Positions 1 through 58,908 of a stretch of 58,908 bases of DNA are shown piece by piece. Every line of letters begins with the position of its first letter. Positions within the stretch are counted from its first letter, which is position 1. The notes beneath the pieces are model-generated. The model ran no database searches. It was not told the DNA's origin and saw only the letters and a list, made by a program, of their open reading frames with translations. Position numbers and translations under genes: made by a program. Origin of the DNA: an uncultured Candidatus Saccharibacteria bacterium. Lineage in GTDB: Bacteria; Patescibacteriota; Minisyncoccia; JACPXH01. The DNA is taken from positions 1-58,908 of the forward strand of contig CAYPCM010000003.1 of assembly GCA_964409225.1 (NCBI GenBank), in the 5' to 3' direction.

Positions 1-139
1 CCGCGGTCTCAACCACCGCGCGCAGTTGTTCATTGTCAGAAACGTTGAACTGGCCTACAGCCCAGTGTTCGACGAGGGCGCGCTGGAGGATCGAACGAAA
101 GTCCATCGTATCGTTAGCGGTCATGACAGAAGGTTTCAT
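1..139 (-). CDS. fba: Class II fructose-bisphosphate aldolase, N-terminal part (runs off window edge)
   Basis: Not in the ORF track. Manual translation from ATG at 139 gives MKPSVMTANDTMDFRSILQRALVEHWAVGQFNVSDNEQLRAVVETA, matching the class II aldolase N-terminal AVGxFN motif. ATGA overlap with the pfkB stop; glycolytic context. Confidence 0.7.
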   Translation of the reverse strand, partial: MKPSVMTANDTMDFRSILQRALVEHWAVGQFNVSDNEQLRAVVETA

Positions 140-1128
140 ATCGGCCTCGGTTCGTAGTCAGCCGGGGCGGTCTTCAAATACGCTTCCAGCTTCTCCCGCG
201 TCAGCAGCCCCCCGCGCGCGCCCACCTGCTGCACCACTGACATTGAATTAATGGGTCCCCACTTAAGAGCGGTCCGCACGTCAAACCCAAAACAGAGCGC
301 AACTGCAAAAGTGGACGAAAAGGCATCGCCAGCGCCCGTGCGCTCGTACGGGGGCTTGGGGTCCGGATAGGCGCGCATGAAGAGCGCCTCTTTGCCGTCA
401 AAAGCATAAGCGCCTTTGATGCCGTCGGTGATGACCACAATCTTGGGGCCAAGATCGTGCATGGCGAAAAGAAGCTTCTTTTTGTCCTGCTCTTCGGTGC
501 GCAGGATCTTGCGCGCTTCGCCGGTGTTACAGAAAAACACATCCGCGCGCTCATAGATGCGCTGAAGTCGTTCGCGGCCAAACTTCATCTGGAAAGTGCC
601 CGGCTGGAACGCGAGCTTTACCGCCGGACGCTTCTCGAGATAGTCAATGATGGCTTCGTGGTACGGCAGCGAGTATTCGCCTAAGGACGAAAGATACACC
701 CAGCCCGGATCGTTAATGTCTGGCAGCGCATACGGAAAGTCCTCGTGCTTCACCAAAATGGTGCGATCGTCTTCATACCACAAAACGTAGTGATAATTGG
801 TTTTGTGGTCTTGGTGGACGCGCACGAATTCCGCTGACACGCTTTCAACCTTCAACGCCTCAAGGCACTCGGTGCCAAAATAATCGCCGCCCACGTCCGA
901 AACCAGCGCGCTCTTGAGCCCCAGCCGTGAAGCGCTCACCGCGGCGTTGGGGCTATTGCCCACAGCCGGCACGATCGTAACCGACTCGTACGGAATCTTG
1001 TCGGTAAAGGCCATGCAGATTTCGCACTTCTCGCGATTGATTGTGCAGTGCACCGACGCTTCTTTCAAACGGATGAAGGCGTCAGTGACCACGTCGCCGA
1101 TGGCAAGGAAGTCGTATCGTTCGGCCAT
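136..1128 (-). CDS. PfkB/ribokinase-family carbohydrate kinase
   Basis: N-terminal GNSPNAAV..SRLG motif and C-terminal RTGAGDAF PfkB signature. Confidence 0.9.
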   Translation of the reverse strand: MAERYDFLAIGDVVTDAFIRLKEASVHCTINREKCEICMAFTDKIPYESVTIVPAVGNSPNAAVSASRLGLKSALVSDVGGDYFGTECLEALKVESVSAEFVRVHQDHKTNYHYVLWYEDDRTILVKHEDFPYALPDINDPGWVYLSSLGEYSLPYHEAIIDYLEKRPAVKLAFQPGTFQMKFGRERLQRIYERADVFFCNTGEARKILRTEEQDKKKLLFAMHDLGPKIVVITDGIKGAYAFDGKEALFMRAYPDPKPPYERTGAGDAFSSTFAVALCFGFDVRTALKWGPINSMSVVQQVGARGGLLTREKLEAYLKTAPADYEPRPI

Positions 1129-1133
1129 ACTAC

Positions 1134-1277
1134 AATTTCTAATGGCTAATTGATCTAATTTCTAATCAAATCCCAACGCTCAAATAACCAAAACCCTTTA
1201 CGATCTGGGATTTTCGACATTGGTCATTAGGATTTCTTTAGGTCAATCAGGAATTAGACATTAGACATTCGGATTTC
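1134..1277. repeat. AT-rich palindromic element with 7-nt periodicity (CTAATTT/CTAATGT-type units)
   Basis: Left arm aatttct-aatggct-aattgat-ctaattt-ctaatca-aatccca is an imperfect inverse of right arm tgggatt...caggaat-tagacat-tagacat. Same family as 57478-57596. Confidence 0.75.
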
Positions 1278-1287
1278 TCATCTTCGG

Positions 1288-2274
1288 CTACTTGCGTGCA
1301 ATGACTCGCTTCACCGCCTCCTTGATACTCCCCACGCCCATCCCAAAATGCTCGACGAGTTCATTGGGATCGCCCGACTCGCCAAACCGATCCCGCACGC
1401 CGATGCGTTCGACCGGCACGGGATAGTGTTCTGCCAATACCTCGCACACGGCCGATCCCATGCCGCCATTGATCTGGTGTTCCTCAACGGTTACGACCGC
1501 TCCGGTGTCTTTGGCTGCCTTCACAATGGTTTCCGCATCGAGAGGTTTGATGGTGTGATTATTGATTACGGTGCATTCAACTCCTTTTCTCGAAAGTTCG
1601 TCTGCCGCCGCCAGCGCGTTCCATATCAGCGACCCGCAGGCCACAATTGCCGCGTCCTTGCCTTCCCTGAACATCTCGGCACGACCAACCTGAAACGGCG
1701 TTTCTTCAGTCGTAACCAGCGGTGTTTTCTCGCGCGCAAAGCGAATATAGACCGGACCTTCAAGCGACATTGCAGCAAACGTGGCCTTTTTGGCCTCAAT
1801 CGCGTCGCAGGGGGCGATGACGGTCATGCTCGGCATCACCCGCATGATCGCCATATCTTCAACCGCCTGGTGCGTAGCGCCATCCGGCCCCACTGAAATA
1901 CCCGCGTGCGCTCCGGCGATAATCACGTGCCGACCGTTGTAGGCGATAGTCGTGCGAATTTGCTCCCAGTTGCGACCCGGCGAAAACATGGCGTAAGACG
2001 AGATGTACGGAATTTTACCCATCGCCGCCATGCCGGACGCGACGGTGGCCAAATTTTGCTCCGCCACTCCGAGTTCAACATACCGCTCCGGAAATTTTTT
2101 CTGGAAGGGCTGCGTACGCGTGGATTCCGAAAGATCTGCGCACAGCGCTACCACGTTCGGGTTCGCGTCGCCCACAAGCAAGAGCCCGTCGCCGTAGCCA
2201 TCGCGGATCGGCTTTTGCTGGAGCTTGGTTTTATCTAATAGATCGGGAGCGAGTTTTGCGTTTGGGTTGAGCAT
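1288..2274 (-). CDS. tkt: Transketolase, C-terminal (pyrimidine-binding) subunit
   Basis: LCADL, GVAEQN, GPDGATHQ and VTVEEHQ motifs. Start placed at MLNPN (2274) because the ATG at 2289 lies inside a palindromic element. Confidence 0.9.
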   Translation of the reverse strand: MLNPNAKLAPDLLDKTKLQQKPIRDGYGDGLLLVGDANPNVVALCADLSESTRTQPFQKKFPERYVELGVAEQNLATVASGMAAMGKIPYISSYAMFSPGRNWEQIRTTIAYNGRHVIIAGAHAGISVGPDGATHQAVEDMAIMRVMPSMTVIAPCDAIEAKKATFAAMSLEGPVYIRFAREKTPLVTTEETPFQVGRAEMFREGKDAAIVACGSLIWNALAAADELSRKGVECTVINNHTIKPLDAETIVKAAKDTGAVVTVEEHQINGGMGSAVCEVLAEHYPVPVERIGVRDRFGESGDPNELVEHFGMGVGSIKEAVKRVIARK

Positions 2275-2284
2275 AGTATGCGTA

Positions 2285-2364
2285 GTCATTGCGAGGAGTC
2301 CCGCCCAGCAGGACGACGAAGCAATCTCGAGATTGCCGCGCTCCCTTCGGTCGCTCGCAATGAC
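2285..2364. repeat. GTCATTGCGAG...CTCGCAATGAC palindromic miniature element (REP/RPE-like)
   Basis: Perfect 11-bp terminal inverted repeat; internal perfect palindrome GCAATCTC-GAGATTGC at 2321-2336. Confidence 0.85.
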
Positions 2365-2374
2365 GGAGTAAACT

Positions 2375-2986
2375 TCATAACAACGCTATCCCTACCTGCC
2401 CCACCAACCCCGCCACCACCGGAATCGCGAGGTTGTCGTCCAGGTATCTCGTGCTCATCTCGGCAATCGTGGCGGCTGCGGCCATAACCGGCGCCAGCCA
2501 AAACGTGGGCAAAAGCAGAAACCCGATGATAAGATCTACCGCAAACTCGGCTAAAGCCGCTTCCCAGTTTTTCTCCGGCCGCTCCGGCACGCGAAAACCC
2601 TCTTGGTTGTAACTCACAATGGCTGAAACCGAATCGCCGATTATTGCCATCAAAATTGCGGCATTGGCCACGCGCGGATCAAAAACAGCCAAAGCCACGG
2701 TCATGCCCAAAAAGAGGTGCACCGACGCGGCGACCGTGTGCCGCTCCTTCGCCCGCAGGACTCGTTGAAACGGCACGTGCCAACCCAGTTCCATCCGCGC
2801 AAATTCATAAAGCAAAATGAGCAGCACCAGCGCCACCATCCCAATGAGCGCCGCCTGCCTCGAGTATGTCGCTTCCACCTGCCAAAATGCGTACAGCACC
2901 CCGAAAGCAAGCAGGTGCAAAAGCTTACGGCTCCAAAAGTCGGGGGTTGGCTCTTTGGGTCCGAGTGTCGGAGAATCTTGCATCAT
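2375..2986 (-). CDS. Diacylglycerol/polyprenol (phytol/dolichol) kinase-family membrane protein
   Basis: Multipass hydrophobic protein with RKLLH, GDSVSA, EKNW and DDNL..P motifs typical of SEC59/VTE5/DGK1-like CTP-dependent kinases. Confidence 0.7.
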   Translation of the reverse strand: MMQDSPTLGPKEPTPDFWSRKLLHLLAFGVLYAFWQVEATYSRQAALIGMVALVLLILLYEFARMELGWHVPFQRVLRAKERHTVAASVHLFLGMTVALAVFDPRVANAAILMAIIGDSVSAIVSYNQEGFRVPERPEKNWEAALAEFAVDLIIGFLLLPTFWLAPVMAAAATIAEMSTRYLDDNLAIPVVAGLVGQVGIALL

Positions 2987-3010
2987 ATTAGTTCCGTTTC
3001 CAAGACCAAC

Positions 3011-3877
3011 TTACTCATGTTCGCTCCGAATCTTTCCACCTAATGTCCGCAGCGCCACAAGAAACTTTTCTGCCTCCTCGGGCTTGGGCGGAATGCCGTG
3101 CCATTTGTAGTCAAACTCGATCTCCGGCACGCCCTTGCCCGGAATTGTATGCGCGATGATGCAAGTGGGCTTTTCAAAAATGGCCTTCGCTTCGTTCACC
3201 GCATCCACGATCTCGCGGAAATTGTGGCCGTCAATTTCCAACACATGCCAATTGAACGCTTCGTATTTCGCGCGCAGGGGCTCAAGCGGCATCACGTCTT
3301 CGGTCATGCCGTTTATCTGGATGTTGTTACGGTCAATAATCGAAGTCAAATTGTGCAATTTGTTGCGGCCCGCAAACATGACGCCTTCCCACGTGTTGCC
3401 GGCTTGGTGCTCGGCGTCTGACGTGAGGCAATAAATCCGAATCTGCTTTTTATCCATGGCCGCGGCCAGTGCCATGCCGGCGGCCTGCGACGTGCCGGAA
3501 CCAAGCGGACCAGAAGTTGTTTCAATACCGGGGAGTGATCCGCGGTGCGGATGGCCCTGCAAACGCGTGCCGAACTTGCGCAACGTCATCAGTTCTTCTT
3601 TTTGAAAATATCCGGCGTGCGCGAGGGTTACGTACTGAATGGGACAGATATGGCCGTTCGAAAGAATAAGACGATCGCGTTCCGGCCAGTCTGGATTTTT
3701 CGGGTCATGGTTCAAAATGTGAAAATACATGGCCGTAAAAATGTCAGCCATGCCCAAGGGCCCGGCGGTGTGGCCGGATTTCGCCTCGGCGAGCATGGCG
3801 ATCAGATCCTGGCGGATCGCATTCGCCTTCTCTTCGAGGAACTTTATCTTGTCGTCGTGGAGGTTTTCTTCGGGCAT
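3011..3877 (-). CDS. tkt: Transketolase, N-terminal (ThDP-binding) subunit
   Basis: SGHTAG, SNGH, LQGHP, GPLGSG, SDAEHQAG..N and HTIPGKG motifs. Start at MPEE (3877); the ORF-track extension is repeat-derived. Confidence 0.9.
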   Translation of the reverse strand: MPEENLHDDKIKFLEEKANAIRQDLIAMLAEAKSGHTAGPLGMADIFTAMYFHILNHDPKNPDWPERDRLILSNGHICPIQYVTLAHAGYFQKEELMTLRKFGTRLQGHPHRGSLPGIETTSGPLGSGTSQAAGMALAAAMDKKQIRIYCLTSDAEHQAGNTWEGVMFAGRNKLHNLTSIIDRNNIQINGMTEDVMPLEPLRAKYEAFNWHVLEIDGHNFREIVDAVNEAKAIFEKPTCIIAHTIPGKGVPEIEFDYKWHGIPPKPEEAEKFLVALRTLGGKIRSEHE

Positions 3878-3883
3878 AGCCAA

Positions 3884-3992
3884 AATTTTCAATTTTGAAT
3901 TTTTAATTTCCAATGAATAATGAATATTGAATGGTCGAATTTTGAAACATTCAGTCATTCGAGTTTGATTCGAAATTCAGAATTCAAAATTC
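3884..3992. repeat. 7-nt-periodic AATTTTG/GAATT imperfect inverted-repeat element overlapping the 3' end of rpe
   Basis: Left arm aattttc-aattttg-aattttt-aatttcc-aatgaat-aatgaat; right arm cattcag...gaaattc-agaattc-aaaattc. Confidence 0.75.
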
Positions 3993-4647
3993 GCTCTCTC
4001 GCATCTTCTCGAAACGAGCGCAGCGCTTCTCCAAAATCCTCTGCCCCAAACAACGCCGATCCTGCTATAAGCCGCCCCGCGCCCGCAGCCACGACCTGAC
4101 GGGCGGTACCGACCCGGATGCCACCGTCTACGCTAATGATACCACTAGGCCATTTTTGGCGTAAGGAGACGATTTTGGGGATAACTGACTCATCGAATTT
4201 CTGACCCGCGAATCCGGGGTTAACCGACATGATGAGAACTGTATCAAGCTTGTCGAGATACGGTTCAACCGCCGAAATCGGGGTTTCGGGATTGAGGGCC
4301 AGCCCCACCTGTTTGCCGATCGCTTTCGTTGACTCGACCGTACGCTGCGCTTCGTCTGGCGAATCGAACGCTTCAATATGCCAAATCAAGCGCTCGGCTG
4401 GCGAATCAAACCAAGCGTTACGCACGTTTGGCTTGGCCACCACCATCAAGTGCGCTTCGATCTTGAGTTTCGTTTCGAGCTGGTGGAACAGAAGCGGATC
4501 CTGGATTGTCGTATTCGGCACGAACACGCCATCCATCACGTCCACGTGCAGCCACGCGCAATGCGGCTCGACGGTTTCGATTGCCGCCTTCAGTTCATCG
4601 AGGCTTTTCGGGATGACTGCGGGAATGATTTCGATTGCTTCTGCCAT
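3955..4647 (-). CDS. rpe: Ribulose-phosphate 3-epimerase
   Basis: HVDVMDGVFVPN, EAHLMV, MSVNPGFAGQ and VDGG motifs. Confidence 0.95.
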   Translation of the reverse strand: MAEAIEIIPAVIPKSLDELKAAIETVEPHCAWLHVDVMDGVFVPNTTIQDPLLFHQLETKLKIEAHLMVVAKPNVRNAWFDSPAERLIWHIEAFDSPDEAQRTVESTKAIGKQVGLALNPETPISAVEPYLDKLDTVLIMSVNPGFAGQKFDESVIPKIVSLRQKWPSGIISVDGGIRVGTARQVVAAGAGRLIAGSALFGAEDFGEALRSFREDARERILNSEFRIKLE

Positions 4648-4658
4648 GCATAGATGAC

Positions 4659-4754
4659 GTCATCCTGAACGAAGTGAAGGATCTCGCGCAATAATTGCTC
4701 CCGCCTTGAGATTCTTCGCTTCGGGACGCTGTGCGTCCCTTCGCTCAGAATGAC
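4659..4754. repeat. GTCATCCTGAACGAAG...CTTCGCTCAGAATGAC palindromic miniature element
   Basis: 16-bp terminal arms with two G-U-compatible mismatches; internal GAAGGATCTC/GAGATTCTTC arms and a small GGGACGC-tgt-GCGTCCC hairpin. Same GTCAT...ATGAC termini as 2285-2364. Confidence 0.85.
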
Positions 4755-4760
4755 GTGGCG

Positions 4761-5207
4761 CTAAGACTCAAACTCGGCTATCTTCTCCAGTCGCCGAATA
4801 TGACGCTCCTCGCCCGAAAACGGTGTTGCGAGCCATGCGTCCACCATTTTTTTCGCGTCTTCCTCCGAAAGCCAATCAGACGGAAGCGCGAGCACATTCG
4901 CGTCTTCATGCTCTCGCGACTGTTTCGCCACTGCTTCATTGAAGGCGAGTGCGGATTTCACGCCTTTGAATTTGTTCGCGACCATATCCACTCCGTGGCC
5001 AGACCCGCAAATTAAAATACCCCTATTTTCGCTGGGGTTTTCGGAAACCTTCGCCGCGACGTTCGCGGCGAAATCGACGTAGTCGTCGTTCGGATCTTCG
5101 ACCGTGTTCCCAAGATCTTCAACTTCAATACCGCACTCGGCCAGATGCGCCTTGAGCGATTCTTTCAACTTGAATCCGCGATGATCCGCGCCGAGAAAAA
5201 TTTGCAT
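4761..5207 (-). CDS. rpiB: Ribose-5-phosphate isomerase B
   Basis: GADHRG, DY, CGSGHG..MVANK..GV and A.QSREHEDANVL motifs. Start at MQIFLG (5207). Confidence 0.95.
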   Translation of the reverse strand: MQIFLGADHRGFKLKESLKAHLAECGIEVEDLGNTVEDPNDDYVDFAANVAAKVSENPSENRGILICGSGHGVDMVANKFKGVKSALAFNEAVAKQSREHEDANVLALPSDWLSEEDAKKMVDAWLATPFSGEERHIRRLEKIAEFES

Positions 5208-5233
5208 AGCGAGAAACCAGAAACTGTCTTTGT

Positions 5234-5308
5234 GGGGCCCGAGTGATGTTGCCGAGCAAAGCGTCGCGCAGGCCGACACGTCTTTGCGAGGCAATATCCG
5301 AGGGACCC
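5234..5308. repeat. GC-rich long intergenic hairpin element
   Basis: Nested arm pairs ggggccc/gggaccc, gatgttgcc/ggcaatatc and gcaaag/ctttgc. Confidence 0.6.
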
Positions 5309-5320
5309 ATTGACGACTCT

Positions 5321-6325
5321 TTAGTATTTTGCCGCTCGGATCACGTGTTCAACTAACGTCGTCGTGTACCCCCACTCGTTGTCGTACCACGCGAGGATCT
5401 TGACCAGATCGCCGTCCACAACCCGCGTGAATGAGAGGTCCGCGATCGATGCGTAGGGGTCTTTGATAATGTCGCTTGAGACGAGCGGCTCTTCGCTCAC
5501 CCGGAAGATGTTTTGCCAGCGTGGTTCCCCCGCTGCCTTGCGCAATAGGTCGTTTACCTCTTCGGCCGTTGTGGTACGGCCTGCGAGGAACGTGAGGTCG
5601 GCGATGGAGCCCGCCACCACCGGCACACGCAGCGAGATGCCGGTAAAAAGTTTGTCTAACTCCGTGAGCGCCTTGGCCACGGCTTCCGCCGCGCCGGTCG
5701 AAGAAGGCACGATGTTGACCGCCGCGGCGCGGCCGCGCAGAAAGTCATCGTCCTTGACCGAACCGTCCACCAAGTTCTGCGAGGCGGTATAGCCGTGCAC
5801 CGTGTTCAAGATCGCCTTTTTGACGCCTACGGTCTCCATCATAATGGCAGCCACGGGACTTGCGGCATTTGTGGTGCAAGAAGCATTACAGGTGATAGGG
5901 CCGGCGGCGAACTTGTCTTCGTTAATACCCACAAGCACAGTCGCCACCTCGCCCTTGGCCGGCGCCGAAATCACAACACGCTTCGCACCCGCCTCGAGGT
6001 GAAGCTTGGCTTTATCCGAGTGCGTAAATAAACCAGTTGATTCAACCACGACGTCAACACCCAAATCCTTCCACGGCAACGCCGCGGGATCTTTTTCTGC
6101 CAGCGCCTTAATACGTCTGCCGTCAACTATGAATGCGCCGTCCTCCACCGCAACTTCTCGTTCATAACGGCCATACACCGAATCGAACCGCAGCAAGTAC
6201 GCCAGGTTCTCGCACGAACCCAGATCGTTTACCGCGACCAACTCAATTTCAGGCCGCTCAAAGGCCTGCTTGAAAAAAGCGCGGCCGATTCTGCCGAAAC
6301 CGTTGATTGCAACTCGGATCGCCAT
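5321..6325 (-). CDS. gap: Type I glyceraldehyde-3-phosphate dehydrogenase
   Basis: INGFGRIGR, ASCTTN (catalytic Cys) and WYDNEWGY motifs. Confidence 0.97.
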   Translation of the reverse strand: MAIRVAINGFGRIGRAFFKQAFERPEIELVAVNDLGSCENLAYLLRFDSVYGRYEREVAVEDGAFIVDGRRIKALAEKDPAALPWKDLGVDVVVESTGLFTHSDKAKLHLEAGAKRVVISAPAKGEVATVLVGINEDKFAAGPITCNASCTTNAASPVAAIMMETVGVKKAILNTVHGYTASQNLVDGSVKDDDFLRGRAAAVNIVPSSTGAAEAVAKALTELDKLFTGISLRVPVVAGSIADLTFLAGRTTTAEEVNDLLRKAAGEPRWQNIFRVSEEPLVSSDIIKDPYASIADLSFTRVVDGDLVKILAWYDNEWGYTTTLVEHVIRAAKY

Positions 6326-6374
6326 ATAGAACGTTTACTTACTTCTGGAGCACTTCGCCCCTTCCAAGTCGCCG

Positions 6375-6545
6375 AATGCCAAATGTCAAAGCTCAAATGT
6401 CAACTTCTCGACTCGTCGCTCGGCAAGCTCGCGCCTCGCTCGAAGAATAATTTTAGTATTCGAGCAAGCGAGTCTCTCGATTCGACTCGAGATAGCCTTC
6501 ACGAGCGCGTCGAGAATTTGGCATTTGGATTTTGACATTTGAACT
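6375..6545. repeat. Nested palindromic element: 7-nt-periodic outer arms enclosing a TTCTCGAC...GTCGAGAA element
   Basis: Outer left arm aatgcca-aatgtca-aagctca-aatgtca; outer right arm tttggca-tttggat-tttgaca-tttgaac. Inner perfect 8-bp arms at 6405-6412 and 6509-6516. Confidence 0.8.
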
Positions 6546-6549
6546 TACG

Positions 6550-7515
6550 CTAATGTGGAAGCTTGTTCAAGTAACTGACCGTCGCCAACAAGGCCGCGAT
6601 CCCCTGCCCCACGGCAATGCCGATTTGTTTAAACGGAATATCGGTGACATCGCCAGCGGCGTAAAACCCGGGTAAATTGGTTTCGCCTATGCAGCTTGTT
6701 TTGATCTCGCCGAACTTATTTTTTTCGACTGCGGCCGGCGCAGAAGAACTGTTCGGTACCATGCCAATATGCACAAACACGCCCTCGGCTTCAATAGTTC
6801 TTGTTTCACCGCTTGCGTCTTTGTATTCAACGGCGCTGACGAATTTGTCGCCGATGATACCTGTGGTCTGCGCGCCGTAAATTATTTCGACATTCGGCAG
6901 TTTTACGAGTTTATCAATCAGCACCTGCTCGCCCTTGAACGCCGGGTTTTTATTGATCACGAACACTTTGGAGGCGATCCCTGAAAGCATGATAGCCGAT
7001 TCAAGAGCAGAGTTGCCGCCGCCTATCGTCACCACGGTTTTCTTGGGGAAAAGCGGGCCGTCGCAAACAGTGCAATAGGAAAGCCCTTTGGCGCGAAGTT
7101 CACGCTCGCCGGGCAAACCCAACTCACGAGGATGAACTCCGGTCGCAAAAATAACCGTTCGCGCCTGATACTGCTTTGCTTCGCCATCCTCGCGGGTTAC
7201 AACCTTATCGCCGGCCTTAAGCACGCCGTCGGCGCGAACGTTGACACTATAGTGACCTTCAGCTGGCTCGATAGAAACAACGTCTTCATCCAGTTTCATC
7301 CGGACACTGTTCTTCGCGAGGTGCTCGCGGAATTTTTCGGTCAGTTCAATGCCGTCCGTGTGCGGAAAGCCCGGATAGTTTTCGATCTCACCCGAGGTGG
7401 CAACTTCGCCGCCAAAATCTTTCGAAAGCAGAACAAAAGACAGATTCCGCCTCGCCGCATAGATAGATGCGGCAACGCCGGCGGCCGAACCCCCAATGAT
7501 GATAGTGTCGAACAT
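6550..7515 (-). CDS. trxB: Thioredoxin reductase (TrxB/AhpF C-terminal-like)
   Basis: FAD-binding GGSAAG, redox-active CTVCD, NAD(P)H-binding GGGNSA and AAGDVT motifs. Confidence 0.9.
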   Translation of the reverse strand: MFDTIIIGGSAAGVAASIYAARRNLSFVLLSKDFGGEVATSGEIENYPGFPHTDGIELTEKFREHLAKNSVRMKLDEDVVSIEPAEGHYSVNVRADGVLKAGDKVVTREDGEAKQYQARTVIFATGVHPRELGLPGERELRAKGLSYCTVCDGPLFPKKTVVTIGGGNSALESAIMLSGIASKVFVINKNPAFKGEQVLIDKLVKLPNVEIIYGAQTTGIIGDKFVSAVEYKDASGETRTIEAEGVFVHIGMVPNSSSAPAAVEKNKFGEIKTSCIGETNLPGFYAAGDVTDIPFKQIGIAVGQGIAALLATVSYLNKLPH

Positions 7516-7531
7516 GTCTCGATATATCGAC

Positions 7532-7771
7532 CTAATTATTCAGCCCCAAGGCGCGCGCAATTCTCGGTTTGTCAAACCCAACTATAATTTGGCCGTCAAT
7601 GTCTATGACCGGCACGCCGATCTGGCCGGACTTCGCTACCATTTCGTCAAGCATCTTCTGGTCTGCCGCGACGTCAATGTCGCGAAATGTAATTCGGTTG
7701 GCCTTCAAATACTCCCGAGCCATGTGGCAATAGGGGCAGGAAGGCGTGGAATAGACGATAACATTTGCCAT
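7532..7771 (-). CDS. Glutaredoxin-like protein (NrdH/YruB type)
   Basis: 79 aa; CPYC active site and GVPVI motif; directly upstream of trxB. Confidence 0.9.
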   Translation of the reverse strand: MANVIVYSTPSCPYCHMAREYLKANRITFRDIDVAADQKMLDEMVAKSGQIGVPVIDIDGQIIVGFDKPRIARALGLNN

Positions 7772-7779
7772 ACCTTTTC

Positions 7780-7788
7780 ATCTTATCA
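7780..7788 (-). promoter_or_regulatory. Putative extended -10 promoter for grx-trxB
   Basis: Minus strand reads TGA-TAAGAT, 8 nt before the grx ATG; no good -35. Confidence 0.4.
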
Positions 7789-7794
7789 CAGTCG

Positions 7795-8571
7795 TCAAGT
7801 CGGCGAAATACGGGGCCGCAGCAGACGACTGATTAAGGGGTTCAGAAGATTAATTACCAAAAGCGATCCGCTCAGACCGATACGGGGCAACGCTGCACCG
7901 AAAGCCGCAAACAAACCGCCAATCATACCGTAGCCGACCTGGGCGCGAGGAAAAGCGGGGGTAGTCATCGGTTCGATAAGCATAACCGAAACAAAAAATA
8001 ACGGCAGCGTACGCACAGCGCCCAAGACGGCGTGCGCCTGTGGCGCCTTCACCACCGCAATGAACATCCACGCGGCCGCAAATGCCGCGACCACAGGCCA
8101 TTTGCGCGTGCGCGTGATGATGAATGCTCCGAGTACGGCCACATACGCCGGCACAACGTCACCCCACCAGCCCTCAAGCGCACCGGCAAAGATAACCGTG
8201 GCCGCAAGGCCGAGTGCCGCGGGATTCAAGAGCTGCCGGCCGCGCCAACGGATAACGTGTTTGGACAGAATGCCCATGGCCGCAGCCGCCGCAACCTGCC
8301 AAAGCGGCGAAGCAGGCGCCAGCACAATGGCTACGATGAGTCCGGTTATTAAGCCGCTCTGCGGCAGGTACAGAACGCGCCTGCGCCACCAGGCCAGCGC
8401 CAGATCCAAGCCCCCGCCCACTGTAAGCCCCACCGCCACCTGCGGCCAGGTCTCAGCGAATAGCTTGGCTGAACTAAACCAAGCCGCAAGTACAATTACC
8501 GCCAAAATCCACAGCAGGTGGACCTTAATACCGAGCTGCCAAAAGCGCCGCGCAAAATCCACCACGCTCAT
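7795..8571 (-). CDS. RnfD/NqrB-family integral membrane protein (stand-alone)
   Basis: SGLITGLIVA, ILSKHVIR..G..L.NPAA.G and LIEPMTTP motifs; about 8-9 transmembrane segments. Confidence 0.75.
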   Translation of the reverse strand: MSVVDFARRFWQLGIKVHLLWILAVIVLAAWFSSAKLFAETWPQVAVGLTVGGGLDLALAWWRRRVLYLPQSGLITGLIVAIVLAPASPLWQVAAAAAMGILSKHVIRWRGRQLLNPAALGLAATVIFAGALEGWWGDVVPAYVAVLGAFIITRTRKWPVVAAFAAAWMFIAVVKAPQAHAVLGAVRTLPLFFVSVMLIEPMTTPAFPRAQVGYGMIGGLFAAFGAALPRIGLSGSLLVINLLNPLISRLLRPRISPT

Positions 8572-9062
8572 TCCGTGACTTCCAATGTGCCGCGCATGCC
8601 GCTGTGCCCGGAGCCGCAGAAGACCGTACAGGAAAAAGTGAAGGTGCCGACTTTGGAGGCCGTAAACTCAACCGTAGTTTCTGCGTTGGCCGACAGATTT
8701 GCGCTGACATCAAACTCCGGCAGTCCAAAGCCGTGAGTTACGTCAACGCTCGTGATGCGCAGCCGAACTCGTTCGCCTTTTTTAACGGTGATGGTATTTG
8801 GTTCAAACACAAACTGCCTGGCGATCATCGTAAACTCCCGCGTCACCAACTGTTCGTTTGCCGGTTGCGCCGAAACGTCTGTTCCTCCGGTTGATCCCGA
8901 AGGCATGCCCTCCGGAGCATTTCCGGACATTGGGTTAACCGGCGCAGATTCTGACTCACCCGGGGCAGATGGCGGCGCGGAAGCGGGACTGCTCCGCACA
9001 ATGAGTACCACGCCGACTGCCGCGACCACGACCAGTGCGACGACAATTAAAATCCGCTTCAT
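8568..9062 (-). CDS. Membrane-anchored cupredoxin with CuA-type site (COX2/NosZ-like domain)
   Basis: N-terminal TM, Pro/Ser-rich linker, DVTHGF and CTVFCGSGHSGM (H...CxxxCxxxHxxM). Start could be 9068. Confidence 0.85.
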   Translation of the reverse strand: MKRILIVVALVVVAAVGVVLIVRSSPASAPPSAPGESESAPVNPMSGNAPEGMPSGSTGGTDVSAQPANEQLVTREFTMIARQFVFEPNTITVKKGERVRLRITSVDVTHGFGLPEFDVSANLSANAETTVEFTASKVGTFTFSCTVFCGSGHSGMRGTLEVTE

Positions 9063-9079
9063 AGGCATTTTTTATTAGC

Positions 9080-9805
9080 TTATTTGCCAAGCTCTTCTTC
9101 AATTACGCGCGCAAAATCCTCGTACGGCCGCGCACCCACAATTATCCTGCCGTTGATAAAGACCGTGGGCGTTCCGGTTGCGCCGGCAAGTCGCGCATCG
9201 TCAGTGTCTTTCTCGACTTCGCTGCGATATTTCCTTGAGTCCAGGCAGCCATCGAACTTTGCGCTGTCCAGCTTCAGGTCGCGCGCGAATCGTTTGAGGT
9301 TGTCGTCTTTGAACGCGCCTTCGTTCTCGCCCGACTGATTAGTGAACAGCGCGTCGTGATATTCCCAAAATTTCCCCTGCTCAAAGGCGCACTGGGCCGC
9401 CTCGGCCGCGCGCAGGGACTCTTCACCGAGGAAGGCGAGATCGCGGTAGACAAACCGCACCTTGCCCGCTTTCACATAGTTCTCAACGATCTTGGGTTCT
9501 GTGTCGCGGAAAAAACGTCCGCAGAAAGGACACTGGAAATCGCTAAACTCGATGATCGTTACCTTCGCGTCTGCCGGGCCGAGCGTAGGATCGTCGTCCA
9601 CCGCAGGCGGTTGGGCTGCCGGCGGCGACAGCTCACCGTTCTGGCCGGTTTGCCCGGTTGGGGTTGCGGTCAATTGCCCGGGTCGCCCCTGCTGATTAGA
9701 CCAGAGAATAGCGCCGGCAATAATAATACCCGCAACCACAATCGCGGTTGGAACACCAAAAGAACGCCCCTCTCCTCCCCCTACAATTGGCTGGTCATCG
9801 GACAT
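9080..9805 (-). CDS. DsbA-family thiol-disulfide oxidoreductase, membrane anchored
   Basis: FSDFQCPFC and cis-Pro GTPT motifs; N-terminal TM. Confidence 0.92.
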   Translation of the reverse strand: MSDDQPIVGGGEGRSFGVPTAIVVAGIIIAGAILWSNQQGRPGQLTATPTGQTGQNGELSPPAAQPPAVDDDPTLGPADAKVTIIEFSDFQCPFCGRFFRDTEPKIVENYVKAGKVRFVYRDLAFLGEESLRAAEAAQCAFEQGKFWEYHDALFTNQSGENEGAFKDDNLKRFARDLKLDSAKFDGCLDSRKYRSEVEKDTDDARLAGATGTPTVFINGRIIVGARPYEDFARVIEEELGK

Positions 9806-9843
9806 ACACCGATCCTTTCGAAAGGCCTTAGAAATTATTCGCC

Positions 9844-9852
9844 ATTATAGCA
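9844..9852 (-). promoter_or_regulatory. Putative extended -10 promoter upstream of the dsbA operon
   Basis: Minus strand reads TGC-TATAAT, a perfect extended -10, about 40 nt upstream of the dsbA ATG. Confidence 0.6.
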
Positions 9853-9889
9853 TACTTTGTCAGCGGTACCCCAAGGGGCGCTTGAGACG

Positions 9890-12151
9890 CTACTTCTTAG
9901 CCGCGGTAGAACTCGCCTTAATGGCTTCGAGAAAGCGTTCGGCATCCTCGCGCAAACGCGGCTCGAGCTCGAGAGCTCGACTAAGTGCTTGTTCGGCCTT
10001 TTCAAACTCGCCAATTTCCTTGAGCACCGCCGCGAGCCGCGCCCAAGCGGTCGAATCGGCAGCGGTGACGCTGGTGAGGGCCAAGTATTTTTCAAGAATT
10101 TCAGCCATGCCTCGGTAATCTTTAATTTGACTCAAAACGAATAAATACCGGTTCAAACGCGCCGGGCTGTGCAAGGTGAAGCCCAACTCCTGGGCAAGTT
10201 GAAACTCCGCTTGCATGCGACCCAGATCTCCGGCAAAAGCATAGGCCGCGCCCAAGTTCCAATGCGCTTCGCCCACGTGCGGGGCCAGCGCAACCGCGCG
10301 CTCGATAAGTTCAGCGCCCTCGACGCCCCGACCTTGAGCAATTCGAGCTTGAGCCATGGCGTAGTAGACATGCGGCCGCGTGGGAGAGAGCCGACGCATC
10401 TCCTCGCCCAGAGCGACGGCGCGTTCGTATCGGGCCGGGTCGAATTCTGCGCCAATGTTCAAAAGCTCCATGAGTTGCAAACGATACTGGGCATCGTTTG
10501 GCACCTCACGCACGCTTGCTTCCATTGCGGTGATTGCCGCTTCGATGGCGTGGCGCCGATCGGGAGCTCCTTTCGGGACACCTCCGGCAAACTGCGCGAA
10601 CTGCGAACGCGTCTCGAAACGCTGATAGTCGCCGTAGCCGAGCACCTCCTCGAAGAGCGCGGTGGCACTCCCTACCACGTTCGCCTGTCCGGCCTTGATC
10701 GCCGTCGTGAGCGTAAGGTTTGCCGCAGCCGGACGGAATACAAAGACGATGAGTGCCGTGACCAGCACAACCCCGGCTGCCCCACCCAGCCACCCGGGGA
10801 TCCGACGCGGCGGCCGATCGGGTGCTGACCGAAGGTCCATGTCGCGGCGCGCCAGCCACGCGAGTACAAGCATGAACGGCAGGTAGCTTGCAAGCGTGTC
10901 GAACACGAACAGATTCTGGAGGAGGTATGCCGCCAGAAGTCCCCCGATGATCAATGCCAGCCAGCGATCAGCCGGGTTCGCTCGCGCCACACGCCTGAGA
11001 GTAAACGCTGCGGCGGCGAACATCGCGACATATGCCGCAAGCCCCGTAAGGCCGCTCGTGGTGCCCGCGTCGAAGACGATATTGTGCGCCCGATCAAACC
11101 AAATCTGCGAGCCCTCGTCGCGATAGATGGCGGTTGGAAAATGTTTGTTGAAGGGAATGTTGTAATTCTCGTATCCCCAACCAAACAGTAACCTCTCTTG
11201 CCAGCCGGCCCATGATGCGCGCCACGCCGCAAGGCGCGATTGGGTGGTGATATCGGCAGCCGAAATCGACACGAGCCGGCGCAACACCGCGTTTTCACGC
11301 ACCCATAGTTCCTCGCGACTTGCCCATACTATGCCAGTCAAAATTGCGAGCCCCGCAAGTACGCCGAGTGCGCCGTAACGGACTGAACGCCGAGGCGCTT
11401 TAAACAACGCGCAAAAAAGCAACGCGACTGAAACCACACCGAAAGCCAAAATGGCGCCGCGGGTGGCTGTGCCTAAAAGTGCCGCAAAAAGCATCAGCCA
11501 CGCCGCGCCGTACATTATCCGCCGCCATAATTCTGACCTTCTTATGAAAAGATAAGCTAAAAACGCAAGCTGGAACAAAAGGTACGCCGCAAAAAAACTC
11601 GGGTTGCCCACTGTGCTTGAAAACCGGCTACCGGTAGTGCTGGAAGCAACGAAAAAGGCACCCGCCGCTTGAGCAAAGGCCAAAAGCGTAATGAGCACTG
11701 CCGCGCCCACCGACACCTCCATCACGCGCCACCAATCTTTTTCACGCCTGTTCAAACTCGCGAGCATGACCACGAAAAGCGCAAGGTGCAACAGCATAAG
11801 CACTCCTTCGCCGCGTTCGACATTGCCCCAGAAGCTCCGCTCGGGATTGACGCCGAAGATGCTGGTCGTGATAACGACTACAAGATACGCCCCGCCTGTC
11901 CACCATAGGAGCGACCGGCGCGGACGGTACGCGGGATACCGGATGATGACAAGCAGGTATAAGAACGCCGCTACCTCAATGAGCAACCGGACGTAGAGGG
12001 TCTTCGTCGTGATGAACGGAAAAAAGAAGCGGCTGTTGACGAACAGCGGCGCCACGAATACTGCCGCAAGCAACCAATGCACAAATTTCTTAAGCCCCGG
12101 CTCGGCCATGACTGGGGCTGTCTCCCAATGTTGGCGGTGGTATTTAGCCAT
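9890..12151 (-). CDS. O-antigen ligase/PglL-like (Wzy_C) membrane protein with C-terminal TPR repeats
   Basis: About 12 TMs; STVGNPSFFAAY, TATRGA, SRL..W..SW and GWGYENY...DRAHN motifs; TPR-like C-terminus. Start at MAKYH (12151), overlapping the upstream GT stop. Confidence 0.85.
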   Translation of the reverse strand: MAKYHRQHWETAPVMAEPGLKKFVHWLLAAVFVAPLFVNSRFFFPFITTKTLYVRLLIEVAAFLYLLVIIRYPAYRPRRSLLWWTGGAYLVVVITTSIFGVNPERSFWGNVERGEGVLMLLHLALFVVMLASLNRREKDWWRVMEVSVGAAVLITLLAFAQAAGAFFVASSTTGSRFSSTVGNPSFFAAYLLFQLAFLAYLFIRRSELWRRIMYGAAWLMLFAALLGTATRGAILAFGVVSVALLFCALFKAPRRSVRYGALGVLAGLAILTGIVWASREELWVRENAVLRRLVSISAADITTQSRLAAWRASWAGWQERLLFGWGYENYNIPFNKHFPTAIYRDEGSQIWFDRAHNIVFDAGTTSGLTGLAAYVAMFAAAAFTLRRVARANPADRWLALIIGGLLAAYLLQNLFVFDTLASYLPFMLVLAWLARRDMDLRSAPDRPPRRIPGWLGGAAGVVLVTALIVFVFRPAAANLTLTTAIKAGQANVVGSATALFEEVLGYGDYQRFETRSQFAQFAGGVPKGAPDRRHAIEAAITAMEASVREVPNDAQYRLQLMELLNIGAEFDPARYERAVALGEEMRRLSPTRPHVYYAMAQARIAQGRGVEGAELIERAVALAPHVGEAHWNLGAAYAFAGDLGRMQAEFQLAQELGFTLHSPARLNRYLFVLSQIKDYRGMAEILEKYLALTSVTAADSTAWARLAAVLKEIGEFEKAEQALSRALELEPRLREDAERFLEAIKASSTAAKK

Positions 12152-13400
12152 GCAGAGCAAGTGCGTAATGTTTCTCGAGTGTATCGAGATACTGAGTAAG
12201 AGAAAACTGTGACCGAACGCGCGCGAGACCGGCACGACCAAAGACCTGGGCTCGCTCTGCATCCAAGAGAAGCTCGCGCAGACAGTCGGCGAGGGAGGAA
12301 ACGTCGAAAGGATTAACAATGAAACCGGTTTCTCCATGCACCACTGCCTCGCGACTCCCGCCGAAACAGGTGGCCACGACCGGTTTTGCGGCGGCCATGG
12401 CTTCAAGGACAACATTAGGAAACGAATCGAACACGATCGAAGGCACCGCGACCACATCCGCGACGCCATAGGCGGCGCGGATCTCTAGTGGTGTGAGCCA
12501 ACCAGTGACGCACACGTGCGCGCCGAGCTGCTGGCGCCTCGCTTGAGCGAGAAACGTCTCGCCATAGCCGGTTCGCTCGCCCGCGACAAGCAGTGCGGTC
12601 TGGGGTATGTCTTTGATAATGAGCGCTAGCGCTTCGAGGAGTTGCTTGGCTCCCTTGTCGCTACGCAACCGACCAGCCCACAGAATCACTTTTTTGCCGG
12701 CCAGTCCGAAGCGTTCTCGGAAAGCCGCGACTTCCGCCGGGGCAGACTGCCAAAGGCTTGCATCAATACCGTTATGTATAGTTTCAGTATTAGTAAAACT
12801 ATTTTGCCGAAGCGCTTCACGCAAGGCATCGCTGACCGGAAATATACGGCGAACACACGTAAGCGCTCGGCGAATGAAAAATCGCCGCAAGGGGTTGAAC
12901 TCGAGACGCGCTGCCCGCATCACTTCGTACCAGCGCGTCCGGTAATCAAAGTCGTCTCGTACGCGCAGATTGCCTGGCTGTAGGTACCGATGGGTGCCGA
13001 GCCGACCATAATAGAAAAGCCCCACATCATGAGTGGTCAAAAAGACGCCCTTCGCAAACCGTCGCGCGACCGCGAGAGCCGCATACGACAAATCTAGGTG
13101 GATATTGTGAGCGTGAACGATATCCGGTCGATACTCTGCCAGTAGACGCTTGAGATGCGGAATGGTCTGGTAGTTATAAAGGTTGAAGTAATAGCGGAGC
13201 GACTGCGGATAGCGCGAACGCAGTTCGTGAATAACGAAGCCATCAACACGCATTGGCTCCGGCGCGCCCTCGCGAGAGGCCCGGATTAAAATCACGCGCC
13301 AGCCGCGTCCGGCCAAGCCTCGGGCGTGTTCATGGGCGATCGCCGCGGCCCCACCCAATTCGCGGCTCGCCCGATCAGCGAGCAGACACAATGTCGGCAT
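12144..13400 (-). CDS. Glycosyltransferase family 4
   Basis: HAHN, GRL...KG and DSFPNVVLEAMAAAKPVV GT-B motifs. Start at MPTLC (13400). Confidence 0.9.
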   Translation of the reverse strand: MPTLCLLADRASRELGGAAAIAHEHARGLAGRGWRVILIRASREGAPEPMRVDGFVIHELRSRYPQSLRYYFNLYNYQTIPHLKRLLAEYRPDIVHAHNIHLDLSYAALAVARRFAKGVFLTTHDVGLFYYGRLGTHRYLQPGNLRVRDDFDYRTRWYEVMRAARLEFNPLRRFFIRRALTCVRRIFPVSDALREALRQNSFTNTETIHNGIDASLWQSAPAEVAAFRERFGLAGKKVILWAGRLRSDKGAKQLLEALALIIKDIPQTALLVAGERTGYGETFLAQARRQQLGAHVCVTGWLTPLEIRAAYGVADVVAVPSIVFDSFPNVVLEAMAAAKPVVATCFGGSREAVVHGETGFIVNPFDVSSLADCLRELLLDAERAQVFGRAGLARVRSQFSLTQYLDTLEKHYALALHG

Positions 13401-15129
13401 GGCTTTCCCGCACGGTGATAAAGGGTCCCAATACGAGCACGTCGAGGCGGCCATCAAGAAAGGCTCGCACCGCATCAGTGGGAGTGCAAACAATGGGCTC
13501 TTCGTGCATATTGAAGCTCGTGTTGATCAAGCTTGGCAACCCGGTGAGTCGTTCATACTCTTTAAGAATATCGTAGTAGAGAGAATCGATCTCACGACTG
13601 ATGAGCTGGGGCCGGGCGGTACCGTCAACGTGGACCGCGGCGGACATGTGCCGACGCATATACGGCTTCGCCCGAACAGCAATGGTCATAAATTCTGCTG
13701 CATGTCGACATTTCGATAAACCCTCGTAACACTCTTCAGCTCGTTCAGCGAGTGTCACGGGCGCAAACGGCATGAATTCGGTACGCCGCAGGCGCTGGTT
13801 GAGCCAATCATTAACCTTGGGATCGGTGGCGGGGTACAGAATGGAGCGATGCCCGAGCGCGCGAGGACCGTACTCCATTCGTCCTTGGAAGAGCGCCACC
13901 ACCTTCCCCGCCTGCAGTAACTCGGCAATTTCTCTGGCAGGATCAGTGAGGGTACGGTACGGCAGACCGGCGCGCTCAAAAGCATCGTGCAGCTCGCGCT
14001 CGCTGAAGGCAGGACCGAGGTACACGTTTTTCAGCGCCCGGGGCTCCGTATTGCGCGAGGCCTCGGCGCATGCTTGCAGGGCCGCGCCTAGCGCTTCCCC
14101 CATGTCGCCCATGCCCGGGTGCACAAAGATCTGCCGTACTGACGCAAGCTCCGCAATTAGCATGTTGAGTTTGACGTTCGCAAACACTCCGCCGGCCAGC
14201 GCCACGCGCTCAAGCGAAAATTCTCGCCCATACTCCTTGAATACGCCAAGAACCACCTCTTCGAGCCGCTTCTGGAAAGCCGCAGCCACATCTTCTCGGC
14301 TGAACTGACAGAAGGGCGGAGGTGTGCCGCGATAAAGGAAATGCGCATCAGCGAGAACAAAAAGCTCTGGGGAAACCCGCACCGATCTCCCCTCCTGCCA
14401 GACGAGTCGCGATACCTCTCGGTGGCACGCTTGCGAATCACCAAAAGCGGCGAGGCCCGTAATCTTACCGCCGTGTTTTTTGGGATGGAACCCAAGGATA
14501 CGCGTGACCACCTCGTAGTAACGACCAAGGCTATGGGGCAACGGAATCTCGCCTACTTTCCTCAAGCCTCCGGCCTCACCCCACCAAAAAGAAGCGGTGT
14601 TGGTGAAACTGGAACCCTCAATTACGGCCACGAAGCATTCGGGGAAGCCGGAGGTGTAGTAGGCCGTGGCCGCATGCGCCAAGTCGTGGGCGACGAACAC
14701 AACCCTCCCCCGGAAGCCATTACGGCGCAGGTGCGCGAGCAACCGGTGCAAGCCCCGGTTCGCGCGCGCACAACCGAAGATCGCGGCGATGCCGCTTTGC
14801 CGAAGCAGCCGACCGAAACTAAAGGACCGGGGCGAAAAACAAGAACGCAGGTACCGCCCCCGCGTCACCCACGCACGCTCAGCCTGCTGCCGGAAGCACC
14901 ACCAGTACTTGGCGAACCCCGGCCGCAAGCCGGACAGTGCCACCAGGTCAATCTGGGCTGGCGAGAGATTCGCCATTTCAAGCGCCGCGACAACGGACCG
15001 GAACGGCACCGCATCATCCATCTTCTTACGGCTCAGGCGTTCTTCGTTGATGGCCGCGAGGATGTGACCGTCCCGTACGATCGCTGCCCCACTATCGTGG
15101 GAATCGTATTGGATACCGAGAACAGTCAT
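13375..15129 (-). CDS. O-carbamoyltransferase (NodU/CmcH/TobZ family)
   Basis: HDSGAA, HDLAHAA, GRMEYGPRALGHRSIL, FMPFAP, HVDGTARPQ and NTSFN motifs. Confidence 0.93.
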   Translation of the reverse strand: MTVLGIQYDSHDSGAAIVRDGHILAAINEERLSRKKMDDAVPFRSVVAALEMANLSPAQIDLVALSGLRPGFAKYWWCFRQQAERAWVTRGRYLRSCFSPRSFSFGRLLRQSGIAAIFGCARANRGLHRLLAHLRRNGFRGRVVFVAHDLAHAATAYYTSGFPECFVAVIEGSSFTNTASFWWGEAGGLRKVGEIPLPHSLGRYYEVVTRILGFHPKKHGGKITGLAAFGDSQACHREVSRLVWQEGRSVRVSPELFVLADAHFLYRGTPPPFCQFSREDVAAAFQKRLEEVVLGVFKEYGREFSLERVALAGGVFANVKLNMLIAELASVRQIFVHPGMGDMGEALGAALQACAEASRNTEPRALKNVYLGPAFSERELHDAFERAGLPYRTLTDPAREIAELLQAGKVVALFQGRMEYGPRALGHRSILYPATDPKVNDWLNQRLRRTEFMPFAPVTLAERAEECYEGLSKCRHAAEFMTIAVRAKPYMRRHMSAAVHVDGTARPQLISREIDSLYYDILKEYERLTGLPSLINTSFNMHEEPIVCTPTDAVRAFLDGRLDVLVLGPFITVRESHADIVSAR

Positions 15130-15159
15130 GCAACGCACCACCTACGGTCGTATCGCGCC

Positions 15160-16098
15160 TCAGGACTTAATATTTACCGTGCGACTGATCAGGTACATCG
15201 GTCGCCGTTTCGATTCTTCAAAAATCCGACCGATGTACTCCGCCAAGAAACTCAAACACAAGAGCTGTACGCCGGAGAAGAACAGAACCGTAAGGATGAG
15301 GGTGGGGAAACCTGGAATTTGCCGCGTGAAGAAATACGCAATGAAATAAAAGAGCAGCCCCGCGAAGCTAAGCCCCACGGTGACCATGGCAAGGTACGAG
15401 ATAAACTCAAGCGGTGCATACGAGAATGAAAAAATAGCGAGCTTGGCCCACCGGATGTTCCTCAAAAGGTTGTTCGTGCTACGGCCGCTATAACGCGCAT
15501 CGCGCACGTAGGGTACGCCGGTCTGCCGAAATCCCACCCACGCGCGCAAACCCCGCATGAAGCGATCGCGCTCTGAAAAAAGTTTCATGGCCTCAACCAC
15601 TTTCCGATCGAGCAGCGCGAACTCGCCGGCATCCAAGGGGATGGGCACATACGACAGCGCCCGAAAGAGCCGATAGAAGAGCTTAAAGGCGATGCGCCGA
15701 AAGAGTGTTTCGCGACGCTTCGTGCGCACACCGTAAACCACTTCGTACCCTTCTTGCCATTTCGGAATGAAATCCATAATGAGTTCGGGTGGATCCTGCA
15801 GGTCGCCGTCCATCAACACCACCCCATCGCCGGTCGCATGATCGAGCCCGCAGGTGAAAACGCGATGGATGCCGAAGTTGCGCGAAAAACAAATCACCTT
15901 GAGGCGCGTATCAGTAGCTGCAAGTCTCTCCAGCACTGCCTGCGAGTTGTCGGGGCTCGCGTCGTTGACGTAGATCACCTCCCAGTGGGGGGTGACCCGC
16001 TCGAGGGCAGCCGAAAGTCGCTCCCAGAGAATTGGGATGATGTGCTCCTCCTGGTAGCAGGGTACGATGACGGTGATTTTCTTGTCAGTGAGAAGCAT
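15160..16098 (-). CDS. GT2 polyprenol-phosphate glycosyltransferase (GtrB type, two C-terminal TMs)
   Basis: VNDASPD, SRNFG, MDGDLQDPPE and RAWVGF motifs. Confidence 0.9.
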   Translation of the reverse strand: MLLTDKKITVIVPCYQEEHIIPILWERLSAALERVTPHWEVIYVNDASPDNSQAVLERLAATDTRLKVICFSRNFGIHRVFTCGLDHATGDGVVLMDGDLQDPPELIMDFIPKWQEGYEVVYGVRTKRRETLFRRIAFKLFYRLFRALSYVPIPLDAGEFALLDRKVVEAMKLFSERDRFMRGLRAWVGFRQTGVPYVRDARYSGRSTNNLLRNIRWAKLAIFSFSYAPLEFISYLAMVTVGLSFAGLLFYFIAYFFTRQIPGFPTLILTVLFFSGVQLLCLSFLAEYIGRIFEESKRRPMYLISRTVNIKS

Positions 16099-16195
16099 AA
16101 TGGCAACTCAAGTATCCCTTGCCCAATGAGGCCTACGAACTCTCCCTACTTGCTTACCGGCAAACAGAGCTCGGCAGCGCTGCTCGGAACATAAC

Positions 16196-17101
16196 TCAAG
16201 AAAAAGGCTTTTGCGCGATAAACCTCATATTACCAACCGGCATGGTGATCGGCAAGGCGGCAAGACCACTGAAACGGAGCAAGCGCTGAACCCAGGCAGG
16301 CAGCGAGGCGGCCTGGACAATGTAGCCCAGCCGAAACGTATTCCAGAGAGGCCCGACCGACTGCACCGAAAAACCTGCGCGCCCGAGCACCAGACGAATC
16401 GTGTGTCGGTCAAAGAGATAGATGTGCTGAATATCGTATGCGAGCGAACCTTCGCCCCAGAGCCGATGCGGCCAGGCGGCTAGGTCATGCGTGATGCCGT
16501 AGATGAATCCGCTGGGTTTGAGCGCTCTCCAGCATGCCTCGAGGAACGCGAGGGGTTCGAGCAGGTGGTCGAACACGTGGAAAAAGCAGATGAGATCGGC
16601 GCTGGCTGCCGAAACGGACACCGATTCAAACATGGCGGCCTCAAGACACCCCGCGATACGGGGGTCAGCCCGGGAGATCGCTTCGCGACTCGGTTCGTAG
16701 CCGACCAAGTTCTGCCAACCACGGTCACGCAATGCTTTTAGAAAAAAACCGTTGCCGCAACCGACTTCGATGATATGTGCAGTGCGCGGCAATTGAGCGA
16801 AGATGGCACCTCCTGCCTCGAGATACGTCGAGGCGAGGTGCGCCGATTCATCTCCGTAAACAAAGGGGCTCTCGACGTAGAGCTCCCCAATGGTCGCTGG
16901 ATCGAACACTGGATCAGAGCGCACGAGGCCACACTTTCGACAGCGCACAATTCGGTAATGGAAACGCCGGTGCGCCTTGCGGGCTGAAAAGTCAGCGGCA
17001 CGGGCTCGCCCGCCGTGCGTGGCCGGAAATAGTTCCTCTGTCGGAACGCCTGGACCGCACAGCAGGCACGAGGTCGAGATGAACTGGGGACTCAACGTCA
17101 C
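16196..17101 (-). CDS. Class I SAM-dependent methyltransferase with N-terminal CxxC...CxxC Zn motif
   Basis: CLLC, CRKC, EVGCGNG and FHVFDH motifs. GTG start at 17101 inferred just after the upstream stop. Confidence 0.8.
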   Translation of the reverse strand: MTLSPQFISTSCLLCGPGVPTEELFPATHGGRARAADFSARKAHRRFHYRIVRCRKCGLVRSDPVFDPATIGELYVESPFVYGDESAHLASTYLEAGGAIFAQLPRTAHIIEVGCGNGFFLKALRDRGWQNLVGYEPSREAISRADPRIAGCLEAAMFESVSVSAASADLICFFHVFDHLLEPLAFLEACWRALKPSGFIYGITHDLAAWPHRLWGEGSLAYDIQHIYLFDRHTIRLVLGRAGFSVQSVGPLWNTFRLGYIVQAASLPAWVQRLLRFSGLAALPITMPVGNMRFIAQKPFS

Positions 17102-17102
17102 A

Positions 17103-18059
17103 CTATTCAAGGTACGCGGGGTAGTCCCGCAGGTGCTCGGCGAACCAATGGTAGGTCGCCTCAAGGCCTGTCTCAAACGTGATCTTGGAACGCCAGCCGA
17201 GGCGCTCGGCAGCAAGGGTTGTATCGGCTACCCAGAGCGGCGTATCCCACTTATTGGGTGGTTTGGCGCCCCACCGAAGCGGCAGAGCTTTGCCGCAGAT
17301 TCGCTCGACGATCGTCGTCACCTCGGCGAGTGAATGCTGCACGCCGGTGCCCACGTTGTAAACCGCACCCGCATGCCGAGTTGGGTCGCGCAGGCAGGCC
17401 TCGATCGCCGCGATCACATCGGGAACCGCAATGAAGTCACGTTTCGTCTCGGGATTCGAAAGATTGATGGGTGTACCGACCAACGCCGCTCGCATGAGTC
17501 GCGGGATGAGACGCCGGGGCTGCTCGAAGGGACCGTAGACCCCAAAGAACCGCAGGGTCACGAGCGGCAATCCGAAAAACCGCGCGGCGTACTGCCCATA
17601 GAGCGTTTGGGCGTGCTTAGCCACTCCGTGCGCGCTCGTTGGATTTGGCAACAAGTCCTCGCGCATGGGCACCTCTTGGAAGCCGTACTCCGAAGAACTG
17701 CCGGCATTGATGACGGCCCGTAAGTTGGGCAGACCCCGAACTGCGGCCACGAGATGAACGAGCGGCAGGATCGTATGCGTGAACACTGCGGCTTCATCCC
17801 GTTCGTCAGGGAGCGCCGCATGCGCCGCCAGATGCATAACCACAGTCGGCTGGACCCTAGCCACAACGGTACGTACCGCCGCGCCGTCAACCAGGTCAAC
17901 CGCATGGACTCTCGCGCCTGCTACACCCTTAAGGCGCCAGATGTTCTCCGGCGTACGCACGAACGCATGGACCTCGTGGTCCTCGCGGACAAAGTGCCGG
18001 ACAACATTGGCTCCGATGAAACCGTTGGCGCCGGTGACGAGTATGCGTTCGGCCACCAT
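17103..18059 (-). CDS. NAD-dependent epimerase/dehydratase (extended SDR); catalytic YxxxK reads HxxxK
   Basis: GANGFIG, GSSSEYG and SAHGVAK. Start at MVAER (18059). Confidence 0.88.
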   Translation of the reverse strand: MVAERILVTGANGFIGANVVRHFVREDHEVHAFVRTPENIWRLKGVAGARVHAVDLVDGAAVRTVVARVQPTVVMHLAAHAALPDERDEAAVFTHTILPLVHLVAAVRGLPNLRAVINAGSSSEYGFQEVPMREDLLPNPTSAHGVAKHAQTLYGQYAARFFGLPLVTLRFFGVYGPFEQPRRLIPRLMRAALVGTPINLSNPETKRDFIAVPDVIAAIEACLRDPTRHAGAVYNVGTGVQHSLAEVTTIVERICGKALPLRWGAKPPNKWDTPLWVADTTLAAERLGWRSKITFETGLEATYHWFAEHLRDYPAYLE

Positions 18060-18060
18060 G

Positions 18061-19080
18061 CTACGCCTCCAACTGGCGGTAAAACTCAACGTACCGCGCC
18101 ACGCCATCTTCGAGCGCGAACTTGGGGTTGTAGCCAAGCGTCTTTCTCGCACGGCTGATGTCGAGGGTGCCGCGCTCGGGGCGCTTGACCGGATCTTCGC
18201 CCGCGAGTTTGATCTTCAGATTGGGAAGGTGATGCCGGACTATCTCGGATAACTCCAAAAGAGTCCGACCCTGCCCCCGCGTCAAATTGAATGTACCGCC
18301 CGCGGCCGCGGGGAGAGTGGCAGCGAGATAAAACCCTTCGGCCACATCTTCAACAAAAGTGAAATCGAGCCGTGAGGTGCCAGCATTAAACAGGGTTACT
18401 TCGCGGCCTTCTAGGCCGGACTCGATCACACGCTGCACGATCCGCCGGTTGCAGTCCGTGGGCCCGTAGACCGCCGATGGTCGGATAACCACCATTTCCA
18501 ACCCGAACATCGTCTGGAAGGAACTCGCAAGAATTTCACCGGCGAGTTTGGTGGCCCCGTACGTCTCGAGAGGCCTGGTGGGATGGTCTTCGGCCGCGGG
18601 GTTGCCTGAAGTGAAATCTCCGTACGCCATGCTCGAAGAGGTGTAAACCACGCGCCTAACCGCACCGTTCAAATCTTTGGCGGCAGTCAGGATGTTTGTA
18701 GTCCCCTGCAGATTGATGGCGAACATATCCTCGATGAAGCGCTTGGAGGCATCGGCAATCGGGATCGCCGCCAGATGCACAATCACGTTGGGGCGATCCT
18801 GCTCGAGGCTGCGCCGGAGCAGCGAAACGTTGCGGATGTCACCTTCGATAACGGTGAGCGCTTCGGTGCCGAGGGGATTGTTCTCAAGCGCCTGACGGAG
18901 CCTGGCGAGTCGCAAGTTGAGAAACTGGTGGTACCGGGGATTATCCCACGGCGGCAGGAAGGATTTGAAGGCATCGTAGATAACCACCCGGTGCCCGACC
19001 GCGAGCAATTTGGCGGCCAGGTGACTCCCAATAAGCCCGGCGCCGCCGGTGATAAAGAATGTCTCGGCTTTGTCCGTCAC
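18061..19080 (-). CDS. NAD-dependent epimerase/dehydratase (extended SDR)
   Basis: GGAGLIG, TSSSMAYG and YGATK motifs. GTG start at 19080 with AAGGA SD and GTGA overlap. Confidence 0.9.
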   Translation of the reverse strand: MTDKAETFFITGGAGLIGSHLAAKLLAVGHRVVIYDAFKSFLPPWDNPRYHQFLNLRLARLRQALENNPLGTEALTVIEGDIRNVSLLRRSLEQDRPNVIVHLAAIPIADASKRFIEDMFAINLQGTTNILTAAKDLNGAVRRVVYTSSSMAYGDFTSGNPAAEDHPTRPLETYGATKLAGEILASSFQTMFGLEMVVIRPSAVYGPTDCNRRIVQRVIESGLEGREVTLFNAGTSRLDFTFVEDVAEGFYLAATLPAAAGGTFNLTRGQGRTLLELSEIVRHHLPNLKIKLAGEDPVKRPERGTLDISRARKTLGYNPKFALEDGVARYVEFYRQLEA

Positions 19081-20696
19081 GTTGGCATTCCTTTCAAGAC
19101 ATAGATGCACCCCTCATTGGCCAGTACGACCCGCCTCACAACTTCAGCCGCGGGCAATTCCAGACACTTGCGGCTGACCACGATCGGAGCGGTAAACTCA
19201 CGAGCTACGCGTATCAGCTCCAAGCCGCCTTCGCCGTACGCGCGTTTGACCGCTTGGTAGCGGCGGTGCCACTCCAGCATCGTATCAGAACCGAGCGAGT
19301 AGGCAAACGCCCGATCCCGACTCTGAACCACTACCGGCCGGCGCGTGCAGATGCGCATAGCCGCCCACAGGTCGGGATCGTGCAGGATAGCACCGGGAGG
19401 AATATCCGCCTTGGCGAGCGCCCGATACATGTCAGCGTCACAAGTATGGTAACTATAGGCAGGGTGGAGCCGGCGATCCACCCAGTTTGTAAGACGCGCT
19501 TTCAGCCCCCAAGCCGCCACGACCAGCAAGACCAGGAAAACTCCGCCGAACACTTTCGCGCGTGGTCTTGTGAACCACCCGGCGAACTCAGGCCAGAACC
19601 GAGCGAGGAACAACGCCAGGTACGGCAGGAACACGAGATAGACATACTGCAGCCCGCGCGGTTGGTTCCAAAACGGAATTTTGTACCAAACATAAAGCCG
19701 AAAAATTTGGACGAGTGCGAAGGCCGCGTTAAAGACGAACGTGGCAACGAGAAACAAAAGGGCAAACCGATCGAAGACCGAGACCCCCTCCCGCCGGTGC
19801 CACCAACGCACCGCCGCCATCGCCGCCACGAACGGCCAAAACGCATACCACTGATTAAAAATCCAATACCTTAAGCTCCGCGCAAGCCCGGGGAGGGTGG
19901 TGTGGTGCGCCACGGCTAAAACTGCAGCGCGCGCGTCGGGATCGACTGGATTGAAGGCGGTCAGGTGCTGGACGCCTGGCACGTAGTGGGTGGTGAGGTA
20001 GGGAGCGCTCGCGAGTACGCTCACCAGCCCCGCGATCGTCACAAAACGCAAGGTTCTCCAACTCAAACCTTGCCAGAATACATAGGTAAGCATAAACGCT
20101 CCCACAATGTTAAAGGCGGTGATGATATGGAGGTTGCCCATGAGACCGGCGACCAGAAACACCAACAGCATTGTTCGTTCATCGGCGCGCGCGAGAGCTA
20201 AGAAAAACGCGAGGAACATTAGCGGCAGGATGGCCTGGTACAACGTCCAGGGATCAAGCCCAGACGGGCCAGGCAGACCCCACTCGGCGGTAAAAATGTA
20301 AAGGTGCCAGTTGGCAATGAAAGCAACGAACAGACTCACCGGCGCATTACCGGTGAGTCGCCAGTTGAGTTCGAAGAAACTGACGGTAAAAATCGCAAAC
20401 ACCACCGGCAGGAGCGCCCAGATCGCCACTTCATCGCTCCTAAACAGCCGTCCCAGCCACGCGAAAAACTGAAAAGCGAAGTGGTTATCCACGAGCGCAC
20501 GTTTGGGGTTGCCCAAAAGGTAATCCTGACTAAAGGGGTTGGGCTGGGCTTCGGCCATGACTACAAGCGTACGATCGATCTGGTCGTGCGTGAGACGATT
20601 GGGCCGCGCGAAAAAAAGCAAGGTGAGGCCCGCCACCGCAACGAGCGCGTAAACCAGGGCGCGCACCTGCCAGCGCTGGAGGGAGTTTACGCGCAT
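19077..20696 (-). CDS. Multipass membrane protein, putative GT-C-fold transferase
   Basis: About 11-12 TMs; acidic first loop (HDQIDR...FSQDYLL); soluble C-terminal domain; glycan-locus context. Family assignment is tentative. Confidence 0.55.
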   Translation of the reverse strand: MRVNSLQRWQVRALVYALVAVAGLTLLFFARPNRLTHDQIDRTLVVMAEAQPNPFSQDYLLGNPKRALVDNHFAFQFFAWLGRLFRSDEVAIWALLPVVFAIFTVSFFELNWRLTGNAPVSLFVAFIANWHLYIFTAEWGLPGPSGLDPWTLYQAILPLMFLAFFLALARADERTMLLVFLVAGLMGNLHIITAFNIVGAFMLTYVFWQGLSWRTLRFVTIAGLVSVLASAPYLTTHYVPGVQHLTAFNPVDPDARAAVLAVAHHTTLPGLARSLRYWIFNQWYAFWPFVAAMAAVRWWHRREGVSVFDRFALLFLVATFVFNAAFALVQIFRLYVWYKIPFWNQPRGLQYVYLVFLPYLALFLARFWPEFAGWFTRPRAKVFGGVFLVLLVVAAWGLKARLTNWVDRRLHPAYSYHTCDADMYRALAKADIPPGAILHDPDLWAAMRICTRRPVVVQSRDRAFAYSLGSDTMLEWHRRYQAVKRAYGEGGLELIRVAREFTAPIVVSRKCLELPAAEVVRRVVLANEGCIYVLKGMPT

Positions 20697-21442
20697 GTGA
20701 GGTAGTAGGCGCTCTGACCGTCGGTTTCTTGGCCGTAGTCGAAGCGGTGCACCTTGAGGCCGACAGCTGTCACCAGCCCTTCAAAAAACTGCTGCTCGTA
20801 GCGCACGCAGTGCAACGTCCCCTGCCAAACGCGCCTGTACCCTGGCGGGTTGACCGTCACCCCCGGAACCCCCGACTCAACAAAGGCGGTCAAGAATACG
20901 ATGCCGTTTGCAGCCAGCAGCCGCCGGAACTCCTGGAGGTACGCGCACACGTCTCGGACCATCATGTGGGAGAAAACCGAGTAAAGGTAGATAATATCGA
21001 AGGATTGATCGCCGAAAGGGAACCGAAAGTGTTCATTCAAGGGGCGGCCCGTCGGGTTGTAGCGCGGGTTCGCCAGATCTAAGTGCATGAAAGTACCAGA
21101 GGGGTGCGCGGGGGCGAGATAGTTCTCGCACCAGCGGATCGCGCCAGCATGCACATCAACCCCACAGTAACGTGCGATCTCCCCGACCCGGTCGGAAATG
21201 CCAATAGCAAGACGTCCCACCCCGCAACCCACATCTAAAACTCGACTCAGACGCTGCAGGCCGCAGTGACGGATGAGTCGATCAGCTTCGGCTCTCGCCG
21301 AAGCGAGAAACTGCGCCTCGGTCCGGAAATGTGTCCCGCCGAACCGAAGGTGGCGCGCCGGCAGGTACCTGCCTTCATACCAAACCGCTTGGGGCCGAAA
21401 GAGATTCCGCAGACGCTGCAGCGGGACGAAAAGACGGCGCAT
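20687..21442 (-). CDS. Class I SAM-dependent methyltransferase
   Basis: VLDVGCGVGR, GVDV and YSVFSHM motifs. Confidence 0.88.
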   Translation of the reverse strand: MRRLFVPLQRLRNLFRPQAVWYEGRYLPARHLRFGGTHFRTEAQFLASARAEADRLIRHCGLQRLSRVLDVGCGVGRLAIGISDRVGEIARYCGVDVHAGAIRWCENYLAPAHPSGTFMHLDLANPRYNPTGRPLNEHFRFPFGDQSFDIIYLYSVFSHMMVRDVCAYLQEFRRLLAANGIVFLTAFVESGVPGVTVNPPGYRRVWQGTLHCVRYEQQFFEGLVTAVGLKVHRFDYGQETDGQSAYYLTCA

Positions 21443-21446
21443 GGAG

Positions 21447-22784
21447 TTACGCTTCTTTGAGGCGCTGGAAGCGCCGGCGGAGCACGAGGAGGCTTACCGC
21501 TGTAGAAGCAAACGCATAGAGATCAACGAGCATCGCGGCCCCAATCTCTTGCCAGCGGGCGATGAAAAAGTAGCCTGCGGGCGTTAATACGACGAGCGCG
21601 ACCGCATTCGTATAGATGAGATTTTGAACCCGATCGAGCGCTCTAAACACCGGACCGATCCCCACGGCAAACCCCGAGGTGATGGCGAAGGGAACCAAGG
21701 CGTACACAACAAGAGCGGCGGCGCGGTACGAAGATCCGTAAACGAGTCCGATGAGCGGGGCGGCGGCCGCTGCAGCCGCGATAGTGGCGCCGGAACTCGC
21801 GAGACCACTCCAGATCGTACTCTGGCGAAAGTGAACTCGCAGACGTTCGATTCCAACTACCAAGGACTGCGGCAACTGAACCTGGAGCAGCCGAGAGATG
21901 ACACCCATGAGACGCCCGAGCAACTGAACGTAACTGAACGCAATCTTATAGTACCCCGCGACCCTAAGAGGCGCCAAAGACCCCAGCAGCATCACCGGCA
22001 AAGTGTAGAACAGATTCGAAATGTTTTTGTCGAGCGAAATTTTGATGCTAAAACGCAGATGCGAACGCAAACGAACATCAAAGCGGGCGCGCCAAACCTC
22101 TGCCAAACTCGGCAATAGCGCATCGGTGCGCTGCAGCCGCCGATACAACCAAACAGAGATAACGAGCATGACCGCCATGGCAACAAATTGTCCCGCGACC
22201 ACTCCGACCAACCCCTGGCCAGCAATGACGAACCCAATGGGCAAAAATGCCAGCAGCGCCTTGTTGCCGTTTTCGAACATCGTCAACACCGTCATACGAC
22301 GCTGCACCTGCAACACGATCGTGGTCAGGAAGAAAAGTGAAGCAACGAGCTGCCCGGCGAGCAACGGAACGGCAAGCAGCCCCATCCGGGAGCTCCCGTA
22401 GAGCGCTTGTGCCAGACCGACTGACCCCACCATGACTGGTACGCCGATCGCGAAAAAAATGAACCGCCAGGCCTTCACGAAAAAAGCGACGATTTCGACG
22501 ATCGTACTCCGATCGCGCCGACCATAAGCACTCGAGAGTAGCGTAATCGTGGCGTACCCCACCCCGAGATCAAATGGAATGCTCACGAGCGCAACAAAAG
22601 CGGTGAGCACCGCGTATTCGCCGAACGTCTGCGGGCCGAGCACACGCGCAAACACCGCTGAAGAGACCACCCCGAGGAGTGCCGAGAAGACCGTGCCCGC
22701 CTGCAGGGTCGCGACGTCCCGCACGAACCGATGCTGCGCAAAAATCCGCGCTTGATCGCTTAAGCGCCCGAGAAATTTCGTCAT
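21447..22784 (-). CDS. Wzx/MATE-like oligosaccharide flippase
   Basis: About 12 TMs; ARVLGPQTFGEY and VAGYYKIA motifs typical of polysaccharide exporters. Confidence 0.85.
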   Translation of the reverse strand: MTKFLGRLSDQARIFAQHRFVRDVATLQAGTVFSALLGVVSSAVFARVLGPQTFGEYAVLTAFVALVSIPFDLGVGYATITLLSSAYGRRDRSTIVEIVAFFVKAWRFIFFAIGVPVMVGSVGLAQALYGSSRMGLLAVPLLAGQLVASLFFLTTIVLQVQRRMTVLTMFENGNKALLAFLPIGFVIAGQGLVGVVAGQFVAMAVMLVISVWLYRRLQRTDALLPSLAEVWRARFDVRLRSHLRFSIKISLDKNISNLFYTLPVMLLGSLAPLRVAGYYKIAFSYVQLLGRLMGVISRLLQVQLPQSLVVGIERLRVHFRQSTIWSGLASSGATIAAAAAAAPLIGLVYGSSYRAAALVVYALVPFAITSGFAVGIGPVFRALDRVQNLIYTNAVALVVLTPAGYFFIARWQEIGAAMLVDLYAFASTAVSLLVLRRRFQRLKEA

Positions 22785-23929
22785 GCGCGGGGAGCGACAA
22801 GCTGCTCGCGGCTGATGAAATCTCTAGTGACATTCCACACCTGCTCGACCGAAATTGCCATAATGGCCGGATCACGCTCGGGACTGTCAGGAGCAGCCAT
22901 CATGGTAAGACTTGGTGCGATCCCCTCGGCGTGAACCACGGCGAACCGGCCGAGTGGCGTTTGCGAACGGATGTCGTGGGGGCCCGCGATGTCAATGACC
23001 GGCACCCCGACGGCATCAGCCATATAGAGGGGGCCAGTGTCCACGCTGATAAATAACGACAGGCGCTTCAACAGTGCGGATAGATCGCCCAGCGCAAACG
23101 CACCCGCAGCGGAAACTGCCTTATCTTTGTGGCGCATCGCTCGCTCGGCCACCGCAATCGCCGCTGCGTCTCCAGCAGAGCCGATCCAAACAATCTTGGC
23201 GCCGTACTGTTCAATGAGCAGATCCCCGAGTGCGCCGAACCGCTCTGGCGGCCACTCCTTGTTCGATTTGCCTGCAGCAACAGCAATGCCTACACACGGA
23301 TGGGCGCCCCCGAGGGCATGCTCGATTAGGAACCGCTCGGCGCGCGCAACGGCGGCATCACTCGGAAAAAGCTCGCGCGGATCGTCGCACTGAACCGAAC
23401 CCACAAGGCTCAACATGCGACAGTAGTGCGCAGCGGCAGAGGTCCGCAATTCATACGACACGTAATGGTTCGCGAACGCGAGAGCCGAGCGAGTAAGCCG
23501 CGGAAGCTGCGGAATGAGAGTCATGGCACGGTTCGGAATTCCGGCAAGGACCCCAATAATCACCCCGATCGCCGCAGGAGTGAACACCAATACCCAGTGG
23601 TAGCCGTGCTGGCGGATCTTCCGGATGAGCTTCAGTTTCCCCTTGAGCCCAGGTTCGTCGTTGAACAGCCATACGTCATCCACATACGGATTGCCCGAAA
23701 GGAGAGGCGCGACAAAGGCGGTTACTGCAACGCCAAGATCTGCATCTGGCCACGTGCGCTTGATTGCCCGGAAGATCGGGGTTGTGCACACGACATCCCC
23801 GATTTTGCCGGTTTGCACGATCAAAATGCCGGGTTTGCCCTGGGCAGGTTGGCGTTTGCGCCAACGCGAGAACGGCAACAGCGCATAGGCGACGGCAACC
23901 AGAATAAAAAACTGCCATCGTTCAGACAT
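22781..23929 (-). CDS. Glycosyltransferase family 9 (heptosyltransferase-like)
   Basis: KIGDVVCTTP, KEWPPERF and FISVDTGPLYMADAVGVP motifs. Start at MSERW (23929). Confidence 0.88.
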   Translation of the reverse strand: MSERWQFFILVAVAYALLPFSRWRKRQPAQGKPGILIVQTGKIGDVVCTTPIFRAIKRTWPDADLGVAVTAFVAPLLSGNPYVDDVWLFNDEPGLKGKLKLIRKIRQHGYHWVLVFTPAAIGVIIGVLAGIPNRAMTLIPQLPRLTRSALAFANHYVSYELRTSAAAHYCRMLSLVGSVQCDDPRELFPSDAAVARAERFLIEHALGGAHPCVGIAVAAGKSNKEWPPERFGALGDLLIEQYGAKIVWIGSAGDAAAIAVAERAMRHKDKAVSAAGAFALGDLSALLKRLSLFISVDTGPLYMADAVGVPVIDIAGPHDIRSQTPLGRFAVVHAEGIAPSLTMMAAPDSPERDPAIMAISVEQVWNVTRDFISREQLVAPRA

Positions 23930-23989
23930 AGCAGAACATACAGTATCACAAGCCATCAAGAAAATGAAGGGTGTTTAAACCGACCGGAT

Positions 23990-24019
23990 TTGACATACCA
24001 CAAACGCACGTGCTATTAA
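23990..24019 (+). promoter_or_regulatory. Putative sigma70 promoter for the Nudix-kinase operon
   Basis: TTGACA (23990-95), 18-nt spacer, TGc-TATTAA; the -10 is imperfect. Confidence 0.5.
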
Positions 24020-24071
24020 GATAGATCGGAATGCACAGCAATTCTCTGGGCAAACGCCCAAGGAGGGAGCG

Positions 24072-24680
24072 ATGGCGATCGTATATGATGGGTTCGTTCA
24101 GGTTGAGCGAGACGAACGAGGATACGAGACCGTGCGAACGAGAAACAAGGGGTCGGTCGCGTTCCTCATCTGTGTAACCCCATATGCGCAAGTTCCTTAC
24201 CCATACCGAACCCGATTCGATCGATACGACGGAAACGTCATCCTCATCACCCAGCCGCGTCCGCCCATGGTAAGCCCGGAACACCCCGACGGTGCCGTGA
24301 TTGATGTGCCGGGCGAGCGGCTAGACAAACAGAATCTCACGATCAGGCAGCATGTCGTGGAGGGAGCGCGGGAGGAAGTCGGAGTTCGCATAGGCGATGA
24401 TGACCTTGTGGCGATACTCAACGACCAGCGCCCCCTTGCCGCATCCCCGGGCTTGCTCACCGAACGCACGTACCTTGCCTACGCAGAGGTGCGGCCGGAC
24501 GCGGTGGCCGAGGGTCAAGAGGAATTCGGCCTGCGCCAGGAGGGCGAGCGCATCAAGCGGCTCGTCGTGCCCGTGCGAGAGTTCTGCAAGATGCCGTGCG
24601 AGACCATGGCCGCGTGGGGCCTCCAACAGTGGTTCCTCCGGTACCTGTATTCGGATGACCTCGTCGGATGTTTCGACTAG
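24072..24680 (+). CDS. Nudix hydrolase, ADP-ribose/NDP-sugar pyrophosphatase-like, degenerate Nudix box
   Basis: QPRPP, VPGERLD...AREEVG and SPGLLTE motifs; AAGGAGG SD. Confidence 0.75.
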   Translation: MAIVYDGFVQVERDERGYETVRTRNKGSVAFLICVTPYAQVPYPYRTRFDRYDGNVILITQPRPPMVSPEHPDGAVIDVPGERLDKQNLTIRQHVVEGAREEVGVRIGDDDLVAILNDQRPLAASPGLLTERTYLAYAEVRPDAVAEGQEEFGLRQEGERIKRLVVPVREFCKMPCETMAAWGLQQWFLRYLYSDDLVGCFD

Positions 24681-24713
24681 GCACAATGCCACAAGACAGA
24701 AAGGAGGGAGACG

Positions 24714-25292
24714 GTGCAGTTCCAAATTCACATCGCCGGCACGAAACGTTCAGGCAAGACCACAAAGGCACAGATGATTCAGGAGGGCCTTGAACGCGCG
24801 GGTTGCCGTACGGTTATCCTCGAGGTTGACAATATTCGCCGAGCGCTTTTCGGACGACTCGACGAAATGGCCACGATTGGCTCGCCGGAGAACCTTGCTC
24901 TCCACCTGCGCGCACTCGTAGCGATGTTCGATGTCGCCATACCGGGTGCCCTCGAAGTGGGTGGAACGCCCATCGTCGTTACTACGCATTCCCGGAGACG
25001 ATTGTACGACACCGCCCGCAAGTGCGCACAGCAGCATGCCGTTCCTTTCCGCTTCATTATGCTGGAGTCGCCGCCGTATGAGGAGGTGCAGCGCCGGGCA
25101 ACGACCGATACAGGCTCTCTGTCCGATACGCGTGACTTCAACGATCCGGCGGTCACGGAGGAGTACTGGGTTTCCAGAAGAAGGCTCGAGGCAGAATACG
25201 CCGAGCTGGAAATAGGGAAGGATTTCTTCCTCCTTCCGCAGGGAACCCCGGAACAAATGACGGCAACAGCGCTCCGCTTCATCTTTGCCTGA
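24714..25292 (+). CDS. P-loop small-molecule/nucleotide kinase (AAA_33-like)
   Basis: Walker A GTKRSGKT and DNIRRAL motif; GTG start with AAGGAGG SD. Confidence 0.75.
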   Translation: MQFQIHIAGTKRSGKTTKAQMIQEGLERAGCRTVILEVDNIRRALFGRLDEMATIGSPENLALHLRALVAMFDVAIPGALEVGGTPIVVTTHSRRRLYDTARKCAQQHAVPFRFIMLESPPYEEVQRRATTDTGSLSDTRDFNDPAVTEEYWVSRRRLEAEYAELEIGKDFFLLPQGTPEQMTATALRFIFA

Positions 25293-25300
25293 CGCAATGC

Positions 25301-25337
25301 ACAGGCGCTGCCCCAGGGGGCAGCGCCTGTTTTCTTT
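25301..25337 (+). terminator. Intrinsic terminator
   Basis: 13-bp perfect stem ACAGGCGCTGCCC/GGGCAGCGCCTGT with a 4-nt loop, followed by TTTCTTT, 8 nt after the kinase stop. Confidence 0.85.
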
Positions 25338-25389
25338 GAGTACCCTCCCAGGTCGAACTCATTGCGTCCAAGCGGCAAAATCGCGCCAG

Positions 25390-25590
25390 AGCTGTACAAT
25401 TGACTGAGATGTCCTCGCGAGCAAGCGCACGGACCACGGAAAGATTCTGCTGACCGTTACGACTCACGTGAATTTTAATTGCAAGATGTTCGTACGCAAG
25501 CACCTCCCAGAGCTCGCGCGCCTAACGCATCATTGTCGTTTGATCGTCCGTGAACACCTTAACGCTCACCGAGGCCCCCCGGCCATCGCG
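25390..25590 (-). pseudogene. Degenerate transaldolase/FSA-family fragment
   Basis: Minus-strand frame RDGRGASVSVKVFTDDQTTMMR*ARELWEVLAYEHLAIKIHVSRNGQQNLSVVRALAREDISVNCTA resembles TalC/FSA (S.EVF....M..QAREL......VKIP.....L......G..VN.T). In-frame TAG at 25522-24; no start. Confidence 0.55.
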
Positions 25591-25610
25591 CCGCGCCAAA
25601 CCACCCGGAC

Positions 25611-26978
25611 TCAAGCAAAACGTTTGGCCACCATCCGAACAACGTGATTCCAGAAGGCCGGGTTTACCGGATAGAATTTGCCGAACCGAATCTGAAACTT
25701 CGCATGCCGCTGCCAGAAGCGCGCGGCTGCGGGAGAAAGTTCTGTATCCACTAACCCGGCATAATCCTCCACGTTATCCCAATTGACCTCGGCCTGCGGC
25801 TTAAGTTGCTTCAACCGTTCGTGCATCTCGGTGCCCAGATACGGGATCGTAAGGTTAAAGTTCATCGCGTCAATGTGGTGCTTGGCCAGAAACGCCATGG
25901 TCTCACGAATCGTCTCCTTGGTTTCACCCGGGGCATTGATGAGCGCGTACATCCCAAGTTTGATGCCGAGCGTTCGCGTAAATTCAATCGCCGTTTCCAA
26001 GTCCTGAATACGAATGGCTTTTTTAATCGAATTAAGCACCTTCTGGCTGCCGGATTCAAACCCGATATTCACCCGCACGCAGCCGGCATCCGCCATCTTC
26101 TTGATGAGATCCTTGAAGAAAAAGTCATTCGCCCGCACGTTGCAGCCCCACTTTAGTTTGATCCCCTCCCGGATGATCGTGTCGCACAGTTCGTGGACGC
26201 GGGGCTTATTGATCACAAACTCCCAGTCCTGGAAATAAACCGACTGCACGCCAAAGTTTTTCTGCAGGTACCTAATCTCATCGATCACGCTTTTGGTCGA
26301 ACGCCAAATGAATTTGTCTTTCGACATGACCTTGAGACAAAACGTGCAGTGGTACGGGCAGCCGCGACTGGTCAACATAATTGAAAAGGGTTGCGGGAGA
26401 TCGCCGAACGAGTAGCGGTACCGCTCCATGGGCAGCATGTCATAGGCAGGCAGCGGCAGCACATCGAGGTTCTCGATGCGGGGTTCATCTTCGGTGTGCA
26501 CGAACCCCTCACCATCCCGGAAAGAAATCCCCTTGACCGTCTTGGGGTCGCCGCCAGCTGACAACGTATTCACGAGGTTTTTTACGATCATCTCTGGCTC
26601 GCCCCGCACGACGTATTTCACGGCGCACTTGCGCAGCATCCATTCGGGCGTTACCGACCCGTGTGAACCGGTCAAAACCGTGTTTTCAATTCCGGCGCGG
26701 TCGATAAGCTCGTAAACCGAATCAATGTGTGAATTCGGACATTCCCAGCGGTTGACCGGCGTTGAGGTGAGCACAAAGACATCGGGCCGAAACGCCTCAA
26801 TCTCCTCGAGCGTACGGTCCACGTCATACCCCAGAATATTCGCGTCAAGCAGGCGCACCTCGTGATCATGGCGCAGCAAGGCCGCGATATACGCCATATC
26901 CAAGGGCTGGCGGTCGCGCACCGTCATGATGTTGTTTTTGCCCGCGTAGATCGCGGGGTTTAGCACAAAAATCCGCAT
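25611..26978 (-). CDS. B12-binding-domain radical SAM protein (class B methyltransferase-like)
   Basis: N-terminal cobalamin-binding-like domain; SRGCPYHCTFC (CxxxCxxC) and GFESGSQKVL motifs. Confidence 0.88.
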   Translation of the reverse strand: MRIFVLNPAIYAGKNNIMTVRDRQPLDMAYIAALLRHDHEVRLLDANILGYDVDRTLEEIEAFRPDVFVLTSTPVNRWECPNSHIDSVYELIDRAGIENTVLTGSHGSVTPEWMLRKCAVKYVVRGEPEMIVKNLVNTLSAGGDPKTVKGISFRDGEGFVHTEDEPRIENLDVLPLPAYDMLPMERYRYSFGDLPQPFSIMLTSRGCPYHCTFCLKVMSKDKFIWRSTKSVIDEIRYLQKNFGVQSVYFQDWEFVINKPRVHELCDTIIREGIKLKWGCNVRANDFFFKDLIKKMADAGCVRVNIGFESGSQKVLNSIKKAIRIQDLETAIEFTRTLGIKLGMYALINAPGETKETIRETMAFLAKHHIDAMNFNLTIPYLGTEMHERLKQLKPQAEVNWDNVEDYAGLVDTELSPAAARFWQRHAKFQIRFGKFYPVNPAFWNHVVRMVAKRFA

Positions 26979-27042
26979 TACCGTGGTTCCACTGCCCCCT
27001 CTATTGTAAGAGGACGGAGGGATAGGTGTAAAGGTAACGTAT

Positions 27043-27071
27043 TTGCTTTTAGTGTCAGATGATGCTAGGGT
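27043..27071 (+). promoter_or_regulatory. Putative sigma70 promoter for the RmlD-like gene
   Basis: TTGCTT, 17-nt spacer, TGc-TAGGGT. Confidence 0.45.
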
Positions 27072-27210
27072 AACTCTGACGTCGCGGATAGAAACCGCCG
27101 TAAAATTGAGAGAATATCGAAGGTGCCCGCAGGTTTATCGAAGTACGCTGCCTGGCTTCGTAACAACCGCTAACGCCTCGCTTCCACCATAGTATGGGAA
27201 AAACCGACCG

Positions 27211-28080
27211 ATGAAAATGCTCATTACCGGAGGCACCGGGCTACTTGGCTCATGCCTCAAAAAGATATTCCCCACGGACGAGGTGTCCTTTACCTACCAT
27301 TCCCATCCGGTAGCGGGAGGCCACTGGCTTGATGTTTCTGATCGATCTGCCACGCTCTCCCTCATCTCCACCATGCAACCCGATATCACGATCCATACCG
27401 TTGCCGTCCCGAGCATGGATGTATGCGAAACGAACAAGTCTCTCGCGGAGCGGGTGAATATCGAGGGTACGCGGAACGTGATCGATGCCTGCCTTCGCGT
27501 TGGGAGCAAAATCGTCTATATCTCTACCCCCTGCGTGTTTGATGGAACGAAGGCTGTATTCACGGAAGACTCCCCCACCAACCCAATAAACTACTACGGC
27601 ATCACCAAACTCGAGGGAGAGAAAATCGTTGCGCGCTCGGGTCTGCCGTTCCTCATCATGAGAACCGATCAGCCGTACGGCTGGATCGAACCGTGGCAGA
27701 AAAAAAACTCTGTGGTGAGAGCCCTGGAGGTTTTGGACAAAGACGAGGAATTCAGAGAGGTGGTTGATTGGTACAACAACCCCACCTATGGAGAAGATTT
27801 TGCCGCCGCCGCAAAACAACTCATCGAAAAGAAGCGGGAAGGCATCTTCCACGTCGTAGGTCCCGACTACCTGAATCGGTACGAGTGGGCCCTCCGGATG
27901 GCAGAGGTGTTTGGGAAAGACGCAACGCTGATCAAACCAATCAACAGTCAAATGTTGCGCCTCAACGCAAAGAGAATAAACGCGAAGCTCAACACCGATA
28001 AGCTCGCGCGAGAAGGAATCAAGATGGCCGGCGTCTGGGAAGGGCTCCGGCGAATGAAGGCCGTACGGGAACGATCGTAG
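27211..28080 (+). CDS. dTDP-4-dehydrorhamnose reductase (RmlD/RfbD)-family SDR
   Basis: GGTGLLG, YIST..VFDG, PINYYGITKL.GE and NPTY..D.A motifs. Confidence 0.88.
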   Translation: MKMLITGGTGLLGSCLKKIFPTDEVSFTYHSHPVAGGHWLDVSDRSATLSLISTMQPDITIHTVAVPSMDVCETNKSLAERVNIEGTRNVIDACLRVGSKIVYISTPCVFDGTKAVFTEDSPTNPINYYGITKLEGEKIVARSGLPFLIMRTDQPYGWIEPWQKKNSVVRALEVLDKDEEFREVVDWYNNPTYGEDFAAAAKQLIEKKREGIFHVVGPDYLNRYEWALRMAEVFGKDATLIKPINSQMLRLNAKRINAKLNTDKLAREGIKMAGVWEGLRRMKAVRERS

Positions 28081-28086
28081 GCCGGC

Positions 28087-28536
28087 TTAGCGGTGTTTGA
28101 CTTCCCAATCGTAGGGAATCCGGGGATCAAAGGGGTCCATCCGCTCCATCTCTCCGTCTCGATGGGGTTCGGTCGCACAGTTAGCGAGGATTGCCGGCTG
28201 CGTGCCCATACCCTTGTGTCCGTTCACGACCCCGGGAGGAATTTTCACGAGGACATAGTTGTCGTCGCCGATGAATAGTTCCACAAGCTCACCGTGGGTT
28301 GTTGACGCCTCGCGGGCATCGTACAACACGAGCTTGATCATGCCGTGCACTACCGCATAGTTGAGTGTCGTCGTCCGATGGATGTGCCACCCCTTAATCA
28401 CTCCAGGATATATCTTGGAAAAATACACCTCCCCGAATTTCTCAAAATGGGGGGCATCGCTGCGAATCATATGCATAATAGTCCCTCGCTCATCGGGGAT
28501 TTTACGCAACGGTACTACTTCGACGCCGTCGATCAT
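28087..28536 (-). CDS. RmlC-like NDP-4-keto-6-deoxyhexose 3,5-epimerase (cupin)
   Basis: DERG, GVIKGWHIH and IPPGVVNG motifs. Confidence 0.85.
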   Translation of the reverse strand: MIDGVEVVPLRKIPDERGTIMHMIRSDAPHFEKFGEVYFSKIYPGVIKGWHIHRTTTLNYAVVHGMIKLVLYDAREASTTHGELVELFIGDDNYVLVKIPPGVVNGHKGMGTQPAILANCATEPHRDGEMERMDPFDPRIPYDWEVKHR

Positions 28537-28543
28537 ATTCTGT

Positions 28544-29557
28544 TCAAACTAATCGCAGTTGGGAATCGACCCTCTGCTCCGCGATGGCCTTCTTGAGGAA
28601 CGCAATGTTATGGAAGACGTCTTTCTCGAAATCGCCGGGGGAATACGGAAGTGAAGTGAGGAACCCGACAATTTCCCGGATCGACTTTTCTATCGTCATC
28701 TCTGGCTGGAAAGTTCCGAGTGTTTGGATCTTTAAAAAACTAACTCGGTAGGAACGCGGATCTCGCTGGGGATCCTTGGAGAACTCAATGTGCGCTCCGA
28801 GGACCGATTCGATCTGTGTTGCAATATCGATAACCCTAACATTCCCTGCATCCCAACCCACATTAAATACCTTTCCATGCACCTTTTCAGTTGGCTCGTG
28901 TAAGAGCACGAAGAACGCTTGCGCGATATCCCGAATGTGCACGAAGGGCCTCCAGGCGGTCCCGTCCGAGAGGATTTTTACCGTTCCGAATGCAAGCGCG
29001 TGTGCCACCATGTTGTTGATCGCGAGGTCGAACCGCATCCGCGGAGAAGCCCCATGCGCGGTCCCATTCCGGAGAATAACCGGGCAGAAGCGTTCATCGA
29101 CCAGACCGAGCAAGGCCTGTTCGGCAAGCACCTTAGACTTTGCATACTCCGAAACCGGCTCGGGTGCCGATGCTTCGTCCATGAGCTCGTCGCCGCGCGA
29201 CCCGTACACCGAACAGGACGAGGAGAACAGAAACCTTCCCACCCCCGCCGCTTTCGCGAGCACGGCCAACCGCTGGGTGGCAAGGAAGTTGATCTCCTGT
29301 GTCCAAGAGGAGTTCAACTCACCGGTTGGATCGTTCGAGAGCGCGGCCAGGTGGATGAGGGCGTCATGCCCGCGCAGGTCTTCTTCGGTCACATCCCGGA
29401 TGTCTTTGTAGAGTTGCCGCGCGGGCGGTTGGCGGAGTGGCCCAACCGAAGGGTAAAACCCGGTATCAATTCCCGTTACCGTAATGCCGCGTTCCGCCAG
29501 GAACGGCGCGAGCACGCTCCCGATGTAGCCGAGGTTTCCGGTAACGACAACCCTCAT
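28544..29557 (-). CDS. NAD-dependent epimerase/dehydratase (extended SDR)
   Basis: GNLGYIG, HLAALSNDP, SSCSVYG and YAKSK motifs; ATGA overlap with rfbF. Confidence 0.9.
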   Translation of the reverse strand: MRVVVTGNLGYIGSVLAPFLAERGITVTGIDTGFYPSVGPLRQPPARQLYKDIRDVTEEDLRGHDALIHLAALSNDPTGELNSSWTQEINFLATQRLAVLAKAAGVGRFLFSSSCSVYGSRGDELMDEASAPEPVSEYAKSKVLAEQALLGLVDERFCPVILRNGTAHGASPRMRFDLAINNMVAHALAFGTVKILSDGTAWRPFVHIRDIAQAFFVLLHEPTEKVHGKVFNVGWDAGNVRVIDIATQIESVLGAHIEFSKDPQRDPRSYRVSFLKIQTLGTFQPEMTIEKSIREIVGFLTSLPYSPGDFEKDVFHNIAFLKKAIAEQRVDSQLRLV

Positions 29558-30333
29558 ACTTTCCATATTTTCCAAGGGTGGTTGCCCGAACCCCACATGG
29601 CATTCAAATCCTCATAATCCCGTAACGTGTCCATGGAATGGAAAAACCCTTCATGGGGAAACATCATCAGCTGCCTGTCCTGAGCCAGTCGTACCAACGC
29701 ATCTTCAATGGTGTCCCCGGGCTTGAGATACTGAAATATTGCTGCCTCGAACACCATGAATCCGATATTGATGTAATTCGGGAGTCTCGGCTTCTGGGCG
29801 AATGCAGTAACCACCCCTCCCCCCCCCACCTCCAAAAGCCCGTATTTGTGGTGCCCGTGCCCTCCGGTGACGGTCGCGATCTTCCCCTGTTTCAAGTGGA
29901 ATTTCAGGAGCTCCGCAATGTTAACATCGGCAAGCCCATCCGCGTACGTCGCCATGAACCGCTGCTCGCCCTTGAGAAGATTTCGTACCCGAAGCAGCCG
30001 CTCACCGGTCTCGGCCTCCAAACCCGTATCAGCAAAACTGATCGTCCAATCGTCCACGTTATCGCTATGCGTCTTGATAGCGCCGGATTTGAGACTAAAG
30101 GTATAGTCATTCAACAAGTAGCGGTAGTTCGCGAAGTAGTGCTTGACGGTCTCCCCTTTATATCCCAGGGTAAGAATGAACTCCCGCAATCCAAACTTCC
30201 CGTACATTTTCATGATGTGCCAAAGAATTGGCTTTCCGCCAATGGGAACCATGGGCTTCGCGGTGAATTCTGTCATCTCCTTCAGCCGCGTTCCTTTCCC
30301 GCCGCAGAAGATGACTACCATGATGTCTCGCAT
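29554..30333 (-). CDS. rfbF: Glucose-1-phosphate cytidylyltransferase
   Basis: CGGKGTRLKE, KPMVPIGGKPILWHIMK, DTGL...TG.RL, TYADG and FHSMDTLRD motifs. Confidence 0.85.
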   Translation of the reverse strand: MRDIMVVIFCGGKGTRLKEMTEFTAKPMVPIGGKPILWHIMKMYGKFGLREFILTLGYKGETVKHYFANYRYLLNDYTFSLKSGAIKTHSDNVDDWTISFADTGLEAETGERLLRVRNLLKGEQRFMATYADGLADVNIAELLKFHLKQGKIATVTGGHGHHKYGLLEVGGGGVVTAFAQKPRLPNYINIGFMVFEAAIFQYLKPGDTIEDALVRLAQDRQLMMFPHEGFFHSMDTLRDYEDLNAMWGSGNHPWKIWKV

Positions 30334-30399
30334 ACGCCTAACTCGACGGTAACCCAACGAACGACCGAAATCAATATGGCCAGTGCGTGCTCCGTGATT

Positions 30400-31098
30400 T
30401 CAGCTCAGAAACAACGAATCTTTCCAGAATGCAAGGAGTTGCCTGAACATGAGGCCGGCCGTTGCAAAAGTAACATGTGATTTCCCACCCACCCGCCGCT
30501 GGTAGGGGATGGCAACGTGAACGATTCGCATGCCTCGTCGCCTCGCTTTCGTCAAAATCTCAATGTTGATCGCGAAGTTTGTTGACTGAATATCGAGAGC
30601 GTCGAAATCTTCCCGCGCAAGAACAAGCGGATGGCCATTGACGTCAGGAATCCACACGGAGAAGAGCGCGCTCGCCAGGAGACTGTAGCCGTAGCCCGTA
30701 AATTTCCGGAGGATGTTCTCCCGAGATATCCGTTTTGCCTTACACACCGCGTGCGGGTTTTTCCTTGCAGTATCAAAGATCTGTATCAGATACTCAGGGA
30801 GTACTTGGCCGCCCGCGGTGGTGAATCCGACATACTCCCCCCGGGCTATGCGCATCCCTGCGAGCACCCCTCCCCCCAACCCCGCATTCTCTCTGAGCGA
30901 AACTGTCCTTACCCGCGGGTTGTGCGCACATGATGCAAGAATCATTCCAGTGCGATCCCGGGAACCGTTATCCACGAGAATAAGTTCAGCATCCACCTCC
31001 TCCCCATCGCAGTAATCGAGGATTCTTTGGATAACAAAGGCGGCTTGGCGTTCTTCGTTATAGAAAGGGATAACAATTGAGTAGAGCGGTCGCCCCAT
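30400..31098 (-). CDS. GT2 glycosyltransferase (DPM1-like, soluble)
   Basis: VIPFYNEE, VDNGSRD, N.GLGG and EIL.KA motifs. The usual DxD reads TAGGQ. Start at MGRPL (31098). Confidence 0.8.
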   Translation of the reverse strand: MGRPLYSIVIPFYNEERQAAFVIQRILDYCDGEEVDAELILVDNGSRDRTGMILASCAHNPRVRTVSLRENAGLGGGVLAGMRIARGEYVGFTTAGGQVLPEYLIQIFDTARKNPHAVCKAKRISRENILRKFTGYGYSLLASALFSVWIPDVNGHPLVLAREDFDALDIQSTNFAINIEILTKARRRGMRIVHVAIPYQRRVGGKSHVTFATAGLMFRQLLAFWKDSLFLS

Positions 31099-31189
31099 AT
31101 CTCGATGCCCCATAGACGCTGAGCAACTCAAACAGGAAATCTTCGACAAAGTTCGAACGTATAATACCCTTACCCAGAAAGGGTTGTCC

Positions 31190-31651
31190 ACTGAACGCAT
31201 CCCCGCCTCGGGGAAGGTTTACGACGCGGAAGAACTCCTGAACCTGGTTGATACCTCACTCAAGTGATTCTGGACAGATGGCGAGGCGACGTCGCTCTTT
31301 GAAGCACGACTCGCCAAGTTCCTCGGGGTGCAGTACGCAGCCACCACGAACTCGGGTTCGTCCGCAAACCTTGTTGCCCTCTCCGCTTTCACTTCCCCGA
31401 TGCTCCCAGAAAAAAACGGCTACGCCCGGGAGATGAAGTAATAACAGTCGCCGCCGGGTTCCCAACCACCACCAAACAACCCTACTTTGTAAGCCATAAA
31501 TTCGCCTACCGGCTTACCTGGAACTTGGGAAACACCGACTTCATCATGCATAACGCCTTTTGGATCGGCGTGTATTCGGCCATGAAGGAACAACACATCG
31601 AAATACATCGGTTCGATATTCGACAGGTTCTTCAGAGAGAAAAAGCGGTAA
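31190..31651 (+). pseudogene. rfbH: rfbH/ddhC (CDP-4-keto-6-deoxyglucose 3-dehydrase E1) remnant with internal deletion, nonsense codon and two frameshifts
   Basis: RIPASGKVYDAEEL..LV..SL*FW...FE..LAKFLG....TNSGSSANL.AL..TSP.L...RLRPGDEVITVAAGFPTT is joined directly to KQPY.....YR....L.NTD.IM...FWIGVY......I.YI...F..FF. TGA at 31265; frameshifts at the A7 run (31410-16) and at 31601-03. Confidence 0.85.
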
Positions 31652-31680
31652 GCGGCAAACCCCCGAATATCGGGGTGGGA

Positions 31681-31702
31681 GCTGGACGACCAGCCACTTT
31701 TT
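31681..31702 (+). terminator. Possible weak terminator after the rfbH remnant
   Basis: GCTGG-acga-CCAGC followed by cacTTTTTc. Confidence 0.3.
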
Positions 31703-31814
31703 CTATTCTCAGAGCCCTTCCCATCGGGAAAGCGTTTGTGGTATAGGTAGAAGCGCCCTACGGCCCGCAACCTTGCAAGGGCCTCGGTTTCTCGCTAGCT
31801 TTTACTCATTCCCT

Positions 31815-33038
31815 ATGCGTAACAGATTTCGGCCGGGCGTTGACAGGGTACTCTACACCCAAGCCGTCTACGGCAAAGAAGAAATCAATGCCGTCGTGCA
31901 GTGCCTGAAAGACGGCTGGCTTGGCCCGGGCAAGTACACCGCCGAATTCGAAGGGCGCGTGGCAAAACTCTTTGGCAAAAAGTACGGCCTCTTTGTGAAT
32001 TCTGGCTCTTCGGCCAACTACATTGCCCTGGAAATCGCCAAACTCCCCAAAGGATCAGAGATCATCGCCCAGGCCTGTACGTTCCCCACGACCTTAAACC
32101 CCATCATCCAACATGGGTACGTACCTGTATTCGTGGATTCGCGAGTTGGCAACTACAATATTGACATCCGCAAGCTTGAACGCGCCATCGGCCCCAGAAC
32201 CAAGGCCATTTTCATCTCGCACACCATCGGCAACATCAATGACATGGCGCGGATTCGGAAAATCTGCGATCAGCATAAGCTGCTTTTCATCGAAGACGCG
32301 TGCGATACCATCGCGAGTAAGTTTCGGGGCGAGCCCACCGGCCGCTGGTCGGATATCGTAACGACCAGCTTCTACGCCGCGCACAACATGACAGCGGGTG
32401 GCGGAGGTGGGATGGTCATGACCGATGATAAAGAGCTTATCCGGGAAGCCAAGATCTGCCGCGACTGGGGCCGGGCGCTCCCTGAAAACGAAGACGAAAA
32501 CATTGAGGAACGTTTCAGCTTCAAGGTGGGCGGCCGCGACTTCGACGGAAAATTCACACACGTCAAGATCGCCCACAACTTCAAACCCGTTGAGATGCAG
32601 GCCGCCTTCGGCCTGGCGCAGCTCAAAAAGCTGCCGCGCTTTAACCGCATCCGGGCACACAACTTCAAAAAACTCTACAACTTCTTCAAACGCTACGAGC
32701 ACCACTTCATCCTGCCCCAAATACACCCTGAGGCCGAAAGCTACCTCATCGCTTTCCCGCTTACGATCCGCAAAGCATCTCCCATCAAACGCAAAGACCT
32801 GCTCACGTATCTCGAAAAAAATCATATCCAGACCAGACTCCTCTTTACCGGTAACATCCTTCACCAACCGGCCTACCATAAAATCCGGCATCGCTTGGGC
32901 AGCTCGCTGAACAATGCCGACTATATCATGGACCGTTCCTTCCTCGTCGGCACACACCACGGGTTGACCGATGCGCACGTACAGTACATGATGCACACGT
33001 TTGAACGTTACCTGAATGCCCTACCCCAATCAGCATGA
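31815..33038 (+). CDS. DegT/DnrJ-fold PLP/PMP enzyme, RfbH/ColD-like 3-dehydrase (His at the Schiff-base Lys position)
   Basis: NSGSSAN, TFPTT.NP, IEDACD, SFYAAHNMT, RDWGR and TRLLFTGN motifs. Start at MRNRF (31815). Confidence 0.85.
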   Translation: MRNRFRPGVDRVLYTQAVYGKEEINAVVQCLKDGWLGPGKYTAEFEGRVAKLFGKKYGLFVNSGSSANYIALEIAKLPKGSEIIAQACTFPTTLNPIIQHGYVPVFVDSRVGNYNIDIRKLERAIGPRTKAIFISHTIGNINDMARIRKICDQHKLLFIEDACDTIASKFRGEPTGRWSDIVTTSFYAAHNMTAGGGGGMVMTDDKELIREAKICRDWGRALPENEDENIEERFSFKVGGRDFDGKFTHVKIAHNFKPVEMQAAFGLAQLKKLPRFNRIRAHNFKKLYNFFKRYEHHFILPQIHPEAESYLIAFPLTIRKASPIKRKDLLTYLEKNHIQTRLLFTGNILHQPAYHKIRHRLGSSLNNADYIMDRSFLVGTHHGLTDAHVQYMMHTFERYLNALPQSA

Positions 33039-34864
33039 AGCTGACTGACTACCTCGCCCAATTCCTCACGGCACAAAAGATCAAACACGTATTCCTCGTC
33101 ACCGGCGGGGCCTGCGCTCATATTATTGACTCGCTCGGAAAACACCCACGCATCGGGTACGTCTGCACCCAGCACGAGCAGGCTGCCGCAATGGCCGCCG
33201 AGGCCTACAGCCGCGTCACTAAAAACCTCGGGGCGGCGGTCGCCACTTCTGGCCCCGGGGCGACAAACCTGATAACCGGCATCTGCTGCGCGTGGTTTGA
33301 TTCGATCCCGACACTCTTCATCACCGGCCAAGTCAATACCCATGAAACCAAGGGGAAGCGCAAAATCCGGCAGCTGGGCTTCCAAGAAACCGACATCGTG
33401 GACATTGTGCGTCCCATCACCAAGTTCGCCCAGCTCATCACCGATCCAAGCCAGATTAGGTACGTCCTGGAGAAAGCCGTATATCTCGCGCGCTCTGGCC
33501 GGCCGGGCCCGGTACTCATCGACATCCCCCTGAACGTACAGCACGCAGAGATCAATCCCGCGAAACTCAAACGGTTCAGTCCCCGCGAGATCGAACAACC
33601 CAGAAACGTGCGCCGCCTGCGCGTCCAAGCGGCTAAAGCCATCCAACTGCTCGGGAAGGCATCTCGACCGATTATCTTGGCGGGCGGGGGCATCAAACTC
33701 GGCCGGGCCGAAGGGCTCTTCCGGAACCTGATTGACAAGATCAAAATCCCGGTGGTCGCCTCTTGGAGCGGTATTGACGTCCTAGCGCACACGCATCCCG
33801 CCTACGTGGGGCAGATTGGCGTCTACGGCGGGCGAGCGGCAAACTTTGCCATTCAAAATTCGGATCTACTCCTCGCCATCGGCTCGCGTCTGGACACCCG
33901 CCAGACCGGCGGCCAGCCCCAAACCTTTGCCCGAGAAGCGACTAAAGTCGTCGTGGACATTGATCGGGCAGAACTGACCAAAAACTGGGTGAAACCCGAC
34001 CTCGCCATCGAGGCCGACGCCAATGATTTCATTGCCGAATTGCTCCGTGAGCTACCCCGGTTGAAGCGCCCCGACATCACCCCGTGGGTGAAGCGCTGCC
34101 GCACCTGGAAGCAACGGTACCCGGCGGTGCTGCCCGCGTGGCACCAGCAGCAAGGCTCGGTCAACTCGTACGTGTTCATAAAGACCCTCGCGGAAGAGCT
34201 CAAATCTTCGGACGTCATCATCACTGACATTGGCGGAGTTTCAACCTGGACGCTCCAGGCCTTTACCGTCAAGCCCAAGCAGATGCTATTTTCGGCCATG
34301 GGCCACGGCCCCATGGGCTATGCGTTGCCAGCCTCGATCGGGGCGTGGTTCGCGGCGCCGCGCCGGCGCATCGTCTGCATTGCCGGCGACGGCGGATTCC
34401 AGTTGAATCTCCAGGAACTTCAGACGGTCGCGAAATACCGAGTGCCGGTGAAAATATTCATCCTTAACAACGCGAGTTACGGCATCATTAAACAATTCCA
34501 AGAGACCTACTTTGGGGGTCGCTACGAAGCCACCTCGAAACGGTACGGCTATAGCTGTCCGGATTTTGTGAAAGTGGCGAAGGCCTATGGGCTTACGTCT
34601 GAACGGATCCGGAACCACGACGAAATGCGAACAAAAATCAGCAGGGTGTTACACGCCAAGGGGCCGGCGCTGTGCGATGTACAGATTGCCCAAGACCAGA
34701 AACTAATCCCGAAACTCATCGCCCACCGCACCAAAGACGGCCGCTACATCTCGAAACCCATTGAAGACCAGACCCCATTTCTTCCACGCAAAGAATTCCT
34801 TGCCAACATGATCGTTAAACCGGTCGATGAAACACCCGCGCCCAAGGCCTCCGAAATCCACTAA
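33035..34864 (+). CDS. ThDP-dependent enzyme, acetolactate synthase/YerE-like
   Basis: HEQAAAMAAE, TSGPGATN and GDGGFQ.N.QE...NN motifs; ATGA-coupled to the upstream gene. Confidence 0.9.
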   Translation: MKLTDYLAQFLTAQKIKHVFLVTGGACAHIIDSLGKHPRIGYVCTQHEQAAAMAAEAYSRVTKNLGAAVATSGPGATNLITGICCAWFDSIPTLFITGQVNTHETKGKRKIRQLGFQETDIVDIVRPITKFAQLITDPSQIRYVLEKAVYLARSGRPGPVLIDIPLNVQHAEINPAKLKRFSPREIEQPRNVRRLRVQAAKAIQLLGKASRPIILAGGGIKLGRAEGLFRNLIDKIKIPVVASWSGIDVLAHTHPAYVGQIGVYGGRAANFAIQNSDLLLAIGSRLDTRQTGGQPQTFAREATKVVVDIDRAELTKNWVKPDLAIEADANDFIAELLRELPRLKRPDITPWVKRCRTWKQRYPAVLPAWHQQQGSVNSYVFIKTLAEELKSSDVIITDIGGVSTWTLQAFTVKPKQMLFSAMGHGPMGYALPASIGAWFAAPRRRIVCIAGDGGFQLNLQELQTVAKYRVPVKIFILNNASYGIIKQFQETYFGGRYEATSKRYGYSCPDFVKVAKAYGLTSERIRNHDEMRTKISRVLHAKGPALCDVQIAQDQKLIPKLIAHRTKDGRYISKPIEDQTPFLPRKEFLANMIVKPVDETPAPKASEIH

Positions 34865-35825
34865 CCCCGATACCGATCGGGTGCTGATAACGGGTGCGAC
34901 GGGGTTTGTCGGCGCAAACCTGGCCCGCGCGCTCGTTCAACAGGGCCGGCAGGTCGCCGTCATCACGAGGCAAAACTCTAATCCTTGGCGGCTCGCCGAG
35001 GTGCAGGGTTCGCTCGAACAGCACGTGGCCGACCTCGCCGACGCGCCCGCGCTTCGGCAGATCGTCCAGAAGGTTCAACCCACCGTCATCTTTCATGCGG
35101 CGGCGGCTTCGGTCTACGGCGATCAAGTGCCTGCCACTGAATCGGAGATGGTCCGGAGTAATCTCATCGGCACCATGAACCTCATCCGCGCGTGCGCCGA
35201 CATCAACTACCGCTGTTTTGTGAACACCGGCAGCTCCTCGGAGTACGGTCCGAAAACCGAACCGATGGTCGAAACCGATCTAGCCGCACCCCGCGACATC
35301 TACGGCGTTACCAAGTGCGCGGCCACCCACTTCGCCGCGGCCGTCGCACGCCAAGAGCACAAACCCATTTTGACTCTTCGACTCTTCTCGCCATTCGGCC
35401 CCTATGACGACCCCCGGCGGCTGATTCCAACCGCTATAGTAGCCGCGCTCACAAGCCGCGATATCAAACTTGCGCGTCCGGAGATTGGCCGCGATTACGT
35501 TTTCATTGATGACGTGGTGGCCGCATATTTGGCTGCGGTCGAGCGCGCCCGGGAAAACGAAGGGGAAATTATTAACATCGGCTCTGGCCGGCAGACGACA
35601 CTCGAAGAAACCGTCGCCACCCTCTTCACGCTCGTGAAGTCGCCCGGCCGGGCGCTGTGGGGCGCGGCCCCGGGCTCGCCCCAGGATAACCCCCTCTGGC
35701 AGGCCGATATAGAGAAAGCCCGCGAGCGCCTGGGTTGGCAACCCCGGGTGGCGTTCCGGGAGGGCTTGCGCCAGACAGTAGAGTGGTTTCGCGAACACCT
35801 CGATCGCTACGCTTTTTCGCCATGA
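34827..35825 (+). CDS. NAD-dependent epimerase/reductase (extended SDR)
   Basis: GATGFVG, GSSSEYG and YGVTK motifs. Alternative GTG start at 34881. Confidence 0.9.
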   Translation: MKHPRPRPPKSTNPDTDRVLITGATGFVGANLARALVQQGRQVAVITRQNSNPWRLAEVQGSLEQHVADLADAPALRQIVQKVQPTVIFHAAAASVYGDQVPATESEMVRSNLIGTMNLIRACADINYRCFVNTGSSSEYGPKTEPMVETDLAAPRDIYGVTKCAATHFAAAVARQEHKPILTLRLFSPFGPYDDPRRLIPTAIVAALTSRDIKLARPEIGRDYVFIDDVVAAYLAAVERARENEGEIINIGSGRQTTLEETVATLFTLVKSPGRALWGAAPGSPQDNPLWQADIEKARERLGWQPRVAFREGLRQTVEWFREHLDRYAFSP

Positions 35826-36637
35826 CTCCCGCCCGGCTCAAAACACTTGAGCACCACGCTCGAAACATCCGACGGCAAACCCTCACCATGACGAGCCGGG
35901 TCAAGGCGGCGCACACGGGCGGGTCGCTGTCGGTAGCTGATATCCTGACGGTACTCTACTTTCAGATCCTCCGCCTGAATCCGAAACGGCCGCACGACCC
36001 AAGCCGCGACCGGCTGCTCTTCAGCAAGGGGCACGCCGCCGCAGCGCTCTACGCCACACTTGCCGAGCGCGGCTTTTTCTCGCCAAAAATGCTCGATGGT
36101 TTCTACCGCAACGGCACGCTGCTCACCGGGCACCCCACGCGTAACTGTCTCCCCGGGGTCGAAGTCACTTCTGGTTCGCTCGGACACGGTTTGGCTATGG
36201 GTGCGGGGCTGGCCTGGGCCGCGAAACTCGACCGTAAGCCCTACCGCACCTTCGCCATCTTGAGCGACGGGGAATGTGACGAGGGTTCAGTGTGGGAGGC
36301 GATACTCGCTGCCGGCCATCGCCGACTCGATAACCTCATCGCCATTATCGACTACAACAAGCTCCAGAGCTTCGGCACCACCAAAGAAGTGCTGGATTTG
36401 GAACCGTTCAAAGCGAAATGGGCTGCTTTTCGATGGACAGTGCGCGAGGTTGACGGACACGACCTGACCGCGCTTACTACGCTCTTGAGTCGCGTTCCAT
36501 TCCGGAAAGGCAGACCGAGTGCGATCATCGCGCATACGATCAAGGGCAAGGGAGTGTCATTTTATGAAAACACCCTCAAATCCCACTACCAGCCGCTCGA
36601 CGAGCAGCAACTCGCCGACGTACTCGCCACCCTATGA
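35822..36637 (+). CDS. Transketolase-like N-terminal subunit (second copy, glycan locus)
   Basis: HTGGSLS, SKGHA, GHP, GSLGHGL, SDGECDEG and HTIKGKG motifs; ATGA overlap fixes the start at 35822. Confidence 0.9.
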   Translation: MTPARLKTLEHHARNIRRQTLTMTSRVKAAHTGGSLSVADILTVLYFQILRLNPKRPHDPSRDRLLFSKGHAAAALYATLAERGFFSPKMLDGFYRNGTLLTGHPTRNCLPGVEVTSGSLGHGLAMGAGLAWAAKLDRKPYRTFAILSDGECDEGSVWEAILAAGHRRLDNLIAIIDYNKLQSFGTTKEVLDLEPFKAKWAAFRWTVREVDGHDLTALTTLLSRVPFRKGRPSAIIAHTIKGKGVSFYENTLKSHYQPLDEQQLADVLATL

Positions 36638-37560
36638 GACCTGCATTCGTTCGCGCCCTCACTGCTGCCGCTGCCAAAGACCGACGGATCGTGCTGCTCA
36701 CTGGCGACCTTGGCTATAACGCCCTCGAACCTTTCAAGGATAGGTTCCCGGACAGATTCCTCAACATGGGCTTGTCTGAACAGAACATGGTGGGGTTTGC
36801 GGCCGGGCTCGCGCTCGCCGGCAAAATCCCCGTCGTCTACTCCATCGCGACCTTCATGACGCTCAAAACCGTGGAGCAGCTGCGCAACGACGTTTGCTAC
36901 CAAGGACTCAATGTGAAAGTTGTGGGGGTTGGCGCGGGGCTCACCTATTCGCAGTACGGCGCGACCCACCACGCGACTGAAGACATTGCGCTGATGCGAC
37001 TCTTACCCTCCATGAAAGTTATCTGCCCGGGCGATCCTGTTGAGGTGACTGGGGCAACACATGCCCTGCTCAAGGATCCCGCACCCTGCTATTTGCGCAT
37101 TGGCGCACGGGGCGAACCCAACATCCACCCGAAATCCATTTCGTTCCGGATCGGCCGAGGGTACCTGGTGCGGCCGGGCAAAGATGCGGTGCTCATCGCA
37201 ACCGGCAATATGCTGGCCAACACCGTTGCGGCGGCTCAGATCCTGGCTAAACGCGCCGCCCACATGACGGTAGTCAGCATGCCAACGGTTAAACCCCTCG
37301 ACGAAGCACTCCTGCGCAAGCTTGGCCGCACCTTCCGCCATCTCTTTACCGTTGAAGAACACACGACCATCGGCGGATTCGGCAGCGCGGTGGCCGACTT
37401 TCTCGCGGACGAACATGAACAACCACGCCTGCACCGCATCGCGCTCGCAGACGAATTCCAGAAGACCACGGGCTGGCTCGATTGGCTACGAGCACAAAAC
37501 GGCCTCTCACCAGAAGGCATAGCCAAAACGGTATTGAGGACGCTCAAGAAACGCTCATGA
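36634..37560 (+). CDS. Transketolase-like C-terminal subunit (second copy)
   Basis: LTGDLG, GLSEQNM, GATHH and TVEEH motifs. Confidence 0.9.
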   Translation: MRPAFVRALTAAAAKDRRIVLLTGDLGYNALEPFKDRFPDRFLNMGLSEQNMVGFAAGLALAGKIPVVYSIATFMTLKTVEQLRNDVCYQGLNVKVVGVGAGLTYSQYGATHHATEDIALMRLLPSMKVICPGDPVEVTGATHALLKDPAPCYLRIGARGEPNIHPKSISFRIGRGYLVRPGKDAVLIATGNMLANTVAAAQILAKRAAHMTVVSMPTVKPLDEALLRKLGRTFRHLFTVEEHTTIGGFGSAVADFLADEHEQPRLHRIALADEFQKTTGWLDWLRAQNGLSPEGIAKTVLRTLKKRS

Positions 37561-38504
37561 TGACCGCGAAGAAAATTTCCGCCATCATTGCCTGCTACAA
37601 GGACGAACCGGCAATTCCGATCATGTACGAGCGGCTCACGCGGACCTTCCAGAAGATCGGCCCGAATTACGAGATCGTCTTCGTCAACGATGGCAGCCCG
37701 GACAACTCGGAAGCGGTACTCGCCGAATTAGCGGCTCAAGATCAACACGTGGTGGTAATCAACCACTCTCGTAATTTCAGCACCCAGAACGTTCATTTGA
37801 GCGGCATGGAAATCGCAACCGGCGATGCGGTGGTGCTACTCGACGGCGACTTGCAAGATCCGCCCGAACTCATTGAACAGTTCGCCGAGAAGTGGCTCGA
37901 GGGCTATGACGTGGTTTACGGCATCCGGGTCAAACGCGAGGCCCCGGGCTGGATGCAAATTGCCTATAAGCTTTTCTACCGAATTTTCCAGAAACTCGCG
38001 TACGTGAAGATCCCCCTTGATGCCGGCGATTTTTCGCTTCTGGACCGCAAAGTGGTACGCGTCTTAAACCAAATGCCAGAGGTAGATCGTTTCACCCGCG
38101 GCATGCGCGCTTGGGTAGGATTTCGTCAAACCGGCGTCCCCTACGTACGGCCCGAGCGAATGTTCGGCCGCTCCACCAATAATCTCTGGCGGAACATCCG
38201 GTGGGCGAAAAAGGGCATATTTTCCTTCTCGTACGCACCGCTTGAGTGGGTTTCGTTCATTGCGGGGGTCGTAACGGTGCTCGCCGCCCTCGCCATTGTG
38301 GTTTATATAGTCCTCGCCATCATATGGCCTGCCCCGCGCGGGTTCCTGTCAATACTCATGGCCATTCTCTTTTTCGGAGCAGTGCAGCTTTTGGCGCTTT
38401 CGGTCATCGGTGAATACATTGCCAAAATCTTCGAAGAGGTCAAACGCCGTCCAAAGTTCATTGTAAAAAGCATATTCAATGATCCTCGACAGAAGACGCC
38501 CTGA
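37557..38504 (+). CDS. GT2 polyprenol-phosphate glycosyltransferase (GtrB type), paralogue of 15160-16098
   Basis: VNDGSPD, SRNF, LDGDLQDPPE and RAWVGFRQTGVPYVR motifs; two C-terminal TMs; ATGA overlap start. Confidence 0.9.
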   Translation: MMTAKKISAIIACYKDEPAIPIMYERLTRTFQKIGPNYEIVFVNDGSPDNSEAVLAELAAQDQHVVVINHSRNFSTQNVHLSGMEIATGDAVVLLDGDLQDPPELIEQFAEKWLEGYDVVYGIRVKREAPGWMQIAYKLFYRIFQKLAYVKIPLDAGDFSLLDRKVVRVLNQMPEVDRFTRGMRAWVGFRQTGVPYVRPERMFGRSTNNLWRNIRWAKKGIFSFSYAPLEWVSFIAGVVTVLAALAIVVYIVLAIIWPAPRGFLSILMAILFFGAVQLLALSVIGEYIAKIFEEVKRRPKFIVKSIFNDPRQKTP

Positions 38505-38509
38505 AACTA

Positions 38510-38538
38510 TTGACGAAACAATGCAGTGATGCTACAGT
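38510..38538 (+). promoter_or_regulatory. Putative sigma70 promoter
   Basis: TTGACG, 17-nt spacer, TGc-TACAGT. Confidence 0.65.
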
Positions 38539-38581
38539 GGCCTAACCTGCGTGCCATGAACGAAAATAGAGGAGGAGAGGG

Positions 38582-39127
38582 ATGGACCAGACGGATGATG
38601 CGACCTTCTGCAGGCTTGGCGATCAGCTCATTGAAGAACGTAAGCGAGGGATCCGGTGGTCGCCGGATGTTTTTGAGGTGGCGCTGCGACTCATGTGTCC
38701 GGCTGCCTTCGAGGCGGTCATCCCGCGGTGGGTGCCCGACGGCACCCTGCGGGGATCGCTCGAGGTGTGGCTGGCCAAACGCAGCGCTGACGAGCTGGCC
38801 TTCCCGGACATGTGGCACGGCCCAGGCACTTACTTCGTGCCTGGCGAGAGCGACGAGGACACCGCACTGCGCCTCGTCAACAAGGAACTCGGGCCTGCTC
38901 GCCTCGTCAAATTCGAGCAGGTGACCTCTATTAACCTGCGCCACGACCTGCGCTTCCGTGCGAGCACGCGGAGCGTAATCTTCTGTTGCTGGCTCGACGG
39001 CCTTCCGGCCAAAGGCCGATGGTGGCGGGTTGACCGCCTCGGTGAGGTAAACCTCATCGACTCGCACCACGAGATCATCGCCCTTGGGCTCGCGCCTTTC
39101 CTGCGGAACCCACAGCGTTTCTACTAG
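38582..39127 (+). CDS. Nudix hydrolase, GDP-mannose mannosyl hydrolase (Gmm/NudD)-like
   Basis: WHGPGT....GES.ED..LRL..KELG variant Nudix box; AGGAGG SD. Confidence 0.65.
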   Translation: MDQTDDATFCRLGDQLIEERKRGIRWSPDVFEVALRLMCPAAFEAVIPRWVPDGTLRGSLEVWLAKRSADELAFPDMWHGPGTYFVPGESDEDTALRLVNKELGPARLVKFEQVTSINLRHDLRFRASTRSVIFCCWLDGLPAKGRWWRVDRLGEVNLIDSHHEIIALGLAPFLRNPQRFY

Positions 39128-39143
39128 CGCCTCGCACAAACTG

Positions 39144-39176
39144 CAGGTCCGACACCGTTCGACGGTGTCGGACCTG
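39144..39176. terminator. Perfect 15-bp hairpin between convergent genes (bidirectional terminator or REP-like element)
   Basis: CAGGTCCGACACCGT-tcg-ACGGTGTCGGACCTG. Confidence 0.7.
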
Positions 39177-39200
39177 AAATTTTGATATACCCTACGAGGC

Positions 39201-41261
39201 CTATCCGGTCGGACGCGCTACCTTTAGCCGATAAACATCAAGCGTGCGCAGCGTTTCAACCTTGTCGTACCGCTCTTGAACCCGCGCCATGAAGTATTGA
39301 ACCTGATCGTTTGGCTCGCGCGCGACGAACAGATACGGCGGCGGCTCGGCCCTTGTCTGCATAGCGAGCGCATCCATCTGGGAGGCAAAAAAGATGTTAA
39401 AAAGATAATAGGAGTCGAGGGCATTTGGCCGCTCGGCAGAAATGAGTACCTGCGTGTCGCGCGGGGAAATCACGGCGAGGCGTTTGAGCTGCGGGTAACG
39501 TCGTGCCATCGTCCTACCATCCTCGTATTCAGCCCGCCACGAGAGTTCTCGCTCCCCAAAACCGCTCAAGCTTTCAGAAATACGGCGGTAATCTCGCCCG
39601 GCGAACTCTACCGGCGCCTTGGCAATGAAAAGCAACGCCGCCAAGCAAACCAGGGCATAGGCAGCGGCAGTGAGCGTCCGGCTCGACCAAGCCGGCTCAA
39701 GCCGAACCTCGTCTCCAAGGGCATAGTGCTTAAAAAAATAGAGTAACACGAGTACCAGTGGACCCGTAGTCAGATACAGGTTCTGCCAGGACGATTCACC
39801 AACGTAATAGAGTAAGTTGAAAATTCCGAAGAAAAAGAGAAACACGAGCGGCAGGTCCAACGTACGACCTTGCTGATGCTCCGAGAAAAGCACGAGGCCA
39901 ACGACGAGGTACAAAAATACCATCACCTCAAAAACGCCGAGCGCCGGCAGCGGGGTCATGCCAATACCCGCTCCGAAGTGAGCAACCTCTCGCCAAATGA
40001 GCGCCCAATTCGGCAAGACCCCGAAGACAGCCGCGTTCACGAGACCGACAAGGGCAGCCACCACACCGATCGCCAGCGCATACTGTCCGGCAAGTCGCAG
40101 GAGCACGAGTACCGGTCGACTAGCAGAACGAGTGGCGCAATACGCAAAGGCGAGAAACGATGCGGCAACGACATATAAGCCCGCGTCAAAGACCCAAAAA
40201 AGCGCGACAGCCGAGCAGAAGATCGCGCCCGTGCGCCAGATGGGCCGACCCGTTTTGCTGAAAGCGAGAAGTAAAAAAAGTATCAGCAGGTACCAGCCGT
40301 AGCGCAGCGGCGTCATGGCCGGGAAAAACAGGGCTGAACGGGTTGGGCTCGTCTGGAAAAGGTACAGGATCGAATAGAGGCAGAAAATGCCGACCATGGC
40401 CAAGAGCCGTGAGTGGAGCCACTGCTTGATGAACAGATACATCCCCACAAAGAACGCGCCGAAGAAGAAGGTGATGATGAGGGCGGCCATCGGGTAGGTC
40501 AACGGAAGCAGGTACGTAAAGACGAAGGCGAGAAAGTATACGTCGAAGAGCCCGTACAGATGGGTGGTTTCGTAGAGCAGCGCCTTGCCGTAGAGCATGT
40601 CGTTGACCGACCCCAAGAAGAAATTGTAGTGGTGCGGATCCAACGGGAAATTTGGGTGGAAGACGGCGAGCGCAATCGCGAAAACGAGGAATGCCTCAAA
40701 CTTTCCCCACCCCGGATATGCAGCGGTGCGCCGCAGCCAGGCGAACCCGGGTCGGCGGCGCGAAAACAAAAACCATACGAATACGGCCGCACTCACCAAT
40801 AAGATAAGAGTGGTTATGAAAATGCGCTTGGTGAACAAAAGCCAGAGTGCTTGGCTGAATCCTGCCGTGGCTAGGTAGTCCAGGTAAAAACTGAAATTGA
40901 TGCGACTCAAGCGCCAGGCAACCAGCAGGACCCCCGAGACAGCTACCATAAGAAGCAACAAACGCAAAGCGCCCGGCGACACCTTCGGTACTCGTCGCAG
41001 ACCCGAATACAAAAACCAGGCCAGGAGCGGGATTACAAGGTAACCGGCAAGGTAGAGCGCCGCCTCGAGTGGCTCGGGTTGAGAAAGCCGGCTAAAACTC
41101 GCAAAGAGGTCGGGCGCCGACCGCGCCAAGCCGAACGTGTGATAAAGCCAGTCCTGCAGGAAACGACTGGCCGCAAAATACACCGCCACGGCCACGGCTA
41201 AGGCCGCGCCGTACTGCGGCCGCTCGAGAACTTGTTCGCTGAACCGTCGCCACCAACTCAT
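39201..41261 (-). CDS. Large multipass membrane protein, putative GT-C transferase (paralogue 1 of 3)
   Basis: PNFPLDPHHYNFFLGSVNDMLYGK.LLYET..LYGL loop; about 13-15 TMs; C-terminal TLDVYR. Confidence 0.7.
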   Translation of the reverse strand: MSWWRRFSEQVLERPQYGAALAVAVAVYFAASRFLQDWLYHTFGLARSAPDLFASFSRLSQPEPLEAALYLAGYLVIPLLAWFLYSGLRRVPKVSPGALRLLLLMVAVSGVLLVAWRLSRINFSFYLDYLATAGFSQALWLLFTKRIFITTLILLVSAAVFVWFLFSRRRPGFAWLRRTAAYPGWGKFEAFLVFAIALAVFHPNFPLDPHHYNFFLGSVNDMLYGKALLYETTHLYGLFDVYFLAFVFTYLLPLTYPMAALIITFFFGAFFVGMYLFIKQWLHSRLLAMVGIFCLYSILYLFQTSPTRSALFFPAMTPLRYGWYLLILFLLLAFSKTGRPIWRTGAIFCSAVALFWVFDAGLYVVAASFLAFAYCATRSASRPVLVLLRLAGQYALAIGVVAALVGLVNAAVFGVLPNWALIWREVAHFGAGIGMTPLPALGVFEVMVFLYLVVGLVLFSEHQQGRTLDLPLVFLFFFGIFNLLYYVGESSWQNLYLTTGPLVLVLLYFFKHYALGDEVRLEPAWSSRTLTAAAYALVCLAALLFIAKAPVEFAGRDYRRISESLSGFGERELSWRAEYEDGRTMARRYPQLKRLAVISPRDTQVLISAERPNALDSYYLFNIFFASQMDALAMQTRAEPPPYLFVAREPNDQVQYFMARVQERYDKVETLRTLDVYRLKVARPTG

Positions 41262-43273
41262 AGGTCAGCGCGCCGGTAAACATCGAGTGTCTGCCAGGAT
41301 TCGACTTTGGTGTACTGCGCGCCGAGACTCGCCGTAAACTGATCGAGTCGCACGTCGCGCACTCGCCCGATAAATACATGGGGCGCGCGCTCTCGGAAGA
41401 CCTGATCGGTGAGCACCTGAAGGTCTTTGGGCGTAACCACGTTGAGATGGTCATAGATGGGGAATGCATTGACGCGACCGGCCAAAATCAGGAGCTTCGC
41501 ATCGAACAGGTGCAGGAGCGGCACGCGCCCGAGAGTTGGAAAACGCTCGCGCAACTTCCGGGCATCCCCAAGGAGCTCTCGGTCTTCGACTCGGGTCGCC
41601 GTGAGGTTTTGCCGGACGTGACGATAGTCCCGACCCCAGAACTCCGTCGGGATTTTGATCGCAAGCACGAAGGCAACGAACACGAGACCTGCGGCAAAGA
41701 GATGGCCTGCGAGGAGCGGAGTCCGAGGACGCGGTTCGCGGATGAATACCGTGTGGAATACAAATAGTATAAGCAGTATGAACGGCGTCGCGACGGCTAA
41801 AAGGTACCCCCAGACGGAAGTGCCAACGTAGTAGACAAATGAGAAGATGCCATAAGCCAACACGAAGATCATGGTTGGTTCAAGCGGCCGCCCTGCTTTA
41901 AGCCGCCAGAGTACCCACAGACACGCGGCCACATACCCGAAGACAAACAGTTCAAAAATTCCGATTACCGGCAGCGGAATCTTGGCAAAACCAGAATTGA
42001 ATAACCCTACCGCCTGTAAAATAAGTCCCCAGTTGGGCCAAGCGCCGTAGCGAAGCGCATTGAGGACATTCACGACAGCGAACAGCGCCACAACGTAGAT
42101 CCCAAGCCGTGCCGCCACGAGCCCAAAGCGCCGCAGGCGGACGCGCCAGGGCTGACCGAGAGCGAGTTCTTGGTAGGCAAAGAAAGTAATCGTGGCAATC
42201 AAGACCGCCACGCCAGTATCGAAATTCCAAAACAGTGCGACTGAGGCAAGCCCAAGCACAAGCTCACGGCGCAGCCCTGAAGGACGCGCCACGTACCCGA
42301 GGAGCGCGAGCAATACCACCGCCACAAAACCATAGCGGAAAGGCGTGAGCCCAGGGTAGAACATGGCTGAACGGAAGGGATCCACGTGCAAAAAGTAGCT
42401 CACCGCGACGATGGCGGCGGTTCCGATCACCGCGAATATCTCTGACCGCAGCCAACGCCTGATAAACACGTACAGCGCCGTATAAAAGAGGATGTACGAA
42501 AGGGCAAAGATGAGCGAGAGATAACTGTAGCCGATGGGAAACACATACCGAAACAGGAAAGCGGCAGCATAGATGTTGAAGAGCCCATACTGATTGGTTG
42601 TTTCATAAAGCAGCGCTTTGCCGTGGAGCATGTCGTTGACGGTGCCGAGTACGAAATTGTAGTGGCCGTCGTAAGAAAAGTTTGGGTCAATCACGATCAC
42701 GGCCAGAATCAGGGGCACCCACGGCCGCAGCTTCCGACAGAATGTCTCGACCCCGGGCCGAGTGAGCCAGCCGAATGTCGGCTGACGCCACCAGACGCGA
42801 AAACCCACAAACGCAACCAGCGCCGTAAGCACGGCAAGCCGGGCGATGAAAAGTCGCTTGGTAAAAAGCAGCCACAGCATCTGCCCGATCCCCTGCCGAG
42901 AGACGTATCCACCAACGTCAAGTGCAGCGAAACGCTCAAGAGCAAACACCGCCGCAGCCACAAACAACAAGGCCAACCCACCAAAGAAGAATGTCCGCCG
43001 GTACGGCGCAAAGCGCGGAGCGAGACGCTGCCAGAGGACGTACAACCCCCACGCCATGAAAGGGATTACGAGGTAGCCCAGGAAATAAAGAGGGATTTCA
43101 TACGGTTCTGGGCGTACGGAAAAACCCGGAAAAGCTTCACGGACAAGATCAGAGGGGCCAGCCCGAACAGAAAGCCAATCCTGAACGAAACGGCTAACCA
43201 CATAGTAAAACACCGTGGCCCCAACGAGGCACCAAACGTACACCGTTAGGTTGAGTGCGCGTAGGAAACGCAT
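41258..43273 (-). CDS. Large multipass membrane protein, putative GT-C transferase (paralogue 2 of 3)
   Basis: PNFSYDGHYNFVLGTVNDMLHGK.LLYET..QYGL loop; C-terminal TLDVYR. Confidence 0.7.
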   Translation of the reverse strand: MRFLRALNLTVYVWCLVGATVFYYVVSRFVQDWLSVRAGPSDLVREAFPGFSVRPEPYEIPLYFLGYLVIPFMAWGLYVLWQRLAPRFAPYRRTFFFGGLALLFVAAAVFALERFAALDVGGYVSRQGIGQMLWLLFTKRLFIARLAVLTALVAFVGFRVWWRQPTFGWLTRPGVETFCRKLRPWVPLILAVIVIDPNFSYDGHYNFVLGTVNDMLHGKALLYETTNQYGLFNIYAAAFLFRYVFPIGYSYLSLIFALSYILFYTALYVFIRRWLRSEIFAVIGTAAIVAVSYFLHVDPFRSAMFYPGLTPFRYGFVAVVLLALLGYVARPSGLRRELVLGLASVALFWNFDTGVAVLIATITFFAYQELALGQPWRVRLRRFGLVAARLGIYVVALFAVVNVLNALRYGAWPNWGLILQAVGLFNSGFAKIPLPVIGIFELFVFGYVAACLWVLWRLKAGRPLEPTMIFVLAYGIFSFVYYVGTSVWGYLLAVATPFILLILFVFHTVFIREPRPRTPLLAGHLFAAGLVFVAFVLAIKIPTEFWGRDYRHVRQNLTATRVEDRELLGDARKLRERFPTLGRVPLLHLFDAKLLILAGRVNAFPIYDHLNVVTPKDLQVLTDQVFRERAPHVFIGRVRDVRLDQFTASLGAQYTKVESWQTLDVYRRADL

Positions 43274-43403
43274 GGCATATGCACGTACCCAAGAAGATTA
43301 TTGCTCCGACCTTTCACGGATTCTCCATCCTCCGTAGCGGCACCGAACGAGAATATCCGAAAATGCCAAAATAGTAGTCTTCGAGCTCATTGTCGAACGT
43401 GGT

Positions 43404-45515
43404 TTACCGCGTCTGCACGACAAGATCCTTCAAGCGGAGCACATCTAACGTTGACAGATGGCGATCAACCGTATAGAGATCCCCCACTCCGCCGAGGAAA
43501 TACGCTATTTTGTCGGTGTACTGAGCAAAGGGACGAAAACCCGGGCTACCGACACGCCCCACGAACAGGTAGGACGGTTTCTCAAGGCGCGTTTTCGCAA
43601 TAACCTTCTCCAGTTGCGGCTTGAGAAAAACAGACTGCAAGTTCATCATGGGCAGGAAATTCGTTTTATTGAGGTCAAGCAGAATTTTACCGTCGTACCA
43701 ATGTACCAACGCAGGCCGCTGAATGCCGGCGTAGTCTTTTTTGAGTATGGCAATGTCGCTTAATATTTCGGTGTACCCGCCATACACTTCACGGCGACCA
43801 ACAATCTCAGCAAAATAATTCTGCCGGATGGTGGCATAGTTGCGAGCGCTCAGCGTCCACCAAACTCTCGCACCCCCGTAGAATACCGCCATCGTAGCTA
43901 CCCCTACAAGGATTGCTGAAAAAGCGCGATAGAGCTCTGGCGATCGGCGCTGCGCAGTCAAAAAAACATGACACCACCACGCCACCAACACAATGAGAAA
44001 AATTGACATACGTGGCGCGAGATTGAAAGTGTGGGGGCGAACCAAATAATAGAAAAACTGTGATACTCCGAAGAGAACTATGAAAAGCGGCATCAGGAGC
44101 TCGTCGGTCTTTCGATGCTGATACGCCTGCCCAACGATGTAGCCGAGGCTGACGATAAATACAAAAATGTACACGTAATACAGGCCGTGACTCGGTAAAT
44201 CGATCAATTGATATCCCTTCCGATACACTGACGAGGCCTCATAGAGGAGCGACCACTGCGGCCATCTGCCCCAGCGCAAGTACTGCGTGACCGAATAAGA
44301 AAATGCTAACCCAACAATTCCGCCGATTAACTTGGTAACCTGCCACAGAAAAGATCGCACACGCTCTCGGAGCGGTTGATCTTGAAAAAGGGCCAAGAAG
44401 AAAAAAACTCCGAGCGTCGCAAAAACCAAATACATCCCGGTATCCACAAACCAGAAGAACCCGACTGCGGTTGCGAGGAGTATGGGGTTTTCCGTACGCG
44501 ATCGCACGGCAACACGCGTGCGGTAGCGCCACCACAGCCACGCGAGGGCAAGAAACATCAACTGATGGAACGGTGTATGGGCTGGCGGTCCGTACGCAAA
44601 GTCGAAGTGTGCAAGGGGGATGTTAAAGAAAATCACTATCGCGAGCACTACGCCGACTGCTAACACCTCGGAACGCAACCATTGCCTTACCAAGTAATAC
44701 CACCCCAGAGACCAGAGCATAAATGCCGCCGCCAACACCGCGGACAACGCATGGTAAGAAATCGGAATCAAAAAACGGAAGATGGCATAGAGGAAATAGG
44801 TGTTGAGTAAACCGTAGGGGCTGCTCGTATCGAAGAGGAATTGCTTGCCGTGCAGCAAATCGTTCACTGGTCCCAAATGATCGTTGTAATGGTCGAGGTC
44901 GATGGGGAAATTGGGTGAAAAAATAAAAAGTAGAACGAACAGCAGCACCCACCACCGAATTTTCTGCCACGGCAATCGCTCAAGCCTGGCTATAAAAGAT
45001 GCAACCCCATACCGCCTGTGGTACCACCACAGCGCGATGAGCAGAGCCGCGACCGTAAGCGCCTGAATTTTGAGATCGCCCTGCGGTCGAATCTGCCTCC
45101 AGAGCTGCAACGCGAACAGATGGAGGGCGATGGTGTACAGCAAAAACAACAGGACACTCGCGAATAGTCCCATTGGCCATCGCTTCACGAAGGCCGGGGT
45201 CAGGTACTCGTGTTCAAGCAACCAGCGGCAACCGGAGACGACCCCGAAGGCGAGCAGCGGGATGATCAGGTAACCCGCGAGGTAGACTGGGATGACGTAC
45301 GGCTGCGGCCGGAATACGAGCTGGGTGAAATAAAAAGCTTCCGGGAGAATCCGGGAGGTATGATGACGGGCGAAATCTAAGAGGGGTGCCGCCAGCTGAT
45401 AGTACAGAACGACCGATCCGGCGATCGCCGGAACCCACAGACCCTCTTGATTGCCGTGCTGGACTCTCCGAACCAGCGCTTTGCCGATCTCGGCCGCTCG
45501 GACGGACCAGCTCAT
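43404..45515 (-). CDS. Large multipass membrane protein, putative GT-C transferase (paralogue 3 of 3)
   Basis: PNFPIDLDHYNDHLGPVNDLLHGK..L.DT...YGL loop; C-terminal TLDVLR. Start at MSWSV (45515). Confidence 0.7.
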   Translation of the reverse strand: MSWSVRAAEIGKALVRRVQHGNQEGLWVPAIAGSVVLYYQLAAPLLDFARHHTSRILPEAFYFTQLVFRPQPYVIPVYLAGYLIIPLLAFGVVSGCRWLLEHEYLTPAFVKRWPMGLFASVLLFLLYTIALHLFALQLWRQIRPQGDLKIQALTVAALLIALWWYHRRYGVASFIARLERLPWQKIRWWVLLFVLLFIFSPNFPIDLDHYNDHLGPVNDLLHGKQFLFDTSSPYGLLNTYFLYAIFRFLIPISYHALSAVLAAAFMLWSLGWYYLVRQWLRSEVLAVGVVLAIVIFFNIPLAHFDFAYGPPAHTPFHQLMFLALAWLWWRYRTRVAVRSRTENPILLATAVGFFWFVDTGMYLVFATLGVFFFLALFQDQPLRERVRSFLWQVTKLIGGIVGLAFSYSVTQYLRWGRWPQWSLLYEASSVYRKGYQLIDLPSHGLYYVYIFVFIVSLGYIVGQAYQHRKTDELLMPLFIVLFGVSQFFYYLVRPHTFNLAPRMSIFLIVLVAWWCHVFLTAQRRSPELYRAFSAILVGVATMAVFYGGARVWWTLSARNYATIRQNYFAEIVGRREVYGGYTEILSDIAILKKDYAGIQRPALVHWYDGKILLDLNKTNFLPMMNLQSVFLKPQLEKVIAKTRLEKPSYLFVGRVGSPGFRPFAQYTDKIAYFLGGVGDLYTVDRHLSTLDVLRLKDLVVQTR

Positions 45516-45668
45516 CGCTTTTTTTTCGAACAAGAAAGGCGGGGGGACACGCTGCCCGCGAATCGGTCGCGTACCCGCCATTCGTCGAGCACAAAAATCT
45601 GCTCAGTGATTGACATGATCGTACAACGCACCGTGAAAACCCGCTGTTACTATAGCGTACCCGCTTGT

Positions 45669-48098
45669 CTAGGGCAAACCGAAAGGTGCAAAGCGAAACT
45701 CAATGCGATGGCGACCGGCAGGCACCTCAATGGCTTGCAGAATGTAGTTAGCGCGGTGTATCACCGCCGGCTTGCCATCCAGCGTGGCTGTCCAGCCCGG
45801 CAAAAAGTTCTGCCCGAACACAAACCAACTGGCCTCATCCAAGCTGACTTCAAATACATACTGTTGATTGCGGGTGATAGCTAAGGGCACGGAGCGTTGC
45901 GCACTGCTTGAAGACTGATGGGGGCACAAGACGCAGGTGATCAGTGTTGATGTTTTGCCGCCAAGTACGTGACTAGTAAATTGCTCCCACTCGCCGTCCT
46001 CGTCTGCCGGTGGCACGAACGTTACGTTGTTGGTGAGGTAGTAACGGGGCTCAACGCCGGTATTCTCGTAAAGGTATAGAGGAATTTTATGACGCGTAAC
46101 CTCCCAGCGATGCGCTTCGGTAAGCTGCGGATGCTCGAGCGGGTAAGCGCTGATAATGTACTTCACGTTAAAAACTGACAGCACCGGCAGCCGCGCCATA
46201 ATGAGGTCGAGCTTTCCTTCTAGCGGCAGTTTTTCCTTGGCCAGCCCCGTCCCCCCCGTGGCTCTGTCACTCCCCAAAAAACCTATAATCCGGCTGCTGC
46301 GCCGATCCATGAGGTTGTCGTAGCCGTCGAGCGAATCAATGCCATAGAGTAGTTGGAGGTTCGCGGCGAGCAACTCCTGGTGGAATCGCACATTGTCAGC
46401 GGGCTCAAAACCGTAAGGGGTATCGAGTTTCGAGAATGCCGTAAAACCGGGCAGCACGCTGAAAACCCGATACGGCTCGGCGCTGCGCTCCCGTACTTTG
46501 AGGAACTGGACCACCTCTGGCGGGCTCTTGAGGGTCTTGGCTAACACCATCGGAAAGCGACCAACCGCCAACGCCGTAAGGTTGATGGCGGTGAGTGCAA
46601 TCGCAATCATCGCGAAACGCGCGGCAGAGAGTGAACGGTGAACGTACCAATAGACGAGGACGGCGGCCGCGACCAAAGCGATGAAGCCCACGGTAAATTC
46701 CACACTGACGAAGGTGGTGCTCTGCCAAAGAACTCCGAGCTCACGGCTGATCACGTTGTGGTAATGCTCAAGGGGAAGCTGAGTAGTGCGGGAATAAAGG
46801 TGGGTATCGAAGTATCGCAATACAATCGCCAATAGGCGCTCGCGGAAGATAATACTCACGAGATTCCAAACTCCCATAATACCGACAAACACGCCTACGC
46901 CCACGGTGATTCGTTTACTCAAAGAGAAAAGCTTCCTTCTCCCCGCCTCGCTCAAGGGGTATTCAAAGCCAAAAGCCGCAAGCACCGCGAGTGCGAACGT
47001 GCCCACGTACATCCAGCGGCTCGGGACCCTAAAGAGCGCCAGAGCCGGGAGCTGATGAAACAATAAAAAGAGGGGTGAATATTGAAACGAAGCAATGAGC
47101 GCGAGTCCAAACAACCACCGGAAAAAATGCAGGGTTGGTTGCCGGGGTATGGCAAAGGAAAGAAGGAATAACAAAAAGGGCAAGGCGCCGACCGTAAGCA
47201 CCCCGGCCTGGGCGGTCAGACGCGGCACGTTGAAACCCGGCAGCAAGTAGCCGCCCAGATCAACGACGGTAAGCCCACCGCTAAACGCCTCGGAGATCCC
47301 GACTCCGCCCTGTCGGCTCGAGAGGGGCGAGACGAGGGCGGAAAGCAAAAGCTGGGGCGCTGCGACAACCACACCCACCACAACCATCGCGCCAAACCAA
47401 AGCGTGACGCTTCGCCACCACCAACTCCCGGTACTAGCCGTGCCAACGCGCCGGGATCGAATATCAAGAAATAACGCCCAAGCGAACACGGCCACGAGGT
47501 TCTGGAAGAGCCACTGGGGGTGAGCGCCGTAGAAATTGAAAGCCACCACAGCAGCCCCGACAGATCCCAGGAGCCACCGCGTTCGGCGAGCGGACGGATA
47601 TTCGGCAAGTCGCAGCGCAACCAAAAAGAGTACGGGCAGCGTCCAATAGGCGTTGGTCACAAGCAGGCTCGACCCAAACGACACATAGATCGCTGACCAA
47701 GGCACGATGAGTCCGGCGAAGATTGCCGCCGCACGCCCCAGGCCGAGCCGCCGCACGAACAGATACGTAAACCAACCCGTGAGGATGAAATTGCCGGCGG
47801 TGAAAACGTGGTAAAACGTAAAGGTATCGAAGATCCTCAAGAGCGCCACATTGATCGGCGACAGAAAAATGTTCAGCATGCCGCCCGCGAGCGTAAATCC
47901 GGTCAGCACACCGGGCGTCCACAACCACGATTGGCCACTCAAGAGCGACTGGCGCAGGAAGTGCAATGCCGGGTACAGAATCAGCAGCGCGTCACCGTCG
48001 GCAAAGACGCGGCCGAAAAACAACACCGGCGCAAAAACAATAAAAGCCGGCACGGCCAACAATAGGAACGGCCACGTTCTCTGCCAGCTAAATCTCAT
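45669..48098 (-). CDS. YfhO-family membrane protein (GT-C-like)
   Basis: LWTP....G, GAHPQ, FRVPSRW and PYRV...IDSLDGYD...QNFLPGW.AT.DG....I.RAN...A..VP.G.H.IEF.F motifs. Confidence 0.85.
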   Translation of the reverse strand: MRFSWQRTWPFLLLAVPAFIVFAPVLFFGRVFADGDALLILYPALHFLRQSLLSGQSWLWTPGVLTGFTLAGGMLNIFLSPINVALLRIFDTFTFYHVFTAGNFILTGWFTYLFVRRLGLGRAAAIFAGLIVPWSAIYVSFGSSLLVTNAYWTLPVLFLVALRLAEYPSARRTRWLLGSVGAAVVAFNFYGAHPQWLFQNLVAVFAWALFLDIRSRRVGTASTGSWWWRSVTLWFGAMVVVGVVVAAPQLLLSALVSPLSSRQGGVGISEAFSGGLTVVDLGGYLLPGFNVPRLTAQAGVLTVGALPFLLFLLSFAIPRQPTLHFFRWLFGLALIASFQYSPLFLLFHQLPALALFRVPSRWMYVGTFALAVLAAFGFEYPLSEAGRRKLFSLSKRITVGVGVFVGIMGVWNLVSIIFRERLLAIVLRYFDTHLYSRTTQLPLEHYHNVISRELGVLWQSTTFVSVEFTVGFIALVAAAVLVYWYVHRSLSAARFAMIAIALTAINLTALAVGRFPMVLAKTLKSPPEVVQFLKVRERSAEPYRVFSVLPGFTAFSKLDTPYGFEPADNVRFHQELLAANLQLLYGIDSLDGYDNLMDRRSSRIIGFLGSDRATGGTGLAKEKLPLEGKLDLIMARLPVLSVFNVKYIISAYPLEHPQLTEAHRWEVTRHKIPLYLYENTGVEPRYYLTNNVTFVPPADEDGEWEQFTSHVLGGKTSTLITCVLCPHQSSSSAQRSVPLAITRNQQYVFEVSLDEASWFVFGQNFLPGWTATLDGKPAVIHRANYILQAIEVPAGRHRIEFRFAPFGLP

Positions 48099-48817
48099 CG
48101 CCGTCGAAAACGATAATAGAGCAAGTTGCGCAGAAACTCCCAGATGGCCGACGGCGGCACGAACGAGGCTCGCCGTTCGTTCTTGAAAAAGATGGTTGAG
48201 GCCTCTCCGATTTTCAAATTATGACGAAGCGCTTCGATCATGATTTCGGCATCCGTAAACCAATCATTCGAAACGAGATGCATCTGCTCGAAGGCGGCGC
48301 GCGTCATGACCTTGGGCTTCGAGTTAACGTCACGCAGTTTCGCTTTAGGCCGAAAAAGAAACCAAAAGAGCCAGTTGTAAATGACCGAGATGGTACGCCG
48401 GTACAGGCCGTCGAAGCGCTGCGCCCGGAATGTTTTAACGAGGTCATACGTACCCACCTGCAAAAGTCGATAAACCTTAACGATATCGGAAGACGGCATC
48501 TGGCCATCGCCGTCGATAACACAAATGTGTTCACCCGCAGCTGCTTCGAGCCCGGAACGCATGTCCCAGCCCATCATCCCCTCTTTCGCTTTCGCGACGA
48601 CGACACAACGGGGGTTGACAGCGGCAATCTCGCGCACTATCTGCGGGGTGCGATCGCTCGAACCCGACCAGAAGTTAGCCACTAAGACGAGTTCGTAGTC
48701 AATCTTCGCCTCTTCGAGCTCGCGCACAATTTGCGCCACGAATTCTCGCGCGAGCTCCTCAGCTCGGTAACACAGAACCACGACCGAAAGTTCAGGCCGA
48801 GGGACAACGCTATTCAT
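48095..48817 (-). CDS. GT2 glycosyltransferase (DPM1-like, soluble)
   Basis: LSVVVLCY, IDGDGQ, R..RFDG.YR and WF.DAEI motifs; ATGA overlap start. Confidence 0.85.
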   Translation of the reverse strand: MNSVVPRPELSVVVLCYRAEELAREFVAQIVRELEEAKIDYELVLVANFWSGSSDRTPQIVREIAAVNPRCVVVAKAKEGMMGWDMRSGLEAAAGEHICVIDGDGQMPSSDIVKVYRLLQVGTYDLVKTFRAQRFDGLYRRTISVIYNWLFWFLFRPKAKLRDVNSKPKVMTRAAFEQMHLVSNDWFTDAEIMIEALRHNLKIGEASTIFFKNERRASFVPPSAIWEFLRNLLYYRFRRR

Positions 48818-49554
48818 GCCTTTCGCGCCAAACATACCACCGATGAGCCAACCGGGAGCCGCCCCCCGCGGACAAGAATCTTTGCTTCTACCTTAGACAG
48901 CCACACGAGGAATGCATCGAGCCACCGCGGCAATTCAACGTACGAAAATTGGGGGTGGAAGCGCCGCTCTTGGAATTGCCCCACGATCCGGTACGTAAAT
49001 ACCAGCGGGAAAACGAAGAAGAACAGATAGCTCGACTTAACAATCTCAAAGCCAGCTTTCTCCAGCTTCATCTCAAGTTCACGGCGCTTGTAGCGTCGGC
49101 GGTGGTGCAACGCCTCGTCCAATTCGCTCCAGAGCGTCTTGAAAGCCGGTACGCTGATAAGCGTATATCCCCCTGGCTTCAAAATCCGGCTGATCTCAGC
49201 TAGCGCGCGCAAATCATCGTCAAAATGCTCTAGCACGTCAAACATGGTGACCAGATCCACAGACCCGGTCCCGAGCCCCGTATCGTACACTCCCCGCATG
49301 AGCGCCACGTTCCTAGCGCCAGTGCGCCGACAAAACTCAAGGGCCTTATCCGAAATGTCAAGCCCGAGTACGGTCCCGAACTGCCCGAGCATAGAGAAGT
49401 TGCCACCCGTGCCGCAGCCGATGTCGACCACTCGGGCTTCCGTTGTCGGATGCAAGAAACGCTTAAGCAACCGATCAAACACATACCGCCTACCTACATA
49501 CCACCAGTAGCGGTTCTCGAGCTCGTAGGTTTTGTCGTACGCTTGATCTTGCAT
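48814..49554 (-). CDS. Class I SAM-dependent methyltransferase
   Basis: E...WWY.GRR, DIGCGTG, FDVLEH and HHRRRY motifs. Confidence 0.9.
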   Translation of the reverse strand: MQDQAYDKTYELENRYWWYVGRRYVFDRLLKRFLHPTTEARVVDIGCGTGGNFSMLGQFGTVLGLDISDKALEFCRRTGARNVALMRGVYDTGLGTGSVDLVTMFDVLEHFDDDLRALAEISRILKPGGYTLISVPAFKTLWSELDEALHHRRRYKRRELEMKLEKAGFEIVKSSYLFFFVFPLVFTYRIVGQFQERRFHPQFSYVELPRWLDAFLVWLSKVEAKILVRGGRLPVGSSVVCLARKA

Positions 49555-49561
49555 GCCAAGT

Positions 49562-49633
49562 CGCTACAACTTCGAATGAGAAATTGAGAAAAAATGCAAT
49601 GCCGTACCGCACTTCGTGTTCGAAGTTGTAGCG
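49562..49633. repeat. Intergenic element with perfect 15-bp terminal inverted repeats
   Basis: CGCTACAACTTCGAA ...42 nt... TTCGAAGTTGTAGCG, followed by a GACATGG/CCATGTC hairpin. Confidence 0.7.
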
Positions 49634-49670
49634 CTGGACATGGCTGTAATCAAAAATCTACCATGTCTTG

Positions 49671-50396
49671 TCAGCGCCGAAAAGGCCGGGTCAGAACAAT
49701 GTACCAACTATCCGGCAGAAATGAACTCAACCGGAAAACGAAAGCGGGCCAGAAAGGCGCATAATAGTCATGGCGTCGGCCCGGCATCGCCCGAAACACG
49801 GCGCGCGCGGCTCGATTAACCGAGATGACGAAAAGTTTCTTCGCCCTGGATCGCACCTCACCGAACCGTGGATCAATAAGCGTTGCCACCGGACCGAAGT
49901 AGATCGTCTTGAAACAAAGCCGGGTGGTGCGGTACCGAAGCCGCAGGCCACGCACAGCCATGGCGAGCGCCGCCTTGCTCGCCGCATAGGCAATGTTGTC
50001 TCCATCCGGCCGAAAGGCAGCGATGGAGGCAATGGCGATAAACTGCCCATGCCCGCGCTGGAGGAAACGTTCAACGAACCCCTCAATCCAACCGAGCACT
50101 CCGAGCACGTTCGTCTCGAAAACCTCTCGCGCGTCTGGCCCCATGGTGGCGGCATTGAGCACCACGACGTCGGGCAGGAACGCGCGGGCCTCGAGCATCC
50201 GCAACACCCGGTTTATGGCTTCCCCGCTTCGCACGTCACAGCGGGCGAAGGAGAACCGGGGGCCGAGCTCGCGCCCGAGGTCCGCCAGCTCGGCCTCGCG
50301 GCGCGCCACGCCAAAGACCTCGTGGCCGGCCCGAACAAGCTGCCTGGTGAGCTCCCGACCAATCCCAGAAGAGACACCGGTGATGAACACTCTCAT
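49671..50396 (-). CDS. Short-chain dehydrogenase/reductase (classical SDR)
   Basis: TGVSSGIG, NAA and YAASK motifs. Start at MRVFI (50396), ATGA overlap. Confidence 0.88.
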   Translation of the reverse strand: MRVFITGVSSGIGRELTRQLVRAGHEVFGVARREAELADLGRELGPRFSFARCDVRSGEAINRVLRMLEARAFLPDVVVLNAATMGPDAREVFETNVLGVLGWIEGFVERFLQRGHGQFIAIASIAAFRPDGDNIAYAASKAALAMAVRGLRLRYRTTRLCFKTIYFGPVATLIDPRFGEVRSRAKKLFVISVNRAARAVFRAMPGRRHDYYAPFWPAFVFRLSSFLPDSWYIVLTRPFRR

Positions 50397-51055
50397 GACT
50401 TGCGGGCTACGACGTAATACCCGGAAACCAAAATGGGGTGCTTCGACTGTTTGGCGTGCGTAACGTCGCCGTACTCGACACGGACGAGCCAAGAAAATCC
50501 CTGTACCAATCTCGCTCCCGCCAGAATGAAAAACTTCGTCAAACGTCCACCATAAAACTTGGCCTGCAACGCAAGCCGTTGCGTAAGCACCGCCAGTGTC
50601 CCCAACGACCCGACCTCTTCAACCAGTTCCACAATCTCCCAGTCACGACAGAGATACTCCAGTCCGTAACGCGTAAATCGCCAATAGTCATGCGGCTCGT
50701 CATGGAGCGGGAATACGAATCTGGTCGTGAGCACGAGCATGCCGCCGGGCCGTAACACGCGACGCATCTCGGCGATGGCCTTGGGCGGATCTACGAGATG
50801 CTCTAACACTTCGGTGCACAGAATCCGCTCAAAGGTGCCGTCGGTAAACGGCAGGGCGTGCGCATCCCCGACTACGTCCACGCCCGGCCCGGCGACGTGA
50901 TCAAACCCGACGCGATTCGGGAAGAATTTCGCATAGGGCGCTCCACCACAGCCGATATCGAGCGTCTTTGCGTCAGTCGCGTAGCGCTCAATAAACCTCG
51001 CGAGCCGCTCGCGGGTCATTTTGTTCGTGAGGCCGATTCGTTGCCAGAAGGACAT
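50393..51055 (-). CDS. Class I SAM-dependent methyltransferase (type 11)
   Basis: DIGCG, GDAHALPF, EVLEH and PHDYWRFT motifs. Confidence 0.9.
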   Translation of the reverse strand: MSFWQRIGLTNKMTRERLARFIERYATDAKTLDIGCGGAPYAKFFPNRVGFDHVAGPGVDVVGDAHALPFTDGTFERILCTEVLEHLVDPPKAIAEMRRVLRPGGMLVLTTRFVFPLHDEPHDYWRFTRYGLEYLCRDWEIVELVEEVGSLGTLAVLTQRLALQAKFYGGRLTKFFILAGARLVQGFSWLVRVEYGDVTHAKQSKHPILVSGYYVVARKS

Positions 51056-51096
51056 AATTGCCAACCACAACCGGACGACTTCTTGGTTTCACAGAC

Positions 51097-52260
51097 TTAA
51101 AACTGACTAGATTTCACTCTGGCCAGTATAAGTTCAGCCCGTCGGGACCAGGTGCATTGCTTGACAAGGTTGCGAGCGTTATTCGAAATCTTAGAAGAAA
51201 ACTGCTGATCGCGCAAGGCGCGGTCGATGCCTTCGGCGAGCGAGCTGGCGCTGTCTGGCCGCACGAAGATCGCGGTTTCCTCGGTGAGCACCTCACGGCT
51301 CGACGGCACGTCGGAGGCGACGATCGGCCGGCCCGCGGCCATGTACTCGAAGAGCTTGAGTGGCGAAGTAAAACGCGCGCCAATAGGCTCGCGGACGCTC
51401 GTGGGTAGCACAAGTACATCAGCCGCAGCCAGGTATAACGGCACGTCGGTAGGTGGCTGATAACCCACAAGTTGCACGTGTTCGATTGCGCGTCCCCGGG
51501 TAAAGCGGCGCACGCGCTCGAGCTGGTCGGGTGAGCCGCCGACGATGACGACCTCGGTACGATCCGGCAGGTCGGGTGTCGCTTCAATAAGAGTATCCAC
51601 CCCTTTCCAGGAAAACAGGTTGCCGGTGTATACGACAAGGTTCGCGTCGGCCGGTAGGTGCAGCGTCTCGCGCGCCGCGTCGCGGCTCGGGAGCCGTGCG
51701 AAGACGGCAAGATCCACCGCGTCTCGCGCCACGATTATCTTCTCTGGCCGCACGCCGCAGATTTCGAGGGCGCCCTGCACACCGTGTGAGATGGCTACAA
51801 TCAGCGCTGCACGTTCTCCCAGGGCCCGGTAGAGCCGTCTGCGGCGCTCGGAGACCGTGTGAACCTCCACAATCGTCTGCCGCCCTAACCGCGGCCGGAT
51901 TTTCAGGGTAAGATACGCCGCGGCCAAATCACGGAAATAATACCAATCGGCTCGCCGCCAGCCGATCGCGAGCGCCACCGCCAAAGCATACGACCATATC
52001 TGCCAGACGAAGGCGAAGTGTCCGAAGATCCGTAGGGGTGTGAGATCAATAGAAAAAACTTTTCGGATGGGAAACGTGCGTCTAACCCCGTAGTATGAAA
52101 ACGGGTCTGCACTGGCGCGGAACGGCCGGTTGCTCCGCCAGGGCAACAGCATCTCGAGCTCGGCGCCAGCGCCGACGAAGGCCTCGGCCATTTTCATAAT
52201 TTGGATACCGTGGGCTTTTTCGGTGGGGATCCGAGCGTTCGCGATATAGAGGAGTTTCAT
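51097..52260 (-). CDS. Glycosyltransferase family 4
   Basis: RIPTEKAHGIQIMKM, YTG.L..WKG and TSPLKLFEYMA motifs. Confidence 0.92.
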   Translation of the reverse strand: MKLLYIANARIPTEKAHGIQIMKMAEAFVGAGAELEMLLPWRSNRPFRASADPFSYYGVRRTFPIRKVFSIDLTPLRIFGHFAFVWQIWSYALAVALAIGWRRADWYYFRDLAAAYLTLKIRPRLGRQTIVEVHTVSERRRRLYRALGERAALIVAISHGVQGALEICGVRPEKIIVARDAVDLAVFARLPSRDAARETLHLPADANLVVYTGNLFSWKGVDTLIEATPDLPDRTEVVIVGGSPDQLERVRRFTRGRAIEHVQLVGYQPPTDVPLYLAAADVLVLPTSVREPIGARFTSPLKLFEYMAAGRPIVASDVPSSREVLTEETAIFVRPDSASSLAEGIDRALRDQQFSSKISNNARNLVKQCTWSRRAELILARVKSSQF

Positions 52261-52277
52261 GGGCATTCCCTGCGTGT

Positions 52278-55109
52278 TCAGTCAATTTCCCGCAGCTCCA
52301 CGATGGGTCCGAGACGATCAAAGGAGAATATCGCCCAAACTGGCTGAAGATCGTTCCCTAAGAAATCACGCGAGGCGCCATCCTGCCGACCGACAAATGC
52401 TTTGAGCAGCCGTGAACGGTCTCGCAGGGTTTTCGTCGCTGGGGTGATTTCGATCAACGACTGATACTGCACGAGTGCGAACTTCCGACCCGGCTGCTGG
52501 AGAAACTGCGCGAGGGCCGAGGAAGCGGCGGCATCGCTCAAGAAGTGAAGATTGGTAAGTTCGTAGCGCGGCTGGCGGGACTGCGGCCAGGACGTTTCCG
52601 GCACAGCCAAAAGCGCTCGATCAAAAGAGCGCAGCGACGTGGGATCAAGAGCTGCCTGGGCCTCGAGACTCGCGCGGGAGGGAGTAAGGCGCACTCCGCG
52701 CAGCAAACTTACGATGTTCGCTCCGGCCGGTACATACGCCTCAATATACTGTTTGGCGAGGAGTCGCGTGTCAGTTCGCAAGAGCAAAAAATCGAATCGC
52801 ACGAGGATCGCCGCCGCGAACGCTACGGGAATCACAAACGCTGGCCAGGTCACTACCGGCCATCGCTCGAGCAGGTAATCAATGAATGCCGCTGCGGCCA
52901 AGATCAAAACCGGCAACAGAAATAATGCGTAGCGAACCTCCTGATGCATAAAGAGATAAAAAGCCAGCAGGTACGCCACCGTAAATACTGCCAAGAATAC
53001 CACTATCCTCCGATCACGCCAGAAAAGATACCCGAGACCGGCAAGGCCGGCCACCAAAATGAGGGGTTCGTATGCCCAAAGCACCTGGGCGTAGTAGCCG
53101 AAGACAGCGAAGAACCCACCAACCGATTTTACCGCGGCAGCGGCACCGGCCTCACGCACGAGGATGCGAGAAAACGATTGGTGCAGCACAATCGAAAACG
53201 CACTGAGAGCGATTGCTGCCGTGACCGCCAGCCACAAGTTGGCCGACCGCAGCCGCGCCGACCATGCCTCGCGTCCCGAAGTGACGTGCGCCGTCAACAC
53301 AAAAAGAAGTCCCAAGACCGACACGTAGTCAATCCCGAACCCAAGGCCGGCCAACAGCCCGGCCGCAAGGTACTGGTGACGCAGGGCGCGCGGTGCAAGA
53401 CCTTGACGCAGGCCACTGCGGATTTTAACGCTCATCCACAGTCCCAAAAGCAGTACCAATAGCGATGGCGGCCAGTGCCGAGCGAAATGCGAAAGGCTTG
53501 CGGCAAAGAAACTCGTGGCGAGGAGGGCAGCCGCGATCAGTCCTGCCCGACGATTGAAAAGATCGCGGCCGATGAAGTACAGAACGCCCACCGAAACCGT
53601 GCCCAGCACGACCGACATAAACCGCGCCGCCAGCCACACCACGGTCGGATCAAGTGCAATCTCTTGCCGAAACTCCGCCAAGCTTTGAGCACCAGAAAAT
53701 AAATACTGCAGCCCGAGCACAGGCAGAAATAGGACGAGTTCGGCGTAGTATATAAGCGGCGGCAGGTAGAAGGGCGCAAAGGCCGGGCCGGCCAAAGCGG
53801 GCACAAGTTGTTTGAGCTCTAACATCTTGAGCGCTCCGCCCACGAACGTTTCTTCATCGCCCACGAGCCGGTACGGGAGGCCGTACGAGATTCCGACGAC
53901 GCGCAGAAGGAATGCAGCTACAACGATGACAAGGAGAAGCGCGCTCGTCGGATTTTTGATTTTTGATTTGTATTTTTGCTCTTTGATTTTTGATTTTTGA
54001 TTTTTCAAAGCCGCTGCTTGCTCCACGAACCCTACGAGCCGCTCGCCAATCCGTACCGTGGTAAATTCTCGCAGAAACAGCTTGTGTCCCGCCCGTGCGA
54101 TCCGATCGCGCAGTACCGGATCGTCGCGCAGCCGCCGAATGGCTGCCGCGAGCGCAGCTGGATCTTCCGACGGCACCAACAGCGCGTCAACTCCGTCGGT
54201 AAACACCTCGCGGCTGGCTGGAGAGTCCTGGGTAATGAGGGGCTTGGCGCAGGCAATCGCTTCGTAGGCCTTGTTGGGAACCACGCGCGCGCCTTTGGCA
54301 GTGGCGCCAAAAATGCCGAGACACACGTCTGCTTTAACCATTCGTTCGGGCAACTCCTCATACGGCACCGACTCTTCAAAACGAACATTTTGAAGATCCC
54401 AGCTAGCCGCGAGACGGCGCATCTCGCCGTACTGCTGGCCGCGACCTATGATGCTGAAACGCACCGATTCACGGGCGAGTTCCCGCGCCGCGCCCAGAAT
54501 AACACGCACTCCTTGCAAAGGAATAAAATGGCCGTGAAAGTGAACAGTGAAATCGCGCTGCGGCGCGATTTCACTGTTCGTCGCCTGCCCGGGCGCTGAA
54601 AACGCCGTAGGCCCTGATAGCGGCTGCATAATCGTCTCCACGCTTCCGACGGGCAATACACCTATTCGATCTGACCTCAAGCGGAACGCGCGGGTGTAGT
54701 ATTCGCGCTGCGCTTCGGTATCCACCAACACAAAATTCGCCAGATGCATCGAGAAAAAATCCAGCAAAAATCGCCACCACGCGCCGAACCCATGGGGCCG
54801 CACCACCGCGCGATCGTAAACATCAGAATCATATAGGGATGTAAACGCGTCAAAAACAATCGGCTTGCGGCTAATCAAGCGGGCAAGCAACATCGCGGTC
54901 TGGCCGGGAAAACAAACCACCATGACATCGTATTCGTCGCGCACAACGCGGTGTTTCTTGACGAGGTGCCAGTACTTGCGCCAGCCGGGCGTTCGGTCTT
55001 GAACCATCATCACGCGCCAGCCGACGCACTCAAGCCCAAGCCGAATCATGCGACTCCTCGAGTAACCGGGGCTGAAGATACCGAACATGCAGGCGGTTCG
55101 CTCACGCAT
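52278..55109 (-). CDS. Fusion ORF: GT4 domain + repeat-encoded linker + ArnT/PMT-like GT-C membrane domain
   Basis: First ~365 aa are GT-B (HGHFIPLQG, VPNKAYEAIA). Linker KNQKSKIKEQKYKSKIKN. Then a TM, GLPYRLVGDEE loop, ARFMSV.LG and about 10 more TMs. Confidence 0.75.
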   Translation of the reverse strand: MRERTACMFGIFSPGYSRSRMIRLGLECVGWRVMMVQDRTPGWRKYWHLVKKHRVVRDEYDVMVVCFPGQTAMLLARLISRKPIVFDAFTSLYDSDVYDRAVVRPHGFGAWWRFLLDFFSMHLANFVLVDTEAQREYYTRAFRLRSDRIGVLPVGSVETIMQPLSGPTAFSAPGQATNSEIAPQRDFTVHFHGHFIPLQGVRVILGAARELARESVRFSIIGRGQQYGEMRRLAASWDLQNVRFEESVPYEELPERMVKADVCLGIFGATAKGARVVPNKAYEAIACAKPLITQDSPASREVFTDGVDALLVPSEDPAALAAAIRRLRDDPVLRDRIARAGHKLFLREFTTVRIGERLVGFVEQAAALKNQKSKIKEQKYKSKIKNPTSALLLVIVVAAFLLRVVGISYGLPYRLVGDEETFVGGALKMLELKQLVPALAGPAFAPFYLPPLIYYAELVLFLPVLGLQYLFSGAQSLAEFRQEIALDPTVVWLAARFMSVVLGTVSVGVLYFIGRDLFNRRAGLIAAALLATSFFAASLSHFARHWPPSLLVLLLGLWMSVKIRSGLRQGLAPRALRHQYLAAGLLAGLGFGIDYVSVLGLLFVLTAHVTSGREAWSARLRSANLWLAVTAAIALSAFSIVLHQSFSRILVREAGAAAAVKSVGGFFAVFGYYAQVLWAYEPLILVAGLAGLGYLFWRDRRIVVFLAVFTVAYLLAFYLFMHQEVRYALFLLPVLILAAAAFIDYLLERWPVVTWPAFVIPVAFAAAILVRFDFLLLRTDTRLLAKQYIEAYVPAGANIVSLLRGVRLTPSRASLEAQAALDPTSLRSFDRALLAVPETSWPQSRQPRYELTNLHFLSDAAASSALAQFLQQPGRKFALVQYQSLIEITPATKTLRDRSRLLKAFVGRQDGASRDFLGNDLQPVWAIFSFDRLGPIVELREID
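53952..54006. repeat. Tandem heptamer array (ATTTTTG)n, about 8 imperfect units, inside a coding frame
   Basis: atttttg atttttg atttgt atttttg ctctttg atttttg atttttg atttttc. Confidence 0.85.
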
Positions 55110-56172
55110 GGTTGAACGCGGAAATGATTCGATCGGCGAGTGCCGAAAGATTGTGCTCTTTGACTACAATCTCCCGTAGCGCCTGACCGAGTTCGCGGCG
55201 TTCCTCTGGCGCCATCCGCCGGAGCTGCTCAAGCCGATCAGCAAGCTCATAGGCGTTGTCTTTCTCAAACGTAAGCAGATGCGTCCAAGGAGAGAGCATC
55301 TGCCTGAATGCCTCGGAAGAACTAACTACTGGCAGCCCGCACGCCATGGCTTCGAGCACTACTTTGTCCATGCTGCCGGTTTCGGAACTATGCACGAGAA
55401 CGTCTGCTTCCTGATACGAACGCACAATCCTATCATGCGCGACTCCGCCCAAAAACTGCACCGCCACCTCAACCCCGCGGTCGCGCGCCAAGCGCCTTAG
55501 TTTTTCGCGATACGACCCCTGCCCGGCCAGACCCGGATCGCCGATGATGGTTAGCGTAACGCCTTCTCGCTCTTCCGGTGCCATAACGGCAAGCGCGGCT
55601 ATGGGCAGTTCATAACGCTTGACCGGCGAAAGGCGTCCGACGGCAATCATTCGAAACCGCCGGCCAGAAGCCCTCTCCGACAAAATGTCCGCAGCCGGCC
55701 TAAACTCCTCCGTATCAATGCCGTGCCCCACCACGCGCGTTTTCTGGCTGGGGAGACGAAAACTTTCGGGCGAAGCCGTAAGCACAACGTCGGCTAGGCG
55801 ATGCATAAGCCGAAGTTTGAAATCAACGGATTTATGCGTGTACCAAGACACGAGCCGTCGCCGCCTCATCTTCGCCCACGGCGCAGCCAAAATCGTATAG
55901 ATCGGGTTTTGGTGACAGAACACGCCGTCTGCCTCGCGCGTAAGCTGCCAACCAAAACGCATGAACCCGAGCAGCTGGCGGAACTTTCCGGCGCCGGCTT
56001 CTTTGCCGAGCGAGAAAATTCTCACATTTGACGGCGCCACCCAGGTCCGGCGCTCCTGACAAATCACATCGAGACGCTGCACGCGTTCGGCCAACGCCGC
56101 AATCCAACGCACGGTAAAACCGGCGAGGGTGTCGGTGGGGTCAATTTTTCGCGTGATCATTAGGAGACGCAT
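55102..56172 (-). CDS. Glycosyltransferase family 4
   Basis: VGRLSPVK and GSMDKVVLEAMACG motifs. Confidence 0.92.
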   Translation of the reverse strand: MRLLMITRKIDPTDTLAGFTVRWIAALAERVQRLDVICQERRTWVAPSNVRIFSLGKEAGAGKFRQLLGFMRFGWQLTREADGVFCHQNPIYTILAAPWAKMRRRRLVSWYTHKSVDFKLRLMHRLADVVLTASPESFRLPSQKTRVVGHGIDTEEFRPAADILSERASGRRFRMIAVGRLSPVKRYELPIAALAVMAPEEREGVTLTIIGDPGLAGQGSYREKLRRLARDRGVEVAVQFLGGVAHDRIVRSYQEADVLVHSSETGSMDKVVLEAMACGLPVVSSSEAFRQMLSPWTHLLTFEKDNAYELADRLEQLRRMAPEERRELGQALREIVVKEHNLSALADRIISAFNHA

Positions 56173-56196
56173 GTCGTTTATTCGTTAACTATAAGT

Positions 56197-56317
56197 CATC
56201 TCAAAATTAGCTCACGCCATTATTGTTCAAGCTTGTCGAGAACAATAACTGCTTACATAAAGGCGTCTTCTCGACTTCGCTCGAAGAATAACGCCCCTTT
56301 TTGAGAATTTTGAGATG
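56197..56317. repeat. Nested palindromic element
   Basis: Outer perfect 12-bp arms CATCTCAAAATT/AATTTTGAGATG. Inner arms TTATTGTTCAAGCTTGTCGAGAA and TTCTCGACTTCGCTCGAAGAATAA are shared with 6405-6516. Confidence 0.75.
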
Positions 56318-56330
56318 GGTTCTAGTTGGC

Positions 56331-57473
56331 TTACTTTGCTTGGAAGGCAACCCGCTGCCAAAACGCGATCATGCGGCTGATGACAAAATCGGGGTCGAAT
56401 CGCTTACGGAGAATCGCGGCTGCGTTTTCGCCAAGCCGATGCGCTTCGTCCGGATGCTCGAGCGCCCACGCCAGTCGCTCAGTAAGTGCCGAGGTGTCCC
56501 CCACCGGCACGAGCCAGCCCGACTTGCCGTCCGAAACGATATCCTGCGCACCGATCGTGGCGGTCGCGATGACCGGACACCTCGCCATCCCCGCTTCGAT
56601 GAGCACCTTGCCTAAACTCTCGGCATAGGAAACGAGCACCGTTACCGCAGCAGCCCCATACAGTGCCGGCAGCTCCTCCTGGGAGATGCTTCCGAGGAAC
56701 GAAACGTCAGCCGCGATGCCCAACCGCGCTGCCCGGCGCTCGAGCGCTGCGCGCTCGGGGCCGTCGCCGACCATAACGAGGGCTGCGCGATGGGTACTGC
56801 GAACCGCCGCAAATGCATCCAACAGCATCGGCACGTTCTTAATTTTCACGAGGCGTCCCACGAAAAGCACGATGGGCCGCCCGGCCCAACGCGCTCGAAC
56901 TTTCTCAACTGCCGTCTGCTCCGGCTCGGCAAAACGATCAAGTACCACGGGTGTAGGAATCACTGTTATGCGCTCGGCTGGAATTCCGGAACGCCGCAAC
57001 GCGCCGGCTATGCCCGCAGAAATCGGCCGCAGGCCGTCAGCGCGCCTAACCACATACGACATAATCGGCCGGCAGAAAAAATAGACCAGCGACTCGCGCC
57101 AGTACACGGCGTTGCCCCAAAAGTCGCCGTGCAAATCAACAATAAGCGGGATGCCAAAACGCCGCTTAACCCGCAAACCGACAAGGCCGGTAAACAAAGG
57201 GTCTTGGGCCACAACCAAATTCGGCCGGTGACGCTCGCAGATGGCGCGGCCAATCCGCCAGGCGTCAACGGGGCGGCTCAAGCGGAAACGCGAATTGGTG
57301 GGCCAAATATCCACCTTGGCACTCGGGCTGGCCGGAAGAAAACCGCGCGGCGAAAAGACGATAATATCGAGTTTGCCCACGCGCTCGCCGTATTTTACGT
57401 GGCGCGTCAAAACATCCCCGGCACCAGGGACGCCGAGAAAACCGCGATCTAGACTGATCATGAGAACGCGCAT
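56331..57473 (-). CDS. Glycosyltransferase family 4
   Basis: FVGRL...K and ESLGKVLIEAG motifs. Confidence 0.92.
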   Translation of the reverse strand: MRVLMISLDRGFLGVPGAGDVLTRHVKYGERVGKLDIIVFSPRGFLPASPSAKVDIWPTNSRFRLSRPVDAWRIGRAICERHRPNLVVAQDPLFTGLVGLRVKRRFGIPLIVDLHGDFWGNAVYWRESLVYFFCRPIMSYVVRRADGLRPISAGIAGALRRSGIPAERITVIPTPVVLDRFAEPEQTAVEKVRARWAGRPIVLFVGRLVKIKNVPMLLDAFAAVRSTHRAALVMVGDGPERAALERRAARLGIAADVSFLGSISQEELPALYGAAAVTVLVSYAESLGKVLIEAGMARCPVIATATIGAQDIVSDGKSGWLVPVGDTSALTERLAWALEHPDEAHRLGENAAAILRKRFDPDFVISRMIAFWQRVAFQAK

Positions 57474-57477
57474 ACGA

Positions 57478-57596
57478 AAATTTCTAATTCCTAATGTCTA
57501 ATTTCTAATGAATGTCTAATGATAAATCTCTTTCGTCGTTTGGGGTTTAGTCATTGGGGCTTGATTTGACATTAGAAATTAGGAATTAGACATTCA
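57478..57596. repeat. 7-nt-periodic palindromic element (same family as 1134-1277); contains the stop codon of the upstream GT4
   Basis: Left arm aatttct-aattcct-aatgtct-aatttct-aatgaat; right arm tgacatt-agaaatt-aggaatt-agacatt. Confidence 0.8.
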
Positions 57597-58731
57597 TCCT
57601 CGTTGCCTTCCCCAAAATCGCGATAGTTTCGGTCATCATCCGCTCGAACGAAAACCGCTCTAGACCCGCAAACGCGTTTGCGGCAAGCCGTTCGCGCAGT
57701 GCGGGATCGGCCATTAGTTTTCGGATGGCGTCTGCTGCCGCCGCAGGTGTCGGTTCGACCACGAGGCCGCTTACGCCGTCTTCCACGACCTCGCGGTTGC
57801 CGCCAGCAGACGAGACGACAACCGGCGTGCGCGCCGCCATAGCCTCAAGCACCGTGTGCGGCAATCCTTCATAGGCAGAAAGCAATGCAAAAACATCCGC
57901 CCCTGCCAGATATTCGAACACCTGCCCGCGCGGCAAACGGCCGGTAAACCTAACCCGCCCCGAAATACCTTCATGTCCCGCAATCCGCTCAAGCCGAGAG
58001 CGATCCGGCCCGTCGCCAATAATAACAAGTCGCACGCCGTTGAGTCGCACCACTGCCGCAATCAAAGTGTCAAATCCCTTCCACGGCACCAGCCGCCCTA
58101 CGGACACGACGACCGATCCGGAAAAGTCCAACTCGCGGCGCGCCGCGTCCCGCTCCGGGACTGTGAGTGCGTCAAACGCATTATAAACCACCACGATCCG
58201 CTCCGGCCCGACTCCCCAACCCGCAACGATACGGGCAAGGTACTGACTCGGCACGATGACGCGGCTCGCGCTACGCGCGACCAGCCGTTCGAAGAACCGG
58301 AGCAGCCGCACGCGAAGCCCGCCTGCGCTCCGGCGTTGGAACTCGTCAATGCCGTGGCGGCCGCCTGCATGCTGGTACGCCTCCCAAGCGTAATCACCCA
58401 CCACTTTTACGACGAAGGGAACCCCTGTCTTCCGACTCACCCACAATGCAGGCAACCCGCTACCAATGGGCCCCTGCGCGTAGATAACGCTTGCTTCATG
58501 CGTCCAGGCGGCGAGTGCGCGCGTATACGCACGGTACTGCCCGAACTTGCCACGGCGCACGACACGCACGACAGGAAACGAGTACGGCCGCCCGTCCGCA
58601 CGATCGCTGTAACAGACAAGCCGCACCGGCACGCCGCGCCGATGCAGTTCCTCGGCGAGCGATTCCGAGTAGCTCGCGGGGCCCCCGATGTCGGGCGGAA
58701 AAATTTCAGCGGCGATGAGAATACGAATCAT
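57586..58731 (-). CDS. Glycosyltransferase family 4
   Basis: FPPDIGGPA, GRLVPWKG and YEGLPHTVLEAMAA motifs. Confidence 0.92.
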   Translation of the reverse strand: MIRILIAAEIFPPDIGGPASYSESLAEELHRRGVPVRLVCYSDRADGRPYSFPVVRVVRRGKFGQYRAYTRALAAWTHEASVIYAQGPIGSGLPALWVSRKTGVPFVVKVVGDYAWEAYQHAGGRHGIDEFQRRSAGGLRVRLLRFFERLVARSASRVIVPSQYLARIVAGWGVGPERIVVVYNAFDALTVPERDAARRELDFSGSVVVSVGRLVPWKGFDTLIAAVVRLNGVRLVIIGDGPDRSRLERIAGHEGISGRVRFTGRLPRGQVFEYLAGADVFALLSAYEGLPHTVLEAMAARTPVVVSSAGGNREVVEDGVSGLVVEPTPAAAADAIRKLMADPALRERLAANAFAGLERFSFERMMTETIAILGKATRMNV

Positions 58732-58794
58732 GCAAGTATAGAATGATGAGCCGCCGCATGTCGGCTAAGCAAAATTTCGCGCAGCCGCGATACC

Positions 58795-58862
58795 TTAATC
58801 CCAAAATCAATGCTCTCGAACGCGGCGAGCGAAAGCGGCGAAGGGACGTAAGCTCGAATACT
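58795..58862. repeat. Partial relative of the 6375-6545 element
   Basis: Reverse complement contains TAGTATTCGAGC (12 nt identical to about 6454-6465) and CGCGTTCGAGA..TTTTGGGATT, resembling CGCGTCGAGAA..TTTGGATT. Confidence 0.4.
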
Positions 58863-58908
58863 ACATGGGGTGGCGACCGCGGTTTTGCGTGCCGACTGCG
58901 GCGGCTCT

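Follow-up and report, generated by a model that had tools for sequence, protein, structure and literature searches.

A dispersed heptamer repeat encodes the linker between GT4 and GT-C glycosyltransferase domains in a single open reading frame of an uncultured Parcubacteria bacterium

Small repeats that lie in frame inside open reading frames (ORFs) include the Rickettsia palindromic elements (RPEs), reviewed in PMC10969869. The heptamer module described here resembles the RPEs in being a dispersed, mostly noncoding family whose copies are also found in frame in many unrelated housekeeping genes, where translation turns them into additional peptide segments in loops or linkers that tolerate them. 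However, an RPE is a palindrome of about 100 to 150 bp that forms a loop within one gene, whereas the module here consists of about 53 nt of tandem heptamers and tethers a fusion of two genes. It is a direct tandem array, and the RNA fold of the linker over positions 53920–54040 is not significant (z +0.32). The module works like an RPE, as an in-frame insertion that is tolerated, but is not a member of that group. Unlike the RPEs, it encodes a low-complexity stretch of K, N, Q, S, and I rather than a conserved structured peptide.

Heptameric simple sequence repeats (SSRs) are over-represented in some other bacteria, such as GGGAATC in Xanthomonas and GGGGAYT in Nostoc (PMC4692102), and TAACTGA repeats occur in the Beggiatoaceae (PMC4679880). 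The modules here share with the heptameric SSRs a 7-nt unit, many copies per genome, a strong preference for intergenic sequence, and units that are specific to the lineage. The units here are A/T-rich rather than G-rich, with no G-quadruplex, and many of the modules are translated. Since their copies have a fixed irregular internal structure in common, they behave as copies of a module and not as microsatellites that grew locally. SSRs also serve as contingency loci in the phase-variable surface-glycan genes of Haemophilus influenzae (PMC2651432) and Campylobacter (PMC8437040). As in those loci, the array at the joint lies within a glycosyltransferase gene and has a unit length that three does not divide, but a contingency locus is marked by a long perfect tract with length polymorphism between strains or reads, whereas the tract here is short and imperfect (three perfect units) and belongs to a dispersed family that is also present in essential genes, and no variation in its length was seen. 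What the array does display are the features of a dispersed heptamer module: multiple copies, 7-nt periodicity, a common internal structure, a mostly intergenic location, and a sense-only orientation in genes.

Fused, bifunctional membrane glycosyltransferases are also known. Examples include GT2 with PMT_2 (in the relative G072), a methyltransferase with PMT_2 (P0189 and P0249), and the "PimA-like" combination of PF03706-TM with GT4. In these proteins, and by prediction in the ORF reported here, a polytopic membrane glycosyltransferase has tethered to its cytoplasmic N-terminus a cytoplasmic sugar-pathway enzyme of the same glycan pathway. The ORF differs from them in its pairing of GT4 with PMT_2 and in the origin of its linker from a repeat. 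The GT4 plus GT-C architecture, in which a cytoplasmic GT-B enzyme is covalently tethered to a GT-C membrane transferase, is very rare. Among 401 genomes of the class, no GT4 plus PMT_2 protein was found beyond this lineage and one other species (P0003), and no GT4 plus GT-C protein from elsewhere was seen in the best 150 of 33,725 matches from 1.84 billion representatives. No family of common fused homologues with a nonrepeat linker was found, and literature searches, one topic being heptanucleotide repeats in Patescibacteria and the other GT-B/GT-C fusions, brought up no specific report. The host is a tiny uncultured Parcubacteria (CPR) bacterium, and the locus is a clear, but not unprecedented, case in which a multi-domain protein is built through repeats and small frameshifts.

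The window, that is, the whole stretch of DNA analyzed, comprises 58,908 nt of contig CAYPCM010000003.1 (GCA_964409225.1). On its minus strand, an ORF of 943 codons without a stop joins a GT4 domain of the GT-B fold in frame to a GT-C domain (Table 1). This bears out the original prediction that a complete GT-B domain runs into a GT-C domain, and Pfam finds both. The public record uses a start that gives 923 aa instead; the start is placed at 55109 here because the first 20 aa are conserved in the congener G001 and in P0003 and fold as beta-strand 1 when modeled by AF2. In the GT4 half, Pfam matches Glycos_transf_1 / Glyco_trans_1_4 at aa 182–343 (E 1e-17 to 5e-20), and the curated cutoffs are passed by both PF00534 (64.5 bits; cutoff 26.4) and PF13692 (72.7 bits; cutoff 27). 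The AF2 model of this half has two Rossmann halves with pLDDT >90 across aa 1–370, and Foldseek matches it to MshA, GlgM, BshA, PimB', and PglA (E about 1e-12, target TM-scores 0.70–0.77). More than 1,200 stand-alone homologues of the domain are found, each of about 350 aa.

Table 1. Positions of the fused ORF, its domains, and the features of the junction in the window.
Feature	Positions	Strand	Basis or remark
Fused GT4–GT-C ORF	52278–55109	-	943 aa; open frame in sequence
GT4 (GT-B fold) domain, aa 1–367	54009–55109	-	Pfam, AF2, Foldseek
Pfam Glycos_transf_1 match	54081–54566	-	Within GT4 domain
Perfect 4-nt tandem AGCA/AGCA, candidate frameshifting duplication	54015–54022	-	Reading-frame reconstruction
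Relic TTGA stop/start overlap	54005–54008	-	TTG now Leu368; TGA now out of frame
Heptamer-repeat module encoding linker K369–N386 (KNQKSKIKEQKYKSKIKN)	53951–54005	-	TRF; copy of dispersed module
GT-C (PMT_2-type) membrane domain and C-terminal soluble domain, aa 387–943	52278–53950	-	Pfam, A3, AF2
D418-E419 motif	53853–53858	-	Conserved in alignment A3
Pfam PMT_2 match, aa 493–639	53193–53633	-	34.9 bits, cutoff 26.1

The PMT_2 assignment of the GT-C half is shared by its aligned homologues (27/27 in Pfam). The first transmembrane helix (TM1) lies at about aa 388–407, and some 10 residues past it is the D418-E419 pair, in which the E is invariant and the D at least 90% conserved. Members of the GT-C superfamily carry in their first outer loop an acidic DxD/DE motif, a short distance beyond TM1 (PMC6801728). 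Together with the positive-inside rule applied to the eight lysines of the linker, this family rule would put GT4 on the cytoplasmic face and the catalytic loop of GT-C, with D418-E419, outward. The topology thus appears compatible with the fusion, as had been proposed, with a lysine-rich linker before TM1 and the conserved acidic pair just after it. The AF2 model of this half shows about 14 helices over aa 387–777, followed by an alpha/beta domain at aa 780–943, and it is poor across aa 380–461 (pLDDT <50). A profile of the GT-C half gave only a weak match in the PDB, to yeast Pmt1 (E 0.064), and no solved structure for it was found among the top 50 Foldseek matches, all of which fell on the GT4 half.

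At the joint, Tandem Repeats Finder (TRF) reports an array of period 7 and 55 nt with 83% matches and a score of 82, the highest of any period-7 array in the window and in the whole genome. Its 8.0 copies and its translation agree with the earlier reading of the joint as about eight heptamers. On the coding strand, the array runs (AAAAATC)3 AAAGAGC AAAAATAC AAATC (AAAAATC)2, with a longest perfect run of three units. The overlap of an in-frame TTG (codon 368, 54008–54006) with an out-of-frame TGA (54007–54005), which had also been pointed out, is seen in the sequence, and in G001 and G024 the equivalent of this relic TTGA is an ATGA. A perfect AGCAAGCA like the one nearby would be expected by chance with a frequency of roughly 5% in so short a stretch. 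When one AGCA is deleted in silico, GT4 ends ...RIGERLVGFVEQRL* at the relic TGA, and its tail after RIGERL then equals in length that of G001 (...RIGERLKPFVERFL*). Reading of the sequence between the module and TM1 found no in-frame ATG, GTG, or TTG, and therefore the module is translated in any case. No promoter-like or terminator-like site was found at the joint.

The array is one copy of a module of about 53 nt, (AAAAATC)n with a common irregular core (GCAAAAATACAAATCAAAA). BLAST gives at least 35 matches to it in the 0.88-Mb genome, mostly intergenic, and about 20 other full-length copies carry the irregular core of the linker. Period-7 arrays number 215 in the 883-kb genome. By a crude ORF-based gene model, 23/39 strict (AAAAATC)n arrays fall within the roughly 9% of the genome that is intergenic, while 14/39 are inside genes in the sense orientation. 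Allowing up to two mismatches, (AAAAATC)3 occurs 51 times in the genome, compared to 0 times for a reversed control pattern. Read on its A-rich strand, the module is free of stop codons in all three frames, but the other strand carries a TGA in each of them, and for this reason copies persist within genes in the sense orientation only. Hosts of in-frame copies confirmed by Pfam are ValRS, ProRS, AspRS, and TopA, and further hosts, recognized by eye, are what we take to be LepA, SecA, RecG, PolA, PNPase, LeuRS, and PheS. About 15 to 20 housekeeping genes carry in-frame arrays. Heptamer repeats, which are abundant in ultra-small (CPR) bacteria, thus contribute coding sequence beyond spacer DNA. 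Annotators should accordingly take an AT-rich heptamer tract in a CPR gene as genuine coding sequence in most cases, and not as a frameshift error.

Two parts of the original prediction need to be qualified. The 7-nt arrays elsewhere in the window were described as intergenic, and this is clearly so for those at 1134, 6375, and 57479; the one at 3884 is in the rpe–transketolase spacer, which is formally open in frame, and for this reason the flanking ORF calls overlap it. The linker was also described as a selfish intergenic repeat that became a peptide. It is indeed a copy, here translated, of a repeat that is mostly intergenic, with its core in about 20 other copies, but "selfish" is a speculative label for it.

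Relatives were compared for fused or split orthologues, a check proposed at the outset. In G001, GT4 and GT-C are separate, adjacent genes with an ATGA stop/start overlap, and a (AAAAATC)3 pattern scan found 0 matches to the heptamer family, compared to 51 in this genome. In G024 and G038, which belong to two other families, the two genes are adjacent but split, with a 4-nt overlap in the former and a 20-nt gap in the latter, and a GT4 gene also lies directly upstream of the GT-C of P0004. Genes that are separate neighbors in relatives are therefore a single stop-free ORF here, which is the Rosetta-stone pattern. A second assembly of the lineage, GCA_016186535.1, encodes an identical fused protein; over 8,214 nt it differs by 2 SNPs and aligns with 0 gaps. 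The other species, P0003, is fused too, in two assemblies that are 5 SNPs apart. Its linker is composed of (AAAATTC)n, then a hairpin, then (AAAATTC)2, and because the old ATG of GT-C is out of frame in its fused ORF, fusion to GT4 is the only form in which its GT-C can be produced. Scans of genome and metagenome contigs for closer fused or split relatives gave only distant stand-alone GT4 genes of 37–43% identity.

The locus is likely a real and recent fusion of two coupled glycosyltransferase genes that came about by the arrival of a module and then a 4-nt duplication. The ancestor would have carried a cluster for cell-surface glycans in which two genes were coupled in translation, in the order cytoplasmic GT4 glycosyltransferase, NTGA stop/start overlap, and PMT_2-type GT-C membrane glycosyltransferase. 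A copy of the roughly 53-nt (AAAAATC)n module would have come to sit directly after the GT-C start codon, to be read as a lysine-rich cytoplasmic segment ahead of TM1. AGCA would then have become AGCA/AGCA in the last GT4 codons, by which the TGA left the frame and the TTG start entered it. Going by the reading frames, this duplication, which moved the overlapping TGA out of frame, is probably the fusing change, with the repeat serving as the linker and not as the cause; it accounts exactly for the shift in frame. The predicted product is one 943-aa protein made up of GT4, an 18-aa repeat-encoded tether, and GT-C. The main effect of the fusion may be a 1:1 stoichiometry and the co-localization of two enzymes that already worked together. 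The tethering argues for a role of both enzymes in one surface-glycan pathway, and the fused protein would offer a natural construct with which to study the coupling between cytoplasmic and extracytoplasmic steps. The intermediates of the fusion are still legible in the relic TTGA, the candidate 4-nt duplication, the split congener, and a linker that can be traced to a repeat family.

One could instead propose that the stop was lost or displaced in one step when a heptamer module entered the NTGA junction, the AGCA tandem being coincidental. The distance between the FVE ... AF anchors differs by 46 nt between this genome and G001, and this is 1 mod 3, the shift needed to join the frames; in P0003, too, heptamer arrays are located precisely at the junction, and heptamer spacers, such as that of rpe/tkt, lack stops on the sense strand. 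Insertion alone is nevertheless unlikely, as the relic TTGA is intact immediately upstream of the module, removing 4 nt returns the GT4 C-terminus to the length seen in G001, and GT-C is longer at its N-terminus by 15 codons, which as a multiple of three matches the other in-frame insertions. Less likely still is that the fused ORF is a neutral recent accident, in which GT4 reads through and functional GT-C is still made from the internal start TTG368. This start is still in frame, the GT-C of G001 has no strong Shine-Dalgarno (SD) sequence and depends on coupling, and the undecayed relic TTGA suggests a young event. However, termination-reinitiation coupling is lost once ribosomes no longer stop at the TGA, the joint has no promoter-like site and no good SD was seen there (the TTG is preceded by a GGAG no closer than 13 nt from its end), and P0003 keeps its fused ORF with the old ATG out of frame.

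It is very improbable that the genes are truly separate (GT4 stop TGA at 54005–54007, GT-C start TTG at 54008) and were joined by an erroneous indel close to the AT-rich repeat. There is a TTGA overlap and the source is a metagenome-assembled genome, but the second assembly agrees with 2 SNPs and no gap, even if the two may not be fully independent, and P0003 is fused in two assemblies. In addition, the shift in frame is located at a duplication of 4 nt in GC-rich sequence, not at a homopolymer, and the assembler copes correctly with heptamer repeats, since about 15 to 20 essential genes keep their frame across them. The early caveat that a 1-nt indel could separate the genes is weakened accordingly. 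Surface-glycan genes are typical targets of phase variation, and one 7-nt unit shifts the frame; in simulations, the gain or loss of a unit leads to a stop at aa 395 or 421 and to loss of the GT-C domain. Heptanucleotide tracts drive phase variation in some pathogens (PMC2651432). That the tract is such a switch, with units gained and lost to toggle the GT-C half, was raised originally and is now hardly credible, given that it has just three perfect units in a row, that its irregularities (AAAGAGC, AAAAATAC, AAATC) are inherited from the dispersed family and not locally made, and that its length is identical in both assemblies of each lineage (this one and P0003). The same arrays are found in essential genes such as ValRS and TopA, in which switching would be lethal, and a scan of JGI metagenomes for length variants, with both flanks and a gap of 41–69 nt, returned 0 matches.

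A more speculative proposal, which we hold to be rather doubtful, is that the heptamer modules of CPR bacteria act as ready-made linkers that repeatedly fuse NTGA-coupled neighbors and that the GT4–GT-C fusion arose twice independently at the same junction, here and in P0003. The modules could play such a role because one strand is stop-free and encodes flexible, positively charged peptides. In favor of two fusions, the units differ (AAAAATC compared to AAAATTC), the linkers are placed differently relative to the relic NTGA, and gene trees give the fused lineages no consistent sister relationship. Pairwise identities among the three lineages conflict on whether the fused species share one fusion event: the GT4 domain places this genome with P0003 (76% vs. 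69%), the downstream GT4 gene places P0003 with G001 (81% vs. 68–71%), and the GT-C domain is equidistant among all three (about 54%). As a separate observation on linkers, the L013 linker contains a small hairpin (overall z -0.77) that has only its CCCCGTTA...CGGGG ends in common with the CCCCGTTAGAA MITE family of this genome, which may serve as a lead.

The two glycosyltransferase domains lie in one frame of 943 codons without a stop, and both halves are, on the predicted structure, complete enzymes. Three GT4-type Pfam models (Glycos_transf_1, Glyco_trans_1_4 and Glyco_trans_1_2) match aa 182-357 and the GT-C model PMT_2 matches aa 493-639, each above its curated cut-off; among NCBIfam models, EPS-type GT4 enzymes and archaeal STT3 resemble the fused protein only below threshold. 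In an AlphaFold2 model, which used a 30-sequence alignment, the GT4 half (aa 1-370) adopts a two-Rossmann GT-B fold with pLDDT >90, and Foldseek matches it to the solved GT4 enzymes MshA, GlgM, BshA, PimB' and PglA (E ~1e-12; target TM-scores 0.70-0.77). The GT-C half comprises about 14 helices (aa 387-777) and an alpha/beta domain (aa 780-943), modeled with lower confidence because few homologues are available; PMT_2 is matched by all 27 of its aligned homologues. The true start is at 55109 rather than at Met21, where the 923-aa public call P0002 begins, because the first 20 residues are kept in relatives (the congener genome G001 and P0003, a fused homologue from a second species) and the first beta-strand of the GT-B fold (aa 5-10 in the model) falls within them.

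Enzymes of the GT-C type are defined by an acidic motif after the first membrane helix, and their N-termini are on the cytoplasmic side (PMC6801728). A conserved Asp-Glu in the GT-C alignment, D418-E419, holds the position of this motif, about 10 residues past the first membrane helix (TM1). Directly N-terminal to TM1 is the linker, in which eight of 18 residues are lysine. This fits a cytoplasmic location, so we infer that the two halves are compatible in topology, as the original prediction held.

The join itself is translated heptamer repeat. The array is the strongest of period 7 in the window and in the entire 883-kb genome; its coding-strand sequence is (AAAAATC)3 AAAGAGC AAAAATAC AAATC (AAAAATC)2, giving the peptide K369-N386, KNQKSKIKEQKYKSKIKN. 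The expected overlap of an in-frame TTG with an out-of-frame TGA is present, and all that was first described in the sequence is borne out. A perfect tandem AGCA|AGCA stands immediately upstream of this relic TTGA. At the joint of the fused gene, nothing resembling a promoter or terminator was found, nor any significant fold.

Coordinates of the fused gene, its junction and related loci (window positions unless a contig is named)
Feature	Location	Strand	Remark
Fused ORF	55109-52278	minus	
Codons ahead of Met21	55049-55109	minus	
Upstream GT gene	55102-56172		8-nt overlap with the fused ORF when started at 55109
Tandem AGCA|AGCA	54022-54015		
In-frame TTG	54008-54006		codon 368
Out-of-frame TGA	54007-54005		
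Period-7 linker array	53951-54005		8.0 copies, 83% matches (Tandem Repeats Finder)
BLAST query containing the array	53951-54006		56 nt
Spacer with heptamer arrays	3878-3995	minus	open in frame, between the next two ORFs
rpe-like ORF	3955-4647		
Transketolase-N ORF	3011-3958		
Long open frame	C4:48420-51386	minus	989 codons
GT2+PMT_2 fusion (G072)	L030:1489-3957		822 aa
Hairpin in linker of second fused species	L013:11108-11139		CCCCGAACAAATTGCTTCGCAATGTAACGGGG
Duplicated GT4 gene pair	L013:2971-5408 and 5834-8271		tandem segments; 381 + 384 aa
Identical TRF rows in the duplication	L013:4115-4244 and 6978-7107		

The linker is derived from a dispersed repeat. The stretch containing the array matches 36 non-overlapping places in the genome, and an alignment of 21 of these yields a module of about 53 nt with the consensus AAAATCAAAAATCAAAAATCAAAAAGCAAAAATACAAATCAAAAATCAAAAAT. 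The irregular 8-nt and 5-nt units (AAAAATAC and AAATC) are common to most of the 21 aligned copies, and therefore the linker inherited its irregularities from the family instead of acquiring them by slippage in place. In total, 215 arrays of period 7 occur in the genome; allowing two mismatches or fewer, (AAAAATC)3 is present 51 times and its reversed control not at all. Intergenic DNA, which on a crude ORF-based gene model makes up roughly 9% of the genome, contains 23 of the 39 strict arrays; 14 are in genes in sense orientation, and the two called antisense are probably errors of that model: the C51 array, for one, is sense in a PheS-like frame. Arrays in genes are sense only because AAAAATC repeats are stop-free in all frames (cyclic reading K-N-Q-K-S-K-I), whereas 21 nt of GATTTTT repeat are enough for a TGA to fall in each of the three frames.

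About 20 housekeeping genes (contigs C1, C2, C4, C5, C7, C11, C17, C18, C28, C31, C32 and C51) carry in-frame arrays. For example, ...KNQKSKIKN... copies lie in ValRS, ProRS, AspRS and TopA, whose identities Pfam confirms, and others in what we take, by eye, to be LepA, SecA, RecG, TsaD, PolA, PNPase, GatA, LeuRS and PheS. Several are at inter-domain junctions, such as the one separating the ProRS core from its anticodon domain and the one where the Toprim domain of TopA meets the core. Essential genes stay in frame across their arrays, an internal control indicating that repeats of this kind are correctly assembled. The distribution of the family is patchy and lineage-specific, with 51 copies here and 39 in G024, a genome of a different family, against none in G001 or in G038, from another family again.

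Two other loci in the genome show repeats in open frames. Since the spacer between the rpe-like and transketolase-N genes is open in frame, their formal ORFs overlap by ATGA; the rpe product would end ILNSEFRIKLE, and these neighbors are a single stop codon short of a repeat-linked fusion. The long frame on C4 encodes a polytopic membrane region and C-terminal TPR repeats, with a EIKNQKSKIKNP module between two membrane blocks and Pfam matches in the TPR part only; it may be another repeat-bearing junction.

The fusion is real. The exact same 923-aa product is encoded on a 67-kb contig of a further assembly, GCA_016186535.1, and an 8,214-nt comparison of that contig with the window shows two substitutions and no gap. 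Relatives show both states: fused in P0003 and split in G001, G024 and G038. G001, the sole same-genus genome in the comparison, has separate GT4 (355 aa, ending ...RIGERLKPFVERFL*) and GT-C (546 aa, starting MTRERISRVLIAILIGAF...) genes with an ATGA overlap, and the pair is joined by a 4-nt overlap in G024 and separated by a 20-nt gap in G038. A GT4 gene also lies directly upstream of P0004, the closest metagenomic GT-C; further afield, GT-C homologues sit beside other genes in similar sugar clusters.

The architecture is rare. A single full-length match was found in one of 401 class genomes, the source genome itself, and the only GT4+GT-C protein among the best 150 of 33,725 matches (1.84 billion representative proteins) belongs to the query's own cluster; stand-alone GT4 homologues of about 350 aa number more than 1,200. 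Other long matches are different fusions, namely GT4+GT4 or GT2+GT4, GT2+PMT_2 and class-I methyltransferase+PMT_2 (P0189, 914 aa; P0249, 906 aa, which Pfam matches to methyltransferase models only, its GT-C half being assigned by homology to the query). These homologous PMT_2 fusions occur within the class, and fusion seems to have recurred at the GT-C N-terminus.

The interpretation first offered is supported with two refinements, which concern the role of the repeat in the fusion and phase variation. A two-step route is favored as most likely from the sequence comparisons: a heptamer module would have been joined onto the GT-C N-terminus, and a 4-nt duplication would then have taken the stop out of frame. 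This order is preferred because deleting one AGCA in silico ends the GT4 at the relic TGA (...RIGERLVGFVEQRL*), with as many residues after RIGERL as in G001, and keeps TTG as a start that overlaps it, as in the NTGA arrangement of G001 and G024. The GT-C N-terminus is also 15 codons longer than in G001, a multiple of three as in other in-frame module insertions, and the fused ORF has no in-frame start codon between module and TM1, so the module would have been translated even before fusion. The repeat does form the linker, as proposed, but it is probably not the fusing mutation; that its insertion itself joined the frames is the less likely alternative to the AGCA duplication. As for phase variation, adding or removing one heptamer unit truncates the simulated product at aa 421 or 395. 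Such a switch is unlikely: no perfect run exceeds three units, the tract does not differ between the near-identical assemblies available, essential genes carry like arrays and a metagenome scan found no tract-length variants.

Rickettsia palindromic elements lie in frame in many genes (PMC10969869). The module does so too, but it is not palindromic and hence falls outside that family; it belongs with the over-represented heptamer repeats of bacteria, a loosely described class (PMC4692102, PMC4679880). Specific to this case are the GT-B+GT-C architecture, the legible stop/start-overlap relic with its candidate causal 4-nt duplication and the presence of the fusion in a second species, where the repeat linker differs.

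In that species, P0003 (942 aa, 61% identical to the fused protein) is encoded identically by two further assemblies, 5 SNPs apart in 9.8 kb. Its linker consists of (TCAAAAT)x5, a 32-nt hairpin-like segment and TTCAAAATTCAAAAAG, in that order, and the segment holds an out-of-frame ATGACC resembling the ATGACC start of G001. Both lineages thus have repeat-built linkers, whose units differ and which are placed differently with respect to the relic NTGA. Pairwise identities conflict on whether the two are sisters; there may have been one fusion origin with linker turnover or two independent fusions. In its ends (CCCCGTTA...CGGGG, other strand) the hairpin is similar to the CCCCGTTAGAA palindromic family, of which the source genome has 38 termini, and it may represent a diverged remnant of that family with only the ends left. 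On the same contig, L013, a segment with a GT4 gene pair is duplicated in tandem, together with the heptamer arrays of the intergene spacers.
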